Assembly: GCF_003334315.1 (NCBI RefSeq)
Contig: NZ_QOWR01000025.1
Direction: 5' to 3' (one strand)
Length of the DNA stretch: 64,000 nucleotides
DNA from: Escherichia coli
Lineage (GTDB): Bacteria; Pseudomonadota; Gammaproteobacteria; Enterobacterales; Enterobacteriaceae
Positions within the stretch are counted from its first letter, which is position 1, and every line of letters starts with the position of its first letter. The notes under the pieces are model-generated. The model was not told the origin of the DNA. It made no database searches and worked only from the letters and a program-made list of their open reading frames with translations. The translations under genes were made by a program, and so were the position numbers. Shown piece after piece: positions 1 through 64,000 of the stretch.

Positions 1-63
1 TTTTTCGTCTTGCGACGTTAAGAATCCGTATCTTCGAGTGCCCACACAGATTGTCTGATAAAT

Positions 64-75
64 TGTTAAAGAGCA
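64..75 (-). promoter_or_regulatory. boxA antitermination element in rRNA operon leader
   Basis: Minus strand of 61-80 reads gcaactgctctttaacaatt, containing the boxA core GCTCTTTAACAA; the flanking minus-strand sequence matches the 16S upstream leader, so the window starts inside an rrn leader transcribed leftward out of the window. Confidence 0.8.
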
Positions 76-106
76 GTTGCGACGCGGCTTTCAGCTCACT
101 GTCGCG

Positions 107-150
107 AGGTGGCGTATATTACGCTTTCCTCTTTCAGAGTCAACCCTGAA
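107..150 (-). promoter_or_regulatory. rrnH: rRNA operon P2 promoter (rrnH-like)
   Basis: Minus strand has -35 TTGACT (complement of 138-143) and -10 TAATAT (complement of 116-121) with about 16 bp spacing and a GC-rich discriminator; position matches rrn P2 downstream of P1. Confidence 0.75.
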
Positions 151-216
151 TTTCAGGATTTTTCTCTTCAACCGAACCGGCTGTTTGTGTGAAGTGATTC
201 ACATCCGCCGTGTCGA

Positions 217-280
217 TGGAGGCGCATTATAGGGAGTCGGCTCAGGAAGACAAGCGGAAAAATGCATTTTTATTTCAACC
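217..280 (-). promoter_or_regulatory. rrnH: rRNA operon P1 promoter with AT-rich UP element
   Basis: Minus strand reads cttgtc (complement of 249-254) - 16 bp - TATAAT (complement of 226-231) followed by GCGCC discriminator; an AT-rich tract at 255-275 lies immediately upstream, as expected for an UP element. Confidence 0.8.
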
Positions 281-293
281 GCTCATCTTTTAA

Positions 294-869
294 TCATTGC
301 TCCGGTTTTTGCTGCTTTTTTATCGCTTGCGGCAGGTCTGCCAGGCTATTTAACACCCAATCTGCCGCGTTTTCTGCTTCAGGTGTAATAGGTTTACCCG
401 TACGCACCAGCACTTTTGTTCCCACGTTCGCCGCAACCGCTGCCTGCATATCTTCTAATTTATCGCCCACCATATAAGAAGCGGCCATATCAATATGCAA
501 ATAATCGCGTGCTGACAAAAGCATCCCCGGATGTGGTTTGCGGCAATCGCAGACCTGGCGAAACTCTTCAACACTACCCTGCGGATGATGCGGGCAATAA
601 TAGATACCATCCAGATCGACATCTCGGTCCGCCAGCGACCAGTCCATCCACTCGGTCAGCGTTTCAAACTGTGCTTCGGTAAATTTACCGCGAGCAATGC
701 CAGACTGGTTGGTTACTACCACCAGCGCAAAGCCCATTTTTTTTAGCTCGCGCATAGCGTCAATAACACCGTCGATAAATTCAAAGTTGTCGATCTCATG
801 GACATAGCCGTGATCGACATTAATGGTGCCATCACGGTCAAGAAAAATTGCGGGTACGCTCTTCGCCAC
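294..869 (-). CDS. gmhB: D,D-heptose 1,7-bisphosphate phosphatase (HAD family)
   Basis: 191-aa ORF with the HAD motif FLDRDGTIN near the N-terminus; length and sequence match GmhB. Confidence 0.95.
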
Positions 870-950
870 CTTTTATAGCTCCTTAATAAGGCATGTGACG
901 CTAGTATCGCATGTTTCGACCTGCAAGAAAGTGCTCTTCGCATAAACCTG

Positions 951-982
951 ATTGATTTAGACGTCTGGATGCCTTAACATCC
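951..982 (+). promoter_or_regulatory. MetJ operator (tandem met boxes) upstream of metN
   Basis: Perfect met-box octamer AGACGTCT at 959-966 flanked by degenerate octamers (ggatgcct, taacatcc), about 75-100 bp upstream of the metN start. Confidence 0.55.
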
Positions 983-1056
983 ATTTCATTGACGGCGTTG
1001 CCCGTTTCAGGCATTCGAGATGCCACGACTAACTTAATGACGATAATAAATAATCA

Positions 1057-2088
1057 ATGATAAAACTTTCGAATATCACCAAAGTGTTCCACCAGGGCAC
1101 CCGCACCATCCAGGCGTTGAACAACGTCAGCCTGCATGTGCCAGCTGGACAAATTTATGGCGTTATCGGTGCCTCAGGCGCGGGTAAGAGTACGCTTATA
1201 CGTTGTGTAAACCTGCTGGAGCGCCCAACCGAGGGTAGCGTGCTGGTCGATGGCCAGGAACTGACCACGCTGTCAGAATCCGAGTTGACCAAAGCTCGCC
1301 GCCAGATTGGTATGATTTTCCAGCATTTTAACCTGCTCTCTTCGCGTACTGTTTTTGGCAACGTGGCTCTGCCGCTGGAGCTGGACAACACACCGAAAGA
1401 CGAGATCAAACGTCGCGTGACGGAATTGCTGTCATTGGTTGGTCTTGGTGATAAGCATGATAGCTATCCGTCGAACCTTTCCGGTGGGCAGAAACAGCGC
1501 GTGGCAATTGCCCGTGCGTTAGCCAGCAATCCCAAAGTATTGCTGTGTGATGAAGCCACCAGCGCGCTGGACCCGGCAACGACACGTTCTATTCTCGAAC
1601 TGCTGAAAGACATCAACCGCCGTCTGGGTTTGACGATTCTGTTGATCACTCACGAAATGGACGTTGTGAAGCGCATTTGTGATTGCGTGGCGGTCATCAG
1701 CAATGGCGAACTGATCGAGCAGGACACGGTAAGTGAAGTGTTCTCGCATCCGAAAACGCCGCTGGCGCAGAAATTTATTCAGTCGACCCTGCATCTGGAT
1801 ATCCCGGAAGATTACCAGGAACGTCTGCAAGCGGAGCCATTTACTGACTGCGTGCCGATGCTGCGTCTGGAATTTACCGGCCAATCGGTCGATGCCCCAC
1901 TGCTTTCTGAAACCGCGCGTCGTTTCAACGTCAACAACAACATTATTAGCGCGCAGATGGATTACGCCGGTGGCGTTAAGTTCGGCATCATGCTGACTGA
2001 AATGCACGGCACACAACAAGATACGCAAGCCGCCATTGCCTGGCTGCAGGAACACCATGTAAAAGTAGAGGTACTGGGTTATGTCTGA
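1057..2088 (+). CDS. metN: methionine ABC transporter ATP-binding protein
   Basis: 343-aa ORF with Walker [13 protein letters not shown] signature LSGGQKQR and a C-terminal regulatory domain; overlaps metI by 8 bp. Confidence 0.95.
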
Positions 2089-2734
2089 GCCGATGATGTG
2101 GCTGCTGGTTCGTGGCGTATGGGAAACGCTGGCAATGACCTTCGTATCCGGTTTTTTTGGCTTTGTGATTGGTCTGCCGGTTGGCGTTCTGCTTTATGTC
2201 ACGCGTCCGGGGCAAATTATTGCTAACGCGAAGCTGTATCGTACCGTTTCTGCGATTGTGAACATTTTCCGTTCCATCCCGTTCATTATCTTGCTGGTAT
2301 GGATGATTCCGTTTACCCGCGTTATTGTCGGTACATCGATTGGTTTGCAGGCAGCGATTGTTCCGTTAACCGTTGGTGCAGCACCGTTTATTGCCCGTAT
2401 GGTCGAGAACGCTCTGCTGGAGATCCCAACCGGGTTAATTGAAGCTTCCCGCGCAATGGGTGCCACGCCGATGCAGATCGTCCGTAAGGTGCTGTTACCG
2501 GAAGCGCTGCCTGGTCTGGTGAATGCGGCAACTATCACCCTGATTACCCTGGTCGGTTATTCCGCGATGGGTGGTGCAGTCGGTGCCGGTGGTTTAGGTC
2601 AGATTGGCTATCAGTATGGCTACATCGGCTATAACGCGACGGTGATGAATACGGTACTGGTATTGCTGGTCATTCTGGTTTATTTAATTCAGTTCGCAGG
2701 CGACCGCATCGTCCGGGCTGTCACTCGCAAGTAA
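2081..2734 (+). CDS. metI: methionine ABC transporter permease
   Basis: 217-aa hydrophobic ORF directly following and overlapping metN. Confidence 0.95.
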
Positions 2735-2773
2735 CGTTCAACACAACATAAATAATTGAAGAAGGAATAAGGT

Positions 2774-3589
2774 ATGGCGTTCAAATTCAAAACCTTTGCG
2801 GCAGTGGGAGCCCTGATTGGATCACTGGCACTGGTAGGCTGCGGTCAGGATGAAAAAGATCCAAACCACATTAAAGTCGGCGTGATTGTTGGTGCCGAAC
2901 AGCAGGTTGCAGAAGTCGCGCAGAAAGTTGCGAAAGACAAATATGGCCTGGACGTTGAGCTGGTAACCTTCAACGACTATGTTCTGCCAAACGAAGCATT
3001 GAGCAAAGGCGATATCGACGCCAACGCCTTCCAGCATAAACCGTACCTTGATCAGCAACTGAAAGATCGTGGCTACAAACTGGTCGCAGTAGGCAACACT
3101 TTTGTTTATCCGATTGCTGGTTACTCCAAGAAAATCAAATCACTGGATGAACTGCAGGATGGTTCGCAGGTTGCCGTGCCAAACGATCCAACTAACCTTG
3201 GTCGTTCACTGCTGCTGCTGCAAAAAGTGGGCTTGATCAAACTGAAAGATGGCGTTGGCCTGCTGCCGACCGTACTTGATGTTGTTGAGAACCCAAAAAA
3301 TCTGAAAATTGTTGAGCTGGAAGCACCGCAGCTGCCTCGCTCTCTGGACGACGCGCAAATCGCTCTGGCAGTTATCAATACCACCTATGCCAGCCAGATT
3401 GGCCTGACTCCAGCGAAAGACGGTATCTTTGTTGAAGATAAAGACTCCCCGTACGTAAACCTGATCGTAACGCGTGAAGATAACAAAGACGCCGAGAACG
3501 TGAAGAAATTCGTCCAGGCTTATCAGTCTGACGAAGTTTACGAAGCAGCAAACAAAGTGTTTAACGGCGGCGCTGTTAAAGGCTGGTAA
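2774..3589 (+). CDS. metQ: methionine-binding lipoprotein (ABC substrate-binding)
   Basis: 271-aa ORF with a lipoprotein signal and lipobox LALVGC; NlpA-family substrate-binding protein completing the metNIQ operon. Confidence 0.95.
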   Translation: MAFKFKTFAAVGALIGSLALVGCGQDEKDPNHIKVGVIVGAEQQVAEVAQKVAKDKYGLDVELVTFNDYVLPNEALSKGDIDANAFQHKPYLDQQLKDRGYKLVAVGNTFVYPIAGYSKKIKSLDELQDGSQVAVPNDPTNLGRSLLLLQKVGLIKLKDGVGLLPTVLDVVENPKNLKIVELEAPQLPRSLDDAQIALAVINTTYASQIGLTPAKDGIFVEDKDSPYVNLIVTREDNKDAENVKKFVQAYQSDEVYEAANKVFNGGAVKGW

Positions 3590-3626
3590 TTTTTAGGCTG
3601 TTTCCACAATTTGTAATATCATTCAG

Positions 3627-3655
3627 GACGGGCGCTTGCCCGTCTTGTCATTTTT
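3627..3655 (+). terminator. intrinsic terminator after metQ
   Basis: GC hairpin gacgggcgcttgcccgtc followed by a T-rich tract (ttgtcattttt), 38 bp after the metQ stop. Confidence 0.7.
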
Positions 3656-3706
3656 ACAAGCTCCTGATTCAATATTGACGTTTTGATCATACATTGAGGA
3701 AATACT

Positions 3707-4111
3707 ATGCGTGCTTTACCGATCTGTTTAGTAGCACTCATGCTAAGCGGCTGTTCCATGTTAAGCAGATCCCCTGTCGAACCCGTTCAAAGCACTGCAC
3801 CCCAGCCGAAAGCGGAGCCTGCAAAGCCGAAAGCGCCGCGCGCCACGCCGGTCCGAATTTATACCAATGCAGAAGAATTAGTCGGCAAACCGTTCCGCGA
3901 TCTCGGTGAAGTCAGTGGCGACTCTTGCCAGGCCTCTAATCAGGACTCTCCGCCGAGCATTCCAACCGCACGTAAGCGGATGCAAATCAACGCCTCTAAA
4001 ATGAAAGCCAATGCTGTATTACTGCATAGCTGCGAAGTCACCAGCGGTACGCCGGGCTGCTATCGTCAGGCTGTATGTATCGGCTCTGCGCTTAACATTA
4101 CGGCGAAATGA
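3707..4111 (+). CDS. rcsF: outer-membrane lipoprotein sensor of the Rcs phosphorelay
   Basis: 134-aa ORF with lipobox LMLSGCS, a Pro/Ala-rich linker and conserved C-terminal cysteines. Confidence 0.93.
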   Translation: MRALPICLVALMLSGCSMLSRSPVEPVQSTAPQPKAEPAKPKAPRATPVRIYTNAEELVGKPFRDLGEVSGDSCQASNQDSPPSIPTARKRMQINASKMKANAVLLHSCEVTSGTPGCYRQAVCIGSALNITAK

Positions 4112-4815
4112 GCAGTTTCCAGTTCGAGCAAATAGGCGTTATTCGCTCGCCCTATAAAGAAAAATTCGCCGTTCCGCGCCAGCCAGGTCTGGTAAAAAGC
4201 GCCAACGGCGAACTGCATCTCATTGCTCCCTACAACCAGGCCGACGCCGTTCGCGGCCTGGAAGCGTTCAGCCATTTATGGATCCTTTTCGTCTTTCATC
4301 AAACGATGGAAGGCGGCTGGCGTCCGACTGTGCGTCCACCGCGCCTCGGCGGTAACGCCAGAATGGGGGTTTTCGCTACGCGCTCCACTTTTCGACCTAA
4401 CCCAATTGGTATGTCGCTGGTAGAGCTGAAAGAGGTTGTTTGCCATAAAGACAGCGTGATTCTAAAGCTCGGCAGTCTGGATCTGGTCGATGGTACGCCG
4501 GTAGTGGATATCAAACCGTATCTCCCCTTTGCCGAATCGCTTCCCGATGCCAGTGCCAGCTATGCGCAAAGTGCGCCAGCTGCAGAGATGGCGGTGAGTT
4601 TTACCGCAGAGGTCGAAAAGCAGCTTTTGACGCTGGAGAAGCGTTATCCGCAGTTAACGCTGTTTATCCGCGAAGTACTGGCGCAGGACCCGCGCCCGGC
4701 CTATCGTAAAGGTGAGGAAACGGGCAAAACCTATGCCGTCTGGCTGCATGATTTTAACGTTCGCTGGCGCGTCACCGACGCAGGTTTTGAAGTCTTTGCG
4801 CTGGAACCGCGTTAA
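4108..4815 (+). CDS. tsaA: tRNA (adenine37-N6)-methyltransferase, TsaA/YaeB family
   Basis: 235-aa ORF; start overlaps the rcsF stop by 4 bp; YaeB-family sequence. Confidence 0.9.
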   Translation: MSSFQFEQIGVIRSPYKEKFAVPRQPGLVKSANGELHLIAPYNQADAVRGLEAFSHLWILFVFHQTMEGGWRPTVRPPRLGGNARMGVFATRSTFRPNPIGMSLVELKEVVCHKDSVILKLGSLDLVDGTPVVDIKPYLPFAESLPDASASYAQSAPAAEMAVSFTAEVEKQLLTLEKRYPQLTLFIREVLAQDPRPAYRKGEETGKTYAVWLHDFNVRWRVTDAGFEVFALEPR

Positions 4816-4925
4816 ATTCACGCCCTTCTCTTTTGACATTTCTTTTGCACTGGTAAACTAAATCACTTTTTTTGTCCCAGGCTCGCCTTGAGCCTGTTCT
4901 ACCTTCCAACTGGAACCGTAACAAC

Positions 4926-6644
4926 ATGCGTACTAGCCAATACCTGCTCTCCACTCTCAAGGAGACACCTGCCGACGCCGAGGTGATCAGCCATCAGCTG
5001 ATGCTGCGCGCCGGGATGATCCGCAAGCTGGCCTCCGGGTTATATACCTGGCTGCCGACCGGCGTGCGCGTTCTGAAAAAAGTCGAAAACATCGTGCGTG
5101 AAGAGATGAACAACGCCGGTGCAATCGAGGTGTCGATGCCGGTGGTTCAGCCAGCCGATTTGTGGCAAGAGAGTGGTCGTTGGGAACAGTACGGTCCGGA
5201 ACTGCTGCGTTTTGTTGACCGTGGCGAGCGTCCGTTCGTACTCGGCCCAACTCATGAAGAAGTTATCACTGACCTGATTCGTAACGAGCTTAGCTCTTAC
5301 AAACAGCTGCCGCTGAACTTCTATCAGATCCAGACCAAGTTCCGCGACGAAGTGCGTCCGCGTTTCGGCGTCATGCGTTCCCGCGAATTCCTGATGAAAG
5401 ATGCTTACTCTTTCCATACTTCTCAGGAATCCCTGCAGGAAACCTACGATGCAATGTATGCGGCCTACAGCAAAATCTTCAGCCGCATGGGGCTGGATTT
5501 CCGCGCCGTACAAGCCGACACCGGTTCTATAGGCGGCAGCGCCTCTCACGAATTCCAGGTGCTGGCGCAGAGCGGTGAAGACGATGTGGTCTTCTCCGAC
5601 ACCTCTGACTATGCAGCGAACATTGAACTGGCAGAAGCTATCGCGCCGAAAGAACCGCGCGCTGCTGCTACCCAGGAAATGACGCTGGTTGATACGCCGA
5701 ACGCGAAAACCATCGCGGAACTGGTTGAACAGTTCAATCTGCCGATTGAGAAAACGGTTAAGACTCTGCTGGTTAAAGCGGTTGAAGGCAGCAGCTTCCC
5801 GCTGGTTGCGCTGCTGGTGCGCGGTGATCACGAGCTGAACGAAGTTAAAGCAGAAAAACTGCCGCAGGTTGCAAGCCCGCTGACTTTCGCGACTGAAGAA
5901 GAAATTCGTGCCGTGGTTAAAGCCGGTCCGGGTTCACTGGGTCCGGTAAACATGCCGATTCCGGTGGTGATTGACCGTACCGTTGCGGCGATGAGTGATT
6001 TCGCTGCTGGTGCTAACATCGATGGTAAACACTACTTCGGCATCAACTGGGATCGCGATGTCGCTACCCCGGAAGTTGCAGATATCCGTAACGTGGTGGC
6101 TGGCGATCCAAGCCCGGATGGCCAGGGTACGCTGCTGATCAAACGTGGTATCGAAGTTGGTCACATCTTCCAGCTGGGTACCAAGTACTCCGAAGCACTG
6201 AAAGCCTCCGTACAGGGTGAAGATGGCCGTAACCAAATCCTGACGATGGGTTGCTACGGTATCGGGGTAACGCGTGTGGTAGCTGCGGCGATTGAGCAGA
6301 ACTACGACGAACGAGGCATCGTATGGCCTGACGCTATCGCGCCGTTCCAGGTGGCGATTCTGCCGATGAACATGCACAAATCCTTCCGCGTACAAGAGCT
6401 TGCTGAGAAACTGTACAGCGAACTGCGTGCACAAGGTATCGAAGTGCTGCTGGATGACCGCAAAGAGCGTCCGGGCGTGATGTTTGCTGATATGGAACTG
6501 ATCGGTATTCCGCACACTATTGTGCTGGGCGACCGTAACCTCGACAACGACGATATCGAATATAAATATCGTCGCAACGGCGAGAAACAGTTAATTAAGA
6601 CTGGTGACATCGTCGAATATCTGGTGAAACAGATTAAAGGCTGA
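4926..6644 (+). CDS. proS: proline--tRNA ligase
   Basis: Class II aaRS sequence; the ORF track starts 18 codons upstream (4872), but the conserved N-terminus MRTSQYLL at 4926 gives the expected 572 aa. Confidence 0.93.
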
Positions 6645-6653
6645 TGCCAGAAA

Positions 6654-6681
6654 GGGTCCTGAATTTCAGGGCCCTTTTTTT
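6654..6681 (+). terminator. intrinsic terminator after proS
   Basis: Hairpin gggtcctgaatttcagggccc followed by a run of seven T, 10 bp after the proS stop. Confidence 0.8.
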
Positions 6682-6697
6682 ACATGGATTGTATAAA

Positions 6698-7522
6698 ATG
6701 GATAAACCAAAGGCGTACTGCCGCCTGTTTCTCCCCAGCTTTCTTTTACTTTCGGCTTGTACCGTTGATATCAGCCAGCCAGACCCATCAGCCACAGCAG
6801 TAGATGCCGAGGCAAAAACATGGGCTGTCAAATTCCAGCATCAAAGCTCTTTCACCGAACAATCAATAAAAGAAATAACGGCACCTGATCTCAAACCCGG
6901 CGATTTGCTGTTCTCCTCAAGCCTTGGGGTAACCTCATTTGGAATCCGCGTCTTCAGCACTTCCTCTGTGAGTCACGTTGCAATCTTTCTGGGTGATAAT
7001 AACGTTGCAGAAGCGACAGGCGCTGGCGTCCAGATCGTTTCCCTTAAAAAAGCGATGAAGCATAGTGATAAGCTTTTCGTCTTACGAGTCCCGGATCTTA
7101 CCCCGCAACAAGCCACAGATATCACCGCGTTTGCCAATAAAATCAAAGATAGCGGTTATAACTATCGCGGCATTGTCGAATTTATTCCCTTTATGGTGAC
7201 TCGCCAGATGTGCTCACTGAATCCGTTCTCCGAGGATTTTCGCCAACAGTGCGTCAGCGGCCTGGCGAAAGCGCAGTTAAGCAGTGTGGGCGAAGGAGAC
7301 AAAAAGTCGTGGTTTTGTTCGGAATTTGTCACGGATGCCTTTGCCAAAGCCGGGCATCCACTTACACTGGCGCAATCGGGCTGGATTAGCCCTGCCGATC
7401 TGATGCATATGCGTATTGGTGATGTCTCTGCGTTTAAGCCAGAAACGCAGTTACAGTATGTTGGGCACCTGAAGCCTGGGATTTATATCAAGGCGGGTCG
7501 CTTTGTTGGTTTGACCCGGTGA
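6698..7522 (+). CDS. yaeF: putative lipoprotein YaeF (NlpC/P60-like)
   Basis: 274 aa from the internal Met (MDKPKAY...) with lipobox LLSAC; the upstream extension in the ORF track overlaps the proS terminator and is unlikely to be translated. Confidence 0.8.
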   Translation: MDKPKAYCRLFLPSFLLLSACTVDISQPDPSATAVDAEAKTWAVKFQHQSSFTEQSIKEITAPDLKPGDLLFSSSLGVTSFGIRVFSTSSVSHVAIFLGDNNVAEATGAGVQIVSLKKAMKHSDKLFVLRVPDLTPQQATDITAFANKIKDSGYNYRGIVEFIPFMVTRQMCSLNPFSEDFRQQCVSGLAKAQLSSVGEGDKKSWFCSEFVTDAFAKAGHPLTLAQSGWISPADLMHMRIGDVSAFKPETQLQYVGHLKPGIYIKAGRFVGLTR

Positions 7523-7527
7523 TAAAG

Positions 7528-7650
<123 letters not shown>

Positions 7651-7721
7651 AACGTGCAAATTCAAAATGTTGAAATATATCCTTCTGGCCTGTTTTGCGT
7701 TTGTTTCTGTCTCAAGACGGG

Positions 7722-8432
7722 TTACTGCCCCAAACTACTGCAATCCTGGTTGGGGTAAAATTTCCCTGCCGTATCGGGTGCCAATACTTTAGTCGGCGCA
7801 CCGGTATCCGGATTACCCTCAAGCGTAAAGTGACCTTCTACTGACAGTAACACCGGTTTTTCACTGTGACCGCGCGCAGCCAGGTAGCTACGCTCCAGCT
7901 CTGCGTTATTCGCTACCATGAAACGTTTTCCGGTCGCGCAATCAGTGAAGGTCGCCGCATCAGCCATATAAAAATACATGCCCCGCAGGGTCATCGGCGT
8001 CATAGGTAAACTGGATTGTGCCGCTTCCAGCGTATAGTTGAACTGCGATTCAATCGGATTGCCTTCACGATCGAGCATCTCCAGCGCATCGCCTTTCGCC
8101 CGATAATATGACTTTTCACCTTTGCTGTCGGTTAATACCAGCTTGTCAGCGGTTCGCGCCCATGTACCGTAGGAAGCGAAGGAGGAAGGTTCTTCACGAG
8201 CACCGAGATAACGCTCATTCATCACCCATGTTCCGTCTTTTTCGAGGAACAGAGAGGTTTCGATTCCTTCGCAATCGGCACACGGCAGCACGCCGCGCCA
8301 ACTTTGCGGCATCGGTTTCAGTTCGGCAGCCTGCGCCGGAGAAAGCGTATCGACTTCGGCCCGATTATTACATCCCATCAGAGTAAAGAGGCTGATTACA
8401 GCCATCGCTGTCACTATCGCTTTTTTCACCAT
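7722..8432 (-). CDS. nlpE: outer-membrane lipoprotein NlpE (Cpx pathway activator)
   Basis: 236-aa ORF with lipobox LFTLMGC and a CXXC motif. Confidence 0.93.
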   Translation of the reverse strand: MVKKAIVTAMAVISLFTLMGCNNRAEVDTLSPAQAAELKPMPQSWRGVLPCADCEGIETSLFLEKDGTWVMNERYLGAREEPSSFASYGTWARTADKLVLTDSKGEKSYYRAKGDALEMLDREGNPIESQFNYTLEAAQSSLPMTPMTLRGMYFYMADAATFTDCATGKRFMVANNAELERSYLAARGHSEKPVLLSVEGHFTLEGNPDTGAPTKVLAPDTAGKFYPNQDCSSLGQ

Positions 8433-8445
8433 CCATTCCTTCTTT

Positions 8446-8868
8446 TTATTCCCGACCGCTGCGCACTTTGCCGCGCATCGCCTTCACGCTTGATTTTTGT
8501 GCTTTCGATGCCAGCCTGCGCTCTTTCGATGCACGGGTGGGCCGCGTGGGTCGTCGGGCTTTTTTTTCTGTTGTTAATTCTTTAATCATAGCCACCAGCC
8601 GGGCCAGAGCTGCTTCGCGGTTCAGTTCCTGACTGCGGTATTCCTGTGCCTTAATGACAATCACGCCATCACTGCTGATCAAATGATGGCTGGCGGCGAG
8701 CAGACGCTCTTTGTAATACTCTGGCAGGCTGGACGCCCGAATGTCAAAACGCAGATGAATAGCCGTTGAGGTCTTATTAACATGCTGCCCGCCCGCGCCC
8801 TGCGCACGAATGGCGGTGATCTCAAGCTCACCATCGGGAATAGCAACATGTCGGGAAATCACAATCAT
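8446..8868 (-). CDS. arfB: peptidyl-tRNA hydrolase ArfB (ribosome rescue factor)
   Basis: 140-aa ORF with a GGQ motif (AGGQHVNKT) and a basic C-terminal tail. Confidence 0.93.
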
Positions 8869-9410
8869 GAAGGTTGTTGCCAGGCGGTTAAGTTCACTTC
8901 CAGATTATTCTTATCATCCGATAACCAGATCACGCCATCCTGAATCGTTGCCTGCAGCGTCATGGTACGATCGGCAAAGGCGCTTACTTTCGCCAGTTGT
9001 TCATCGTCCAGATACCAGACGGAAAGATTGGCAAACTGCACACATTTGCTCTGATTTTGCTGCCACCAGATTTGCGCCGCCCGACTATTATAGGTAAACA
9101 GCGCCACTTCTGCGGCCTGGGTGCAGGCTTTCTTAATCCGCCGCTCATCCGGCAGCCCCAGCTCAATCCACAAATCAATGCCCAGGTGATCGTTACGCAG
9201 CCACGCTTCCGGCTCATCATCGGCACACAAACCACGGGTAAATTGCAGACGTTCATCAGCATATTTCAGCCACGCCAGCAAGCGCAGCATCATACGCTCC
9301 TGGGTTTCTGAAGGATGGCGCGCCAGCGTCAGAGAGGCATCGAGAAACTGGTTGCGGTCGAGATCGGCCACATTAACCGTCGCTTTATAAATTGTCGCTT
9401 TAAGCGCCAT
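8865..9410 (-). CDS. yaeQ: YaeQ family protein (uncharacterised)
   Basis: 181-aa ORF; its stop overlaps the arfB start by 4 bp. Confidence 0.88.
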
Positions 9411-9575
9411 AAGAAAACTCCTTTCGAATCAGGAGGCCATTGTAACGGAATACGTGCAGTTGCGGCGCTGATATTGCAGAAATGAGTGTGGTATAGTCAC
9501 CTTGCGAAACAGAGTTTATCTTCGTAGGCTTAGACTTGCATCCACGGTTAAGTCAGAGTGCTGACAGGAGGGCAT

Positions 9576-9776
9576 GTGGAAAAATATTGTGAGTTAATAC
9601 GCAAGCGGTACGCGGAAATCGCCAGCGGAGACTTAGGATACGTTCCGGACGCGCTGGGCTGCGTTTTGAAAGTGCTGAATGAAATGGCTGCCGACGACGC
9701 CCTTTCTGAGGCTGTCAGGGAAAAAGCAGCATACGCTGCGGCAAACTTACTGGTGAGCGATTATGTCAATGAATGA
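9576..9776 (+). CDS. yaeP: UPF0253 small protein YaeP
   Basis: 66 codons from GTG at 9576, preceded by a strong RBS aggaggg (9565-9571); the ORF track begins at an upstream GTG (9558) without a comparable RBS. Overlaps rof by 14 bp. Confidence 0.7.
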
Positions 9777-10023
9777 TACGTATCAACCAATCAATTGTGA
9801 TGATTACGATAATCTTGAGCTCGCCTGCCAGCATCATTTAATGCTGACACTTGAGCTGAAAGATGGCGAAAAATTGCAGGCAAAAGCCAGTGATTTAGTC
9901 TCCCGCAAAAATGTGGAATACCTGGTCGTCGAGGCCGCTGGCGAAACCCGCGAGCTGCGTCTGGATAAAATTACCAGCTTTAGCCACCCGGAAATCGGTA
10001 CGGTGGTGGTAAGCGAATCCTGA
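9763..10023 (+). CDS. rof: Rho-binding anti-termination protein Rof (YaeO)
   Basis: 86-aa ORF overlapping the yaeP 3' end; sequence matches Rof. Confidence 0.9.
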
Positions 10024-10032
10024 TTGACTTTC

Positions 10033-10065
10033 GCCGGATGCGACGTTTGATGCGTCTTATCCGGC
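10033..10065. repeat. REP element
   Basis: gccggatgcgacgtttgatgcgtcttatccggc palindrome between the convergent rof and tilS stops. Confidence 0.75.
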
Positions 10066-10071
10066 TTTCAC

Positions 10072-11370
10072 TTAACTAAGCGTTTTCTGCCAGACAAAAC
10101 TTACGCCATTCTCACCTTCAGCCACACCTTCTTGCGTCACAAATACCCCTGCCGCCGCAATCAGCGTTTCGCCATAAAACAGCAGTGGCGTGGTGTCACG
10201 TAGCCACGGCGGCACGCCCAGCTCTTGCCAGATTTTCTTTAGCTTACGTCCGCCGTTACGCCCGACAATATGCAGCAATCCTGGCGCTTTGAAACGCACG
10301 CTGACCGCTTCGTCTGCACGCGGAGGGCGAATATCGCCTCCCGCATTAAGCTGTACACTTCCCAGCCCCGCCGGTAATTCCAGCGGTTGAAGCCACGTCT
10401 GCCACGGCACAATGTTTTCGCTTTGCCCGGTGACGGATTTAATCCACCACAGTTGCGACTGATAGCGTCGGATTTCAAACGCGCCCAAACGTAAACAGGG
10501 TGAGGCATCTTCCCGCGCCAGCGCCACTTCCTGCCAGATCCTCACCAACGCGTCGCGGGAAGGCATCGGTGCATTCTGCCCTGCCAGCCAGCGGCGGATA
10601 ATCGCCGCGCGGCGGGCATCACTCATCGCCAGCATTGGCACAATCTGCAGCGTCCCCTGCGGCGATTGACAGTGTGCTAAATCATCTGCCAGCAGTTCAT
10701 CCAGCAGGCTCTCTTGTTCAGCACAAAGTGCGGCGCTGCGGGCCGTTGCTTCGGCAAAATGCGGCCAACGCTGCTGCAATAACGGCACTACGCGCAGGCG
10801 CAGAAAGTTACGATCGTATGAGTCGTCCTGATTACTTTCGTCTTCAATCCAGCGTAAATCATACTGACGCGCCCACTGCACCAGTTCCCCCCGCGTGCGG
10901 GCGAGCAACGGGCGAATAAGCCGCGTTCCGGCAAACTCCGAGACTTCCGCCATAGCCGAAAGCCCGGCAGGGCCACTGCCGCGTTTTAGCGCCAGCAGAA
11001 AGGTTTCACATTGATCGTCGAGATGTTGCGCGGTGACCAGCACTTCACCGGGCAACAAGGTGCGGGCAAATGCCTGATAACGTGCCTGCCGCGCCTGGGC
11101 CTCAATGCCCAGTCCTTCTTGCGCAAGTTGTACGCGTTCGACCACCAGCGGCACCTGCCACTGTTGGCAGACGTTTTCGCAATGCGTAACCCAGGCATCG
11201 GCATTGGCACTTAAACCGTGATGCACATGAATAGCGCGCAGAGCGACACCCGGATTTTCCGTCCGCCACTGCACCAACTGATGCAGCAGAACGGTGGAGT
11301 CAAGCCCGCCGCTAAAGGCCACCAGAATCTGGCGTGAGGTGAGAAGTTGTCTATTGAGCGTGAGTGTCAT
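10072..11370 (-). CDS. tilS: tRNA(Ile)-lysidine synthetase
   Basis: 432-aa ORF with the PP-loop motif SGGLDS near the N-terminus. Confidence 0.95.
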
Positions 11371-11434
11371 GATGGTGCGATTTTACAGTAGCAATGCCCG
11401 GCACGTTACCGGGCAAATGCGGCGATGACAAGCC

Positions 11435-11824
11435 TTACTGCTCATACAGTTCCAACGGCAGCCCGTCCGGATCGTTAAAGAAGGTGAAGCGTTTTTGCGT
11501 GTATGGATCGACACGGATGGTTTCACACTTCACGTTATGGCTTTCAAGGTGCGCCACTGCCGCATCGATGTCATCAACGCTAAAAGCCAGATGACGCAGA
11601 CCGCAAGCTTCCGGTCGGCTGGGTCGTTCCGGCGGGAACGGAAATGAGAAAAGCTCAATCACATATTGCCCATTAAGCGCCAAATCCCCTTTCCATGAGT
11701 CGCGCGCTTCGCGATAGACTTCGCTTTGCAGCGTGAAACCAAGAATATCGCAGTAGAAAGCTTTGCTCACCGCATAATCCGTCGCAATAATCGCAATATG
11801 GTGAACCTGTTTTAAACCCAGCAT
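11435..11824 (-). CDS. yaeR: VOC/glyoxalase-family protein YaeR
   Basis: 129 aa from the internal Met (MLGLKQVHH...); the ORF track adds 9 upstream codons. Confidence 0.85.
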   Translation of the reverse strand: MLGLKQVHHIAIIATDYAVSKAFYCDILGFTLQSEVYREARDSWKGDLALNGQYVIELFSFPFPPERPSRPEACGLRHLAFSVDDIDAAVAHLESHNVKCETIRVDPYTQKRFTFFNDPDGLPLELYEQ

Positions 11825-11880
11825 AACGTCTCCTTTATTTGTTAACAGCACGTTACTCGCCCGGAAGCCGCTCTGGCAAG

Positions 11881-14022
11881 TTATCCCGCCATTTTTAGGA
11901 CTCGTACGCGGTAAACGCCGTCTTCGTCCTGTTTCGCGCCGTGAATATCCGTTTCAAAACCGGGGTAATGTTGCCCGACGGAACAAAGCATCAGTAGAAA
12001 ATCGAGTACTGTGCGGCTCTCTTTGGTCAGCATTTCTCCAGGCATCAACAGCGGTACGCCCGGTGGATAAGGCAGGATCATATTTGCCGATACTCTACCG
12101 ACCAGTTGTTCCAGCGCAATGGTTTCTACTTCGCCTTTAATTTGTCGTTGCCATGCCTGATGTGGCGTCATGATCATCTCCGGCAAAGTATCGAATGCCC
12201 GCAACATCAAACCGGGAAGATCGTGTTTACGAATCAGCTTATGGATCCCTTGTGCCAGATCCTGAATACGCATATTGCGGTAGAAATCGGGATCTTCTGC
12301 ATAGAGATCGGGTAGCATATTTTTGATCCGCAGGTTGAGATCGTAAGAGCGTTTGAATTCCGTCAACCCACGCAATAATCCCATTGCTTTGGTTTTATCG
12401 ATGCCAATACTAAAGAGAAACAGCAGGTTATAAGGGCCGGTTTTCTCTACTACGATCCCACGTTCGTCGAGGAATTTTGCTACCAGCGCCGCCGGGATCC
12501 CCTCCTCGCTCATATTGCCCTGCTCGTCCATCCCCGGTGTCAAAATAGTGACTTTAACCGGATCGAGAAACATATGATCGGCATCCGCATCGTTAAAGCC
12601 GTGCCACTGTTCGCCAGGCGCAACGGGCCAGCATTCGGCTTCATCCACCTGCGGCGGTTGCCAGATATCGAAAAACCAACCGTCAGACTCTTCCCGCAGC
12701 CGCTGGACCTCTTTGCGAAAATGCAGAGCTCGTTCTACTGAACGGTTAATCAGCCGTTTGCCCGGATTACCACGCAGCATCGCCGCCGCCGTCTCAACCG
12801 AAGCAACAATGGGATAACTGGGCGAGGTGGTGGTATGCATCATAAAGGCTTCGTTAAAGGCCTCTTCGTCATACTCGCCTTTAATGTGGATCAGCGAAGC
12901 CTGCGATAACGCCGCCAGCATTTTGTGGGTCGATTGCGTTTCGAAGATCACTTTTCCCGCAACACGCTCGCCGCTCATACCACTTTTACCCTGGTAGATC
13001 GGATGAAAATGGGTGTACGGCACCCAGGCAGAATCGAAGTGAATCGACGGGACATCCAGCGTCTGTTTGATCCAGTCGGTGTTGTAGAGCAAGCCATCAT
13101 AGGTGGAGTTGGTGATCACCGCATGAACCGGCCATTGTGCTTGCGTGGTAGCAGCGACTTTCTCTTCGATGCTGTCGCGAGTAAATTCACGGCGCGGGAT
13201 CCCACCAAGAATCCCCAACGCATTACGCGTCGGTTTCAGCCAGACTGGCACTACATCGTTCATCATCAACAGATGCGCCAGCGATTTATGACAATTGCGG
13301 TCGATCAACAGCGTACTGCCGGATGGCGCGGCGTACATACCCACAATTTTGTTCGACGTCGATGTTCCGTTGGTAACGATATAACTCTGTTCCGCGCCAA
13401 AAGTCCGCGCGATGTACTCTTCCGCTTCCAGGTGTGGCCCGGTGTGGTCGAGCAACGAACCAAGCTCGGTGACCGAAATAGAGACATCAGCCTTAAGAGT
13501 ATTCCCGCCGAAAAAATCATAAAACAGACAGCCAACCGGGCTTTTTTGATATGCGGTACCGCCCATATGCCCCGGCGTACAAAAGGTGTACTTCCGCTCT
13601 TTGACGTAGGTAAACAAGGCTTTCGTGAACGGCGGTGTAATGTTATCAAGATATTCGTCGGTGTACTGACGCATACGAATGGCGATATCTTCCGCCTGCC
13701 CCAGCGCATATTCAAAAAACCAGAGCGCCATCCGCATATCCTGCACGCTGACATCCATCGTCGAGTGGGTGTTGATGAAGGCATAAAGCGGGAGATATTC
13801 ATTAAGCTGATTGATATCGCTACATAAATCGAGACTGTACTCATCCCAGTCAAAAATCACGCCGCAAATTCGAGGGTTATGTTCGATAAATTTCAGCAAA
13901 TCAACGCTGTTTTGTGGCCAGATAATCTGAAAGCCTTGCGCCACCAGCGCCGACTCCAGTTCTTTGATGGGCTCATCTTTATAAAAGACGCCATGCGGTC
14001 CCATAATGGCAATGATGTTCAT
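11881..14022 (-). CDS. ldcC: lysine decarboxylase, constitutive (PLP-dependent, Orn/Lys/Arg decarboxylase family)
   Basis: 713-aa ORF with the wing, PLP and C-terminal domains of this decarboxylase family; its position between yaeR and accA matches ldcC rather than cadA. Confidence 0.93.
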   Translation of the reverse strand: MNIIAIMGPHGVFYKDEPIKELESALVAQGFQIIWPQNSVDLLKFIEHNPRICGVIFDWDEYSLDLCSDINQLNEYLPLYAFINTHSTMDVSVQDMRMALWFFEYALGQAEDIAIRMRQYTDEYLDNITPPFTKALFTYVKERKYTFCTPGHMGGTAYQKSPVGCLFYDFFGGNTLKADVSISVTELGSLLDHTGPHLEAEEYIARTFGAEQSYIVTNGTSTSNKIVGMYAAPSGSTLLIDRNCHKSLAHLLMMNDVVPVWLKPTRNALGILGGIPRREFTRDSIEEKVAATTQAQWPVHAVITNSTYDGLLYNTDWIKQTLDVPSIHFDSAWVPYTHFHPIYQGKSGMSGERVAGKVIFETQSTHKMLAALSQASLIHIKGEYDEEAFNEAFMMHTTTSPSYPIVASVETAAAMLRGNPGKRLINRSVERALHFRKEVQRLREESDGWFFDIWQPPQVDEAECWPVAPGEQWHGFNDADADHMFLDPVKVTILTPGMDEQGNMSEEGIPAALVAKFLDERGIVVEKTGPYNLLFLFSIGIDKTKAMGLLRGLTEFKRSYDLNLRIKNMLPDLYAEDPDFYRNMRIQDLAQGIHKLIRKHDLPGLMLRAFDTLPEMIMTPHQAWQRQIKGEVETIALEQLVGRVSANMILPYPPGVPLLMPGEMLTKESRTVLDFLLMLCSVGQHYPGFETDIHGAKQDEDGVYRVRVLKMAG

Positions 14023-14074
14023 GTGTTCCTCCTGGAAAATCCTTCCTTAATCATAGCCTGCTCAAACCGTGGCG

Positions 14075-14106
14075 ATAAAAAAGGGCCACCGAAGTGACCC
14101 TTTTTC
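14075..14106. terminator. bidirectional-type terminator between ldcC and accA (terminates accA)
   Basis: Hairpin gggccaccgaagtgaccc flanked by an A tract on one side and a T tract on the other, 15 bp past the accA stop on the minus strand. Confidence 0.65.
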
Positions 14107-14120
14107 AGAACTTTTGCGAA

Positions 14121-15080
14121 TTACGCGTAACCGTAGCTCATCAGGCGCTGATAACGACGATTTTTTAAATCTTCAGTGCTTAACACGTCGAGATCGGCCA
14201 GATCCGCCAGCAGTTGCGCTTTCAACGATGCCGCCATCGCTTCCGGGTTACGGTGAGCACCACCCAGTGGTTCCGGGATGATGGAGTCGATCAGTTTCAG
14301 TTCTTTCAGACGCGGAGCAATGATACCCATCGCTTCAGCCGCCAGCGGCGCTTTGTCGGCGCTCTTCCACAGAATGGACGCACAACCTTCCGGCGAGATA
14401 ACGGAATAGGTGCTGTATTGCAGCATATTCACTTTATCGCCCACGCCAATCGCCAGCGCACCGCCAGAACCACCTTCACCGATAACCGTACAAACTACCG
14501 GTACGCCGAGGCGAGACATTTCACGCAGGTTGCGTGCAATGGCTTCAGACTGACCACGCTCTTCTGCGCCCACGCCAGGATAAGCCCCCGGGGTGTCGAT
14601 AAAGGTGATGATAGGCATCTTAAAGCGTTCAGCCATTTGCATCAGACGCAGTGCTTTGCGGTAACCTTCTGGCGCTGGCATACCAAAGTTACGGCGAATT
14701 TTTTCTTTGGTTTCACGACCTTTTTGATGACCAATGATCATCACCGGACGACCATCGAGACGGGCGATACCACCGACGATAGCTTTATCGTCTGCATACG
14801 CGCGGTCGCCAGCCAGTTCGTCAAATTCATCAAATGCCAGGCGAACGTAATCCAGGGTATAAGGACGCTGTGGATGGCGTGCCAGTTGCGCAATCTGCCA
14901 TGCACCGAGATCGGCGAAGATTTTACGTGTCAGTTCTACGCTTTTTTCACGCAGACGATGCACTTCTTCATCGATGTTAATATCCAGTTTCTCATCCTGA
15001 CGGCTAACCGCAGTCAGAGAATCGATTTTCGCTTCCAGCTCTGCAATCGGCTGTTCAAAATCAAGGAAATTCAGACTCAT
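14121..15080 (-). CDS. accA: acetyl-CoA carboxylase carboxyltransferase alpha subunit
   Basis: 319-aa ORF; sequence matches AccA. Confidence 0.96.
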
Positions 15081-15092
15081 AGTATTCCTGTA

Positions 15093-18000
15093 TTAGTCAA
15101 ACTCCAGTTCCACCTGCTCCGAACCAATGAGGCCACGGAGATCGTTTAATAAACGATCGCTCGGAGAGACACGCCACGTCGCGCCAAAACGCAACCGCGC
15201 GCGTGCATCCGCCCTCTGATAGTAGAGATGTACTGGAATTGTCCCAGAGCGGTGGGGTTCCAGAGACTGACGGAGTCGGTTTAAAAGCTGGTCATCAATT
15301 TGCCTGTCCGTCAGCGAGATAGCAAGCCCGCGAGCATATTTTTCCCGGGCTTCGTCAATATCCATCACTTCGCGAGCGGTCATTTTAAGCCCACCGCTGA
15401 AGTCATCAAAGCTGACCTGTCCGCTGACGATAAGTATGCGGTCTTTTTCCAGCAATTGCTGGTATTTATCCAGGGCGTCAGTAAACAACATCACTTCCAG
15501 CCGCCCGGAACGGTCATCCAGCGTGCAGATACCGATACGATTGCCGCGCTTGGTGACCATAACCCGCGCGGCAACAACGAGCCCCGCAGCCGTGATGACT
15601 TTACCACGTTCTGTCGGGTGCATGTCTTTCAGCCTTACGCCTCCGACATAACGCTCAATCTCTTTTAAATACTGGTTGATAGGGTGTCCGGTCAGGTACA
15701 GGCCTAACGTTTCACGTTCCCCATCTAATACCACCTGCTCCGGCCACGGTTGGCAGCTGGCGTAGGATTGTTCAATTTGTTCCGGCTCTTCGGCCAGCAC
15801 GCCGAACATATCGGCCTGACCGATAGCTTCCGCTTTCGCGTGTTGATCTGCCGCTTTTAACGCATCGCCCAGCGAGTTCATCAGCGCTGCGCGATGTGGC
15901 CCAAGACGGTCAAACGCCCCGGACATGATCAGTTTTTCCAGCACGCGACGGTTCAACTTTTTGGTGTCGGTACGGGCGCAGAGATCAAACAGTTCGCGGA
16001 AGTAGCCGCCTTTATTACGGGCTTCGATGATGGCCTCAATCGGACCTTCACCGACCCCTTTGATCGCGCCAATACCATACACGATTTCGCCGTCGTCGTT
16101 GACGTGGAAATGGTAAAGACCGGAGTTTATATCTGGTGGCAGGATTTTCAGCCCCATCCGCCAGCACTCATCCACCAGACCCACCACCTTCTCGGTGTTG
16201 TCCATATCGGCGGTCATTACCGCCGCCATAAACTCCGCAGGATAGTGCGCTTTCAGCCATAACGTTTGATATGACACCAAAGCATAGGCCGCAGAGTGCG
16301 ATTTGTTAAATCCGTAACCAGCGAATTTCTCCACCAGGTCGAAGATTTTCATCGCCAGTTCAGCGTTGATTCCGTTCTTTTCTGCACCTTCAGCAAATAC
16401 AGAACGTTGCTTAGCCATCTCTTCCGGCTTTTTCTTACCCATCGCACGACGCAGCATATCCGCGCCACCGAGGGTATAACCAGAAAGCACCTGCGCAATC
16501 TGCATGACCTGTTCCTGATACAGGATAATGCCGTAGGTTGGCTCCAGTACCGGTTTCAGGCTTTCATGCTGCCACTGTACGTCCGGATAGGAGATCTCTT
16601 CACGACCATGTTTACGGTCGATAAAGTTATCCACCATCCCTGATTGCAACGGACCGGGGCGGAACAGTGCCACTAGGGCGATCATATCTTCGAAGCAGTC
16701 AGGTTGTAGACGCTTGATCAGGTCCTTCATGCCGCGCGATTCAAGCTGGAATACCGCCGTGGTTTCCGAGCGTTGCAGCATGTCGAAGCTTTTCTTATCA
16801 TCCAGCGGGATCGCAGCGATATCCAGCGGCGGCTCGCCATTCTTCGCCCGCCGCTTGTTGATCATCTCCAGCGCCCAGTTGATGATGGTGAGCGTACGCA
16901 AACCAAGGAAGTCGAACTTCACCAGTCCGGCGTATTCAACGTCGCTTTTATCAAACTGGGTGACCGGATGTTTGCCCTCTTCATCGCAGTAAAGCGGCGC
17001 AAAATCGGTAATTTTGGTCGGCGCGATAACCACCCCACCGGCGTGCTTACCGGCGTTACGGGTGACCCCTTCCAGTTTGCGCGCCATGTCGATCAGCGCC
17101 TTAACTTCTTCATCCGCTTCGTAGATTTCCGGCAGCTGCGGCTCGGCTTCAAACGCTTTCGCCAGCGTCATCCCCGGATCGGGCGGGATCAGTTTCGAGA
17201 TACGATCGACAAAGCCGTACGGATGCCCCAGCACGCGGCCTACGTCGCGGATCACCGCTTTCGCCGCCATTGTACCGAAGGTGATGATCTGCGATACCGC
17301 ATCACGACCGTACATGTCCGCTACGTGCTCGATAACCTGATCGCGTTTCTCCATACAGAAGTCAACGTCGAAGTCAGGCATGGAGACACGTTCCGGGTTA
17401 AGGAAACGTTCGAACAGCAGGTCAAATTCCAGCGGATCGAGGTCGGTGATTTTCAGCGCGTAGGCCACCAGTGAACCCGCACCGGAGCCACGGCCTGGCC
17501 CTACCGGTACGCCGTTATCTTTCGACCACTGGATAAATTCCATAACGATGAGGAAGTAGCCCGGGAAGCCCATCTGGTTGATAACCTGAAGTTCAGTCTC
17601 CAGACGTTCGTCATATTCCGGGCGGCGCTTAAGACGTTCTTCCTCATCAGGGAATAAAAAGGCCAGACGCTCTTCCAGGCCCTCTTTTGCACGCTTGACC
17701 AGATAATCTTCGGTGCTCATGTCCCCGGTCGGGAACTGCGGCAGGAAGTATTCACCAAGACGCACGGTTACGTTACAGCGTTTGGCGATCTCAACGGTGT
17801 TGGCAAGGGCTTCGGGGATGTCGGCAAACAGCTCACACATCTCCTCTTCGCTACGCATATATTGCTGCGGCGAATAGTTACGCGGGCGTTTAGGATCGTC
17901 GAGGGTAAAGCCGTCGTGGATCGCGACGCGGATTTCGTGTGCGTCAAAGTCGCTGCTGTCGATAAAGCGCACGTCGTTGGTCGCCACGACGGGCAAACCG

Positions 18001-18575
18001 CGCGCTTCCGCCAGTTCCACCGCCGCGTGCAGATAGCTTTCTTCATCCGGCCTGCCGGTGCGGATCAGCTCGAGAAAATAGCGATCCGGGAAGTGTTCTT
18101 CATAAAACGCGACACACTCATCTACCAGCGCGCTGTTACCACGCAAAAGACTGCGTCCGACGTCGCCCATGCGTCCGCCGGAAAGAAGGATCAACCCTTC
18201 GTTTAATTCGATAAGCCAGTCGCGATCGATGATCGGCCCGGCGGCACCGTACCCGCGCTGATACGCTTTTGAGATCAGCAACGTCAGATTCTGATAGCCG
18301 GTATTGTTCGCCGCCAGTACCGTCAGGTGGGTTAACTCATCACCCAGCAGGTCGCACTGGACGTTAAAATCTGCCCCGACGATAGGCTTAATCCCTGCGC
18401 CATGTCCCGCTCCGTAGAACTTCACCAGACCACAAAGGTTGGTGAAATCGGTGATCGCCAGTGCTGGCATACCCAACGCCGCCGCCTTTTTTACCAACGG
18501 TGCGGTTTTGGCCAGGCCATCGATCATCGAGTAGTCGCTGTGCACCCGCAGGTGTACGAAACGTGGTTCAGACAT
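15093..18575 (-). CDS. dnaE: DNA polymerase III alpha subunit
   Basis: 1160-aa ORF with PHP domain, polymerase core and OB fold. Confidence 0.97.
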
Positions 18576-18611
18576 CTTCAGATTCCGGTTTACTTAATCT
18601 CGACACAAGAA

Positions 18612-19208
18612 TCAGGACGCAAGTCCCAGTGCGCGTTTGACAGGCCCAAAGCTGCGCCGATGGTGTTCGGTCGCGCCGTGTTCAGCCAGTTTTTCCAGAT
18701 GAAAAGCGGTTGGGTACCCTTTGTGTTGGGCAAAACCATATTGCGGGAAAACAATATCCAGCGCCGCCATTTCGGCGTCACGCGTCACTTTCGCCAGGAT
18801 AGACGCGGCACTGATTTCCGGTACGCGGCTATCGCCTTTCACCACAGCCATCGCAGGCATCGGTAATTTCGGGCAGCGGTTACCATCAATCAACACATAT
18901 TCCGGCGCAATATGCAGCCCAGCGACGGCACGCTGCATCGCCAGCATGGTCGCATGAAGAATGTTCAGGTCGTCGATTTCGTGGGGTTCCGCGCGGCCCA
19001 GACTCCAGCTCAACGCTTTCTCTTTGATCTCTTCATAGAGCGCCAGACGGCGTTTTTCGCTCAGCTTTTTGGAATCATTCAGCCCGGCAATCGGGCGCGC
19101 CGGGTCAAGGATCACCGCAGCGGTGACGACCGCGCCAACTAACGGCCCGCGTCCGACTTCATCCACACCCGCAACCAGCTGCGTGTGCGGATAAACAAAT
19201 TCGATCAT
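18612..19208 (-). CDS. rnhB: ribonuclease HII
   Basis: 198-aa ORF with the conserved GVDEVGRG motif. Confidence 0.95.
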
Positions 19209-20353
19209 TGTGCTAACTCCAGAACGGCTTGTGCCGCCTGCTCATCGGCATTGCAGCGGATCTGCTGATGCAGTTCACGGAAGGTATCGTGCATCGCGTG
19301 GCTGGTTTTCCCGTTCGCCAACAGCGGTAACAGCGCCGCAGCCAGTTTTTGCGGCTCACACTCTTCCTGCAATAATTCTTTGACTAACTCTCTGCCCGCC
19401 AGCAGATTTGGCAGCGAGACATAATCAGTTTTCACCAGCCGCTTCGCCAACCAGAAGGTAAAAGGCTTCATGCGATATCCCACCACCATCGGGCATTTCG
19501 CCAGCATACACTCCAGGGCTGCCGTACCCGACGCCAGTAGCGCCGCATCGCTGGCGACCATCGCCTCACGGCCCATCCCATCCAGCAAATGAACTGAAAG
19601 GTCTGGCGCGACTTCAGCTTTGATGCGTTCAAACTGCTCGCGGCGTTTGGCATTCACCAGTGGCACCACGATTTCGAGATCCGGATATGTCTGGCGCAAA
19701 AGCTGGGCCGTTTTCAGGAAATCGGCACTAAGCATTTCAACTTCTGCACCACGGCTCCCCGGTAGCAACGCCAGGCAGTGGGCATCGTGAGGGATCCCCA
19801 GCACATCACGGGCGGCATTTTTATCTGGATCTAATGGCATGGCATCAGCCATGGTATGACCGATAAAGCGGCACGGTACGTTGTATTTGTCATAAAACGC
19901 TTTTTCGAAAGGCAGAAATGCGAGCACCAGATCGGTGGCTCTGCCTATTTTGAAAACACGTTTCTGTCGCCACGCCCAGACTGACGGACTGACGTAATGA
20001 ATGGTTTTGATACCCTGCTTTTTGAGGTTACCTTCAAGAGTAATATTGAAGTCAGGCGCATCAATACCAACAAAAACATCTGGCTTCAGTTCGCCAAAAC
20101 GCTTTGTCAGATCGGCACGAATATGCAGTAAGCGACGCAGACGACCGAGCACTTCAACAATGCCCATCACCGCCAGTTCTTCCATTTCGTACCAGGCTTC
20201 GCAGCCTTCAGCCTGCATTCGTGGCCCGGCAACACCAACAAAGCGGGCGTTGGGCACATGTTCTTTCAGAGCGCGGATTAAACCGGCCCCCAGGATATCG
20301 CCGGAGGTTTCTCCGGCGACCAGGGCAATCGTTAATGGACGCTGTTCAGTCAT
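19205..20353 (-). CDS. lpxB: lipid-A-disaccharide synthase
   Basis: 382-aa ORF; its stop overlaps the rnhB start by 4 bp. Confidence 0.95.
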
Positions 20354-21141
20354 TAACGAATCAGACCGCGCGTTGAGCGTGCAAAGAAATCGGTAAAGGC
20401 TTTCACTTCCGGATATGTTTCCGCCAGTTCAGCAATTTCCGGTTTCACTTCATCGAGCGTTTTACCGCTACGATAAATCAGCTTATACGCATTGCGGATA
20501 GCGGTAATCGCCTCACGGCTGAATCCGCGGCGCTTCAGCCCTTCGATATTGACACCGAACGGCGTTGCGTGGTTACCCTGCGCAATGACATAAGGAGGGA
20601 CGTCCTGCGCCACACCGGAGCAGCCGCCAACCATCACGTGCGCACCAATGATGCAGAACTGATGGACTGCGGTCATGCCGCCGATGATCGCGAAGTCGTC
20701 AACCGATACGTGACCCGCCAGCGTTGCGTTGTTGGCGAGAATACAGCGGTTACCTACCGTACAATCGTGCGCAATGTGCGCGTTGATCATCAGTAAGTTG
20801 TCGCTGCCCACCTTCGTCAATCCACCGCCCTGGACTGTGCCACGATGAATGGTGACGCTTTCGCGAATGCGGTTACGATCGCCGATTTCCACACGGGTCG
20901 GTTCGCCAGCATATTTCAGATCCTGGTTAACTTCGCCGATGGAGGCGAACTGATAAATCTCATTATCGCGGCCAATTTTAGTATGACCATTCACGACAAC
21001 GTGAGATTTCAGTACGGTACCCTCACCAATTTCGACATGGGGTCCAACGATACAAAAAGGACCAATGTGTGCGTTCGCGCCAATTGACGCGCCCTCTTCC
21101 ACAATGGCGGTTGGATGCACAAAGGCGGATTTATCAATCAC
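20353..21141 (-). CDS. lpxA: UDP-N-acetylglucosamine acyltransferase
   Basis: 262-aa ORF with left-handed beta-helix hexapeptide repeats; 1-bp overlap with lpxB. Confidence 0.95.
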
Positions 21142-21144
21142 GTA

Positions 21145-21600
21145 TCAGGCCTCCCGGCTACGAGCACACATCATCGTTGCTTCGCAAACTACTTTACCAT
21201 CGACCAGAGCAACCCCTTTAAAACGGGTCAGGCCGCGGCGCGTTTTTTCGAAAGTGACTTCCATGATCATTTGATCGCCAGGCACGACCGGGCGCTTGAA
21301 GCGCGCTTCGTCAATACCAGCGAAGTAGTACAGCTCACCCGGTTCCAGTTTTCCTACGCTTTTAAACGCCAGAATACCTGTTGCCTGTGCCATTGCTTCC
21401 AGAATCAGCACACCCGGGAAAATCGGTTTTCCAGGGAAATGGCCCTGGAAGAATGGCTCATTGACAGAGACATTTTTTACTGCGCGCAGAAAACGACCTT
21501 CTTCAAAATCCAGCACGCGATCCACCAGTAAGAACGGGAAACGGTGCGGCAGAAGTTCTAAAATCTCTTCAATCTGCAGAGTATGAGTGTTAGTAGTCAA
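21145..21600 (-). CDS. fabZ: 3-hydroxyacyl-ACP dehydratase FabZ
   Basis: 151 aa starting at TTG (complement of 21598-21600), preceded by RBS aggaag; the ORF track's ATG-initiated extension adds 31 non-conserved residues. Confidence 0.9.
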
Positions 21601-21704
21601 GATACTCTTCCTGTCAAAATATAAGAAACGACAATAATAACACGGCCTGCCGCAATCGTAAGAATGAGACAGGCCGTAAAGTTTGGCGAACAAAAGATGG
21701 AACG

Positions 21705-22730
21705 TTAGTCTTGTTGATTAACCTTGCGCTCAAGCGATTTCAGACGCTTGCTCATGTCATCAATGTTCATCACCAGTGCAGCGGTTTTGCGCCAGACTTT
21801 GTTGGGTTGCAGCGGAATGCCTGAGGAATAGACGCCTGGTTCAGTGATGGGACGCATCACCATACCCATGCCCGTAACCGTCACTTTGTCGCATATTTCC
21901 ATATGCCCGTTGATTACGCTGGCTCCGCCGATCATGCAGTAACGACCAATTTTCAGGCTGCCCGCCATAATGACGCCACCGGCAACCGCCGTATTGTCGC
22001 CAATCACGACGTTATGTGCAATCTGGCACTGGTTATCAATGATCACGCCATTGCCAATAATAGTGTCATCCAGCGCGCCGCGATCGATGGTTGTGCAGGC
22101 ACCGATCTCCACGCGATCGCCAATAATTACGCGACCAATCTGTGGGATCTTCACCCAGTTACCACGATCGTTGGCATAACCAAAGCCGTCTGCGCCTACC
22201 ACTGTTCCGGACTGGATCAGGCAATTCTGACCGATCTGGATCTCATGGTAAATGGTTACGTTCGCCCAGAGACGCGAACCTGCACCGATTTTGCTGTTTT
22301 TACCTACGAAGCAACCGGCACCGATAATCACGTTATCGCCCAGTTCAACGCCGGACTCAATCACCGCGTTAGCGCCAATCGATACGTTGTTACCCAGCTT
22401 CGCCGTCGCGTCGATCACCGCACTGGGTGCAATGTTCTGCGCGGGCTGCGGCGTGGTATCTAAAATTTGCGCCATGCGCGCGTAAGTCAGGTAGGGATTC
22501 TTCACTACCAGTGCGGCACTTTTCGCGAAAGGAAGATCGTCCTGGGTCATGACAACCGCGGACGCCTGGCACAAGCCTAAATGCTCACGGTATTTTGGGT
22601 TAACCATGAACGTAATGTGACCTGTTTGTGCAGATTGCATGGACGCAACGCCGGTGATGACGATATCGCCATCACCGTGTAGTTCTGCATCCAACTGCTG
22701 CGCTAAATCAGCCAGTCGAATTGAAGGCAT
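21705..22730 (-). CDS. lpxD: UDP-3-O-(3-hydroxymyristoyl)glucosamine N-acyltransferase
   Basis: 341-aa ORF with hexapeptide repeats. Confidence 0.95.
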
Positions 22731-22733
22731 TAC

Positions 22734-23219
22734 TTATTTAACCTGTTTCAGTACGTCGGCAGTGATGTCTTTTACATCGCTGCTGTTGTAAGCAACGGCG
22801 TTTGCATCAACAACCAGATCGATATCCTGGCTGTTGGCAACGGATTTCACAGCAGTCTGGATACGAGTAACCAGTTTGCCGCGTTCTTCGTTGGAACGAC
22901 GTGCGCGATCCTGCTCAAAAGCCTGCGCTTTCTGAGCAAAAGTCTGGCGCTGAGCCATCACGTCTTTTTCCAGCTTAGTGCGATCGCTGCCCGCTTTCAT
23001 GGACTGCAGCTTTTTCATTTTAGCCTGCAGATCGGTTTCCATACGCTGCAGTTCGCTGGCACGGCCTTTGAACTCATTTTCCAGCGTGTTAGAAACACCG
23101 GTTTTCTGCGCTACCTGCTGGAACAGGCTGCCCATGTTGACGATTGCAATTTTGTCAGCCGCCTGAGCAGAAGTTGCCAGTGCTAAACCGAGACCTGCAG
23201 CTAATAACCACTTTTTCAC
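22734..23219 (-). CDS. skp: periplasmic chaperone Skp (OmpH)
   Basis: 161-aa ORF with signal peptide and coiled-coil-rich sequence. Confidence 0.95.
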
Positions 23220-23340
23220 AATAAACTCCTTACCATCCCATTTGCACCGGAGGGTGCAGTTCTTTGCGTGGCCCGGCGATCTTATATTGATCGCCTAAAG
23301 TCATCGCTACACTACCACTACATTCCTTTGTGGAGAACAC

Positions 23341-25791
<2,451 letters not shown>

Positions 25792-25802
25792 CTAACTAAC
25801 TC

Positions 25803-41392: not shown

Positions 41393-42817
41393 TTACTGCA
41401 TTAACAGGTAGATGGTGCTGTCGCCGCGCTGAATGTTGAGTGCCAGCACAGACGGTTTGCTGTCGAGAACTTTACGCAGTTCAGCGATGTTTTTCACTGC
41501 CTGCTGGTTCGCGCCAATAATCACATCACCTTTCTTCAGGCCGATCTGCGCAGCCGGAGTGCCCGTTTTCACGTTGTTCACTACCACGCCCTGATCTTTG
41601 CCTTTGTTGCTCATCTCAGCGCCTTCAATGCCGTTGAAGATGGAGCTGGAATCAACCTGATTCTGGCTGCTCTGCTGCAGTTCCAGGTTCACGTTAACCT
41701 GCTTACCGTCGCGCAGTAAGCCCAGGGTCAGTTTGCTGCCTACCGGCATAGTACCCACCTGAGCACGCAGTGCGGCAAAGCTGCTGATCGGCTTACCGTT
41801 CAGTGAGGTGATCACATCACCCGCTTTAATGCCCGCTTTTGCAGCGGAGGAATTAGGCAGAACCTGGCTTACGAAAGCACCGCGCTGGGCGTCAACTTTC
41901 ATCGCTTTCGCCAGTTCGGAGTTCAGCTCAGTCCCCATAATACCCAGCTCACCGCGTTTCACCTGGCCGTATTCCACCATCTGCGAGGTCAGGTTTTTCA
42001 CCATGTTACTCGGGATAGCAAAACCGATACCGATGTTGCCGCCGTCCGGTGCGAGGATCGCGGTGTTGATACCGATCAGTTCGCCGTTCAGGTTAACCAG
42101 CGCACCACCGGAGTTACCACGGTTGATCGCTGCATCGGTCTGGATGAAGTTTTCGTAGTTTTCGGCATTCAGGCCGCTACGCCCCAGCGCAGAGACAATC
42201 CCGGAAGTTACCGTCTCGCCCAGACCAAACGGGTTACCAATCGCTACGGTGTAATCACCCACGCGCAGTGCATCAGAATCCGCCATCTTAATTGCGGTCA
42301 GGTTTTTCGGGTTCTGGATTTGGATCAGCGCGATATCAGAGCGCGGATCTTTGCCAACCATCTTCGCGTCGAACTTACGGCCATCGCTCAGTTGAACTTT
42401 AATGACCGTCGCGTTATCAACAACGTGGTTGTTGGTGACGACATAGCCTTTATCGGCATCAATGATGACGCCGGAACCCAGCGCCATGAATTTCTGTTGC
42501 TGGCCGCCACCATTACCGCCCTGGCCACCCTGGCAGAACGGAGAGCTCTGGAACGGAGAACCTTCCTGGCAGAACGGAGAATCATCACCGAAGAACTGCT
42601 GGAAATTACGCGGCATACGCGGCGTATTAACGGTTGTGCTACCTTCTACGTTAATGCTGACCACTGAAGGCATCACCTTTTCGAGCATCGGTGCAAGGCT
42701 TGGCATCTGCTGGGCTGTCGTTGCTGAAGAAGTCTCAGCCGCCGTTGCAGAGAGCGGAGATAACGCCAAACCTAAACTCAGAGCCAGTGCACTCAGTGCT
42801 AATGTGGTTTTTTTCAT
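41393..42817 (-). CDS. degP: periplasmic serine endoprotease/chaperone DegP (HtrA)
   Basis: 474-aa ORF with signal peptide, trypsin-like catalytic domain (GNSGG) and two PDZ domains. Confidence 0.97.
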   Translation of the reverse strand: MKKTTLALSALALSLGLALSPLSATAAETSSATTAQQMPSLAPMLEKVMPSVVSINVEGSTTVNTPRMPRNFQQFFGDDSPFCQEGSPFQSSPFCQGGQGGNGGGQQQKFMALGSGVIIDADKGYVVTNNHVVDNATVIKVQLSDGRKFDAKMVGKDPRSDIALIQIQNPKNLTAIKMADSDALRVGDYTVAIGNPFGLGETVTSGIVSALGRSGLNAENYENFIQTDAAINRGNSGGALVNLNGELIGINTAILAPDGGNIGIGFAIPSNMVKNLTSQMVEYGQVKRGELGIMGTELNSELAKAMKVDAQRGAFVSQVLPNSSAAKAGIKAGDVITSLNGKPISSFAALRAQVGTMPVGSKLTLGLLRDGKQVNVNLELQQSSQNQVDSSSIFNGIEGAEMSNKGKDQGVVVNNVKTGTPAAQIGLKKGDVIIGANQQAVKNIAELRKVLDSKPSVLALNIQRGDSTIYLLMQ

Positions 42818-42859
42818 GTATTTCAGTCTCGATTAACAGATAACGCAAAATTGCTGTGT

Positions 42860-42892
42860 TCTTCAGATTCGTTTTATAGCCTGAAGTTCCGA
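42860..42892 (-). promoter_or_regulatory. sigma-E (RpoE) dependent degP promoter
   Basis: Minus strand reads GGAACTTcaggctataaaacgaaTCTGAagaacac: a sigma-E -35 GGAACTT (complement of 42884-42890) and -10 TCTGA (complement of 42864-42868); GTAAA/TTTAC motifs upstream (42911-42941) are consistent with a CpxR site. Confidence 0.8.
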
Positions 42893-42946
42893 ACTAAAGT
42901 TTCTGCAAAAGGTAAAAATTTATTGTTCGTCTTTACAAAAGCCTGG

Positions 42947-44464
42947 TTATTGTTCTACGGCCATCAGACGTCGGTATTCATCCCACGCATAGAGGTCGGT
43001 CATACCGCTGATATAATCCTGCAGCAGGCGGCAACGGTAATAATATTCCCATAGCGGAAACTCAGGAGAATCTGACGGTAATTTACTGACAGCCTCGACA
43101 TAGGCCAGCCGATGGCGCGTCGAGAGTTTGTGGAATAAGCGCGATTCAATAGGGAAACGTTTCACCCGTTCTTTTTCTACCAGTTCAGTAAAGTCTGATA
43201 ACGACAGGCTTAATAAAGGACGATAAATCTCTAATAATCCGCTAATGACCCGATAGCCCTGCAATTCAAGCTGCTCGACATCTGGATGGCTAAACACATG
43301 TTTTACAGCGACATTTTTATATAGCTTAAGAAGATCGCTGCATTCGCTGGCATCTTCCAATAATGCATGATTAAACGTTCCGGCGAAAATCGCAGGCAGA
43401 TTATCAATAAATCGTTGTGCCGCGTAGGGTACCAGTTTATTTAGGGTGTTTACCCGTAAATACATAAAAAACTGATCTTCCGTACTGCGGCTTAAACTAT
43501 TTGAGCGTGATTTTTCCCAGGCATTTTCAACCACCAGCGAAAAGAGCGAACCTTTCTCATGCTGGCCCCACGCTTCGTGCAAATGATGATAAAGCTGCTC
43601 AACGGTAAATATTCTTTTCTCTACCGCATCTTCAAGGTCTGCCACACAATAGGAGATGTCGTCGGCAGCTTCCATAATCCACGTTAATGGAAAACGACTG
43701 TAAAGCGCCAAATTAAGTTCTTTACGCAACCGGGCAATATAGGCTTCTTCAGAAAGATAATAACCCGGCTTTTTCATTAAATAGTGATGTGTCTCAGGCG
43801 TTTCGCCACGCCACCACGCCGGACGGGTATATTTTAAAATACCGCCAACCTGTGCCCAGGTGAGATTCATCCGCATCAATGTATGCACCAGGCGAATGCC
43901 TTGTGCATTCCCCTCAAAATGACATAAGTCCTGACGAATCTTGCGCCGCAGCTCGTTAAGCGGTTCTTCCCCGTCCCGTAAACGTAGTGCCGCCACGCTG
44001 CAGCGATCGTCAGTCAGAGGCTGGCTTTCGGCATCTTCCGGGTGCAAACGTTGGCGAAACCAGTCATTTATCGCCGCTTCGCCAAAATGACCAAACGGCG
44101 GATTGCCGATATCGTGCATCAGGCATGACATCTCAACAATGCTTTCAAAGGGACCGGTCAGTTCATCCAGGCCGTATGCTTCCAGTAATTTAAGCTCTTT
44201 CAGACGGCTTAAAATTTCTTTGGCGATGTAGCGCCCCACCTGCTGGACTTCCATCGAGTGGGTAAGACGCGTGCGCACGGCGGCATTGCGCTCCAGTGGA
44301 AAAACCTGGGTCTTTTGTTGCAGACGACGAATTGCCGGAGAGTTGATGATACGCCCGCGATCGCTCTCGAAGATCCGCAGGATCTCATGTTCGGTTTTAA
44401 CGCCCTGCGGTGAACGGTAACGACGATGCCAGTTTATTTTTTTTCGGAAATCAATCTGTGCCAT
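42947..44464 (-). CDS. dgt: dGTP triphosphohydrolase
   Basis: 505-aa ORF with HD-domain motifs. Confidence 0.95.
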
Positions 44465-44547
44465 GTCCTCTCCCGCGTGAGAAATACGCTTCCCCGTAAG
44501 CGCATGGTAAACTATGCCTTCAAATCGGGCTTATCGCGAGTAAATCT

Positions 44548-45246
44548 ATGAAAATCGGCATCATTGGTGCAATGGAAGAAGAAGTTACGCTGCTGCGTGA
44601 CAAAATCGAAAACCGTCAAACTATCAGTCTCGGCGGTTGCGAAATCTATACCGGCCAACTGAATGGAACCGAGGTTGCGCTTCTGAAATCGGGCATCGGT
44701 AAAGTCGCTGCGGCGCTGGGTGCCACTTTGCTGTTGGAACACTGCAAGCCAGATGTGATTATTAACACCGGTTCTGCCGGTGGCCTGGCACCAACGTTGA
44801 AAGTGGGCGATATCGTTGTCTCGGACGAAGCACGTTATCACGACGCGGATGTCACGGCATTTGGTTATGAATACGGTCAGTTACCAGGCTGTCCGGCAGG
44901 CTTTAAAGCTGACGATAAACTGATCGCTGCCGCTGAGGCCTGCATTGCCGAACTGAATCTTAACGCTGTACGTGGCCTGATTGTTAGCGGCGACGCTTTC
45001 ATCAACGGTTCTGTTGGTCTGGCGAAAATCCGCCACAACTTCCCACAGGCCATTGCTGTAGAGATGGAAGCGACGGCAATCGCCCATGTCTGCCACAATT
45101 TCAACGTCCCGTTTGTTGTCGTACGCGCCATCTCCGACGTGGCCGATCAACAGTCTCATCTTAGCTTCGATGAGTTCCTGGCTGTTGCCGCTAAACAGTC
45201 CAGCCTGATGGTTGAGTCACTGGTGCAGAAACTTGCACATGGCTAA
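44548..45246 (+). CDS. mtnN: 5'-methylthioadenosine/S-adenosylhomocysteine nucleosidase
   Basis: 232-aa ORF ([12 protein letters not shown]...), PNP/UDP phosphorylase fold. Confidence 0.96.
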
Positions 45247-46039
45247 GTCACTGTTCAGGGCGCTGGTCGCCCTGTCTTTTCTTGCGCCACTGTGGCTCAA
45301 CGCCGCGCCGCGCGTCATCACGCTTTCTCCCGCCAACACTGAACTTGCCTTTGCCGCCGGGATCACGCCGGTTGGGGTCAGCAGCTATTCCGACTATCCT
45401 CCACAAGCGCAAAAGATTGAGCAGGTTTCCACCTGGCAGGGGATGAATCTGGAACGCATTGTCGCGCTGAAACCCGATCTGGTGATTGCCTGGCGTGGAG
45501 GTAATGCCGAGCGGCAGGTTGACCAGCTGGCTTCGCTGGGAATAAAAGTGATGTGGGTCGATGCGACAAGCATTGAACAAATTGCCAATGCGTTACGTCA
45601 ACTGGCCCCCTGGAGTCCGCAACCAGACAAGGCCGAACAAGCCGCGCAATCCCTGCTGGATCAGTACGCGCAATTGAAAGCGCAATATGCTGATAAACCT
45701 AAAAAACGTGTTTTTCTGCAATTCGGCATTAATCCGCCATTTACCAGTGGAAAAGAGTCGATTCAGAACCAGGTACTCGAAGTTTGTGGCGGAGAAAACA
45801 TCTTTAAAGACAGCCGGGTTCCCTGGCCGCAAGTTAGCCGCGAACAGGTGTTAGCACACTCGCCACAGGCGATTGTCATTACAGGCGGACCGGACCAAAT
45901 TCCTAAAATCAAACAATACTGGGGTGAACAGCTCAAAATTCCCGTTATTCCTCTCACGAGTGACTGGTTTGAACGTGCAAGCCCACGTATTATCCTCGCT
46001 GCACAACAGCTCTGTAATGCGCTTTCACAGGTAGATTAG
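45239..46039 (+). CDS. btuF: vitamin B12-binding periplasmic protein
   Basis: 266 aa from [14 protein letters not shown] with signal peptide; overlaps the mtn 3' end by 8 bp; the ORF track adds 9 upstream codons. Confidence 0.9.
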
Positions 46040-46076
46040 CGCCTGACCTTTTCAGGTGCTCAGTGGGGATTGAACA

Positions 46077-46700
46077 ATGCTCGTCTATTGGCTGGATATA
46101 GTCGGCACAGCGGTATTTGCCATCTCCGGCGTTTTGTTAGCCGGAAAATTGCGTATGGACCCTTTTGGTGTTCTGGTACTGGGCGTGGTAACCGCAGTAG
46201 GCGGCGGGACAATTCGCGACATGGCGCTGGATCACGGCCCGGTATTTTGGGTGAAAGATCCCACCGATCTGGTCGTTGCAATGGTCACCAGCATGCTGAC
46301 CATCGTGCTGGTGCGCCAGCCAAGACGCTTACCAAAATGGATGTTGCCGGTGCTGGACGCCGTTGGTCTGGCGGTGTTTGTCGGCATTGGCGTGAATAAA
46401 GCCTTTAATGCGGAAGCCGGTCCGTTAATCGCGGTTTGTATGGGCGTCATTACTGGCGTTGGCGGCGGGATCATTCGTGATGTTCTGGCCCGCGAAATCC
46501 CCATGATTTTACGTACAGAAATCTACGCAACTGCCTGTATTATCGGCGGTATTGTCCACGCTACGGCTTATTACACATTTTCCGTACCACTGGAAACAGC
46601 CAGTATGATGGGCATGGTCGTGACGCTATTGATTCGGCTGGCGGCTATTCGTTGGCATCTTAAGCTACCGACGTTTGCGCTGGATGAGAATGGGCGTTGA
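46077..46700 (+). CDS. yadS: UPF0126 inner membrane protein YadS
   Basis: 207-aa hydrophobic ORF with an internally duplicated glycine-rich motif (GGGTIRD / GGGIIRD). Confidence 0.88.
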   Translation: MLVYWLDIVGTAVFAISGVLLAGKLRMDPFGVLVLGVVTAVGGGTIRDMALDHGPVFWVKDPTDLVVAMVTSMLTIVLVRQPRRLPKWMLPVLDAVGLAVFVGIGVNKAFNAEAGPLIAVCMGVITGVGGGIIRDVLAREIPMILRTEIYATACIIGGIVHATAYYTFSVPLETASMMGMVVTLLIRLAAIRWHLKLPTFALDENGR

Positions 46701-46710
46701 AGAGAGAAGA

Positions 46711-46735
46711 TGTGCCGGATAGTTTATCCGGCACA
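46711..46735. terminator. hairpin between convergent yadS and erpA
   Basis: tgtgccggatagtttatccggcaca palindrome between the two stop codons; flanking T tracts are weak. Confidence 0.4.
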
Positions 46736-46746
46736 TGAACAACAGA

Positions 46747-47091
46747 TTAGATACTAAAGGAAGAACCGCAACCGCAGGTGCTTTTCGCGTTCGGGTTGGT
46801 CACGATGAAACGAGAACCTTCCAGACCTTCGGTATAATCAACGGAACCGCCGACCAGATATTGCAGGCTCATCGGATCAACCACCAGGCCAACGCCCTGT
46901 TTTTCGATGGTCATATCGCCTTCGTTCACCTGATCATCAAAGGTGAAACCATACTGGAAGCCGCTGCAACCGCCACCGGTGATATACACGCGTAATTTCA
47001 GATTCGGGTTATCTTCGTCAGCGATCAGGCTTTTAACTTTGTTGGCTGCTGCGTCGGTAAACTCCAGCGGCAGTGCTACGTCATCACTCAT
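46747..47091 (-). CDS. erpA: iron-sulfur cluster insertion protein ErpA (A-type carrier)
   Basis: 114 aa from [11 protein letters not shown] with the C-terminal CGCGSSF motif; the ORF track adds 15 upstream codons. Confidence 0.92.
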
Positions 47092-47172
47092 ATTTTGCTC
47101 CAAACGACATCGGCAATTGGGCAAATTATAACCCAATAATAATCGCCATTATCTAATACCCTGGTATTTCGT

Positions 47173-48612
<1,440 letters not shown>

Positions 48613-48818
48613 TCATACAAATAAGATGACGGCATTTTACTCGCACGTTCCATGAAAATCCTTTGCAAAGCGTAATGTTTCAAATGCACAAAACTTTTAT
48701 ACTCTAAGAAATCAGGATTGCACCAGTACAAGCAGCCTGATGTTTGACGAGTATTTAACTTGTTATGAATAACATAGAATAGCAGCCATTCACTTTTTCT
48801 ACGAATCAGGAACCCTCC

Positions 48819-50099
48819 ATGAGTAAGTCTGAAAATCTTTACAGCGCAGCGCGCGAGCTGATCCCTGGCGGTGTGAACTCCCCTGTTCGCGCCTTTACTG
48901 GCGTGGGCGGCACTCCACTGTTTATCGAAAAAGCGGACGGCGCTTATCTGTACGATGTTGATGGCAAAGCCTATATCGATTATGTCGGTTCCTGGGGGCC
49001 GATGGTGCTGGGCCATAACCATCCGGCAATCCGCAATGCCGTGATTGAAGCCGCCGAGCGTGGTTTAAGCTTTGGTGCACCAACCGAAATGGAAGTGAAA
49101 ATGGCGCAACTGGTGACCGAACTGGTCCCGACCATGGATATGGTGCGCATGGTGAACTCCGGCACTGAAGCGACCATGAGCGCCATCCGCCTGGCCCGTG
49201 GTTTTACCGGTCGCGACAAAATTATTAAATTTGAAGGGTGTTACCATGGTCACGCTGACTGCCTGCTGGTGAAAGCCGGTTCTGGCGCACTCACGTTAGG
49301 CCAGCCAAACTCGCCGGGCGTTCCGGCAGATTTCGCCAAACATACCTTAACCTGTACTTATAATGATCTGGCTTCTGTACGCGCCGCATTTGAGCAATAC
49401 CCGCAAGAGATTGCCTGTATTATCGTCGAGCCGGTGGCAGGCAATATGAACTGTGTTCCGCCGCTGCCAGAGTTCCTGCCAGGTCTGCGCGCGCTGTGCG
49501 ACGAATTTGGCGCGTTGCTGATCATCGATGAAGTGATGACCGGTTTCCGCGTAGCGCTAGCTGGCGCACAGGATTATTACGGCGTAGTGCCAGATTTAAC
49601 CTGCCTCGGCAAAATCATCGGCGGTGGAATGCCGGTAGGCGCATTCGGTGGTCGTCGTGATGTAATGGATGCGCTGGCCCCGACGGGTCCGGTCTATCAG
49701 GCGGGTACGCTTTCCGGTAACCCGATTGCGATGGCAGCGGGTTTCGCCTGTCTGAATGAAGTCGCGCAGCCGGGCGTTCACGAAACGCTGGATGAGCTGA
49801 CAACACGTCTGGCAGAAGGTCTGCTGGAAGCGGCAGAAGAAGCCGGAATTCCGCTGGTCGTTAACCACGTTGGCGGCATGTTCGGTATTTTCTTTACCGA
49901 CGCCGAGTCCGTGACGTGCTATCAGGATGTGATGGCCTGTGACGTGGAACGCTTTAAGCGTTTCTTCCATATGATGCTGGACGAAGGTGTTTACCTGGCA
50001 CCGTCAGCGTTTGAAGCGGGCTTTATGTCCGTGGCGCACAGCATGGAAGATATCAATAACACCATCGATGCTGCACGTCGGGTGTTTGCGAAGTTGTGA
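48819..50099 (+). CDS. hemL: glutamate-1-semialdehyde 2,1-aminomutase
   Basis: 426-aa class III aminotransferase. Confidence 0.96.
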
Positions 50100-50108
50100 T
50101 CCAGCATG

Positions 50109-50245
<137 letters not shown>

Positions 50246-50256
50246 ATATGGAAAAA

Positions 50257-52239
50257 TTAACGGCTCTGCTTTCTCAACAAATAGATAAAATATGGCGCGC
50301 CGATAAAGGTTGACAGCAGCCCCGCCGGGATCTGGAATGGAAACAGCACCATCCGCCCACACCAGTCAGCGAACACCAGCAGTAAACCACCCACCAGCGC
50401 CGAAATTACGATGTGTGGCATCGTCCGTCGAAAGCCCATCATCCGCGCAATATGCGGTGCCATTAAACCAACAAAACTCAACGGTCCAATAGTCATCGTC
50501 GCGGTCGCCGTCAGGCAAGCCGCTAACAGCAGCAGCGCAATTCGCGTCGGCGTCAGCGCCATTCCTACGGCTCGGGCGGTATCACCACCCAGCGGTAAAA
50601 TGGTCAGCCAGCGGCGGCACAGCGGGGTAATCGCCAGCAAAATCACCATCACAATTCCGGTGCGCCAGACCTGCGCATCGGTCGCGTTGTAGGTCGAACC
50701 GGAAATCCAGGTCAGCACTTGCGCCATTCGCGGGTCACCACTTGCCTGCAACATCATCAAAAGCATGGTGAACGCGGTGCTTAACGCCATCCCCGCCAGT
50801 AACATACGGTGTGGGGAAAATCCACCGCGGCCGGCGGCGATCATAATGATCAACAGCGTCACCGCCGCGCCGAGACTGCCTGCAGGTAACAGCCAGCCAA
50901 AGGCATTACCCGGCACCAGAAACAGCATCAACACCACGCCAAACGCCGCGCCGGAGCTAATCCCCAGCACTTCCGGGCTTGCCATCGGGTTTCCGGTCAG
51001 TCGCTGAATAATACAGCCCGCCACCGCCAGCATGACGCCCGCAAACAGCGCCGCCATAATTCGCGGCCAGCGCCAGGGCATTAAATCCTCGAGCAACGCC
51101 CCGCTCGCCCACGTCCAGCCGTGCGCATCACGACCAAACGACAGCGCCACCACCACAGCCATCAACAGCAGCACGCCGCCCGCGAGGGCAAACGCCAGCA
51201 CATGTTGGCGTTCAGCCGCGACACGATCGTTGACCTTCATATCCGGCGCGCTAATGCTGCGTAAACGCGGCAACAGCCACAGTAGCAGCGGCGCACCGAT
51301 CAACGCAGTGACCGAACCGGTGGACACTTCCATCCACACGCGAGTCAGCCAGAGGATGATTTGATCGGAAAGCCAGAGGATCAGCGCACCAATCAACGAC
51401 GCCAGCATCAGTCGTGGCAGCAGACGCCGCGCCCCCAGCATTTTTGCCAGCAGCGGCGCGAACAACCCGATAAAGCCGATAATCCCCACAGCGTTCACCA
51501 GCAGCGCACTGATGACAATCGCCAGCGACAGCGCCGCCAGACGCGCAAGCGACAAGGCCAGCCCGAGATTGCGCGCCACGCCATCATCAAGCCCCATCAG
51601 GGTTAACGGACGAAGTAGCAGCAACGTCAGCATCACACCGCCCAGCAACTGCGGCCATAAACGCTCAACACCGCCCCAGTCGGTTTGCGTCAGCGTTCCA
51701 GTGCTCCACAGAAACATGCTTTGCAACTGGTCATGATGGAAGATAACCAGTAACTGATTGATTGCCCCACAATAAAGGCTCACTACCAGCCCCGCGAGAA
51801 TCAGCGTAACCGGCGAAAGCCGTTTCCCCCACGCGACGCCAAAGACAATTAAGCCAACAACGCAAGCCCCTGCCAGCGCAGCAAACTGGCTCGCCATAGC
51901 ACCGGGGATCGCCCAGAGCGTGGTGACGGTAATCCCCAGTTGCGCGCCTGTAGCAACGCCCAACGTCGTCGGTTCCGCCAGCGGGTTACGCAGCACTTGC
52001 TGAAACAGCACGCCCACCAGCCCCAGGCCCGCGCCCACCAGTAGAGAAATCGCCAGACGTGGTAACAAGCTGTAGTGAAAAATCATCTGCTCGATGACGT
52101 TAATATCCGGCGACCAGGCGGCCTGCGCCCACTGGCTACGCGGCAGCGCCTGCGAAAAGTTCATCCAGGTCAGCGCCGTAGCGACAATCACCAGCAGCGC
52201 CAGCAATAACGCCGGAAAAAGCGCAATTCGTTTACTCAC
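50257..52239 (-). CDS. fhuB: ferric hydroxamate ABC transporter permease (duplicated permease domains)
   Basis: 660-aa polytopic ORF. Confidence 0.95.
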   Translation of the reverse strand: MSKRIALFPALLLALLVIVATALTWMNFSQALPRSQWAQAAWSPDINVIEQMIFHYSLLPRLAISLLVGAGLGLVGVLFQQVLRNPLAEPTTLGVATGAQLGITVTTLWAIPGAMASQFAALAGACVVGLIVFGVAWGKRLSPVTLILAGLVVSLYCGAINQLLVIFHHDQLQSMFLWSTGTLTQTDWGGVERLWPQLLGGVMLTLLLLRPLTLMGLDDGVARNLGLALSLARLAALSLAIVISALLVNAVGIIGFIGLFAPLLAKMLGARRLLPRLMLASLIGALILWLSDQIILWLTRVWMEVSTGSVTALIGAPLLLWLLPRLRSISAPDMKVNDRVAAERQHVLAFALAGGVLLLMAVVVALSFGRDAHGWTWASGALLEDLMPWRWPRIMAALFAGVMLAVAGCIIQRLTGNPMASPEVLGISSGAAFGVVLMLFLVPGNAFGWLLPAGSLGAAVTLLIIMIAAGRGGFSPHRMLLAGMALSTAFTMLLMMLQASGDPRMAQVLTWISGSTYNATDAQVWRTGIVMVILLAITPLCRRWLTILPLGGDTARAVGMALTPTRIALLLLAACLTATATMTIGPLSFVGLMAPHIARMMGFRRTMPHIVISALVGGLLLVFADWCGRMVLFPFQIPAGLLSTFIGAPYFIYLLRKQSR

Positions 52240-53126
52240 GCTTTACCTCCGATGGCGTTATCCAGAACGCGCACAAAGTGCATTGCCGAGAGCGTCGCAC
52301 CATAAAACCAGACTGCGGGTACGCGCTGAAAGCGTCCGGCGCGGACAAACGGCATGGCCTGCCACAGCGGGGTTGCCATTAGCGCGTCCATGTCTTTGCT
52401 GTTGTCGTGATCAAAACAGAGCACATCAACATCTTTATACGCCGCCAGACGATCGATGCTGACGGCGGTACTGCCCCAGAAGTTGGTTTCCCCTTGCCAG
52501 GCATTTGGGATGCCGTACTCATCAAGAATTTCCTGAAACAAGCTGTTTGGACCGAAAACCAGCATATGGCGCGGATCGATAAGCGTCGTCAGCAATAACG
52601 GGCGTTCACCACGCTTCACAAAGCGGGGTTTCATGCTGCGGATAAAGTCTTCATAGTGCGCTAAATGCGTTTCTGCTGCGCTTTGCAGGTTAAGTAAATC
52701 TGCCATTTCCGTCAGTGACTTACGCGCCATCGCCAGCGGCTGTTTGCCATCGCTGAAGTTAAATCCACGCCCCGGCGCAATACGAGCCAGCATTTCTGGT
52801 GAAGGGCCATATCCTGCCGACCAGACCATAAACGACGGTTTCATTTCGGTCAGCAGTTCAAGGTTAGGTTCTGTGCGCAAACCGACGTCGATCACTGAGT
52901 CCGGCAATGGTGGTTCGCTGACCCACAGGCGATAGTTGATGGTATCCGCCACGCCGTAAGGCACGATGCCGAGCGCCAGCAGTAATTCCACCGGCAACCA
53001 CTCCAGCGCCACAATACGATTGGGATCAATAGCCGCCGCGTGGGCGGTATTCATCTGCCATAACAACGGAGAAAGCGCCATCGCCGTTAACAGTCGACGG
53101 CGCGAAATAAGAGGTAAGCCGCTCAT
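52236..53126 (-). CDS. fhuD: ferric hydroxamate periplasmic binding protein
   Basis: About 296-aa ORF with a twin-arginine-like signal (SRRRLL); overlaps the fhuB and fhuC junctions. Confidence 0.93.
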   Translation of the reverse strand: MSGLPLISRRRLLTAMALSPLLWQMNTAHAAAIDPNRIVALEWLPVELLLALGIVPYGVADTINYRLWVSEPPLPDSVIDVGLRTEPNLELLTEMKPSFMVWSAGYGPSPEMLARIAPGRGFNFSDGKQPLAMARKSLTEMADLLNLQSAAETHLAHYEDFIRSMKPRFVKRGERPLLLTTLIDPRHMLVFGPNSLFQEILDEYGIPNAWQGETNFWGSTAVSIDRLAAYKDVDVLCFDHDNSKDMDALMATPLWQAMPFVRAGRFQRVPAVWFYGATLSAMHFVRVLDNAIGGKA

Positions 53127-53923
53127 CAATAAACAAAACTCACAGGTGCAGCACCCGCCGGATGCGGCAAAATACCCATCGGGATGCCATAAATCATTTC
53201 GAGGGTTTCGCCGCGCATAATTTCCGCAGGCGTTCCCTGAGCAATCATTTCACCGCCGCGCAGGGCGACCAGATAATCACAGTAGCGTGCCGCCATATTG
53301 ATATCGTGCAACACGGCAATGACCGTCAGGCCACGCTCCTGACTTAAACGGTGCACCAGCGACAGCACATCAACCTGGTGGGCGATATCCAGCGCCGAGG
53401 TCGGTTCGTCGAGCAACAGACAACGGCTATCCTGCGCCACCAGCATGGCGATCCACGCCCGCTGACGTTCGCCGCCAGAGAGACTATCGACCAGCCGATG
53501 CGCCAGCGGTTTTAAGCCAACCAGCGAGATAGCTTCCTCGACTTTTTCGCGATCTGCCGCCCCAAAGCGCCCCAGCGCGCCATGCCACGGGTAACGACCA
53601 ATCGCCACCAGTTCACGCACGGTCATCCCTTCTGCCGGAGGAAGCTGCTGCGGCAAATAAGCCACTTTGCGGGCAAACGCTTTGCTGCTCCAGCTTTCCA
53701 GCGGTTGGGCATCAAGAAGAATCTCCCCTTCCGACGGCGGCTGATGACGGCCAAGCATTTTGAGCAGAGTGGATTTACCAGAACCGTTGTGACCAATCAG
53801 ACCGGTCACTTTCCCGGCAGGAAAGGTTAACGACAGCGGATGCAAAAGCGTGCGCCCGGGCACACGAAAGGAGATATTACGCAGTGCAAAAGTGGTATCG
53901 GAATGATTCGTGTATTCCTGCAT
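53126..53923 (-). CDS. fhuC: ferric hydroxamate ABC transporter ATP-binding protein
   Basis: 265 aa from MQEYTNHSD with Walker A GHNGSGKST; the ORF track adds 14 upstream codons. Confidence 0.93.
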   Translation of the reverse strand: MQEYTNHSDTTFALRNISFRVPGRTLLHPLSLTFPAGKVTGLIGHNGSGKSTLLKMLGRHQPPSEGEILLDAQPLESWSSKAFARKVAYLPQQLPPAEGMTVRELVAIGRYPWHGALGRFGAADREKVEEAISLVGLKPLAHRLVDSLSGGERQRAWIAMLVAQDSRCLLLDEPTSALDIAHQVDVLSLVHRLSQERGLTVIAVLHDINMAARYCDYLVALRGGEMIAQGTPAEIMRGETLEMIYGIPMGILPHPAGAAPVSFVY

Positions 53924-53973
53924 AACAGCCAACTTGTGAAATGGGCACGGAAATCCGTGCCCCAAAAGAGAAA

Positions 53974-56217
53974 TTAGAAACGGAAGGTTGCGGTTGCAAC
54001 GACCTGACGTTCTGCGCCCCAGAAGCAGCCATAAGTGTTAAAGCAGCTGGCGACGTATTCACGATCGAACAGGTTGTTAACATGCAGCGCCACGTTGGAG
54101 CCAGCCATGCCGACTCGCGCCAGATCATAACGTACTAACGCATCCACGACCGTATAACTTCCCACTTTAAAGGAGTTAGCCGGATCACCATAGCTGGAGC
54201 CAGTATAACGACCACCGGTGCCCAGCGTCAGACCTGAAAGCGGACCGTCAAAGAAGGTATAGTCAGCCCACAGCGAAGCCATGTGTTTTGGCACCTGTGC
54301 AGGCGTATTGCCTTTATAGGTAGTATCGGTGGTGTATTCCGCATCGGTGTAAGTATAAGAACCGACTACGTTAACACTCGCCGACAGCGCCGCTTTCGCT
54401 TCGATTTCTACGCCACGTGCGCGGATCTCGCCACCTTCAACCGAGAAGAAGGAACCCTCAGGGTCCGCCATCAGGTTGTTGGTTTTAGTGAGATTATACA
54501 CGGCACCAGTAACTACAATCGGACGATCTTCCGGTACATATTTCACGCCGACTTCATACTGCTTACCTTTAGACGGTGCGAAAATATTACCATCCTTCCC
54601 AACTTGCGAAGAAGGTTCAAACGATTCGCTATAGCTGAAGTAAGGTGTTACACCATTATCAAACAGGTAGTTAACACCACCACGCCAGGTAAACTGTTTG
54701 TCATCACGTTTATCGGTCGTCCCGGCAACGCGGTTAAGAGATTCTTGATCTGCCCAGTCATAACGACCGCCCAGGGTGACCAGCACTTTATCCCACTGCG
54801 CCTGATCCTGAACATAAACGCCCGTTTGTTTCTGTTTATTCAGAATGCGGTAAGGGCCGGAGTTTGCCGGATCTTTGGCATTGAAGTCGAAATCGGTATT
54901 CACCGGATTGTACAGATTGAGCAGTGGCACAGAGTCGTCGTAACCAAACCAGGCGTTGATGTCATTACGCATACGCATAAAGTCGACACCGGTCAGCAGG
55001 GTGTGGTCGATATCGCCAGTGGCAAACTTGCTCTGCAACTGGGTATCAACGGAGAAGTTTTGCAGCTTCTCATCATCAACGACGTATTTACGTGCCAGAT
55101 AATGGCCTTTATCCGCTGGCGCTAATGCCGCACACTGTTTGCTGTAAGCATTCGCCGGATCGGAGCAGACGCCGTAACCATAAACGCTGTTTTGCGAGGT
55201 TTTGTTTTCAGCAAAGCGCAGGTTCTGACGCACAGTAAAGGTGTCGTTAAATTCGTGATCGAAGCTGTAGCCCACCATCTTCTCATTACGTGAATAGGTG
55301 TTGTTCTTCGCCCCTTCATTAAAGTCTGTCGGCAGACGCTTACCGTTCGGCAGCGGCTCAACGGTTCCCTCTTTCGGCAACCAGCCGTAATAACCGGTTT
55401 CCGGCTCGTTCTGGAAGTAAGAAAGGAAGGTGAAATTGGTTTTATCATCCGGACGCCAGGTGAACGCCGGTGCAATAGCATAACGCTGCTCTTCTGACCC
55501 TTTCTGCTGGGCATTGGCAGAACGCGCAAGACCGGTCAGGCGATAAGAGTAAACGCCGTCATCATCCAGCGCATCGCTAAAGTCAAAACCAGTCTGGAAC
55601 AGGCTGTCAGTACCGGCTTTAAACTGAACTTCTTTCAGCGGTTCGGTGGTCGGACGCTTGCTGACCATATTCAACAGACCGCCAGGACTGCTTTTACCGT
55701 AAAGCACGGAAACCGGGCCACGCATAATTTCAGCGCGTTCCAGCATATACGGATCAATGACCGCATCGTTATAGAAGTTGCCCTGCAACTTCAGGCCATT
55801 CAGATAGTTATTCTGGCTTTGGCCTTCTGCCGCAAAACCGCGAATGATCAGGTGGTCATAGGTGTTGGATGCGCCACGCGTACCAACAGAGACACCCGGC
55901 GTGTAGCTAAGCGCTTCTTTTACCGACTTCGGCTGATGCAGCGCCATCTCTTCGGCGGTCACAACAGAAATAGACTGTGGCACTTTTTGAATCGGCGTAT
56001 CGGTTTTAGTGCCGGTAGCTGACTGTCGCGCCGCAATAGTTGCAGCAGGCCCCCATGCGCTTTCTTGCGGCGCAGGTGCAGCGGTAACGGTGATAGTGTC
56101 TTCTTTCGGTTCAACCGCTGCCTGTGCATAAACAGACATGCCGCTAACCGCTGTGGCTACTACAACTGCGATTTTACGCAGTGAGTGTTTTGGCTGAGCA
56201 GTTTTGGAACGCGCCAT
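53974..56217 (-). CDS. fhuA: TonB-dependent ferrichrome outer-membrane transporter
   Basis: 747-aa ORF with signal peptide, plug domain and beta-barrel ending in a terminal F. Confidence 0.97.
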   Translation of the reverse strand: MARSKTAQPKHSLRKIAVVVATAVSGMSVYAQAAVEPKEDTITVTAAPAPQESAWGPAATIAARQSATGTKTDTPIQKVPQSISVVTAEEMALHQPKSVKEALSYTPGVSVGTRGASNTYDHLIIRGFAAEGQSQNNYLNGLKLQGNFYNDAVIDPYMLERAEIMRGPVSVLYGKSSPGGLLNMVSKRPTTEPLKEVQFKAGTDSLFQTGFDFSDALDDDGVYSYRLTGLARSANAQQKGSEEQRYAIAPAFTWRPDDKTNFTFLSYFQNEPETGYYGWLPKEGTVEPLPNGKRLPTDFNEGAKNNTYSRNEKMVGYSFDHEFNDTFTVRQNLRFAENKTSQNSVYGYGVCSDPANAYSKQCAALAPADKGHYLARKYVVDDEKLQNFSVDTQLQSKFATGDIDHTLLTGVDFMRMRNDINAWFGYDDSVPLLNLYNPVNTDFDFNAKDPANSGPYRILNKQKQTGVYVQDQAQWDKVLVTLGGRYDWADQESLNRVAGTTDKRDDKQFTWRGGVNYLFDNGVTPYFSYSESFEPSSQVGKDGNIFAPSKGKQYEVGVKYVPEDRPIVVTGAVYNLTKTNNLMADPEGSFFSVEGGEIRARGVEIEAKAALSASVNVVGSYTYTDAEYTTDTTYKGNTPAQVPKHMASLWADYTFFDGPLSGLTLGTGGRYTGSSYGDPANSFKVGSYTVVDALVRYDLARVGMAGSNVALHVNNLFDREYVASCFNTYGCFWGAERQVVATATFRF

Positions 56218-56239
56218 TGGTATATCTCTGATGTAAAGT

Positions 56240-56290
56240 GAATGATAACGTAAACGAGAATGATTATTATAAAGATAAGATAATATTCGA
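56240..56290. promoter_or_regulatory. Fur box(es) in the fhuA promoter
   Basis: AT-rich hexamer arrays tgaatgataacg and gagaatgattattataaagataagataatattc resembling the Fur consensus GATAATGATAATCATTATC, 25-70 bp upstream of the fhuA start. Confidence 0.65.
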
Positions 56291-56396
56291 AACGCTGGCG
56301 GGTTCGCAAGCGGTACGCAATCTGAGCGTTCCTGAAGGGTTAATAAACAACCAGATGAAAAGAAAGGGTTAATACTTTGGGTGGGATGTTATTTTA

Positions 56397-56421
56397 CCGG
56401 ATGGCAACTCGCCATCCGGTA
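56397..56421 (-). terminator. hairpin after mrcB
   Basis: accggatggcaactcgccatccggt perfect inverted repeat 16 bp past the mrcB stop; no strong U tract. Confidence 0.45.
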
Positions 56422-56436
56422 TTTCACGTTTAGACG

Positions 56437-58962
56437 TTAATTACTACCAAACATATCTTTAATCCAACCGGCTACACCGTCGCTGTCTTTCTGCTCTTGC
56501 TGAGCAGGTTGCTGTTGCTGCGGCTGAGAAGACTGATCAAACGGATTGCCTGACGGTTGCTGCTGCATCTCACTCTGCTGGCACAGCGATTGCGGATCGC
56601 TGGTCCAGACCGGCAAGACACGCATGCCACCGCTGCAAACAAAGTTGCCGTCGTAGTCCACGCCCATATCTGCAATATCTTCTGGCGGAACAAGATTCAG
56701 CGGTGTTGGCGTCTGGTTAGCCAGATAACGCTGATAAATCGACATTGCCCCGCTGGCTCCATACAGTTTGGTCGGCTGGTTGTTATCACGGCCTACCCAG
56801 GTGATGGTCACCGTGCTGCCGTCAATGCCCGCAAACCAGGTATCTACGTTATTGTTGGTAGTCCCTGTTTTCCCTGCCAGATGCAGGTTCGGGTATTTCG
56901 CCCCAAGCTGACGACCCGTACCGCGTTGTACAACCTGCTGCATGGTCCATAGTGTCAGATACGCCGCCTGCGCCGGAACAGCGCGTTCCGCCTGCGGGAA
57001 GCTCTGATACAGCACTTTGCCATCTTCCGCGATTACCGAACGCAGTGCAGAAAGCGGTGCACGGTTACCACCGCTGGCGATGGTCTGGAATGCCTGCGCC
57101 ACTTCGATTGGCGTTAAGTTCAACGCCCCCAGCAGCATCGCCGGAACCGGATGCAACTGATCTTTCGGTACGCCCAGTTTGATCCAGGTCTCCGTAACCG
57201 CAGGCAGCCCCAGCGCCATCCCCAGATTTACCGTCGGCACGTTCATCGAACGGGTCAACGCATCCACCAGCATCACTCTGCCACTTTCGCTATAACGACG
57301 ATCATCGTTCTGCGGTGACCAGACCTGGCCATTCGGCTGACGCAGCGCAATTGGCGCATCCGCAATCCACGTATTCAGACGATAGATTTTCGGCTGGCTT
57401 AAGGCCGTCAGATAAGTCGCTGGTTTTGCAAGGGAACCAATCGAACGACGCGCCTGCATCGCACGGTTGTAGCCCGCAAACTGCGGCTCAGAACCTCCGA
57501 CCATCGCACGAACTTCACCACTAAAGCGGTCGACGACCACAATCGCAGTTTCAAGATCGCTCAACTTACGCTGTTTCTTCAGTGCAGGAATGCCTTCCAC
57601 GGCGGCTTTTTCTGCCGCGTCCTGGGCCACCGAGTCAAAGGTAGTGAAGATCTTCACGCCGGAGAGATCTTTTACCTTATCGCCTAATTTCGCTTGCAGC
57701 TCCTGACGCACCAATTGCATAAAGGCTGGCTGTGGAGAGATTACCCCACCGCGCGGCTGAACCCCCAGCGGACGCGCACTCAACATGTCATAGAGTTCTT
57801 GATCAATAATCTGTTGCTGTTGCAGCAGACGCAGCACCAGATTACGTCGCTCCAGCGCCAGTTTCGGGTTACGCCACGGGTTGTAGATGGACGCTCCTTT
57901 CACCATACCGACTAACAGTGCCTGCTGATCGAGGCTTAGCTCTTCTACCGGGCGACCAAAGTAATACAAGCTCGCCAGCGGGAAGCCACGGATTTCGTTG
58001 TCGCCGCTCTGACCGAGATACACCTCGTTCATATACAGCTCAAGAATACGGTCTTTGCTGTAACGCGCGTCCATGATCAGCGCCATGTAAGCTTCGTTCG
58101 CTTTACGCCAGTAAGAACGCTCGCTGGAGAGGAACAGGTTTTTCACCAGCTGTTGCGTCAGCGTACTCGCACCCTGTACCGTGCGTCCGGCGGTCAGGTT
58201 TGCCAGCACCGCACGTCCGATTGAGTAGAGACTGATTCCATCATGCTCGTAAAAATGACGGTCTTCTGTCGCCAGCAAAGTATCCACCAGCAAATCCGGG
58301 AAACCACTGCGCGGCACAAACAGACGCTGCTCACCGTTTGGCGAAGAGATCATGGTGATCAGACGCGGATCAAGACGGAAGAAACCGAACTGACGGTTGT
58401 TCTCCATATTGACGATCGTCGCCAGATGATCGCCATCAAAGGTCAGACGCGCGCGCACCTGTCCTTCTTTACTGTCCGGGAAATCAAACGGACGGCGAAT
58501 CATCTCAATGCTGTTGGCCTGCACGGTAAATTCGCCAGGACGGGTCATTTTCGACACCTGACGATACTGGGTCGCCTCCAGCAGCTTCACCATCTCGTTC
58601 TTGCTGATGGTCATGTCTGGCTCAAGATTGACCATTCGGCCATAAACTGCCGCAGGCAGTTGCCAGACCTTGCCATCAATACGGCTACGAATTTTTTGAT
58701 CGAGATAAACGCCGTAAATGGCGATCAGCACGGCAAAAACGATAGCCAGTTTTAGCAGTAGCCATAGCCAGCCGCGTTTGCCACGAGGCTTACGCCCTTT
58801 GCCTTTGCCCTTACCTTTGCGCGGCATCGGTTCTTCATCCTCATAGTCATCATAATCGTCGTAATCATCGTCATCTTCGTAACGACGACGGCTTACCTTT
58901 TGTTTGACCGGACGCGTCGGTTTCCCTTTGCGTCCAATTGGCTCGCGGTCATTCCCGGTCAT
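56437..58962 (-). CDS. mrcB: penicillin-binding protein 1B (bifunctional glycosyltransferase/transpeptidase)
   Basis: Called from the ATG at 58960-58962 (MTGNDREP..., 841 codons); the in-frame ORF continues 5 codons upstream to a TTG. Has an acidic DDY / basic GKG repeat N-terminus, a TM helix, and GT51 and transpeptidase domains. Confidence 0.92.
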
Positions 58963-59059
58963 GCTTTTTCTCCGCAATATTCAGGCGCAAAAGCCCGATT
59001 TTCTGTTCTTCTGTTACAAGACAGAAGAAGATATCTCTCAAAATTTGTGCTCGATCGGT

Positions 59060-59145
59060 CCCCTCTCCCTTGAGGGAGAGGGTTAGGGTGAGGGTGAACG
59101 TGCGCGCTGATGCCCTCACCCCGGCCCTCTCCCACAGGGAGAGGG
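59060..59145. repeat. GC-rich triple-hairpin intergenic element (possible small dispersed repeat, BoxC-like)
   Basis: Three nested perfect palindromes: ccctctccct/agggagaggg (59061-59082), gggtgaggg...ccctcaccc (59085-59121) and ccctctccc-aca-gggagaggg (59124-59144), between the hrpB stop and the mrcB start. Confidence 0.6.
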
Positions 59146-59157
59146 AGAAAACCAACC

Positions 59158-61587
59158 TTACGAATACTTTTTCGTCCGTCGCGTCGGTGCAGTATTTGCC
59201 GGGTCGTCCGGCCAGACATGTTTGGGATAACGCCCTTTCATCTCTTTTTGCACCTCACGGTACGCTCCTTTCCAGAAGGCGCTCAAATCTCGTGTGATTT
59301 GTAATGGCCTTTGGGCAGGTGAAAGCAACTCCAGCACCAGCGGCACGCGCCCCTGGGCGATCGTCGGATTGGTGGCCTCGCCAAACATCTCTTGCATTCT
59401 CACCGCCAGCGCGGGCGGGTTATCTTCATGATAACGAATGGCGATCCGGCTTCCCGTCGGCACAGTGTAATGCGCAGGCAATTCACTATCCAGACGTTGC
59501 TGCATTCCCCAATCAAGTAATCCGCGTAGTGCCTGATAAATGTCGAGTGATTTCAGGCCGCGTAGTGAATGTACGCCAGTCATATGTGGCAGCAGCCACG
59601 TTTCCAGCGCTGCCAATAAACTTTCATCATCAACCGCTGGCCAGTCATATTCCGGCAACCACTTTGCGGCGCATAACAAACGCAAGCGTAGCTGTTCCGC
59701 TTCCGCCGTCCAGTTGAGCACGCTTAAACCTTTATCACGGATGCCATTAAGCATCGCCTGATGCAACTCGTCTTCTGACGGTTTCGCCAGCGGCTGCACT
59801 TTCACCGTCAACTGACCGATTTGTAGCCGACGCCAGGCTTTCAGCGTACCTTGCGCGTCATCCCACTCCACAGTGTCAGACTGCTGTACCAGCTGCGGGC
59901 AGCGTTGTACTAACTCATCAATATCGACCAGCAGCGCCAGTAAAATCCGCGCATCCGGCGAGGCGCTGCCCTGCAATAATAACGGTGCGATCAACCATTC
60001 GTGGCGGCTTAGCGCGTCGTTGGCATCGAGCATCGCTCCCATGCCGTTTGCCAGTTGATAGCGTCCATCTTGCCCACGGCGACGAGCAATGCGATCGGCA
60101 AACGCCCCGGCAAGTAGCGGCGCGATAAGCGAACTGTCTGCCTCACCGCCACGTACGTTTAAGCGTTTTAACAGTTGCTGACTACGTTGCTGCCAGGCTG
60201 GTTGATTGCGCGAAAACGCCACGCCCAGGTCACTATTGCCCATCCGTGGCGGCTCTTCGAGAATGGCGGCAATTTTTGCCGCGGTAGCAGCTTCGTCGTC
60301 GTTCTTCGCGCTAACCAGCATTGCCGCTAAACGCGGATCGTTACCCAGCGCTGCCATTTTTTGCCCTTGCGCACTAAGCCGTTCACCCTCCAGTGCCCCC
60401 AGCATTTGTAACAGACGTTTCGCGGCCAGTAGATTCACTACTGGCGGTTGATCCAGCCAGCTCATCTGCGCCGGATCGCTGCATCCCCATTGCAGTAATT
60501 CCATCAGCAAACCGGAAAGATCGCTTTGTAAGATCTCCGGTTCACTTTGCGCCGCGGCGCGTTCTGCTTGTTCTTTGGCGATTAAATGCAGGCTGATACC
60601 CGGCTCCAGACGCCCGGCGCGCCCGGCACGCTGCGTCATGGATGCCTGGCTAACGCGTTGAGTAATCAGTCGCGTAAGCCCCGTGCGCGGATCAAAACGC
60701 GCCACACGCTCCTGGGCACAATCCACCACCAGACGAATACCTTCAATGGTTAAACTGGTTTCAGCAATATTGGTCGCCAGCACCACTTTGCGCATCCCTT
60801 GCGGTGCCGGGAGGATCGCTTTTCGCTGATCGTTCAGCGACAACGCGCCATACAGCGGGCAGAGCAATACATCACTGCCGATGCGCGAAGCCAGTTGTTC
60901 CTGCACACGCTGAATTTCTCCGACGCCAGGTAAAAATAACAGTAATGATCCGCTTTCCTGACGCAGCATTTCAGCGGTGGCTACCGCAACGGCATCGTCA
61001 AAACGCTGATGCGCGGGCAGCGGTAAATAACGGCGTTCAACCGGAAACGAGCGCCCTTCTGAGATGACGACAGGCGCTTCTGGCAGCATTTGCTGCAAGC
61101 GGTCGTTGTCCAGGGTAGCCGACATAATCAGCAGTTTAAGGTCATCACGCAGACCTTGTTGCACATCGAGTAACAGCGCCAACGCCAAATCCGCCTGCAA
61201 GCTGCGCTCATGAAATTCATCAAGGATCACCAGTCCAACACCGCTCAGTTCCGGGTCACGCTGGATCATGCGCGTCAGCACGCCTTCGGTAACCACTTCC
61301 AGGCGGGTATTCGGCCCGACGCAGTTTTGCGCACGCATCCGGTAGCCAACGGTATCGCCTGGCTTTTCGTTAAGCAGCTCCGCCAGCCGTTGCGCGACGT
61401 TACGCGCCGCCAGACGACGCGGCTCCAGCAGGATAATTTTCCCGTTAATGCCGGGATGCGCCAGCAGTTGCAGCGGCAGCCAGGTTGATTTCCCGGCCCC
61501 GGTCGGCGCACTTAATAATACCTGCGGCGCACAATCGAGAGCGGTAAGTAATTCAGGTAAGACGGCAGCAACGGGCAACGACGACAC
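59158..61587 (-). CDS. hrpB: ATP-dependent RNA helicase HrpB (DEAH-box)
   Basis: 809 aa from GTG (complement of 61585-61587) with RBS ggag upstream; Walker A TGAGKST and DEFH motif; the ORF track's ATG start adds 15 codons. Confidence 0.9.
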   Translation of the reverse strand: MSSLPVAAVLPELLTALDCAPQVLLSAPTGAGKSTWLPLQLLAHPGINGKIILLEPRRLAARNVAQRLAELLNEKPGDTVGYRMRAQNCVGPNTRLEVVTEGVLTRMIQRDPELSGVGLVILDEFHERSLQADLALALLLDVQQGLRDDLKLLIMSATLDNDRLQQMLPEAPVVISEGRSFPVERRYLPLPAHQRFDDAVAVATAEMLRQESGSLLLFLPGVGEIQRVQEQLASRIGSDVLLCPLYGALSLNDQRKAILPAPQGMRKVVLATNIAETSLTIEGIRLVVDCAQERVARFDPRTGLTRLITQRVSQASMTQRAGRAGRLEPGISLHLIAKEQAERAAAQSEPEILQSDLSGLLMELLQWGCSDPAQMSWLDQPPVVNLLAAKRLLQMLGALEGERLSAQGQKMAALGNDPRLAAMLVSAKNDDEAATAAKIAAILEEPPRMGNSDLGVAFSRNQPAWQQRSQQLLKRLNVRGGEADSSLIAPLLAGAFADRIARRRGQDGRYQLANGMGAMLDANDALSRHEWLIAPLLLQGSASPDARILLALLVDIDELVQRCPQLVQQSDTVEWDDAQGTLKAWRRLQIGQLTVKVQPLAKPSEDELHQAMLNGIRDKGLSVLNWTAEAEQLRLRLLCAAKWLPEYDWPAVDDESLLAALETWLLPHMTGVHSLRGLKSLDIYQALRGLLDWGMQQRLDSELPAHYTVPTGSRIAIRYHEDNPPALAVRMQEMFGEATNPTIAQGRVPLVLELLSPAQRPLQITRDLSAFWKGAYREVQKEMKGRYPKHVWPDDPANTAPTRRTKKYS

Positions 61588-61660
61588 AAAACGCTCCAGA
61601 GGGTTAACATTCTTCGCGCCACATTGTAGCATCGCGGTAATTCATAACCGAGTGCCTCAC

Positions 61661-62910
<1,250 letters not shown>

Positions 62911-63087
62911 TAAAGTAAGTAACTGGTTAATTTACATTCTGGTCGCGTGCGCAAATACGCTTTTCCTCACACAGTTGTCAAGTGTTACGTTTAGATAATT
63001 GCTATCCGGAAAAGCATCTGCTATTTATAGCGGCCTCATTTTTCCCCCGAACATGGGGATCGATAGTGCGTGTTAAGGAGAAGCAAC

Positions 63088-63543
63088 ATGCAAGAAGGGC
63101 AAAACCGTAAAACATCGTCCCTGAGTATTCTCGCCATCGCTGGGGTGGAACCATATCAGGAGAAGCCGGGCGAAGAGTATATGAATGAAGCCCAGCTGGC
63201 GCACTTCCGTCGTATTCTGGAAGCATGGCGTAATCAACTCAGGGATGAAGTCGATCGCACCGTTACACATATGCAGGATGAAGCAGCCAACTTCCCGGAC
63301 CCGGTAGACCGTGCAGCCCAGGAAGAAGAGTTCAGCCTCGAACTGCGTAACCGCGATCGCGAGCGTAAGCTGATCAAAAAGATCGAGAAGACGCTGAAAA
63401 AAGTGGAAGACGAAGATTTCGGCTACTGCGAATCCTGCGGTGTTGAAATTGGTATTCGCCGTCTGGAAGCGCGCCCGACAGCCGATCTGTGCATCGACTG
63501 CAAAACGCTGGCTGAAATTCGCGAAAAACAGATGGCTGGCTAA
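63088..63543 (+). CDS. dksA: RNA polymerase-binding transcription factor DksA
   Basis: 151 aa from MQEGQNRK with the C4 zinc finger [25 protein letters not shown]; the ORF track adds 6 upstream codons. Confidence 0.95.
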
Positions 63544-63570
63544 TTACAGCCGTTCCATCACGTTTACCAC

Positions 63571-63599
63571 AGGCGGGAAATGCTCCCGCCTTATTTTTT
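63571..63599 (+). terminator. intrinsic terminator between dksA and gluQ
   Basis: Hairpin ggcgggaaatgctcccgcc followed by ttatttttt, 28 bp after the dksA stop and immediately before the gluQ start. Confidence 0.8.
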
Positions 63600-63609
63600 G
63601 TTCAAAGAG

Positions 63610-64000
63610 ATGACAGACACACAGTATATTGGCCGCTTCGCCCCCTCTCCTTCCGGCGAGCTTCATTTTGGCTCTCTGATCGCCGCGCTCGGCAGCTATT
63701 TGCAGGCTCGCGCCCGGCAAGGTCGCTGGCTGGTACGCATAGAAGATATCGACCCGCCTCGTGAAGTTCCCGGTGCCGCAGAAACTATCCTGCGCCAGCT
63801 GGAACATTACGGTCTGCACTGGGACGGCGATGTTCTCTGGCAATCGCAACGTCACGACGCCTATCGTGAAGCACTCGCCTGGTTACATGAACAAGGACTA
63901 AGTTATTACTGCACCTGTACGCGTGCGCGTATTCAAAGCATTGGCGGTATTTACGACGGTCATTGCCGGGTGTTGCATCATGGACCAGACAGCGCCGCAG
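63610..64000 (+). CDS. gluQ: glutamyl-Q tRNA(Asp) synthetase (5' part; truncated by window end)
   Basis: ATG at 63610 opens a frame reading [22 protein letters not shown]..., a class I aaRS HIGH-type motif characteristic of GluQ-RS; it runs off the window. Confidence 0.85.

Follow-up and report, generated by a model that had tools for sequence, protein, structure and literature searches.

An Escherichia coli sequence that opens in what is almost certainly the rrnH leader, with tandem promoters and gmhB on the same strand

What occupies the sequence between coordinate 1 of the window, that is, the whole 64,000-nt stretch of Escherichia coli DNA analyzed here, and the 3' end of gmhB, and what lies beyond the edge? 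An original prediction had the window open inside the leader of an rRNA operon, with the operon itself beyond coordinate 1, and proposed a comparison with rrn upstream regions as a check. Aligning the window with the sequence upstream of each of the seven 16S genes of K-12, we found that every base of window 1..296 is the same as in K-12 rrnH. The K-12 MG1655 counterpart lies upstream of rrsH (b0201), at about 223,406-223,701 of NC_000913.3, and shares with the window P1, P2, boxB, boxA, boxC, helix hA, the UP tract and the Fis-type site at -71, as well as the upstream gene gmhB and the same strand relationship to it. Taken together, our results make it almost certain that window 1-296, minus strand, is the rrnH control region of E. 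coli together with the initial 217 nt of its 5' leader.

The feature is real and was correctly recognized; it is also ordinary and already fully known. Few bacterial control elements have been studied as thoroughly as the rrn promoters P1 and P2, boxA antitermination and the 16S leader-trailer helix; this copy, identical to K-12 rrnH, has its value in annotation and little as discovery. For annotation, the window is now known to be reverse-complemented relative to K-12 and to start 70 nt upstream of rrsH, a reason is given for the sequence being cut at coordinate 1, and the strand relation with gmhB is set right. All 5426 complete E. coli genomes with which the region was compared contain a match to it, with 7 places in the median genome, the number to be expected of a leader repeated in seven operons. 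The gmhB-P1 junction, counted where one place covers at least 80% of it, is found in one piece in 5420 of the 5426. Over positions 150-420, the best identity among complete RefSeq genomes is 99.6%, and none reaches 100%. A tRNA scan of the window returned no tRNA.

Transcripts from P1 and P2 would pass boxB, boxA and boxC and leave the window at its left edge. A window position p corresponds to leader position -(p+69), and the leader features are the following.

Positions 79..105, minus strand: boxB-type hairpin GCGACAGUGAGCUGAAAGCCGCGUCGC (GCGAC...GUCGC), from the predicted RNA fold
Positions 63..75, minus strand: boxA antitermination signal TGCTCTTTAACAA, an exact match at leader positions -144..-132
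Positions 41..50, minus strand: boxC TCTGTGTGGG, an exact match
Positions 15..62, minus strand: leader strand of the 16S leader-trailer helix (RNase III stem), which contains boxC
Positions 44..20 (leader -113..-89): critical helix segment
Positions 6..17 (leader -86..-75), minus strand: leader helix hA, CGUC-GCAA-GACG, a hairpin in the RNA fold

The prediction of a boxA antiterminator on the minus strand is borne out, since the signal is exact at 75..63 and invariant in the seven K-12 leaders. As RNA it reads UGCUCUUUAACAA, also exact and downstream of P2, and its U at position 72 corresponds to -141. The last 75 nt, from boxA to the window edge, are invariant across all seven K-12 rrn leaders. 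After P2 the signals follow one another 5' to 3' as boxB, boxA and boxC, which is the order of rrn antitermination signals, and the leader folds at -69.6 kcal/mol (z = -3.98). These positions can be set beside the leader-trailer helix described by Warner, Bundschuh and Fredrick in 2023 (PMC10250234). There, boxC is given as UCUGUGUGGG, which is found exactly at window 50..41, and boxB stands before boxA just after P2, as it does in the window. U-141, hA at -86..-75 and the critical segment at -113..-89, as given there, all agree with the window positions. The boxA-boxC spacing is 12 nt in the window, measured from its own 13-nt boxA, whereas the paper gives 18 or 19 nt, with boxA boundaries that may differ. 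The trailer, hB and h0 of the described system are outside the window, which has the leader strand alone; the window edge falls between hA and hB.

The other arm of the helix is seen in a complete operon, in which 6839-6886 (equal to window 62..15) pairs with 8511-8558 over 48 nt at 75% complementarity. The pairing arms are 1624 nt apart and enclose 16S, the trailer arm coming directly after the 16S 3' end. According to PMC10250234 and PMC6614801, boxA in the nascent RNA recruits NusB/NusE, which with NusA, NusG, S4 and SuhB form the rRNA antitermination complex, and boxC belongs to the leader strand of a leader-trailer helix that is essential for active 30S subunits. By its identity with characterized leaders, the boxA described here would recruit NusB/NusE along with the remaining factors of that complex. 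Later, the boxC region would pair with the trailer after 16S, forming a leader-trailer helix to be cut by RNase III.

The window ends at leader position -70, and 16S is seen in relatives only. It had been anticipated about 70 bp past the edge, and it was found 70 nt past it in the closest genome and in K-12, which are relatives and not the window's own genome. The match to the closest genome, NZ_AP021892.1 (99.9% identity), stops at locus position 6900, and the annotated 16S rRNA of that genome begins at 6970; tRNA-Ile, tRNA-Ala, 23S, 5S, tRNA-Asp and dkgB come after it. Because the layout is 16S-Ile-Ala-23S-5S-Asp and then dkgB, the operon is identified as rrnH. K-12 has the same 69-nt gap between the equivalent of the window edge and rrsH. 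The placement of an rRNA operon beyond coordinate 1 agrees with the 16S-23S-5S operon of NZ_AP021892.1 and the 16S of K-12. Judging from these relatives, 16S in the window's own genome would begin exactly 70 nt beyond coordinate 1, and the sequence expected leftward of the edge is TGAATACCAAGTCTCAAGAGTGAACACGTAATTCATTAC(A/G)AAGTTTAATTCTTTGAGC(A/G)TCAAACTTTT, then AAATTGAAGAGTTTGATCATGGCTCAG at 16S.

It is very unlikely that the window instead carries an orphan leader, one whose rRNA genes the source genome has lost beyond coordinate 1 by deletion or rearrangement. Against this, the window has its strand of the leader-trailer helix intact, and 16S follows in both E. coli genomes examined downstream as well as in Mixta, where gmhB, P1, 16S, two tRNAs, 23S and 5S are contiguous. 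Rearrangements of the locus do occur, since in 6 of the 5426 genomes no single place covers 80% or more of the junction, and an end at -70 with 16S inferred from relatives would be compatible with one of them; but the junction is kept in the other 5420. Moreover, the last 75 nt are the same in all seven leaders, so that recombination between operons would still leave 16S next to them.

Rfam, searched over 1-1100 at a permissive threshold, matched a single family, RF02849 Ysr197 (window 300..53, minus strand, whole model, E = 3e-37), and no dedicated rRNA-leader family. Ysr197 (Yersinia sRNA 197) came out of RNA-seq in Y. pseudotuberculosis as a candidate sRNA (PMC4376681), which raises the question of whether the sequence is an independent small RNA of this type and not an rRNA leader. 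We find this barely credible. The score of 145.1 bits is below the gathering score of 167, the minus strand is without a terminator-like site in 1..1100, and Ysr197 is strongly repressed in stationary phase (PMC4376681), as expected of an rrn P1 leader fragment. The Ysr197 consensus itself holds the P1 -10 and discriminator, the P2 hexamers and boxA, suggesting that Ysr197 and the rrn control region of Yersinia are one and the same. Thus, while Ysr197 is filed in Rfam as an sRNA gene, the window sequence is an rrn promoter and leader that in relatives runs on into 16S, and the family appears to describe an rrn control region and not an independent sRNA.

Returning to the rrnH reading, the promoters and their upstream region were located as follows.

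Positions 294..869, minus strand: gmhB coding sequence, from the list of open reading frames (191 aa, GTG start, TGA stop 296..294)
Positions 281..295, minus strand: candidate Fis-type site I, GATTAAAAGATGAGC, consensus score 10.5, centered at -71 from the probable P1 start
Positions 255..276 (-59..-38 of P1), minus strand: UP-element-like A/T tract GAAATAAAAATGCATTTTTCCG, 16/22 A/T
Positions 226..253, minus strand: rrnH P1 core, with -35 TTGTCT (253..248), a 16-nt spacer and -10 TATAAT (231..226); 10/12 consensus positions
Positions 225..218, minus strand: G+C-rich P1 discriminator GCGCCTCC, aligned with rrnB P1 TATAATGCGCCACC-A
Positions 144..216, minus strand: P1-P2 spacer, the 5' part of the P1 transcript, with hairpins at about 203..190 in the RNA fold and the palindrome CCTGAAATTCAGG at 157..145
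Positions 116..143, minus strand: rrnH P2 core, with -35 TTGACT (143..138), a 16-nt spacer and -10 TAATAT (121..116); 9/12 consensus positions

The palindrome was scored as a plus-strand terminator-like site in a mechanical scan. Judging by the alignment with rrnB, P1 probably starts at A217; P2 probably starts near 109..108. That P1 and P2 lie on the minus strand and point out of the window, as originally proposed, follows from the hexamers at 253..226 and 143..116 and from the rrnH identity. In each of the seven K-12 operons, P1 and P2 align with these hexamer pairs, and the window has the tandem arrangement of sigma-70-type promoters, on one strand and about 110-120 nt apart, that precedes 16S in rrn operons. 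The sequence also has the 16-nt spacer and the G+C-rich discriminator after the -10 that mark an rrn P1. The consensus scan alone found 5 promoter-like sites, compared with 2.0 +/- 1.5 in shuffles. Because this is not significant by itself, the promoter scan is not our main evidence, and homology is decisive. The seven K-12 operons agree in the P1 -10 with the start of the discriminator (TATAATGCGCC), in the P2 -35 and in the greater part of the P2 -10. The P1 -35 is variable (TTGTCT, TTGTCA, TTGTGC, TTGCGG), and the window's type of P1-P2 spacer is common to rrnE and partly to rrnD, not to rrnA, rrnB, rrnC or rrnG.

The experimentally characterized model is rrnB. Its P1 and P2 resemble those of the window in the -10 TATAAT, the G+C-rich discriminator, the 16-nt spacer, the A/T-rich UP tract, the Fis-type site centered at -71 and the tandem P2 with TTGACT, and its leader has boxB-boxA-boxC and is identical from boxA on. 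Like the window, rrnB has a co-directional upstream gene, murI. The two differ in the P1 -35 (TTGTCT in the window, TTGTCA in rrnB), the discriminator (GCGCCTCC and GCGCCACC, respectively) and the P2 -10 (TAATAT and TATTAT). The P1-P2 spacer of the window is of another sequence type than that of rrnB and about 8-10 nt shorter.

At rrn operons, P1 is strong and growth-rate-dependent and P2 weak and basal; Fis and the UP element activate, H-NS represses, and initiating NTP and ppGpp exert control (PMC5179076). Among the operons, rrnH is reported to be relatively the most up-regulated under nutrient limitation (PMC6312700). By this model, sigma-70 RNA polymerase would initiate at the two tandem promoters. 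P1, from its probable start at A217, would be the strong, growth-rate-regulated promoter, presumably boosted by alpha subunits on the A/T-rich UP element and by Fis at -71, and restrained by ppGpp and by sensing of the initiating NTP through the G+C-rich discriminator. P2 would be the weaker, basal promoter, with its predicted start near 108.

Upstream of the P1 core, the sequence has an A/T-rich tract where an rrn P1 should carry its UP element, about -40 to -60, and a Fis-type site near -71, also expected there. The UP-like tract aligns with the A/T tract upstream of rrnB P1, and 16/22 A/T is reached by just 1.8% of window 22-mers. For Fis, 15-mers were scored against the consensus GNtYAaWWWtTRaNC; as a control, the scan recovered the rrnB P1 sites at their textbook positions of -71, -102 and -143. 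The score of 10.5 at 281..295 is reached by only 3 of the 63,986 window 15-mers, and the same scan finds a -71 Fis-type site in six of the seven rrn operons of K-12. Hirvonen et al. (2001) reportedly mapped and footprinted the UP elements and Fis sites of all seven rrn P1 promoters. Our results agree with the original prediction that the P1 activation region reaches gmhB, with a UP-like tract and a -71 Fis-type site present, but not that it ends at the gmhB stop at 294: the Fis-type site (295..281) overlaps the TGA by 2 nt, its first two bases being the last two of the stop codon.

Any additional Fis sites at rrnB-like positions would fall within gmhB, and the sequence by itself gives them no support. 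For rrnB Fis sites II and III, the 15-mer consensus scan showed no clear counterparts in the window. Candidates further upstream, at -134 and -173 inside gmhB, score 8.5, which 0.6% of 15-mers reach. These and the other upstream Fis-type 15-mers in gmhB were rejected as evidence, their scores being at chance level, reached by 0.6-2.4% of window 15-mers.

To follow variation within the species, we aligned the junctions of ten diverse E. coli strains. All ten agree in the Fis-I block, in each of the four hexamers, in the discriminator and in boxA and boxC, and Fis-I is also conserved at Enterobacteriaceae junctions. From -60 to -40 the UP tract does not vary either, while -38, shortly before the -35, can be G or A. 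Changes are seen in the final two codons of gmhB, at two positions a little downstream of Fis-I, at one before the -35, at three in the P1 spacer, and in the boxB loop. This pattern of variation, which spares the elements, supports their function. The boxB loop of E. coli rrnH has two alleles, one of the rrnH/D type and one of the rrnE type, which points to gene conversion among the operons. Compared with the nine other aligned strains, the window has a unique base only at position 301, inside gmhB, which gives GmhB Ala190Glu.

A genome-wide pattern scan, which finds only loci with the exact P1 core, was used beyond E. coli; the 120 loci listed are a sample and not a frequency. Among these matches, the 24-nt core TATAATGCGCNTCCATCGACACGG is exact in many Enterobacterales, Aeromonas, Salinivibrio, Vibrio harveyi and a Shewanella MAG. 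Most of the matches listed are at contig ends, as expected because the core is adjacent to rRNA repeats. gmhB lies directly upstream of P1 on the same strand at 32 of the 120 listed loci and on the opposite strand at 0; the 32 are from Enterobacterales and one Aeromonas. The commonest distance from the gmhB stop to TATAAT among the matches listed is 72 nt. The reading of the promoter-like hexamers as chance consensus matches in an ordinary intergenic region, which the nonsignificant scan taken alone would allow, is refuted by the exact K-12 rrnH identity and the conservation across seven paralogous operons, by the strain variation that spares the elements, and by the P1 core exactly conserved in many genera among the matches listed.

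The relation of the rrnH promoters to gmhB is the one point on which the original prediction has to be reversed. The open reading frame 869..294 is annotated in all matching genomes as gmhB (D-glycero-beta-D-manno-heptose 1,7-bisphosphate 7-phosphatase). It had been called convergent with the promoters; gmhB, P1 and P2 are all on the minus strand, in tandem, so that gmhB is transcribed toward and into the promoters. Just 40 nt separate the gmhB stop codon from the P1 -35. No terminator-like site was found on the minus strand within 1..1100, the four terminator-like sites there all being on the plus strand. Because none lies between, gmhB transcription would cross the Fis site, the UP element and P1 and enter the leader. 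The tandem gene-P1 arrangement is not peculiar to rrnH, because co-directional upstream genes are also found at other K-12 rrn operons (murI-rrnB, hemG-rrnA and clpB-rrnG).

This layout raises the possibility that gmhB and rrnH P1 are functionally coupled, by interference or by priming of P1 by an LPS-core biosynthesis gene. We consider such coupling unlikely. If it existed, boxA could turn gmhB-derived transcription into an antiterminated complex. A search of the literature for rrnH together with gmhB, or for rrnH with yaeD, found no papers. The coupling idea cites the two bases that the gmhB TGA shares with the -71 Fis-type site. It also cites an E. coli-specific extension of gmhB by three codons, the last two codons being a hotspot of substitution within the species.

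In most other Enterobacterales genera among the matches listed, GmhB ends at residue 188, three codons earlier. E. coli has lost that stop, with the reading frame extended to the TGA inside the conserved Fis-I block. The least ordinary point of the locus is this terminator-less end of gmhB overlapping the P1 activating region, together with the three-codon extension in E. coli; the chance that overlap and extension have a regulatory consequence is low. Over positions 1-570 the window differs from K-12 at four bases, 300, 301, 363 and 384, all of them in the gmhB tail. The penultimate gmhB codon is GAG (Glu) in the window and GCA (Ala) in K-12, so that GmhB ends in ...KPEQ in place of the ...KPAQ of K-12, and the remaining two changes are synonymous.

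The first 300 nt of the window contain a match to a family catalogued in Rfam as a Yersinia small RNA, and the elements compared here lie within or overlap it:
53-300, minus strand: match to Ysr197 (Yersinia sRNA 197, Rfam RF02849)
79-105, minus strand: boxB hairpin
145-157: perfect palindrome CCTGAAATTCAGG, directly upstream of the P2 -35 element
294-302, minus strand: C-terminal codons of gmhB

The Ysr197 consensus contains the rrn P1 -10 element with its discriminator, the P2 hexamers and boxA. What RF02849 describes appears to be the control region and leader of the rRNA operon, not a separate sRNA. The stationary-phase repression reported for Ysr197 fits the behavior of rrn P1. An exact 24-nt P1 core, running from the -10 element through the first transcribed bases, reaches Aeromonas, Salinivibrio, Vibrio harveyi and a Shewanella MAG among the matches listed; the loci behind these distant matches are L023, L060, L066, L078, L086, L102-L104 and L128. 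On an Aeromonas sanarellii contig (L087), a gmhB homologue with 63% identity lies directly upstream of the P1 core on the same strand.

The junction between gmhB and the control region was compared across genera and within E. coli. In most Enterobacterales represented among the cross-genus P1-core loci (L018-L135), GmhB ends after residue 188 (...KKQQK-stop). That stop is lost in E. coli, and the gmhB frame runs two to three codons further, so that it enters the Fis-I block, which is conserved. Substitutions within the species cluster in these terminal codons, a hotspot reading GAGCAA, GCACAA, GCGCAA, GCATAA, GTGTAA or GCGTGA, and GmhB is 190 or 191 amino acids long depending on them. Glu190 of the window GmhB (base 301) is absent from the nine E. 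coli strains aligned, and no exact match to window positions 150-420 was found among RefSeq complete genomes. 15-mers that score as high against the Fis consensus as the rrnH -71 site (at least 10.5) occur at only two other places in the window, 47119-47133 and 48600-48614.

Comparison of boxB with E. coli junction loci L009, L012, L014 and L016 revealed two rrnH loop alleles among E. coli strains. The window carries the rrnH/D-type loop, GTGAGCTGAAAGCCGCG; the second, GTGCGCTAAAGCGCG, matches the rrnE loop of K-12 exactly. This pattern suggests gene conversion between rrn operons. The palindrome CCTGAAATTCAGG is common to rrnD, rrnE and rrnH and missing in rrnA, rrnB, rrnC and rrnG. A run of T follows the palindrome when the plus strand is read, giving it a terminator-like score; it could act as a stop for antisense transcription arriving from downstream.

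Upstream of gmhB, a perfect met box lies between divergent genes:
870-1056: gmhB-metN intergenic region

The met box AGACGTCT (e.g., 959-966) is followed by weaker tandem 8-mers, GGATGCCT and TAACATCC, an arrangement we take to be consistent with putative MetJ control of metNIQ.

No tRNA genes were found in the 64-kb window. Outside the Ysr197 region, four Rfam matches exceed the gathering scores of their families:
7567-7643, minus strand: naRNA4 (REP-derived nucleoid-associated RNA)
32907-33016, minus strand: CssrA
33855-33941, minus strand: t44
42812-42857, minus strand: HtrA 5' UTR thermometer

Among the complete E. coli genomes, a few rrn P1/leader matches (5-10 places) fall on plasmid-classed records, for example NZ_OZ547001.1 (90889-90976). 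One plasmid-classed record with such a match is 266 kb long, and the match falls on no annotated feature.

Follow-up and report, generated by a model that had tools for sequence, protein, structure and literature searches.

The overlaps of yaeP with rof and of yaeQ with arfB in Escherichia coli are operon junctions fixed in Enterobacterales, and for the yaeP-rof pair the best explanation is probably a junction at which the synthesis of rof is tied to the translation of yaeP. Both pairs lie in a window of 64,000 nucleotides, the whole stretch of DNA that was analyzed, within a segment running from the stop of arfB (position 8446) to the start of yaeR (position 11824). The junction between yaeP and rof is constrained at the nucleotide level, and this constraint may reflect a ribosome-binding site for rof that appears to be embedded in yaeP. 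As Rof acts globally against the essential termination factor Rho and is toxic in excess, control of its synthesis is a real question, for which the yaeP-rof junction and its leader offer the obvious starting point. Neither the locus nor its overlaps nor the conservation of these is new to the literature; a 2024 paper (PMC11018626) mapped the locus and reported the overlaps, the lack of obvious Shine-Dalgarno (SD) elements, and a yaeP-rof overlap that is strict in Enterobacteriaceae. The additions made here are modest: evidence about which start codon rof uses, and a candidate ribosome-binding site concealed within yaeP. A first-pass annotation had named this run of genes as the most plausible place in the window for undiscovered biology; the overlaps and the unassigned functions that it noted hold up, while its inference is already in print.

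The segment is the standard E. coli chromosome, ldcC-yaeR-tilS / rof-yaeP / yaeQ-arfB-nlpE, and contains no new system. Of 5,426 complete E. coli genomes, 5,425 carry the stretch from 8446 to 11824, which has 100% DNA identity to E. coli chromosomes and contains open reading frames that correspond one-to-one with the RefSeq feature table. The first-pass gene identifications (yaeQ, yaeP, yaeR, rof, arfB, and tilS) match the genes that RefSeq annotates in a genome with 100% identity, and the accompanying remark that the sequence gives no sign of a new system agrees with an ordinary, fully annotated chromosome. Family models (NCBIfam) scored above their curated cutoffs, Pfam matches and solved structures were concordant with the RefSeq gene names, and essentially all of 80 loci from Enterobacteriaceae species share this gene order. 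Three of the six genes (those for ArfB, TilS, and Rof) have an established function. YaeP, YaeQ, and YaeR have solved or homologous structures and no known activity; neither family models nor the literature assign them a role, as the first-pass annotation had supposed, and nothing in the window gives a new handle on what they do. PADLOC models returned zero matches to the five small proteins at E ≤ 0.01 and gave no indication of anti-phage defense.

Between rof and tilS lies a REP-type palindromic element (10022–10066, no strand assigned), recognized from weak, sub-threshold Rfam matches on both strands to naRNA4, a REP-derived family. These were the only matches in an Rfam search of positions 7500–12500 at E ≤ 1, and none fell in the yaeQ/yaeP intergenic region; REP elements flank the yae locus on both sides (PMC11018626). 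Next to the element, on the minus strand, tilS (10072–11370, 432 aa) encodes the tRNA(Ile) lysidine-34 synthetase, for which the formation of lysidine in tRNA-Ile is established. Its product scores 806.6 bits against NF007942 (cutoff 606), also matches TIGR02432 and TIGR02433, and combines the PP-loop (SGGLDS) with the C-terminal domain of TilS. The gene yaeR (11435–11824, minus strand, 129 aa) is predicted to encode a VOC (glyoxalase I-like) metalloprotein, with 289.9 bits to NF008551 and 199.1 bits to NF050075 (SMU1112c/YaeR family), both above cutoff, and a match to Pfam PF00903, which together place it among the VOC and SMU1112c/YaeR proteins; solved homologues are 2P25 and 3L7T. A literature search for yaeR, the matches of which were flooded by misspellings of "year", found no functional assignment.

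The gene yaeP (9576–9776, plus strand) ends in TGA at 9774–9776, and rof (yaeO; 9763–10023, plus strand) begins inside it. The resulting overlap (9763–9776, plus strand) measures 14 nt from ATG 9763 and 8 nt from ATG 9769, and the 14 bp reported at first pass holds with the RefSeq start at ATG 9763. Stop and start thus overlap on the same strand, as in coupled gene pairs. The same arrangement recurs in all 81 loci compared, with no register drift by even one nucleotide, although all but one of these loci come from a single family and kinship inflates the apparent invariance; the junction is also preserved in the distant locus L082. The co-conservation of the overlap in related genomes, which the first-pass annotation had put forward as a check, is therefore positive. 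Relatedness is partly controlled for by contrasts within genes. Across 74–78 distinct orthologous sequences, yaeP codons 58–66 have a mean synonymous heterozygosity of 0.009, whereas the median 9-codon window has 0.365. Some of the frozen codons lie upstream of the overlap proper and specify Leu and Ser, amino acids with 6-fold degeneracy. In codons 1–57 the amino acids are conserved while synonymous sites vary, and the 3′ end of yaeQ before arfB, in contrast, varies normally.

Rof is an Sm-like inhibitor of Rho, 86 aa long when read from the RefSeq start at ATG 9763, the length of PDB 1SG5, to which it is identical, and 84 aa long from ATG 9769, as in PDB 8W8D and Said et al. 2024. It scores 181.5 bits against NF008636 (cutoff 117), with model positions 1–86 all matched, and it matches chains of the solved Rho-Rof complexes 8W8D and 8PTM, which places it among the Rho-binding Sm-like proteins. 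All 81 loci keep the first ATG, but two species (loci L016 and L023) have ACG in place of the second; this comparison favors ATG 9763, with its 14-nt overlap, as the candidate start of rof, and ATG 9763 is probably the start actually used. The activity in vitro of the 84-aa Rof in the 8W8D and 8PTM constructs counts against this.

The last codons of yaeP hold a candidate translation-initiation region for rof (9747–9765, plus strand), composed of an SD-like GGTGA at 9752–9756, a 6-nt spacer, and ATG 9763, of which both GGTGA and ATG are kept in the distant locus L082. The sequence GGUGA pairs with the 3′ end of 16S rRNA; here it is a weak SD-like match and a candidate SD for rof. Said et al. 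measured the overlap from the second ATG, at 8 nt, and described rof as having no SD (PMC11018626). Set against that account, the invariant SD-like GGTGA 6 nt upstream of the first ATG is a refinement concerning the same object. The freezing of 9747–9776 could also have other causes, such as RNA structure or the binding site of another factor. A hairpin at 9751–9789, which would sequester the SD and the AUG, is part of the E. coli minimum-energy fold, with z only −1.6; the SD is paired with its hairpin partner in only ~15 of 68 distinct orthologous sequences, and no covariation was seen. This hairpin was not adopted, as its pairing partners differ in most species, and because of the same inconsistency a variant of yaeP-rof coupling that acts through unmasking appears unsupported.

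Upstream of yaeP, a consensus scan predicts a sigma-70 promoter for yaeP-rof (9468–9497, plus strand) with CTGATA, an 18-nt spacer, TATAGT, and an extended −10 TG, and almost every one of 59 distinct leader sequences retains TGnTATAGT. Where the yaeP leader is predicted to begin, conservation scored column by column over 78 distinct sequences reveals a nearly invariant block (9498–9532, plus strand), CACCTTGC[G/T]AAACAGAGTTTATCTTCGTAGGCTTAG. The E. coli fold contains a hairpin at 9501–9528, which was rejected; G9506 is T in most species without a compensating change, and the stem therefore fails to explain the conservation of the block. A long-range pairing of the leader block with the junction was likewise discarded, the duplex (−11.1 kcal/mol) being no better than shuffles (mean −14.3). 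Comparison of the block by eye with a few transcription-factor consensus sites (LexA, PhoP, CpxR, and marbox) gave no convincing match. Closer to yaeP, a hairpin of the form GTCAG-loop-CTGAC (9552–9565, plus strand) is predicted directly upstream of the ribosome-binding site. In relatives its stem sequence is constant while its loop varies in sequence and length, and because there is no covariation the hairpin is suggestive only as a real element. The SD of yaeP, AGGAGGG (9566–9572, plus strand), can be read directly from the sequence, with positions 9567–9571 invariant across 78 distinct sequences, and the start at 9576 is GTG in 76 of the 78. The GTG start and strong ribosome-binding site described at first pass are accordingly both conserved in related species.

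YaeP belongs to the UPF0253 family and is a 66-aa protein of three helices that forms a dimeric helical bundle. It matches Pfam PF06786 (E 8e-34) and NF003436 (137 bits, cutoff 99) over its full length, and its sequence is the same as that of SF173 from Shigella flexneri (PDB 5H1N), which is described as a dimeric helical bundle. The structure prediction and remote homology search proposed at first pass yielded no lead for YaeP; its AlphaFold model (pLDDT 91) had 5H1N as the sole significant match in a fold search of the PDB, and the other matches, all at E > 2, were not informative as remote homologues. Among 1.84 billion proteins, 36 representatives at 50% identity belong to this family, which makes it very small. 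Outside Enterobacterales, YaeP occurs without an adjacent rof and among unrelated neighbors, which differ in every lineage sampled, and no conserved partner genes were found there. Searches for published functional assignments of yaeP/UPF0253/SF173, yaeQ, or arfB together with yaeQ gave none beyond the papers cited here.

On the minus strand, arfB (yaeJ; 8446–8868, 140 aa; arfB in RefSeq) encodes the alternative ribosome-rescue peptidyl-tRNA hydrolase, and its role in freeing peptides from stalled ribosomes is established. The product scores 201.5 bits against the equivalog NF006718 (cutoff 100) and has both the GGQ motif (GAGGQHVNK) and the basic, Lys/Arg-rich C-terminal tail of ArfB. Its neighbor yaeQ (8865–9410, minus strand, 181 aa) encodes a YaeQ family protein with a PD-(D/E)XK-like fold that matches Pfam PF07152 over its full length (E 3e-71). 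Residues 2–181 align with PDB 3C0U (E 4e-120), the printed alignment showing no differences, and YaeQ shares the HPSE..ER, RGL, DEP, and WIE-G motifs with the solved homologues, which also include 2G3W, 7TCB, and 2OT9. The YaeQ family has been placed in the PD-(D/E)XK superfamily (PMC3424549), and an early claim that YaeQ compensates for the loss of RfaH, attributed to Wong 1998, is contested in Vicari and Artsimovitch 2004.

The stop of yaeQ and the start of arfB overlap on the same strand in an ATGA (8865–8868, minus strand) read directly from the sequence, and the overlap noted at first pass is conserved in related loci. Of 80 loci, 72 have ATGA at the junction (one of them GTGA) and six more have TGATG or TAATG, with a 1-nt overlap; the distant loci L082 and L083 have a 3-nt gap. 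There is no special sequence constraint at this junction, and its form suggests ordinary termination-reinitiation coupling. Outside Enterobacterales the neighbors of YaeQ are unrelated, with no ArfB within 3 kb in seven diverse replicons. The operon-like synteny of yaeQ and yaeJ (arfB) served as a worked example in a 2022 paper (PMC9252766).

For yaeP-rof, the translational coupling that the first-pass annotation read from the overlap would work as follows. The extended −10 promoter would give rise to a single yaeP-rof mRNA, on which the strong yaeP site (AGGAGG, GTG) would load ribosomes. Initiation of Rof would depend on the weak region within the last ten yaeP codons, where the SD-like GGUGA and 6-nt spacer would lead to an AUG at 9763 sitting 11 nt before the yaeP stop, and ribosomes translating or terminating yaeP would be the main feed for this initiation. 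The amount of a toxic Rho inhibitor would in this way be linked to yaeP translation and held low. Levels of Rof are low and overexpressed Rof is toxic (PMC11018626; PMC9765468), and a 2022 paper put forward a modulation of rof expression by yaeP (PMC9765468).

The strict and sequence-invariant overlap across Enterobacteriaceae could also serve to fix a ratio between two proteins, were YaeP to act with Rof or Rho as a physical or functional partner (a chaperone, antagonist, or co-inhibitor), and YaeP is folded and conserved and thus more than a leader peptide. A multicopy yaeP-rof fragment came out of a screen and was tolerated, whereas induced rof alone blocked colony formation, which lends this view slight support as the expression levels differ (PMC9765468). 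Overexpression of YaeP alone, however, left colony phenotype and terminator read-through unaltered (PMC9765468), Rof by itself binds and inhibits Rho in vitro through a mechanism that has been described (PMC11018626), and YaeP is found without adjacent rof in other lineages, the two genes lying on different chromosomes in Vibrio cholerae (PMC11018626). The Rof-YaeP interaction raised by the first-pass annotation also gains nothing from an AlphaFold model of a YaeP-(GGGGS)6-Rof fusion, a weak test given its shallow alignment of 37 paired orthologue rows and no PAE, in which pTM was 0.38, the pLDDT of the YaeP part fell from 91 to 56–77, and no confident complex formed. A partnership of this kind is rather unlikely. 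Similarly doubtful is a two-part Rho-control module of Enterobacterales, consisting of a regulated switch and/or of YaeP binding to Rof or Rho, for which the frozen 3′ end of yaeP, the invariant 35-nt leader block, and the hairpin by the ribosome-binding site could be the parts of the switch. If true, the switch would set the amount of Rof under stress and the binding by YaeP would tune anti-termination.

It is distinctly unlikely that the overlaps reflect genome compaction, with rof and arfB initiated independently and the upstream genes as unrelated neighbors. Short overlaps, ATGA included, are very common in bacterial operons, and for this reason the overlaps alone are unsurprising; the SD-like element and conserved ATG of rof would permit independent initiation, yaeP and yaeQ live apart from rof and arfB outside Enterobacterales, and the 3′ end of yaeQ is under no special constraint. 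Against this, zero register drift in 81 loci and the frozen 9747–9776 exceed what neighborhood would lead one to expect, the yaeP site is far stronger than that of rof, and rof begins within the footprint of a ribosome terminating on yaeP, which would be the usual conditions for coupling. That yaeP is an upstream open reading frame controlling rof by translation only, its protein functionless, would fit with a small product (66 aa) that has no overexpression phenotype and no assigned function. This is very improbable, as codons 1–57 conserve amino acids while synonymous sites vary, the family is present in lineages without rof downstream, and YaeP folds into a defined structure, reported as solved by Kim et al. 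2018.

The yae locus of K-12 described by Said et al. 2024 (Nat Commun 15:3186; PMC11018626), in Fig. 1e and 8e, is identical to the locus analyzed here in its genes (tilS, rof, yaeP, yaeQ, arfB, and nlpE), their order, the divergent yaeP-rof and yaeQ-arfB-nlpE units, the overlaps, and the flanking REP elements, and the independent survey of relatives is concordant with that picture. The YaeP here shows no difference from its family (PF06786; 5H1N), and the YaeQ family (PF07152; 3C0U, 2G3W, 7TCB, and 2OT9) has a variant PD-(D/E)XK fold with no known nuclease activity or substrate. Classical coupled pairs with an ATGA or another short overlap, such as trpB-trpA and many in ribosomal-protein operons, share with yaeP-rof a same-strand arrangement with overlapping stop and start, a weak or absent downstream initiation signal, and a strong upstream ribosome-binding site. 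Compared with these pairs, the junction of yaeP and rof, at which coupling is probable, is unusual only in the total freezing of its nucleotides.

The six genes that the raw sequence and its ORFs show within 8446-11824 are part of a well-known and fully annotated locus, and the region 8300-12000 is present in 5,425 of 5,426 complete E. coli genomes by megablast, with several matches at 100%. The ORFs coincide exactly with the RefSeq annotation of one identical genome: arfB (8446-8868, minus strand), yaeQ (8865-9410, minus), yaeP (9576-9776, plus), rof (9763-10023, plus), tilS (10072-11370, minus) and yaeR (11435-11824, minus), with nlpE (7722-8432, minus) and ldcC (11881-14022, minus) placed on either side by the same annotation. 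ArfB, YaeP, Rof, TilS and YaeR score above the cutoffs of curated NCBIfam models, and the UPF0253, YaeQ and Glyoxalase assignments are backed by Pfam; given the agreement of both resources with RefSeq, all of the gene names assigned from sequence alone in the first-pass annotation are correct, and its remark that nothing in the sequence of this region points to a new system stands. REP elements have been described on both sides of the locus (PMC11018626). The Rfam search placed a strong match (92.8 bits; gathering score 59.5) to naRNA4, a REP325-derived nucleoid-associated RNA, at 7567-7643 on the minus strand between yaeF and nlpE, and a weaker, single REP-like copy between rof and tilS (10022-10066). 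An inverted repeat, GCCCGGCACGTTACCGGGC, lies at 11396-11414 in the 64 nt that separate yaeR from tilS; it lacks a T-run, is therefore no typical intrinsic terminator, and was not reported by the terminator scan.

The yaeP gene begins at GTG 9576 behind AGGAGGG at 9566-9572 and ends at TGA 9774-9776; the GTG start and strong ribosome-binding site noted at first reading are both conserved. An out-of-frame ATG (9574-9576, plus strand; CATGTGG) lies 2 nt 5' of this GTG and opens a 7-codon ORF that would share the yaeP Shine-Dalgarno (SD) sequence at very short spacing, and it is probably not used. There are two in-frame ATGs for rof. The first (9763) is used by RefSeq, the NCBIfam model (86/86 positions matched) and PDB 1SG5, and gives a 14-nt overlap with yaeP; the second (9769) is used by PDB 8W8D and Said et al. 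and gives 8 nt. The overlap is thus real, and the 14 bp originally proposed apply only to the first ATG. A scan with a YaeP alignment, covering a single genome for each species, yielded 80 Enterobacteriaceae loci, in essentially all of which the order ldcC-yaeR-tilS-rof-yaeP-yaeQ-arfB-nlpE is intact. The yaeP/rof junction keeps an identical register in 81 of 81 loci, so the overlap is co-conserved among relatives. ATG 9763 is invariant in the 81 loci, while two species (L016 and L023) carry ACG in place of ATG 9769. Even the more distant locus L082 (YaeP identity of 64%) has retained both ATGs, along with the GGTGA ahead of them and the overlap of 14 nt.

Synonymous heterozygosity, computed in 9-codon windows over 74-78 distinct orthologous sequences, lies on average at about 0.31-0.35 for yaeP and close to 0.40 for rof (median window, 0.365), and falls to 0.009 at yaeP codons 58-66, the lowest window of both genes. 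Dual coding cannot explain this frozen stretch, because it begins 16 nt before the overlap and takes in 6-fold degenerate codons for Leu (TTA, CTG) and Ser (AGC). Within it, at 9752-9756 and 6 nt 5' of ATG 9763, lies GGTGA, which is complementary to the 16S rRNA 3' end. Judged by conservation, the stretch probably contains a rof ribosome-binding site embedded in yaeP, and ATG 9763 is likely the start codon used. The arfB junction is unlike this one, as the last 12 yaeQ codons vary normally. A model in which yaeP translation unmasks the rof start was also considered: in E. coli folds a hairpin pairs the SD and AUG of rof with 9773-9789, but the SD has a different predicted pairing partner in most other species, and the model was therefore not adopted.

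A dedicated partnership of the two proteins is possible but unsupported, because a YaeP-(GGGGS)6-Rof fusion model (37 paired rows) reached a pTM of only 0.38, with lowered confidence for the YaeP part, and YaeP overexpression has no phenotype (PMC9765468). The YaeP family is very small (36 representatives at 50% identity among 1.84 billion proteins). Structure prediction provided no lead on remote homology: the YaeP model (three helices; pLDDT 91) found no informative fold neighbor aside from 5H1N, the existing YaeP crystal structure (SF173, 'dimeric helical bundle'). In the neighborhoods sampled outside the Enterobacterales rof is never adjacent, and the neighbors differ in each case (an overlapping DUF4250 gene, an ABC transporter, a MATE-type transporter N-terminus, M20 peptidase and UbiA, SulA, and MgtE). 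At the non-enterobacterial locus L084 (GCA_052877615.1, 5001-5398), yaeP overlaps a 63-aa DUF4250 gene via TAATG in place of rof, and YaeP can therefore be the upstream partner of another small gene. The representative search also returned P0136, a 1,134-aa protein with at least nine helical repeats of ~36 residues (...LLRALREVGADDAV...) and no Pfam family, which matches YaeP helices 2-3 (E 1.2e-9 summed over repeats); the likeness may be chance between Ala/Asp-rich helices, or YaeP may resemble a single repeat unit.

The overlap of yaeQ and arfB, ATGA at 8865-8868, is kept in 72 of the 80 loci (GTGA in one of these), with a 1-nt overlap (TGATG or TAATG) in six and a 3-nt gap in the distant loci L082 and L083. 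The association is restricted to the Enterobacterales, as the seven replicons sampled elsewhere (Aeromonas, Ralstonia, Pseudoalteromonas, Acinetobacter, Vibrio, Halomonas and Marivivens) have no ArfB homologue within 3 kb of yaeQ, in agreement with the yaeQ neighborhoods of a PD-(D/E)XK survey (PMC3424549). Two distant lineages, Ralstonia (L097, 3586-3939) and Acinetobacter (L099, 3618-3959), have an FKBP-type peptidyl-prolyl isomerase directly downstream of yaeQ. An unannotated, distant YaeQ-like sequence (39.6% identity over residues 19-165) was seen at 54376-54777 of CP044308.1, a 134-kb E. coli plasmid from chicken meat.

Upstream of yaeP, a conserved extended -10 promoter (TGnTATAGT) is predicted at 9489-9497, directly followed by a nearly invariant 35-nt block (9498-9532, plus strand) that, across 78 distinct sequences from the Enterobacteriaceae, is more conserved than the flanking genes are at third codon positions, and that is missing from the leader of L082. 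The block may serve as an operator or as a binding site at the mRNA 5' end. Rfam matched nothing in the yaeQ/yaeP intergenic region, this block included; the block's predicted E. coli hairpin is not supported, since G9506 is T in most species without a compensating change, and the pairing of the block with the yaeP/rof junction is no better than that of shuffled sequence. Abutting the yaeP SD on its 5' side is a predicted hairpin, GTCAG-AGTG-CTGAC (9552-9565, plus strand), whose stem is kept in related species as the loop varies in sequence and length; the yaeP leader of L082 has a comparable GTCA...TGAC hairpin upstream of its SD. On the minus strand, a conserved TACAAT read by eye at 9439-9444, inside a conserved block (9438-9450), is a plausible candidate -10 for the divergent yaeQ-arfB-nlpE unit, and was not reported by the consensus promoter scan.

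Much of this is in print. Said et al. (2024) drew the same locus (Fig. 1e), describing arfB and rof as lacking SD elements and as sharing 4 and 8 nt, respectively, with the ORFs before them, with rof always overlapping yaeP in the Enterobacteriaceae and the two genes on different chromosomes in Vibrio cholerae (PMC11018626). Morita et al. (2022), who took the overlap as a hint that yaeP modulates rof expression, for that reason cloned yaeP-rof together, and attributed terminator read-through to rof alone, which is toxic; YaeP alone had no detectable effect (PMC9765468). The operon-like yaeQ-yaeJ synteny served as a worked example for GeCoViz in 2022 (PMC9252766). The coupling proposed from the overlap in the first-pass annotation thus has a conserved basis but is not new, having already been published (PMC11018626, PMC9765468). 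Literature searches turned up no assigned function for YaeP, YaeQ or YaeR, as had been claimed; YaeQ has four structures and a place in the PD-(D/E)XK superfamily, and YaeR has two homologues with solved structures. Where these sources touch on it, YaeQ compensating for RfaH loss is an old and disputed claim (PMC9252766, PMC3424549). The first reading was a correct one of a known locus, and the window offers no new handle on these three proteins. The analysis contributes only evidence on which rof start codon is used, the candidate embedded SD and the conserved yaeP leader, all relevant mainly to research on Rof regulation. For rof, the candidate SD together with ATG 9763 would refine, and partly contradict, the published description of no SD and an 8-nt overlap.

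Follow-up and report, generated by a model that had tools for sequence, protein, structure and literature searches.

The window analysed here, the whole 64,000-nucleotide stretch of an Escherichia coli contig (NZ_QOWR01000025.1, assembly GCF_003334315.1), is the reverse complement of approximately 159,701-223,700 of the E. coli K-12 MG1655 chromosome (NC_000913.3) with gmhB at one end and dksA at the other. Its identity to K-12 is 99.73% (164 mismatches, two indels); strain 13C1065T is nearer still, separated from it by about 22 SNPs and an indel near one end. The curated K-12 annotation was transferred onto the window base by base and then compared with a mechanically produced list of open reading frames (ORFs), and the NCBI PGAP calls of the near-identical strain 13C1065T were used as a second annotation source. 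Three genes of the window, fabZ (b0180, TTG), hrpB (b0148, GTG) and yaeP (b4406, GTG), carry non-ATG starts whose coordinates are identical in the curated K-12 and PGAP records, and for each of them the mechanical list holds a longer frame. Upstream of fabZ, the spacer that separates it from lpxD contains a conserved RNA hairpin (Table 1).

Table 1. Coordinates of the genes, longer frames and control features considered in this study, in window numbering.
Feature	Coordinates	Strand	Remarks
yaeP 6-codon 'extension' (GTG CTG ACA GGA GGG CAT)	9558..9575	+	GTG at 9558-9560; contains the Shine-Dalgarno sequence of the annotated start
yaeP CDS, 66 aa	9576..9776	+	GTG at 9576-9578 within an ATGTG motif; Shine-Dalgarno AGGAGG at 9566-9571
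lpxA GTG start	21139..21141	-	GTG in 80/80 species; Ribo-RET 120.9 CPM in the accessible part of the published table
fabZ CDS, 151 aa	21145..21600	-	TTG start at 21598-21600; K-12 curated and PGAP
fabZ mechanical ORF	21145..21693	-	31 codons longer; upstream TTG at 21691-21693
fabZ ribosome-binding region GACAGGAAGAGTATC	21601..21615	-	Shine-Dalgarno core AGGA at 21609-21612, 8 nt before the TTG
fabZ 31-codon 'extension'	21601..21693	-	non-coding lpxD-fabZ spacer
Conserved hairpin CGGCCUG...CAGGCCG in the lpxD-fabZ spacer	21643..21676	-	covariation; tail UGUUAUUAUUG at 21632-21642
cdsA TTG start	28022..28024	-	TTG in 68/68 species
hrpB CDS, 809 aa	59158..61587	-	GTG at 61585-61587; Shine-Dalgarno GGAG at 61594-61597, 6-nt spacer
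hrpB 15-codon 'extension'	61588..61632	-	ATG at 61630-61632 inside the invariant ATGCTACAATG (61622-61632)

Longer reading frames and the longest-ORF rule

The longer frames would follow from the way in which they were called. A mechanical finder that extends each frame back to the first ATG, GTG or TTG after the preceding in-frame stop would return ORFs longer than the genes themselves, and the codons added here would be non-coding control DNA, namely the lpxD-fabZ spacer for fabZ, a divergent promoter region for hrpB and the 5' UTR for yaeP. The annotated starts, UUG in fabZ and GUG in hrpB and yaeP, are near-cognate codons, each with a Shine-Dalgarno sequence lying 4-8 nt upstream to position it for reading by the initiator fMet-tRNA. 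We regard it as highly probable that fabZ, hrpB and yaeP are ordinary genes with near-cognate starts and that their longer ORFs are artefacts of the longest-ORF rule. An earlier note on this DNA, made from the sequence, had called these starts a matter of annotation and not new biology; indeed, the three non-ATG starts are already known, being identical to those in the existing curated K-12 and NCBI PGAP records.

The same note gave the sizes of the extensions correctly, at 31 codons for fabZ, 15 for hrpB and 6 for yaeP, but its description of the longer calls as ATG-based fits only hrpB, since the fabZ extension begins at a TTG and that of yaeP at a GTG. It further spoke of ATG-to-ATG over-extension in eight other genes. 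The list actually holds eleven, for all of which the curated and PGAP starts agree, and among these an ATG-to-ATG extension is found only in thpR (+71) and yaeF (+18); the longer frame begins at a TTG in proS, rseP, rpsB, btuF, erpA and fhuC, and at a GTG in yaeR, cdaR and dksA. Across the window the two annotation sources disagree only at rof (86 aa in PGAP vs 84 aa in K-12) and at ispU, where PGAP has an ATG and K-12 a GTG one codon upstream. Seven further non-ATG starts had gone unnamed, a TTG in cdsA and a GTG in each of skp, lpxA, frr, ispU, fhuB and gmhB.

Nor did the over-extension prove to be systematic. In 18 of the 58 genes an in-frame ATG, GTG or TTG occurs upstream of the annotated start before a stop closes the frame, against 23.3 expected when the triplet frequencies of the window are applied to the open upstream length of each gene; the 'systematic' extension is therefore the chance outcome of a longest-ORF rule. 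The number of non-ATG annotated starts (10/58) compares with a rate of about 12% genome-wide (P = 0.15), the latter taken from the roughly 88% of starts that are ATG across the genome (PMC9825163).

Initiation at fabZ, hrpB and yaeP

For fabZ, the locus with 10-kb flanks was compared among 80 Enterobacterales species, with members of Citrobacter, Enterobacter, Klebsiella, Kosakonia, Pantoea, Erwinia, Serratia and Yersinia in the set. All 80 begin fabZ with TTG, and the sequence GACAGGAAGAGTAT(T/C) ahead of it is invariant or nearly so across the loci; among 79 distinct orthologous sequences, this degree of conservation extends over the 15 bases before the TTG. The duplex predicted between the anti-Shine-Dalgarno sequence and the mRNA has an energy of -4.3 kcal/mol at the annotated TTG vs -0.7 kcal/mol at the upstream TTG. 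Published initiation-site profiling points to the same codon: in the accessible part of INRI-seq Table S2 a peak at K-12 position 202101, the fabZ TTG, occurs in 5/5 in-vitro replicates, and the re-analysed in-vivo Ribo-RET data of these tables assign it 239.6 CPM, more than any other gene of the bamA-lpxB stretch receives. PDB entry 6n3p, a structure of E. coli FabZ, is likewise the 151-aa form.

Could the longer frames of fabZ and hrpB nevertheless be the real genes, encoding proteins of 182 and 824 aa, respectively? Both extended frames are open in this strain, yet we consider this extremely improbable. In 56 of the 80 species no in-frame start precedes the fabZ TTG before a stop is reached, and many species, among them Pantoea, Erwinia and their relatives, have an in-frame stop at codon -5 relative to the TTG; the published initiation peaks, as far as the tables were accessible, map to the internal TTG. 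The FabZ-182 reading is, on these comparative sequence data, already refuted.

Two further ideas about the fabZ start were considered and rejected. One was that the TTG is unusually conserved; the non-ATG starts of frr, cdsA, skp and lpxA, and all ATG starts, in the 80 loci vary as little. The other was that a stable structure, with pairing of AGAGUAU and AUACUCU, is hidden at the start. Synonymous variation in codons 2-11 is 0.19, compared with typically 0.4-0.77 in later 10-codon blocks, but the region from -40 to +45 folds no better than shuffled sequence (z = +0.42), and we therefore read the low variation in codons 2-11 as ordinary constraint at the 5' end of a gene.

At hrpB, the annotated GTG is conserved in 4/5 loci examined, including those of a Salmonella-like genome, Klebsiella and Pluralibacter, and so is the GGAG ahead of it; Serratia symbiotica has GTA at the start position, in a copy of the gene that appears degraded. 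The anti-Shine-Dalgarno energy again favours the annotated codon, at -6.2 kcal/mol for the GTG vs -2.4 kcal/mol for the upstream ATG, which weighs against an 824-aa HrpB. In protein searches most orthologues are predicted to start with MSSLPV, MSLLPV or MSDLPV, and the N-terminal extensions predicted in other genera are mutually non-homologous. The crystal structures 6eud and 6heg are of the 809-aa protein, starting MSSLPV. Neither INRI-seq nor Ribo-RET has an initiation peak for hrpB in the tables accessible to us; its start is assigned from the sequence comparison and the Shine-Dalgarno pairing.

The longer hrpB frame differs from that of fabZ in that it begins with an ATG. The N-terminus of the mechanical 824-aa form reads MLQCGAKNVNPLERFV..., and an extension of the type MLQC(G/S)AK... 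is common to a clade of E. coli, Salmonella-like and Citrobacter-like sequences, where it is conserved and in frame; this is the exception to the lack of homology among extensions, and a point in favour of HrpB-824. The 11-mer ATGCTACAATG that carries the upstream ATG is identical in five genera (E. coli and four others). In E. coli and the Salmonella-like sequence 45 nt separate this ATG from the GTG, but Klebsiella has 43 nt at this place and Pluralibacter 44 nt; the ATG is therefore out of frame in the latter two, and in Pluralibacter its frame meets a TAA before the GTG. Within the clade of E. coli, Salmonella-like and Citrobacter-like sequences, conservation of the frame cannot separate coding from promoter constraint.

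A promoter would account for these bases in another way. The motif TGCTACAAT at hrpB, invariant in five genera, fits the extended -10 pattern TGnTAnnnT, although a consensus promoter scan passed over it for want of a -35 hexamer with at least 4/6 matches. On the opposite strand, the scan did call a promoter-like TTAACA-17-TAGCAT, which overlaps the same bases and is directed toward thpR. Judged from sequence patterns, ATGCTACAATG is likely to serve the divergent thpR/hrpB control region as an extended -10 element (TGnTACAAT). The upstream ATG of hrpB would then lie at or upstream of the -10 of the promoter, so that it may be untranscribed.

The start of yaeP (GGAGGGCATGTG) combines AGGAGG with a 4-nt spacer and a GTG that overlaps an out-of-frame ATG, the latter encoding only MWKNIVS. 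The Shine-Dalgarno sequence is a strong one, the anti-Shine-Dalgarno energy being -10.8 kcal/mol at the annotated GTG vs -2.4 kcal/mol at the upstream GTG. Overlapping sites of this kind (atGTG/AUGUG) have been described as a group (PMC9841429), and Table 2 of that study includes yaeP, with AGGAGG as its Shine-Dalgarno sequence, a DtoStart of 12 and 'no predicted ambiguity'; the gene is listed there and was not individually assayed. The GTG is invariant in 6/6 genera, including a homologue of 63% identity, and YaeP representatives at 38-63% identity have their initial M aligned with the E. coli GTG. PGAP also calls yaeP as 66 aa in E. coli.

An alternative is that YaeP exists as two proteoforms, the 66-aa protein from the GTG at 9576 together with a minor form of 71 or 72 aa from the CTG at 9561 or the GTG at 9558. 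In the accessible part of INRI-seq Table S3 an in-vitro yaeP peak is assigned to the in-frame CTG at -15, with 71.8 CPM in 5/5 replicates; the -18 GTG is preceded, at 5 nt, by a weak UAAG; the predicted fold of the 5' UTR places the -18 GTG in a hairpin loop and the annotated GUG in a paired region; and 71-aa YaeP forms beginning MTGGHVEKY are found in NCBI nr for Raoultella, Enterobacter, Cronobacter, Cedecea and Kosakonia. The codon at -6, however, is not kept as a start, reading GTG, ATG, GTG, ACG (K. pneumoniae) and TTG in five genera, and the 63%-identical homologue has no start codon at -6 or -5. The residues TGGH coincide with the AGGAGG Shine-Dalgarno sequence, which by itself would explain why they are conserved, and in distant homologues the protein begins at the annotated position. 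Moreover, the yaeP transcript in INRI-seq begins just 30 nt upstream, so that a 5'-proximal start could be an in-vitro artefact. We consider the existence of a second YaeP proteoform quite unlikely.

Overall, the earlier note was right in placing the conserved starts of all three genes at these TTG and GTG codons, with a good Shine-Dalgarno sequence ahead of each: the positions match the curated K-12 and PGAP records and are conserved across genera, each annotated start has a better anti-Shine-Dalgarno energy than its upstream rival, and at fabZ the internal TTG has the additional backing of published initiation-site profiling. Across genera, the extensions are not under coding constraint, with upstream starts that are absent from most species (fabZ), out of frame in two genera (hrpB) or variable (yaeP). 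No N-terminal peptide of FabZ, HrpB or YaeP was found in the accessible TRAINSPOTTER tables, and in the tables examined direct in-vivo support for the start site so far concerns fabZ and not yaeP or hrpB.

Annotated starts elsewhere in the window gain similar support. In the 80-species set the ATG start is kept in 69/69 loci for rseP and in 53/54 for yaeR, and the 71-codon extension of thpR is not conserved, being interrupted in two genera by in-frame stops, which lie 4 and 18 codons upstream. As far as the published tables were accessible, N-terminal proteomics confirms the GTG starts of frr, gmhB and ispU; the starts annotated for rpsB, rseP, yaeR, yaeF and dksA have support from INRI-seq, that of proS more weakly so, whereas INRI-seq is blank for cdaR, btuF, fhuC and thpR; and Ribo-RET adds support for rpsB (1489 CPM), rseP and yaeR. 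The Ribo-RET comparison column of this widely used INRI-seq supplementary table calls for caution. In the part accessible to us it is zero for every minus-strand gene, even for those that are very highly expressed, and it is therefore uninformative for yaeP, thpR, yaeF, proS, dksA and btuF. In practice, a longest-ORF track overcalls the N-termini of about a third of genes, and the reference annotations are already right for fabZ, hrpB and yaeP.

A conserved hairpin in the lpxD-fabZ spacer

The spacer between lpxD and fabZ is 104 nt long in the window and ranges from 99 to 278 nt across species. Its predicted fold is strong (z = -3.26, with 0/200 shuffles folding as well) because of the hairpin listed in Table 1. 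This hairpin was found in the window and in 80/80 loci of the comparison set. It takes the form of 63 distinct sequences, for which stabilities between -17 and -27.5 kcal/mol are predicted. Its base stem has the form CGGCCUG...C(A/G)GGCCG. The apical stem varies yet stays paired, for example as GCUAUC/GAUAGC or GCGAUC/GAUCGC; Serratia and Yersinia have CCCC/GGGG. With two exceptions, the 63 sequences place the hairpin 41-46 nt upstream of the fabZ TTG, most of them at 43 nt. The conserved hairpin and initiation module falls inside the fabZ region to which the earlier note drew attention, though it is not what that note described.

Conservation of the pairing was quantified in two length-matched alignments, in which the partners pair in 87% and 94% of cells; slid controls reach 24-47%. 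Six pairs in one alignment and four in the other have changed on both sides, and the observed covariation score was reached by 0/500 shuffles. The covariation is visible only in length-matched alignments; when the spacer was simply aligned with MAFFT, RNAalifold returned the invariant outer stem only, with no covariation. A search of Rfam at gathering thresholds gave no family at the fabZ, hrpB or yaeP start regions. The region between lpxD and fabZ is regulatory RNA or DNA and not protein-coding, and a covarying hairpin within the 31 added codons, with an RNA 3' end after it, weighs further against a 182-aa FabZ.

This 3' end comes from published Term-seq data, in which two samples have ends at K-12 positions 202063/202064 (Adams et al. 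2021, supplementary file 1). These correspond to 21638/21637 of the window, 5-6 nt past the hairpin stem. Adams et al. 2021 class them as 'orphan' because they lie more than 50 nt past lpxD. Such an end may be produced by termination or by exonuclease trimming. Genomic SELEX papers additionally report binding of the RpoD, RpoE (intensity 30.9), RpoH and RpoF holoenzymes in the spacer. The publications that report the 3' end and the RNA polymerase binding contain no discussion of either.

In its GC-rich base stem, its T-rich tail and the position of the 3' end 5-6 nt after it, the element resembles a Rho-independent terminator or attenuator. It departs from an intrinsic terminator in several respects. 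The tail UGUUAUUAUUG contains 7 U in 11 bases but is interrupted, with a longest U run of 2, and is conserved as a sequence and not just in composition; the hairpin is held almost fixed at 43 nt from the fabZ start; and a simple terminator scan flags only a 5-bp sub-stem of it as terminator-like. Since essential genes lie downstream, any termination would be only partial. Read most economically, the hairpin would end lpxD either as a partial intrinsic terminator or as a 3'-protective structure. It may be overlapped by a promoter, and the tail can also be read as an extended -10 element, TGnTATTAT.

Non-ATG starts and a possible control of FabZ output

A second essential lipid-synthesis gene in the window, cdsA, resembles fabZ in having a conserved TTG start, and mutagenesis of cdsA has demonstrated that its TTG and a backup CTG are both functional (Hikage et al. 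2024, PMC11448367). In the same study fabZ is mentioned as a further essential gene that starts with TTG and ought to be kept at a low level. The two cases differ in their evidence, in that the start of cdsA is backed by mutagenesis and that of fabZ by ribosome profiling and conservation. It is possible that non-ATG starts are selected dosage controls by which the ratios of the essential envelope and lipid enzymes FabZ, CdsA, LpxA and Skp, within a single long operon, are kept fixed and low, although we put this forward tentatively and with somewhat more doubt than belief. Over 61-80 species such starts are invariant or nearly so (fabZ 80/80, cdsA 68/68 and lpxA 80/80, with GTG in frr in 61/61 and in skp in 71/72). 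Furthermore, a multicopy plasmid carrying cdsA with ATG in place of its TTG was lethal upon induction, and the authors extend this logic to fabZ (PMC11448367); the strongly reduced synonymous variation in the first codons of fabZ has the same tendency. Against this, the ATG starts of these loci vary just as little, so that invariance at this depth is no sign of selection for weakness, and ldcC switches freely among ATG, GTG and TTG in the 80-species set. In the accessible Ribo-RET data, moreover, the fabZ TTG is among the strongest peaks of the operon and hence not obviously a weak site. Weak start codons may help to set protein dosage.

A broader and more speculative reading, which we think rather unlikely, is that the fabZ 'extension' is a conserved control module that sets the output of FabZ relative to LpxD and LpxA. 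Its parts would be the covarying hairpin about 43 nt from the start, the conserved tail, the near-invariant ribosome-binding region and an obligatory UUG. Such a module might terminate a part of the transcripts that arrive from upstream and at the same time contain a promoter of its own, the transcripts of which would lack the 5' half of the stem. The balance of FabZ to LpxC and LpxA governs the split between phospholipid and lipid A, and the lpxD-fabZ spacer is a plausible candidate for a point at which this balance is controlled.

Start codons and additional initiation events

Start assignments were compared between the curated K-12 MG1655 annotation and the NCBI PGAP calls on the near-identical strain 13C1065T, and across Enterobacterales species. 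For ispU, K-12 carries a GTG start whereas PGAP places an ATG one codon downstream; because the GTG position reads GTT in 51 of 56 other species, the conserved start is the ATG. In published N-terminomics (TRAINSPOTTER), E. coli IspU N-termini of both forms, MMLSATQPL... and MLSATQPL..., are reported. The two annotations also differ for rof: K-12 uses the ATG at 9769 (84 aa) and PGAP the one at 9763 (86 aa). Published in-vitro initiation profiling (INRI-seq, PMC9825163) has peaks for both. The cdsA start is TTG in all 68 species in which it was compared; by mutagenesis, its codon 2 (CTG) serves as a functional backup start, and a TTG-to-ATG change in multicopy-plasmid cdsA is lethal upon induction (PMC11448367). 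The ldcC start codon, in contrast to those of neighbouring genes in the Enterobacterales, is variable: GTG in 24, TTG in 21 and ATG in 12 of 57 species.

Published data also place extra initiation events or N-termini in three further genes. TRAINSPOTTER gives a skp product N-terminus at internal Met60, in-vivo retapamulin profiling (Ribo-RET) gives an internal out-of-frame start at Leu95 of sfsA, and for frr an in-frame ATT start lies 9 nt 5' of the GTG by INRI-seq and Ribo-RET. In the examined rows of Supplementary Table S2 of PMC9825163, the Ribo-RET comparison column reads 0/FALSE for all minus-strand genes, including the highly expressed metQ and dapD, and is unusable as negative evidence for these genes.

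Strain differences in yadW and mrcB

The small protein YadW is shortened from 21 aa in K-12 to 7 aa in the window strain by a stop at codon 8, which is absent from both K-12 and strain 13C1065T. Relative to K-12, mrcB (PBP1b) has a 9-nt in-frame deletion in its Q/P-rich C-terminal tail, where QPQQQPQQQPAQQ becomes a 10-residue version; a codon 2 SNP in the same gene is found in neither reference strain.

Coordinates of the features discussed (window positions)
Feature	Position	Strand	Basis or change
naRNA4, REP-derived nucleoid-associated RNA	7567-7643	-	Rfam
yaeP 5' UTR	9504-9585	+	conservation, Term-seq, fold prediction
rof start	9763-9771	+	K-12 vs PGAP
ldcC start	14020-14022	-	cross-species comparison
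lpxD-fabZ spacer hairpin and tail	21632-21676	-	conservation, covariation
skp	22734-23219	-	extra N-terminus, published
cdsA start	28022-28024	-	TTG
ispU start	28793-28798	-	K-12 GTG vs PGAP ATG
frr	30272-30829	-	extra initiation, published
CssrA sRNA	32907-33016	-	Rfam
t44 (rpsB leader)	33855-33941	-	Rfam
HtrA/degP 5' UTR thermometer	42812-42857	-	Rfam
yadW codon 8	47128	-	GAA->TAA
mrcB changes	about 56519 and 58959	-	comparison with reference strains
11-mer, thpR/hrpB divergent region	61622-61632	both strands readable	cross-genus identity
sfsA	62206-62910	+	extra initiation, published

Conserved non-coding elements

Rfam matches in the window were taken at the gathering threshold. An Rfam search returned no matching family for the lpxD-fabZ spacer hairpin (CGGCCUG...CAGGCCG), whose conservation across 80 Enterobacterales species is backed by covariation. 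The conserved tail UGUUAUUAUUG follows directly 3', and the hairpin lies 41-46 nt upstream of the fabZ TTG in nearly all of these species. A published Term-seq RNA 3' end falls 5-6 nt past the hairpin, and RNA polymerase binding to this spacer has been published from SELEX.

Between thpR and hrpB, the 11-mer ATGCTACAATG is identical in five loci (E. coli, Salmonella-like, Klebsiella, Pluralibacter and Serratia symbiotica) and, from its sequence, can be read as a putative -10 element on either strand.

The yaeP leader is strongly conserved between genera and is preceded by an extended -10-like motif, TGGTATAGT. Its predicted fold (z = -1.74) has the annotated GUG base-paired. Of two RNA 3' ends reported by Term-seq, one with a very high score falls 10 nt inside yaeP (K-12 214116, window 9585) and the other lies at K-12 214055. 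The leader could be a source of abundant leader-derived RNA.

Follow-up and report, generated by a model that had tools for sequence, protein, structure and literature searches.

DegP is the main periplasmic quality-control protease and chaperone, and its locus raises the question of which elements between degP and its upstream neighbor, dgt, control its transcription. We addressed this question in a 64-kb stretch of the Escherichia coli chromosome (hereafter, the window), the minus strand of which has the K-12 orientation. A spacer of 129 nt (65% A+T) separates the two genes, running from the dgt stop codon at position 42947 to the degP ATG, the A of which is position 42817. When a 401-bp query around this spacer was searched against complete E. 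coli genomes, it was found in 5425 of 5426, where it was annotated with dgt and degP, and it was 100% identical to many of them. We are highly confident that the minus-strand region at 42860-42946 is the composite region already known to control degP in E. coli, i.e., a sigma-E promoter with an upstream CpxR input. The control region is already known and is ordinary textbook biology, so that an earlier sequence-only reading of this DNA was correct in calling it established. The gain over known biology is modest and consists of a precise parts list in window coordinates (Table 1). Three points go beyond the sequence-only reading: (i) an inverted, invariant CpxR pair, (ii) a second start over the -10 element, and (iii) a leader thermometer that is apparently weakened in E. 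coli.

Table 1. Features of the degP control region and other genes named in the text (window coordinates; offsets are relative to the start at 42857 unless indicated)
Feature	Position	Strand	Offset	Remarks
degP (htrA) CDS	41393..42817	-		474 aa; regulated gene; ORF list and RefSeq annotation, exact match
HtrA 5'-UTR RNA thermometer (Rfam RF02700)	42812..42857	-		77 bits vs gathering score of 52; model positions 1-46 of 46
Thermometer hairpin	42853-42824	-		fourU at 42850-42847 pairs with SD GAGA at 42830-42827; AUG at 42817
Mapped start, sigma-E promoter	42857	-		A; 40-nt 5' UTR; NC_000913 position 180844
Sigma-E -10, TCTGA	42863..42867	-	-10 to -6	keeps TC..A (T1, C2, A5) of TCAAA
Second mapped start	42864	-		G of TCTGA; 47-nt 5' UTR; NC_000913 180837, 28 reads (Cho et al. 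2014)
Promoter spacer (16 nt), CAGGCTATAAAACGAA	42868..42883	-		contains conserved CTATAAAA; TAAAAC at 42876-42871 is at -12 to -7 of the 42864 start
Sigma-E -35, GGAACTT	42884..42890	-	-33 to -27	7/7 consensus match (Rhodius et al.)
Conserved upstream activator block, TTTGTAAAGACGAACAATAAATTTTTAC	42912..42939	-	-82 to -55	proposed CpxR~P binding region; mean identity 0.93
Inverted TTTAC pentamer	42916-42912	-	-59 to -55	identity 1.00
ACAAT (degenerate)	42926-42922	-	-69 to -65	
GTAAA pentamer	42936-42932	-	-79 to -75	identity 1.00
degP1 CpxR site, GTAAAGACGAACAAT	42936-42922	-		starts with GTAAA; from a 41-site compilation of known CpxR sites, credited there to De Wulf 2002
dgt CDS	42947..44464	-		505 aa; upstream neighbor; stop codon bounds the spacer; ORF list and RefSeq, exact match
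degP2 listed CpxR site, GTAAATTACCGTCAG	43072..43086	-	-229 to -215	inside dgt CDS; compilation, attributed to De Wulf et al. 2002
skp	23219-22734	-		exact DNA match to annotated gene
bamA	25773-23341	-		exact DNA match to annotated gene
rseP	27155-25803	-		exact DNA match to annotated gene
nlpE	8432-7722	-		exact DNA match to annotated gene

The core of the region is GGAACTT-N16-TCTGA, which lies at 42890-42863 on the minus strand, 46 to 73 nt upstream of the degP ATG, and which the sequence-only reading had proposed as a canonical sigma-E promoter. The motif is present as described and is the sole match in the 64-kb window, in which 0.01 matches are expected from dinucleotide-preserving shuffles. 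A relaxed sigma-E scan of the window (AAC core, at least 5 of 7 matches in the -35, and TCnnA in the -10) returned 15 candidates, among which the degP motif was the only one with a full score. According to the architecture derived from 28 mapped promoters (Rhodius et al.), sigma-E promoters have a GGAACTT -35, a TCAAA -10 core, and a spacer of 15 to 19 nt, of which 16 nt is strongly preferred; a discriminator of 5 to 6 nt then leads to a purine at +1, 26 to 27 nt from the -35, and A/T-rich sequence lies upstream. The degP -10 deviates from the TCAAA consensus at two positions.

Published 5' ends fit this promoter. In two independent genome-wide maps of E. coli K-12, a degP start falls at NC_000913 180844, with 13 reads (Kim et al. 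2012) and with 20 reads, sigma binding S+E, and assignment E (Cho et al. 2014). Conversion through the degP ATG (NC_000913 180884 = window 42817) puts this start at 42857, and the span 42860-42946 ends 3 nt short of it. The starting base is an A located 5 nt after TCTGA, 26 nt after GGAACTT, and 40 nt before the ATG, a geometry that is textbook sigma-E. A start inconsistent with the -10 and -35 would have counted against the promoter, and since 42857 fits both elements, the mapped starts agree with the proposal. ChIP-chip at the degP promoter recorded binding of sigma-E and sigma-S but not of sigma-70, with a final assignment of "E" (Cho et al. 2014). Overproduction of sigma-E induced degP 56-fold, and degP heads the genes shown in that study's table as modulated by sigma-E; it is also a listed member of the conserved core of the sigma-E regulon.

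To place these elements in a comparative frame, degP loci were collected from 80 species-level Enterobacteriaceae genomes (DegP 83 to 100% identical), and 79 upstream regions were aligned. Our first promoter pattern matched 70 species, and the other nine were examined separately. The -35 (mean identity to E. coli of 0.97 across the 79 species) is GGAACTT in 53 of the 70 species, GGAACTA in 12, and TGAACTT in 5, and it is GGAACTT in the other nine. Of the 70 species, 64 have a promoter spacer of 16 nt, as do the other nine, and 6 have one of 17 nt; the -10 (mean identity, 0.95) reads TCTGA in 67, TCTAT in 3, and TCTTA or TCTCA in 9 of all 79 species. Elsewhere, mean identity to E. coli is 0.64 in the segment between the upstream block and the -35, 0.51 in the discriminator, and 0.34 in the bases right after the dgt stop; the values for the whole dgt-degP spacer and for the dgt 3' coding sequence are 0.77 and 0.75, respectively. 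The -35, the -10, and the upstream GTAAA-N15-TTTAC are retained in 79 of 79 species at near-fixed spacings, while adjacent bases drift. Judged from the alignment, such patchy conservation is the pattern expected of a promoter.

The sigma-E promoter call is supported by the mapped start, the ChIP-chip binding, the 56-fold induction, and the retention of its -35 and -10 in every aligned species. Sigma-E RNA polymerase recognizes GGAACTT and TCTGA 16 nt apart and initiates at the A at 42857, as the sequence, the published 5' ends, the published ChIP-chip data, and the published expression data indicate. The expression data further indicate that degP expression needs both sigma-E and CpxR.

Sigma-E is not the sole holoenzyme acting at degP, because a second start falls within the -10 and a sigma-S ChIP signal has been recorded. 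This second start, at 42864, is missing from the sequence-only reading; it lies 7 nt upstream of 42857. In the data of Kim et al. (2012), 42857 is the only degP start reported in E. coli, and 42864 does not appear. The position is the same as that of the 47-nt-UTR start of Salmonella htrA, a gene for which leaders of 40 nt, 47 nt, and 215/449 nt have been described; initially, the 40-nt transcript was detected under stress alone, and the transcript with the 47-nt leader was constitutive and low-level. In Klebsiella pneumoniae, the G of TCTGA is likewise a start (207608), preceded by TAAAAT at -12 to -7, and a sigma-E-type start is located 9 nt downstream. The corresponding p2-type -10 hexamer is TAAAAC in E. 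coli and in two of three sampled Escherichia relatives, and Salmonella and Klebsiella have TAAAAT; of the 79 species, 44 retain the hexamer's essential A2 and T6. Scanning 42700-43150 for a sigma-70 consensus and for terminators gave no match. The start at 42864 would arise from an overlapping -10 of the housekeeping or stationary-phase type (TAAAAC; TAAAAT in relatives) within the sigma-E spacer. The conservation of CTATAAAA in this spacer would then be due to the overlapping housekeeping-type -10 that lies there.

Upstream of the -35, the sequence-only reading had taken GTAAA and TTTAC pentamers as consistent with CpxR binding, a claim that is supported with refinements. Both pentamers are present and invariant, GTAAA begins the listed degP1 site, and degP is CpxR dependent. 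However, the two pentamers are inverted, 20 bp apart center to center, whereas the CpxR consensus is the direct repeat GTAAA-N5-GTAAA, and no match to this tandem with two or fewer mismatches was found in 42860-42946. In addition, degP is absent from the direct CpxR targets of a ChIP-exo study. A CpxR position weight matrix (PWM) built from 39 published sites, with the two degP sites left out, gave degP1 (GTAAA-N5-ACAAT) a score of 6.4, compared with a training median of 14.0. This score ranks 147th of 127,972 window positions (i.e., 146 other positions score at least as high). Pentamer enrichment in the spacer was not significant (2 observed vs 0.50 expected; P = 0.086). Given the missing tandem match, the weak PWM score, and the nonsignificant pentamer count, sequence alone does not establish a CpxR site at degP.

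The site is instead supported by conservation and genetics. The exact GTAAA-N15-TTTAC is unique in the window (0.09 expected) and is present as a single copy in each degP locus with upstream DNA among the approximately 80 Enterobacteriaceae species sampled, always with the N15 length fixed. It is separated from the -35 by 21 nt in 62 species and by 20 nt in 8, and the bases between drift. Identity in the 28-bp upstream block as a whole exceeds that of the adjoining dgt coding sequence (0.93 vs 0.75). With respect to genetics, degP is upregulated 27- to 32-fold in cpxA24 or with nlpE overexpression, and a cpxR knockout lowers its expression by a log2 value of -2.2 to -2.5 (4- to 6-fold). CpxR overexpression alone did not induce degP, for which its authors blamed limiting sigma-E. 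The CpxR footprint at degP reportedly spans roughly -80 to -30. We infer that CpxR~P binds the conserved block at -82 to -55, contacting GTAAA, the degenerate ACAAT, and the inverted TTTAC; since these three pentamers are spaced 10 bp center to center, they would lie on one face of the helix. From this position, fixed 20 to 21 bp upstream of the -35, CpxR would boost promoter output when the Cpx pathway is on, e.g., via NlpE.

A more distal listed CpxR site, degP2, lies inside dgt. No other sequence near degP matches the tandem consensus at two or fewer mismatches, and the PWM score of degP2, 12.25, ranks 10th in the window. Across species, degP2 is poorly conserved (mean identity, 0.55), with practically no constraint on its second pentamer. 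degP2 might serve a far-upstream promoter; no E. coli start near ~43032 or far upstream inside dgt is reported in Kim et al. (2012) or Cho et al. (2014). If the two genomes are colinear, ~43032 is the position matching the Salmonella 215-nt-leader start, and degP2 is located ~40 to 54 nt upstream of it. The hexamer TATTAT, at 43045-43040, precedes the same position.

Three other explanations of these elements were weighed. That the motifs arose by chance in an A/T-rich spacer and play no part in regulation is next to inconceivable: the pentamer count is indeed compatible with chance, and weak CpxR-like matches abound (69 at two or fewer mismatches in the window), but a whole sigma-E motif is hardly expected in the window, the mapped starts lie exactly where this motif predicts, and each of the 79 species retains every element and its spacing. 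We ruled this explanation out on the expectation of 0.01, the mapped starts, and the conservation. It is also quite improbable, though far from absurd, that the upstream block, or its A/T-rich TTTAC half, is a UP-type element for the alpha subunit of RNA polymerase or a site for another DNA-bending protein, with CpxR acting mainly through the site in dgt or indirectly. TTTAC at -59 to -55 does coincide with the A/T-rich, UP-like conservation seen at -48/-49 and -57/-58 of sigma-E promoters (Rhodius et al.), the CpxR site within the span is a weak PWM match next to the 12.25 of the dgt site, and ChIP-exo did not call degP a direct target. However, the invariant bases include the G and C of GTAAA/TTTAC and a fixed CAAT, which goes beyond A/T richness; GTAAA, the canonical half-site of CpxR, begins a site already listed as known; the block reaches to -82, past the usual UP elements; and the distal site in dgt, on which this explanation leans, is poorly conserved (0.55 identity).

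The remaining alternative, which we consider unlikely, assigns the two stress inputs to two interleaved promoters, so that CpxR would mainly activate the overlapping 42864 promoter (-10 TAAAAC/TAAAAT, read by sigma-70 or sigma-S) and not the sigma-E holoenzyme. The second start has been mapped in E. coli, Salmonella, and Klebsiella; 44 of 79 species have a good hexamer of the sigma-70 type as the second -10; and the locus carries a sigma-S ChIP signal. Cpx induction of degP is also said to be only partly sigma-E dependent, which we count on the same side. Against this, E. coli has a C at the critical -7 position of the hexamer, no sigma-70 ChIP signal is recorded, and the sigma-70 scan finds nothing in the region. 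Furthermore, 42857 is the sole E. coli start in Kim et al. (2012), limiting sigma-E was held responsible when CpxR overexpression left degP uninduced, and the Salmonella 47-nt transcript is low-level and constitutive. We retain the composite of a sigma-E promoter and an upstream CpxR input as the preferred reading.

Downstream of the promoter, the degP leader matches the HtrA RNA thermometer family. The RF02700 match has its first position at the mapped +1 and extends through the AUG, just outside 42860-42946, and it is missing from the sequence-only reading. FourU thermometer function has been shown for Salmonella htrA by SHAPE and reporter assays, and the hairpin is contained wholly within the 40-nt leader. 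Among 20 diverse relatives, 7 passed the RF02700 threshold. The E. coli hairpin does not exceed shuffled sequence in stability (fold z = +0.69), and a covariation test across 79 species gave no support for the hairpin (76.8% of cells paired vs 76.6% in shuffles; 195 of the 500 shuffles reached the observed value). A U-to-C change at leader position 32 (window 42826) breaks one lower-stem pair in E. coli, and because of it, predicted masking of the SD at 30 C is 0.48 in E. coli, compared with 0.99 in Salmonella. A weaker thermometer is predicted for E. coli than for Salmonella. The 40-nt leader would form a weak fourU hairpin, partly covering the ribosome-binding site and melting as the temperature rises, as shown in Salmonella. 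An energy calculated for the Rfam hairpin on the E. coli leader was discarded, as the structure forces an A-C pair.

The window also contains other envelope-stress genes. All four genes that had been named from the sequence (i.e., nlpE, rseP, skp, and bamA) are present on the minus strand as exact DNA matches. The accompanying suggestion was to look for sigma-E motifs upstream of rseP, bamA, and skp: the relaxed scan detected no canonical sigma-E motif directly upstream of these three genes or of nlpE, and the mapped starts of rseP, bamA, and skp (Kim et al. 2012) are without GGAACTT-type -35 elements. The only other good sigma-E-like motif in the window, GGAACTA-N16-TCGAA at 26709-26682 on the minus strand, lies inside rseP, ~0.9 kb upstream of bamA; on motif grounds, it is a candidate internal sigma-E promoter for bamA-skp-lpxD. 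Starts in Kim et al. (2012) do not match it. On the plus strand, rcsF (3707-4111) encodes the outer-membrane lipoprotein sensor of the Rcs envelope-stress system, and the 64 kb therefore hold sensors or effectors for three pathways of envelope stress, namely Cpx, sigma-E, and Rcs.

Two further CpxR-related sites and three RNAs were observed in the window. A listed skp CpxR box, GTAAAACCTGGTAAG, at 23340-23354 on the minus strand, overlaps the bamA stop codon and lies at ~-52 to -38 of the published skp start (K-12 200399 = window 23302). Expression of skp is upregulated ~4-fold in a cpxR knockout, which suggests that CpxR represses skp. The highest CpxR PWM score in the window (16.65) belongs to GTAAATCTATGAAAA, at 44540-44554 on the plus strand, upstream of the dgt start; the same site was listed as a putative CpxR site for dgt, mtn, and btuF in a published genome screen. 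Rfam matches above the gathering score were obtained on the minus strand for the CssrA sRNA (32907-33016), the t44 (tff) RNA upstream of rpsB (33855-33941), and naRNA4 just past the nlpE end (7567-7643).

The degP locus is a natural test case for the activation of an ECF-sigma promoter by a response regulator. As a speculative extension, to which we give rather low credence, the invariant GTAAA-N15-TTTAC, with its fixed CAAT and its 20 to 21 bp to the -35, may mark a non-canonical mode of CpxR binding, perhaps suited to the sigma-E holoenzyme or to switching between 42857 and 42864. The same speculation holds that the Escherichia lineage weakened both the second -10 (TAAAAT to TAAAAC) and the thermometer (U32C), moving degP control towards transcription. 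If true, the binding mode could involve, e.g., two oppositely oriented dimers or a head-to-head arrangement with a shared degenerate center.

Compared with known systems, the sigma-E element is identical to the E. coli degP promoter of the core sigma-E (RpoE, sigma-24) regulon, sharing GGAACTT-16-TCTGA, the mapped +1, and sigma-E binding in vivo; relative to the regulon consensus, its -10 is off TCAAA at two positions and is overlapped by a second start, and there is otherwise no substantive difference. With CpxR~P boxes such as those of cpxP, ppiA, and yccA, the degP site shares a perfect GTAAA half-site, a listing (as degP1), Cpx dependence, and a position upstream of the -35, as expected for an activator. 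It differs from them in that the second direct pentamer is the degenerate ACAAT, the perfect second pentamer is inverted at 20 bp center to center, the tandem PWM score is low, and the target promoter is read by an ECF sigma factor and not by sigma-70. The closest parallel to the arrangement of starts and leader is Salmonella enterica htrA, with its p1 to p3 promoters and thermometer. The E. coli leaders have the same lengths (40 nt and 47 nt), and the E. coli leader passes the Rfam gathering score over the full model, with the fourU opposite the SD and a bulged C, but E. coli differs in the U-to-C change at position 32 and in having TAAAAC in place of TAAAAT at the p2-type -10.

Follow-up and report, generated by a model that had tools for sequence, protein, structure and literature searches.

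We asked why the mrcB (ponB) gene carried by a 64,000-nucleotide stretch of Escherichia coli DNA (assembly GCF_003334315.1, contig NZ_QOWR01000025.1; hereafter the window) encodes an 841-residue PBP1b when that of K-12 has 844 residues, and whether the three codons are missing from the repeat-rich 5' end of the gene. An original prediction made from the letters of the window had remarked on this shortfall, on short tandem codon repeats encoding the N terminus, and on a 9-bp displacement of the neighbouring hrpB, and had located the 9-bp difference within positions 58790-58977. Our analyses lead to a different placement: with a probability of roughly 93%, the flagged stretch is ordinary coding sequence for a disordered tail at its reference length, and the difference between 841 and 844 residues comes from the loss of a single 9-mer near the C terminus, a common allele.

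The mrcB coding sequence lies on the minus strand at 56437..58962, opening with an ATG at 58962-58960 and closing with a stop codon that ends at 56437; its open reading frame and translation give PBP1b alpha as 841 codons plus stop. The K-12 MG1655 gene is annotated with 2,535 nt and 844 codons, in agreement with the length given for it in the original prediction. This counterpart (b0149, NP_414691.1; gamma isoform YP_010051172.1) is the same gene in the same context: the order hrpB-mrcB-fhuA is shared with the K-12 annotation and with 11 other annotated genomes, and the fhuA-mrcB and mrcB-hrpB spacers measure 219 bp and 195 bp in both. The protein of the window differs from that of K-12 just by Ala2Thr, Ile782Val and one QQP unit fewer, and PBP1b chains in the PDB match its residues 53-804 (E = 0). 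As judged from protein identity, synteny and domain coverage, the feature at this locus is mrcB, and sequence identity across the catalytic domains implies that the encoded PBP1b should possess both glycosyltransferase and transpeptidase activity. The 9-bp offset of hrpB relative to K-12 spacing is real, and since both flanking spacers have their K-12 lengths, the whole shift must fall inside mrcB.

Alignment of the two genes places it at the 3' end. Against K-12, mrcB of the window has 31 substituted positions and one gap of 9 nt, the missing bases being nucleotides 2445-2453 of the K-12 gene, approximately 2.4 kb downstream of the 5' tract in which they had been sought. At the gap K-12 reads CAGCCGCA[GCAACAGCC]GCAACAGCAACCT, encoding QPQQQPQQQP, and its two tandem 9-mers (GCAACAGCC, GCAACAGCA) are identical at 8/9 positions; the window has one unit, within a Gln/Pro tract (CAGCCGCAGCAACAGCAACCT, QPQQQQP) at 56506..56526 on the minus strand. 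With both spacers unchanged, the 9-bp shift of hrpB is explained by this one C-terminal gap, and we encountered no evidence contradicting either the location or the nature of the difference. To place the allele in the wider population we counted copy-number states in 5,426 complete E. coli genomes, 5,425 of which match mrcB, by means of junction-specific probes of 37-48 nt in which no 28-nt seed is able to match the alternative allele. The one-copy state of the window was found in 729 genomes (about 13%) and the two-copy state of K-12 in 4,553, both counts being lower bounds because some 143 genomes matched neither probe. Three copies occur in four genomes (NS-NP030, KS-NP019, TK3046 and YC21-F17, of which three or more are bovine), which presumably encode 847 residues. 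With one, two and three copies all present, contraction and expansion of the tract must both occur.

The 5' end is indeed repetitive, as had been proposed, with DDY and KG repeats evident in the translation. Tandem Repeats Finder places imperfect arrays at 58835-58882, across the acidic codons (period 18, score 54; also period 9, 4 copies, 77% matches), and at 58796-58820, across the KG codons (period 6, 4.2 copies, 78% matches). About 13 arrays in the 64-kb window score 30 or more, all of them weak and none above the acidic tract, whose repetitiveness is thus genuine and exceeds the local background, although weak on an absolute scale. On the minus strand the gene encodes, in turn, a conserved N-terminal peptide (codons 1-14, 58921..58962), the acidic tract (codons 29-44, 58831..58878), an imperfect period-9/18 DNA repeat, and a basic membrane-proximal tract (codons 48-63, 58774..58821) that includes four KG units at 58795-58818. 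Over its first 973 nt, mrcB shows a single difference from K-12, at nucleotide 4, and no gap, so that the DDY/KG region has exactly the reference length. An identical length in this region had been named beforehand as the outcome that would trace the discrepancy to the reference coordinates assumed; the length is identical, but the discrepancy is a genuine difference near the 3' end of the gene rather than an error in those coordinates.

Both repeat tracts fall largely in parts of the protein that the solved constructs leave out. All solved PBP1b constructs span residues 53, 55 or 58 to 804, and so exclude the C-terminal Gln/Pro tract, and the construct covering 58-804 is described as being without disordered N- and C-terminal regions (PMC8119973); on these grounds we place both tracts in disordered tails. 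When PBP1b carrying an unnatural amino acid in place of G53, K54 or G55 was immobilised, its binding of LpoB remained near the value reported earlier (PMC5298014). The start of the N-terminal tail has a reported role: in the alpha isoform the N terminus, extended on the cytoplasmic side, directs PBP1b to the site of division, probably via FtsA (PMC13423804, Nat Microbiol 2026), its first 14 residues, the reported FtsA binder, being conserved in Enterobacteriaceae and an R6E substitution abolishing recruitment. According to the citation in that paper, an earlier study had implicated the first six residues. In our own comparison, the start M[AS]G[ND]DREPIGRKG was conserved across the sampled enterobacterial homologues, with an acidic tract of about 12 to 35 residues and a KG run of one to four units between species. 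Such free variation fits weak constraint on the length of these tracts, as far as the sampled tails can tell. The underlying search, with the first 120 residues as query, returned fragments with few names, which are usable for the comparison of tails and not for taxonomy. One of the proteins (P0001, from a single-member NCBI cluster) is an mrcB N-terminal fragment in which residues ~3-38 are tandemly duplicated (MAGNDREP...YDDYDGNDREP...), reflecting either a larger duplication of the tail or an assembly artefact.

The same tail contains a second start. That PBP1b has alternative start forms was correctly anticipated: translation begins at Met1 for alpha and at Met46 for gamma, and both isoforms are produced in K-12-type strains (PMC13423804). 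RefSeq annotates the K-12 full-length protein as well as PBP-1Bgamma from codon 46, and the ATG of Met46 in the window (58825..58827, minus strand) is homologous to this annotated gamma start and identical in sequence, as are the length of the N-terminal tract and the GAGGAT upstream of it. The GAGGAT of codons 41-42 (58837..58842) is a Shine-Dalgarno-like site with a predicted duplex energy of -6.1 kcal/mol, the strongest upstream pairing among the 46 internal ATGs of mrcB and similar to the -6.6 kcal/mol of the GGAG (58970..58973, sequence TTGCGGAGAAAAAGCATG) that serves the alpha start. Because it pairs best among the internal ATGs, the acidic codons seem to supply the ribosome-binding site of the internal start, and GAGGAT probably acts as such for gamma. 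Read from its 5' end, the gene encodes a conserved peptide credited in published work with bringing the alpha isoform to the site of division by way of FtsA; next comes an acidic Asp/Tyr/Glu linker whose codons 41-42 form the likely gamma ribosome-binding site; and the internal Met46 is followed by a Lys/Gly/Arg segment that directly precedes the membrane anchor on its inner side. Slipped-strand change would have acted at the far end, removing one of the two tandem 9-bp units from the disordered Gln/Pro-rich C-terminal tail.

The wider population of alleles suggests how such a loss arises. An alignment of 11 alleles identified three independent indel sites in mrcB, at each of which the difference is precisely one copy of the best tandem repeat in the vicinity, namely GAT in GATGAT, GGCAAA in GGCAAAGGCAAA and the C-terminal 9-mer, with multiple copy-number states present in the population. 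One-unit indels in tandem repeats are a signature of slipped-strand mispairing, and from the form of these junctions slippage is the probable mechanism; the length variation of mrcB is a standard in-frame short-tandem-repeat polymorphism. The expectation that tracts of this kind are prone to slippage was borne out in other E. coli, where the junction probes detected one GAT (Asp) codon fewer in the N-terminal tract in 180 of the 5,426 genomes and one GGCAAA (Gly-Lys) unit fewer in 143 (the latter with a probe redesigned by hand), and not in the window, whose 5' tract is unchanged in length. The two N-terminal deletions occur together in a small group (11 records in the 90-95% identity band), which with two C-terminal units comes to 841 residues by the mechanism originally suggested for the window, and about 94% of genomes keep the K-12 N-terminal length. 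A probe for an extra GGCAAA unit in the KG tract matched 0/5,426 genomes, a count that low-complexity masking of the probe could have lowered, though probes of similar composition worked.

The one-copy C-terminal allele is present on two or more strongly diverged backgrounds, since the ST131/B2-type mrcB (WP_000918160.1), which likewise encodes 841 residues via the same one-copy tract, is 106 substitutions apart from that of the window, the differences starting 19 nt downstream of the tract. Comparison of the haplotype flanks suggests that the one-copy state either recurred or was spread by short-patch recombination. Divergence of the window from K-12 is mosaic, with no substitutions in mrcB nucleotides 5-973 and 30 in nucleotides 974-2513, suggesting a recombination breakpoint inside the gene. 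In view of their frequency and their position in disordered tails, we take the length variants to be near-neutral. In a phage-host evolution experiment, a 'Q817 frameshift' in mrcB was reported at a frequency of 51.6% under microgravity (PMC12798971); Q817 falls inside the C-terminal Gln/Pro tract, a hint that laboratory mutations may concentrate there too.

The alternative that survives best, improbable as we consider it, is that mrcB is a contingency locus, with programmed hypervariable repeats that tune the ratio of PBP1b isoforms or their recruitment between strains. In its favour, three separate in-frame repeat tracts of the gene all vary in copy number, the alpha-specific tail acts in recruitment to the division site (PMC13423804), and the frameshift enriched in laboratory evolution falls in the C-terminal tract (PMC12798971). 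However, the repeats comprise just 2-4 units whose DNA copies match imperfectly (76-78%), allele diversity is low, with one prevailing N-terminal length and two dominant C-terminal states, and neither N-terminal indel alters the spacing between GAGGAT and ATG46 in the allele alignment. Because the units of 3, 6 and 9 bp are all multiples of three, copy-number change would not switch the gene on or off. A phase-variable locus of the usual kind, with a long perfect repeat and on/off switching, was accordingly rejected, as the units here are in frame, the copies few and imperfect, and the alleles few in number.

A further alternative concerns the choice of start codon. The in-frame TTG noted upstream of the ATG is present (58975..58977, minus strand), five codons 5' of it and two codons below an in-frame TGA at 58983-58981, and it opens the longest mechanical ORF, of 846 residues. 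Translation from this codon would add LRRKS (read as fMet-RRKS) to the protein, which we regard as very improbable. Within the 20 nt upstream of the TTG there is no Shine-Dalgarno match (-2.5 kcal/mol), and the codon itself sits two bases 5' of the ATG's own GGAG. The sampled Enterobacterales homologues begin M[AS]G[ND]DREPIG, all RefSeq records inspected start mrcB at the ATG, and the functional N-terminal peptide takes Met1 as its first residue (PMC13423804). The TTG start was therefore rejected on pairing energetics, on its position by the GGAG of the ATG, and on N-terminal conservation. A scan of 58900-59200 for promoters and terminators found none, and is uninformative on whether the TTG is included in the transcript. 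An effect alike to that of the TTG is seen at hrpB (59158-61632, minus strand), whose longest ORF of 824 residues, from an upstream ATG, exceeds the 809 residues (2,430 nt) annotated in K-12 and RefSeq.

Slippage inside the N-terminal DDY/GKG tract itself, as an explanation of the three missing codons, retains hardly any probability. The tract is repetitive, in-frame deletions of 3, 6 or 9 bp do occur there in other E. coli, and WP_021576967.1 (LR-71-1, LR14) reaches exactly 841 residues, like the allele of the window, by N-terminal deletions. Unlike the window, that allele has lost one Asp and one Gly-Lys and kept both C-terminal units; in the window the tract aligns to K-12 free of gaps with one substitution, and the sole gap lies at the 3' end, so that direct alignment rules out an N-terminal location. 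Since 841 residues can arise by two unrelated routes, protein length alone cannot identify an mrcB allele. Equally hard to credit, and rejected, is an artefact of sequencing or assembly in this low-complexity sequence: short repeats are classic sites of indel errors, but the 9-bp change keeps the frame, the identical one-copy junction recurs in 729 independent complete genomes, and 79 genomes match the window across the entire gene query with an identity of 99% or more, the closest (e.g. 13C1065T) having the same 841-residue allele.

Having located the missing codons in the C-terminal tail, we examined what distinguishes the window from its nearest relatives. RefSeq protein WP_021546716.1 (e.g. 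13C1065T, AHM9C68I) has 841 residues and a one-copy C-terminal tract, as in the window, and its whole-gene DNA differs by one base, the window encoding Thr2 in place of its Ala2. This single difference from the nearest allele, at 58959 on the minus strand, changes codon 2 from GCC to ACC (gene G4A). An allele-specific 48-mer centred on it matched 0/5,426 complete genomes, and residue 2 was Ala or Ser in 31/31 homologues sampled. The nearest complete genome, AHM9C68I, differs from the window by five scattered SNPs over 20 kb (44000-64000), Ala2Thr among them, and Ala2Thr is an ordinary strain-private SNP. The other four, at 45858, 47128, 61774 and 63992, comprise btuF R207H, one intergenic change, a synonymous change in thpR and gluQRS N128S.

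The finding as a whole is an ordinary one, of a textbook gene with a common natural allele, and the alleles themselves are already known as long-standing RefSeq entries; a search of the literature found no prior description of the 841/844 length polymorphism in mrcB itself. Its practical meaning is that the 841/844 difference among E. coli mrcB annotations reflects copy number in the C-terminal Gln/Pro tract, and is not an issue of start codons or of the N terminus. As the N-terminal tract has a known functional setting, its rare length variants and Ala2Thr nevertheless offer ready-made alleles for the 2026 recruitment model. It seems to us a long shot that Ala2Thr would have a measurable effect on how PBP1b is brought to the septum, or that natural variation in the length of the acidic, KG and QQP tracts would adjust what the isoforms do from one E. 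coli lineage to another.

The spacer upstream of mrcB has a polymorphism of its own. A GC-rich palindromic element occupies 59061-59145 of the window, with 27-nt arms that are 81% complementary and perfect 10-nt arms (CCCTCTCCCT/AGGGAGAGGG). An E-value scan of 56000-59600 against Rfam returned solely a sub-threshold chance match to a microRNA family, on this palindrome, and the idea of structured RNA within or beside the mrcB 5' tract was thus rejected. Matches to the element occur in 4,219 of the 5,426 genomes, in a median of two and at most five places per genome, and we take it to resemble the BoxC-type intergenic repeats. The hrpB-mrcB spacer measures 93 bp in ST131 strain 4224, PEC1013, FAH, ETEC1748 and others, and beside the ST131-type allele WP_000918160.1, compared with 195 bp in the window and K-12; judged by spacer length, the shorter form is presumably due to absence of the palindromic element.

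Follow-up and report, generated by a model that had tools for sequence, protein, structure and literature searches.

What is the palindromic block that lies between hrpB and mrcB in Escherichia coli, and does it do anything for either gene? The initial annotation of this DNA had described the block as a triple nested palindrome directly upstream of the mrcB start, and had proposed that it might act as a terminator of hrpB, a transcript stabiliser or a structure in the mrcB 5′ UTR. Here, the question is addressed for the block in the window, by which we mean the whole 64-kb stretch of E. coli DNA that was analysed, and for its relatives in other genomes.

Architecture of the block and its identity as a BoxC pair

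Read on the plus strand, positions 59061-59145 are composed of CCCTCTCCC-TTGA-GGGAGAGGG-TTA-GGGTGAGGG, an 18-nt spacer, and CCCTCACCC-CGG-CCCTCTCCC-ACA-GGGAGAGGG. The repeat finder returned all three of the perfect inverted repeats from shared words that had been announced, namely CCCTCTCCC(T) at 59061-59070 with (A)GGGAGAGGG at 59073-59082, GGGTGAGGG at 59086-59094 with CCCTCACCC at 59113-59121, and CCCTCTCCC at 59125-59133 with GGGAGAGGG at 59137-59145. It also paired the outermost words of the block (59061-59070 with 59136-59145) and revealed long arms of 27 nt (59068-59094 and 59113-59139) that are 81% complementary, and the block could accordingly be folded either into three side-by-side hairpins or into a single long hairpin. 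The block was indeed GC-rich (68%, against 52% for the window). The word CCCTCTCCC was found four times in the 64-kb window, always within the block, where 0.17 occurrences were expected and none of 100 shuffles reached four; CCCTCACCC was found twice, both times within the block. A chance origin of these repeat words is excluded. The word counts, together with the inverted-repeat layout, show that the block consists of two inverted copies of one unit, one per strand, each unit being made of three words (one C-block and two G-blocks). The three inverted repeats therefore stand, whereas the term "nested" fits only loosely a block that is built of two inverted three-word units.

Judged by its sequence, the hrpB-mrcB palindrome is the published pair of E. 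coli BoxC repeats, which are dispersed units of about 35 nt, and is as such already known. Such repeats have reportedly been described as BoxC, PIT, TMECO and HPGQ (HPG1/HPG2) elements by Bergler in 1992, by Bachellier in the 1990s, by Hoyne and Maher in 2000 and 2002, by Holder in 2015 and by Kaplan in 2016.

A total of 23 triplex motifs, termed TMECO, were tabulated in strain MG1655 and equated with the "BoxC" repeats of the 1990s and the "PIT elements" of Hoyne and Maher (Holder 2015, PMC4666352); no. 1 of that table is a type B motif at MG1655 164547-164580 on the plus strand, and no. 2 is a type A motif at 164631-164597 on the minus strand (Holder 2015, PMC4666352). The same family was independently rediscovered as conserved G-quadruplex/hairpin motifs, with HPGQ no. 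5 and no. 6 assigned to the hrpB-mrcB spacer (Kaplan 2016, PMC5100583). The whole hrpB-mrcB spacer of the window is identical to that of MG1655 (window position = 223692 − MG1655 position), and a string search placed TMECO no. 1 at 59112-59145 on the minus strand and TMECO no. 2 at 59061-59095 on the plus strand, both exactly. The first unit (59061-59095, plus strand), which was also recognised by a regular expression of the published pattern, is of type A, with TTA as its loop 2; its parts are the C-block CCCTCTCCC at 59061-59069, TTGA, the G-block GGGAGAGGG at 59074-59082, TTA, and the G-block GGGTGAGGG at 59086-59094, and it corresponds to HPGQ no. 6. The second unit (59112-59145, minus strand) is of type B, with CCG as its loop 2; on the minus strand it reads CCCTCTCCC-TGT-GGGAGAGGG-CCG-GGGTGAGGG-C, matches TMECO no. 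1 and no. 4 exactly, and corresponds to HPGQ no. 5. The published three-block pattern, 5′-CCCTCNCCC-N3-6-GGGNGAGGG-N3-GGGNGAGGG-3′ (Holder 2015), matched the window only at 59061-59094 on the plus strand and at 59113-59145 on the minus strand. According to the published rule, there are two types that differ in loop 2 (TTA in A, CCG in B), and inverted pairs, described at five MG1655 sites, always join an A with a B. The hrpB-mrcB pair follows this rule, with TTA in its plus-strand unit and CCG in its minus-strand unit, and three other MG1655 pairs have the same layout.

The 16 positions between the inverted units (59096-59111) form the loop of the long hairpin, which, in an alignment of four, is 11 nt shorter at hrpB-mrcB than in the three other tail-to-tail composite pairs of MG1655. 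Those pairs, at fepB-entC, ygfF-gcvP and alx-sstT, aligned with the hrpB-mrcB pair over both units and over their flanks (GGTTTTCT before B and GACYGATCGAGCAC after A). The flank of the type A unit, GTGCTCGATCGGTC at 59047-59060 on the plus strand (GACCGATCGAGCAC on the minus strand), is shared by all four MG1655 composites and by the lldD-trmL copy. The type B unit has a T-rich flank at 59146-59153 (minus strand, GGTTTTCT), which is conserved in the composites and ends 4 nt from the hrpB stop codon; a 4-nt T-rich stretch was reported to precede the C-block in the type B class of motif (Kaplan 2016, PMC5100583). Since these flanks outside the earlier coordinates align among the composites, the repeated element spans approximately 59047-59153. 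With its conserved flank, each BoxC unit reaches about 50-56 nt in the composite alignment; the BoxC consensus was given as 51-59 bp in the first MG1655 annotation, and is quoted elsewhere as 56 bp with 33 copies, with which the flanked units are consistent.

As the locus is tabulated in both Holder 2015 and Kaplan 2016, the initial annotation was right to favour a small dispersed repeat like BoxC over REP, and both halves of the block match the published BoxC/TMECO pattern exactly. Its remark that this was the least explained intergenic sequence of the window was overstated, the element having been described under four names. In sequence, in A+B inversion, in intergenic location and in the existence of dispersed copies, the hrpB-mrcB element is the same as BoxC/TMECO/HPGQ and differs from it in nothing. 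REP/BIME (PU) elements are likewise short GC-rich palindromic intergenic repeats that often follow stop codons, but they belong to a different sequence family. Their core GCCKGATGCGRCG is absent from 59040-59160, and a REP consensus search allowing up to two mismatches gave 16 matches in the window and none within 59040-59160. Unlike REP/BIME, BoxC has a third block that confers triplex and quadruplex potential. Ordinary BIME-type REP (PU) clusters with exact or near-exact GCCKGATGCGRCGY cores were observed elsewhere in the window, at 7586-7642, 10033-10065 and 50113-50197. In a search of 58000-60000 against Rfam 15, only generic miRNA-precursor hairpin models appeared, all below threshold (the best at 29 bits against a gathering score of 74), and Rfam lists no family for the element. 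A literature search with the literal sequences of the element returned, beyond Holder 2015 and Kaplan 2016, only a review and a primer list. We also rejected the idea that the block harbours a small ORF or an sRNA gene, since the ORFs that overlap it are mechanical and a third of strains lack the block.

Polymorphism and dispersal of the pair

A 401-nt query of the locus showed that every E. coli genome has the locus, with 1,900 of 5,436 records covering less than 80% of the query. Allele shares were taken from 60 rows spaced evenly down the ranking of locus matches and are therefore rough: the full pair made up about 58% of the sample, an allele with a 12-nt deletion about 2%, an allele with a 64-nt deletion about 5%, and alleles without the element (102-110 nt shorter) about 35%. 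In the aligned alleles, the 12-nt deletion falls between the direct repeats CCCTCA and CCCTCT, and the 64-nt deletion joins both GGGAGAGGG words, leaving one perfect hairpin, CCCTCTCCC-TGT-GGGAGAGGG, as in UTAK-22; this collapse fits the "palindrome effect" of Holder 2015 (PMC4666352). The empty allele, as in UPEC 536, has a spacer of 93 nt and TGA rather than TAA as the hrpB stop. The same 93-nt empty structure was found in E. albertii, which indicates that the empty state is the ancestral one. The hrpB stop codon (59158-59160, minus strand) is TAA in alleles with the E. coli BoxC pair, while the empty allele, E. albertii and E. marmotae all have TGA; the insertion starts directly after this codon. 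The BoxC pair is an optional insertion at this locus, real but ordinary.

The outgroups add to the history of this site. In two Citrobacter species, REP-like palindromes occupy the position of the BoxC pair; different genera have thus acquired repeats of different families just after the hrpB stop. The spacers concerned, those of C. freundii (L133, 3131-3255) and C. amalonaticus (L134, 3131-3254), carry REP/PU-like palindromes such as GGCCTGATAAGCGAAGCGCCATCAGGC. The E. marmotae spacer (L132, 3131-3278) contains a degenerate BoxC-like remnant, CCCTTCGCCCCGGTTCTCTCCCATAGGGGGAGGG, whose left junction, GGTTGGT, is that of the K-12 allele. Set against the empty alleles of phylogroup B2 and E. albertii, this remnant points to an old polymorphism, to recombination or to repeated insertion at the site. 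The approximately 90 nt preceding the mrcB ATG are conserved in all the outgroups compared, and the repeats always lie between the hrpB stop and this conserved block.

We consider it very probable that the tail-to-tail BoxC pair is a dispensable non-coding insertion that has no dedicated regulatory job here and whose effects follow from its structure. The pair would have entered an Escherichia lineage right after the hrpB stop, just upstream of the mrcB promoter. At the DNA level, its palindrome and internal direct repeats would then promote replication slippage, which would account for the truncated and collapsed alleles found here. In a 454 assembly of an E. coli K-12 strain, a break at MG1655 164580-164596 (labelled "hrpB // mrcB repeat") coincides with the palindrome spacer. 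Holder 2015 (PMC4666352) went further and regarded the motif as an "evolvability" module that is kept because it generates local variation, and reported greater variability at TMECO loci than at control intergenic sites; the circulation of at least four alleles of the hrpB-mrcB locus agrees with that proposal. However, the variation here is confined to the element, the coding ends and the mrcB control block being intact in every allele, and any palindrome with internal direct repeats would be expected to be unstable as a side effect. We therefore regard selection for variability as an improbable reason for the presence of the pair.

The initial annotation had proposed a search for further genomic copies, and E. 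coli genomes do hold them. Of 5,426 complete E. coli genomes, 4,525 matched a 95-nt query of the block, at 41,471 BLAST places in total (median 8, range 1 to 21 per matching genome); the other 901 genomes had no match. Nearly all of these places are chromosomal (36 are plasmid-borne), and the retrieved copies sit between genes, as does the hrpB-mrcB copy between the hrpB stop and the mrcB start. Matches were found in 344 of 72,556 plasmid records, many of the best being megabase-sized, and in 4 of 50,697 phage records. The latter include two 174-kb "Campylobacter phage" records, A18a (MG065686.1, 13636-13783) and A11a (MG065691.1, 160340-160487), in which a stretch matches the BoxC pair at 86%; with such a host this would not be expected, and it may reflect foreign sequence in the records.

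Such dispersal raises the possibility that an enzyme acting in trans recognises the folded core and moves the pair as a miniature mobile element. This reading is compatible with the dispensable insertion favoured above and would add an origin to it. It agrees with the presence or absence of the pair as a block that begins right after a stop codon, with the recurrence of the whole composite of about 135 nt, flanks and spacer included, at four loci, with the uneven copy number among E. coli genomes, and with the many copies of the same core between different flanks in distant phyla (described below). MITEs such as ERIC/IRU, Correia and RUP resemble BoxC in being small, non-coding, palindromic, dispersed and polymorphic for presence, but neither a target-site duplication nor a cognate transposase was found for the BoxC pair at the loci compared. 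When filled and empty alleles were compared, no target-site duplication or clean junction was visible, only a loose similarity (GACC...AGCA) at the right junction. In addition, no associated gene was found, and copies are near-absent from phages and rare on true plasmids. To our knowledge, no RAYT-type transposase is known for BoxC. On balance, mobilisation in trans remains a tentative addition, possible but not probable.

A probable 3′ end of hrpB mRNA and the mrcB promoter region

Both hrpB and mrcB are encoded on the minus strand, and the mrcB start codon ATG is located at 58960-58962 (minus strand), so that the element lies in the 3′ region of hrpB, 99 nt upstream of the mrcB ATG and not directly before it as had been stated. 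The transcribed (minus) strand of the block folds at −74.2 kcal/mol (z = −7.5). The long hairpin, at −68.4 kcal/mol, is favoured over the three hairpins at −53.5 kcal/mol, each terminal hairpin alone contributing about −17 kcal/mol.

Published Term-seq data place an RNA 3′ end at window position 59056 on the minus strand (MG1655 164636, plus strand; Adams et al. 2021, supplementary files 1 and 3), the sequence printed at this end being ...GGGAGAGGGGACCG|ATCGAGCACA (also ...CCCTCAAGGGAGAGGGGACCG|ATCGAGCACA). By the coordinates mapped from MG1655, the end follows the last GGGAGAGGG of the transcribed strand by 5 nt, and it is most plausibly the 3′ end of hrpB mRNA. It is a weak end (score 987) of the "orphan" class that was listed in one of three growth conditions in this single dataset, and no Rho-termination region is listed near 164636 in the tables of Adams et al. 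2021. Termination and exonuclease trimming look alike from this end. Ends at similar positions were found at three other BoxC loci. The lldD end at 3781065(+) and the ppiC end at 3959467(−) each lie 4 nt past the hairpin, of TMECO no. 17 and no. 20, respectively, and the fepB leader has one end 12 nt past its composite, at 624567(−), and another 4 nt before it, at 624680(−). For 14 of the 18 MG1655 BoxC loci, no 3′ end is listed in the tables of Adams et al. 2021, which may mean only low expression.

An RNA end in this position could be taken as the work of a dedicated Rho-independent terminator of hrpB that shields mrcB from read-through. The block sits 4 nt past the hrpB stop and has a very stable fold, the RNA ends 5 nt past the stem, and RegulonDB, as quoted in Kaplan 2016 (PMC5100583), treats hrpB and mrcB as separate single-gene units. 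The block thus shares with intrinsic terminators a GC-rich hairpin just past a stop codon and an RNA 3′ end a few nucleotides beyond the stem. Unlike them, it has no U-tract, is far longer than needed, has copies throughout the genome and occurs at positions unsuited to a terminator, such as the fepB leader, where termination would be senseless. A scan of 58800-59400 for a hairpin followed by a T-run gave no site, there being no T-run after any stem, and, in the summary given by Holder (PMC4666352), the reporter assays of Hoyne and Maher revealed neither terminator nor promoter activity of PIT/BoxC. Moreover, the element is missing altogether from E. albertii and from some 35% of E. coli genomes. 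A terminator function, as had been suggested for the block, is hence unlikely.

REP elements stabilise upstream mRNA against 3′ exonucleases. For a BoxC pair without a dedicated function, a similar action would be the most economical reading of the RNA end, much as REP elements act: in hrpB mRNA, the pair would fold into a very stable hairpin, and RNA 3′ ends would build up 5 nt past it through a barrier to 3′-to-5′ exonucleases, or as some other fixed processed end, and not through a canonical terminator. The 3′ ends at like positions past BoxC hairpins make it most likely that the pair marks or protects the 3′ end of hrpB mRNA, and the recurrence of this position, despite the lack of reported terminator activity, suggests that BoxC acts as an RNA 3′-end determinant. 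Of the roles first proposed, transcript stabilisation thus gains a published RNA end 5 nt past the hairpin, while the exonuclease barrier itself is something we infer.

On the mrcB side, a constitutive RpoD promoter has been reported in the hrpB-mrcB spacer from genomic SELEX (Shimada 2014). This promoter, predicted from SELEX and sequence, is TTGAGA-17-TGTAAC on the minus strand, with its −35 at 59041-59036 and its −10 at 59018-59013. It follows the element at a distance of 20 nt and falls within the cross-genus conserved block; Escherichia and Citrobacter have the −35 and the sequence around it in common, but not the −10 hexamer. A sigma-70 promoter scan of 58800-59400 called no promoter, the SELEX-predicted one included. 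For the predicted promoter, the element sits upstream of the −35 and hence outside the mrcB 5′ UTR. The suggestion of a 5′ UTR structure is not borne out, as the element also lies outside the cross-genus block and is missing from about 35% of strains.

Two further features of the mrcB side were observed. A perfect 9-bp inverted repeat, TTCTTCTGT / ACAGAAGAA, at 59006-59029 overlaps the predicted mrcB −10 and was seen in all the E. coli alleles examined; Citrobacter retains the outer 6 bp (TTCTTC/GAAGAA) but differs in the inner part. The repeat could be an operator or a leader hairpin. Codon 2 of mrcB (window position 58959) is ACC (Thr) in the window and GCC (Ala) in MG1655, O157, UPEC 536, E. 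albertii and C. amalonaticus, with the synonymous GCG in C. freundii. It is the sole difference from MG1655 in the aligned stretch, and the best of the 5,426 E. coli genomes matched at 99.8% over 401 nt.

Could the element nevertheless control mrcB through its DNA structure? Type A and type B oligonucleotides form a stable intrastrand purine-motif triplex in vitro (CD and NMR; Tm 78-82 °C), return to duplex once the complement is added, and gave no stable triplex by DMS footprinting in vivo (Holder 2015, PMC4666352), and ion-dependent switching between G-quadruplex and hairpin was observed in vitro (Kaplan 2016, PMC5100583). It is thus conceivable that a G-quadruplex/hairpin/duplex or triplex transition tunes the amount of PBP1b, as Kaplan 2016 proposed in general for HPGQ. 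Each strand carries one canonical G3 quadruplex motif by the G3N1-7 ×4 pattern (59074-59094 on the plus strand, of the G3N3 form, and 59113-59133 on the minus strand), which are two of only four in the 64-kb window, and only 5 nt separate the predicted −35 from the end of the element's conserved flank. Yet the element falls outside the cross-genus conserved block, a third of strains and the outgroup lack it, filled and empty alleles have similar sequences immediately before the −35, and the genes beside BoxC copies share no common function and no fixed distance to them. Together with the DMS footprinting, these observations make such a switch very improbable. The isolated single strands of the dispensable pair may form an intrastrand triplex or a G-quadruplex, as published in vitro, the triplex not having been detected in vivo. 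The BoxC pair is best described as a structured, slippage-prone repeat that most likely marks the 3′ end of hrpB mRNA, and as neither a regulator of mrcB nor a canonical terminator.

The BoxC core in distant phyla and its meaning

Relatives of the core were sought in one genome per species with the pattern CCCTCKCCC-N3-7-GGGAGAGGG-N3-4-GGGTGAGGG, which gave at least 120 loci in at least about 14-17 genomes. Among the matches listed, the core-bearing genomes include Sphingomonas, Hydrogenophaga (at least 24 copies), two gammaproteobacterial MAGs, Smithellaceae, Thermomicrobiales, Dehalococcoidia (Chloroflexota), Kiritimatiellae, WOR-3, Planctomycetota and Armatimonadota. The Armatimonadota MAG carries more than 60 copies (80 in the retrieved loci), and its subfamily CCCTCTCCCTTGAGGGAGAGGGTTAGGGTGAGGGTG is 96% identical over 44 nt to the type A unit of the window, both loops included, with unrelated flanks. 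Example loci of the core in distant phyla are L068 (4206-4239), L071 (7876-7909) and L122, among L011-L130. As the query fixed three 9-mers, part of this likeness is imposed; the identical loops were not. In the other phyla, the GC-rich loci of the core have 86-100% of their bases in some long stop-free frame, which makes them uninformative on intergenic placement.

The motif was previously found in 262 genomes, all of Proteobacteria (Holder 2015, PMC4666352), and a core with many copies in distant phyla goes beyond the BoxC literature reviewed. Near-identical cores in distant phyla are hard to reconcile with the absence of any dedicated function, and they suggest a sequence-specific constraint or a mobiliser. 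A search for an IS or transposase beside the Armatimonadota copies at contig ends revealed only 100-290 nt of clustered short repeats and no shared ORF; copies with identical long flanks are short-repeat arrays, which also weighs against the mobile element considered above. The likeness across phyla may result from horizontal spread, from a shared trans-acting factor or from convergence. That the C-G-G core of about 35 nt is a pan-bacterial sequence-specific module, spread or kept by a trans-acting factor, is a doubtful proposition at present.

Since the element is both catalogued and dispensable, it should be annotated as a BoxC/TMECO pair and not as an mrcB regulatory site. What our analysis adds to the BoxC literature is the ancestral empty state, rough allele frequencies, the coincidence with RNA 3′ ends, and copies outside Proteobacteria. 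The RNA ends that lie 4-5 nt beyond the BoxC hairpin at three loci, and 12 nt beyond the composite at a fourth, suggest that BoxC can resemble REP as a determinant of mRNA 3′ ends. The locus itself has little significance, and the cross-phylum core is the only part that is perhaps worth more work. The presence of a near-identical core in unrelated phyla reopens the question, standing since the 1990s, of how BoxC spreads or why its sequence is constrained.
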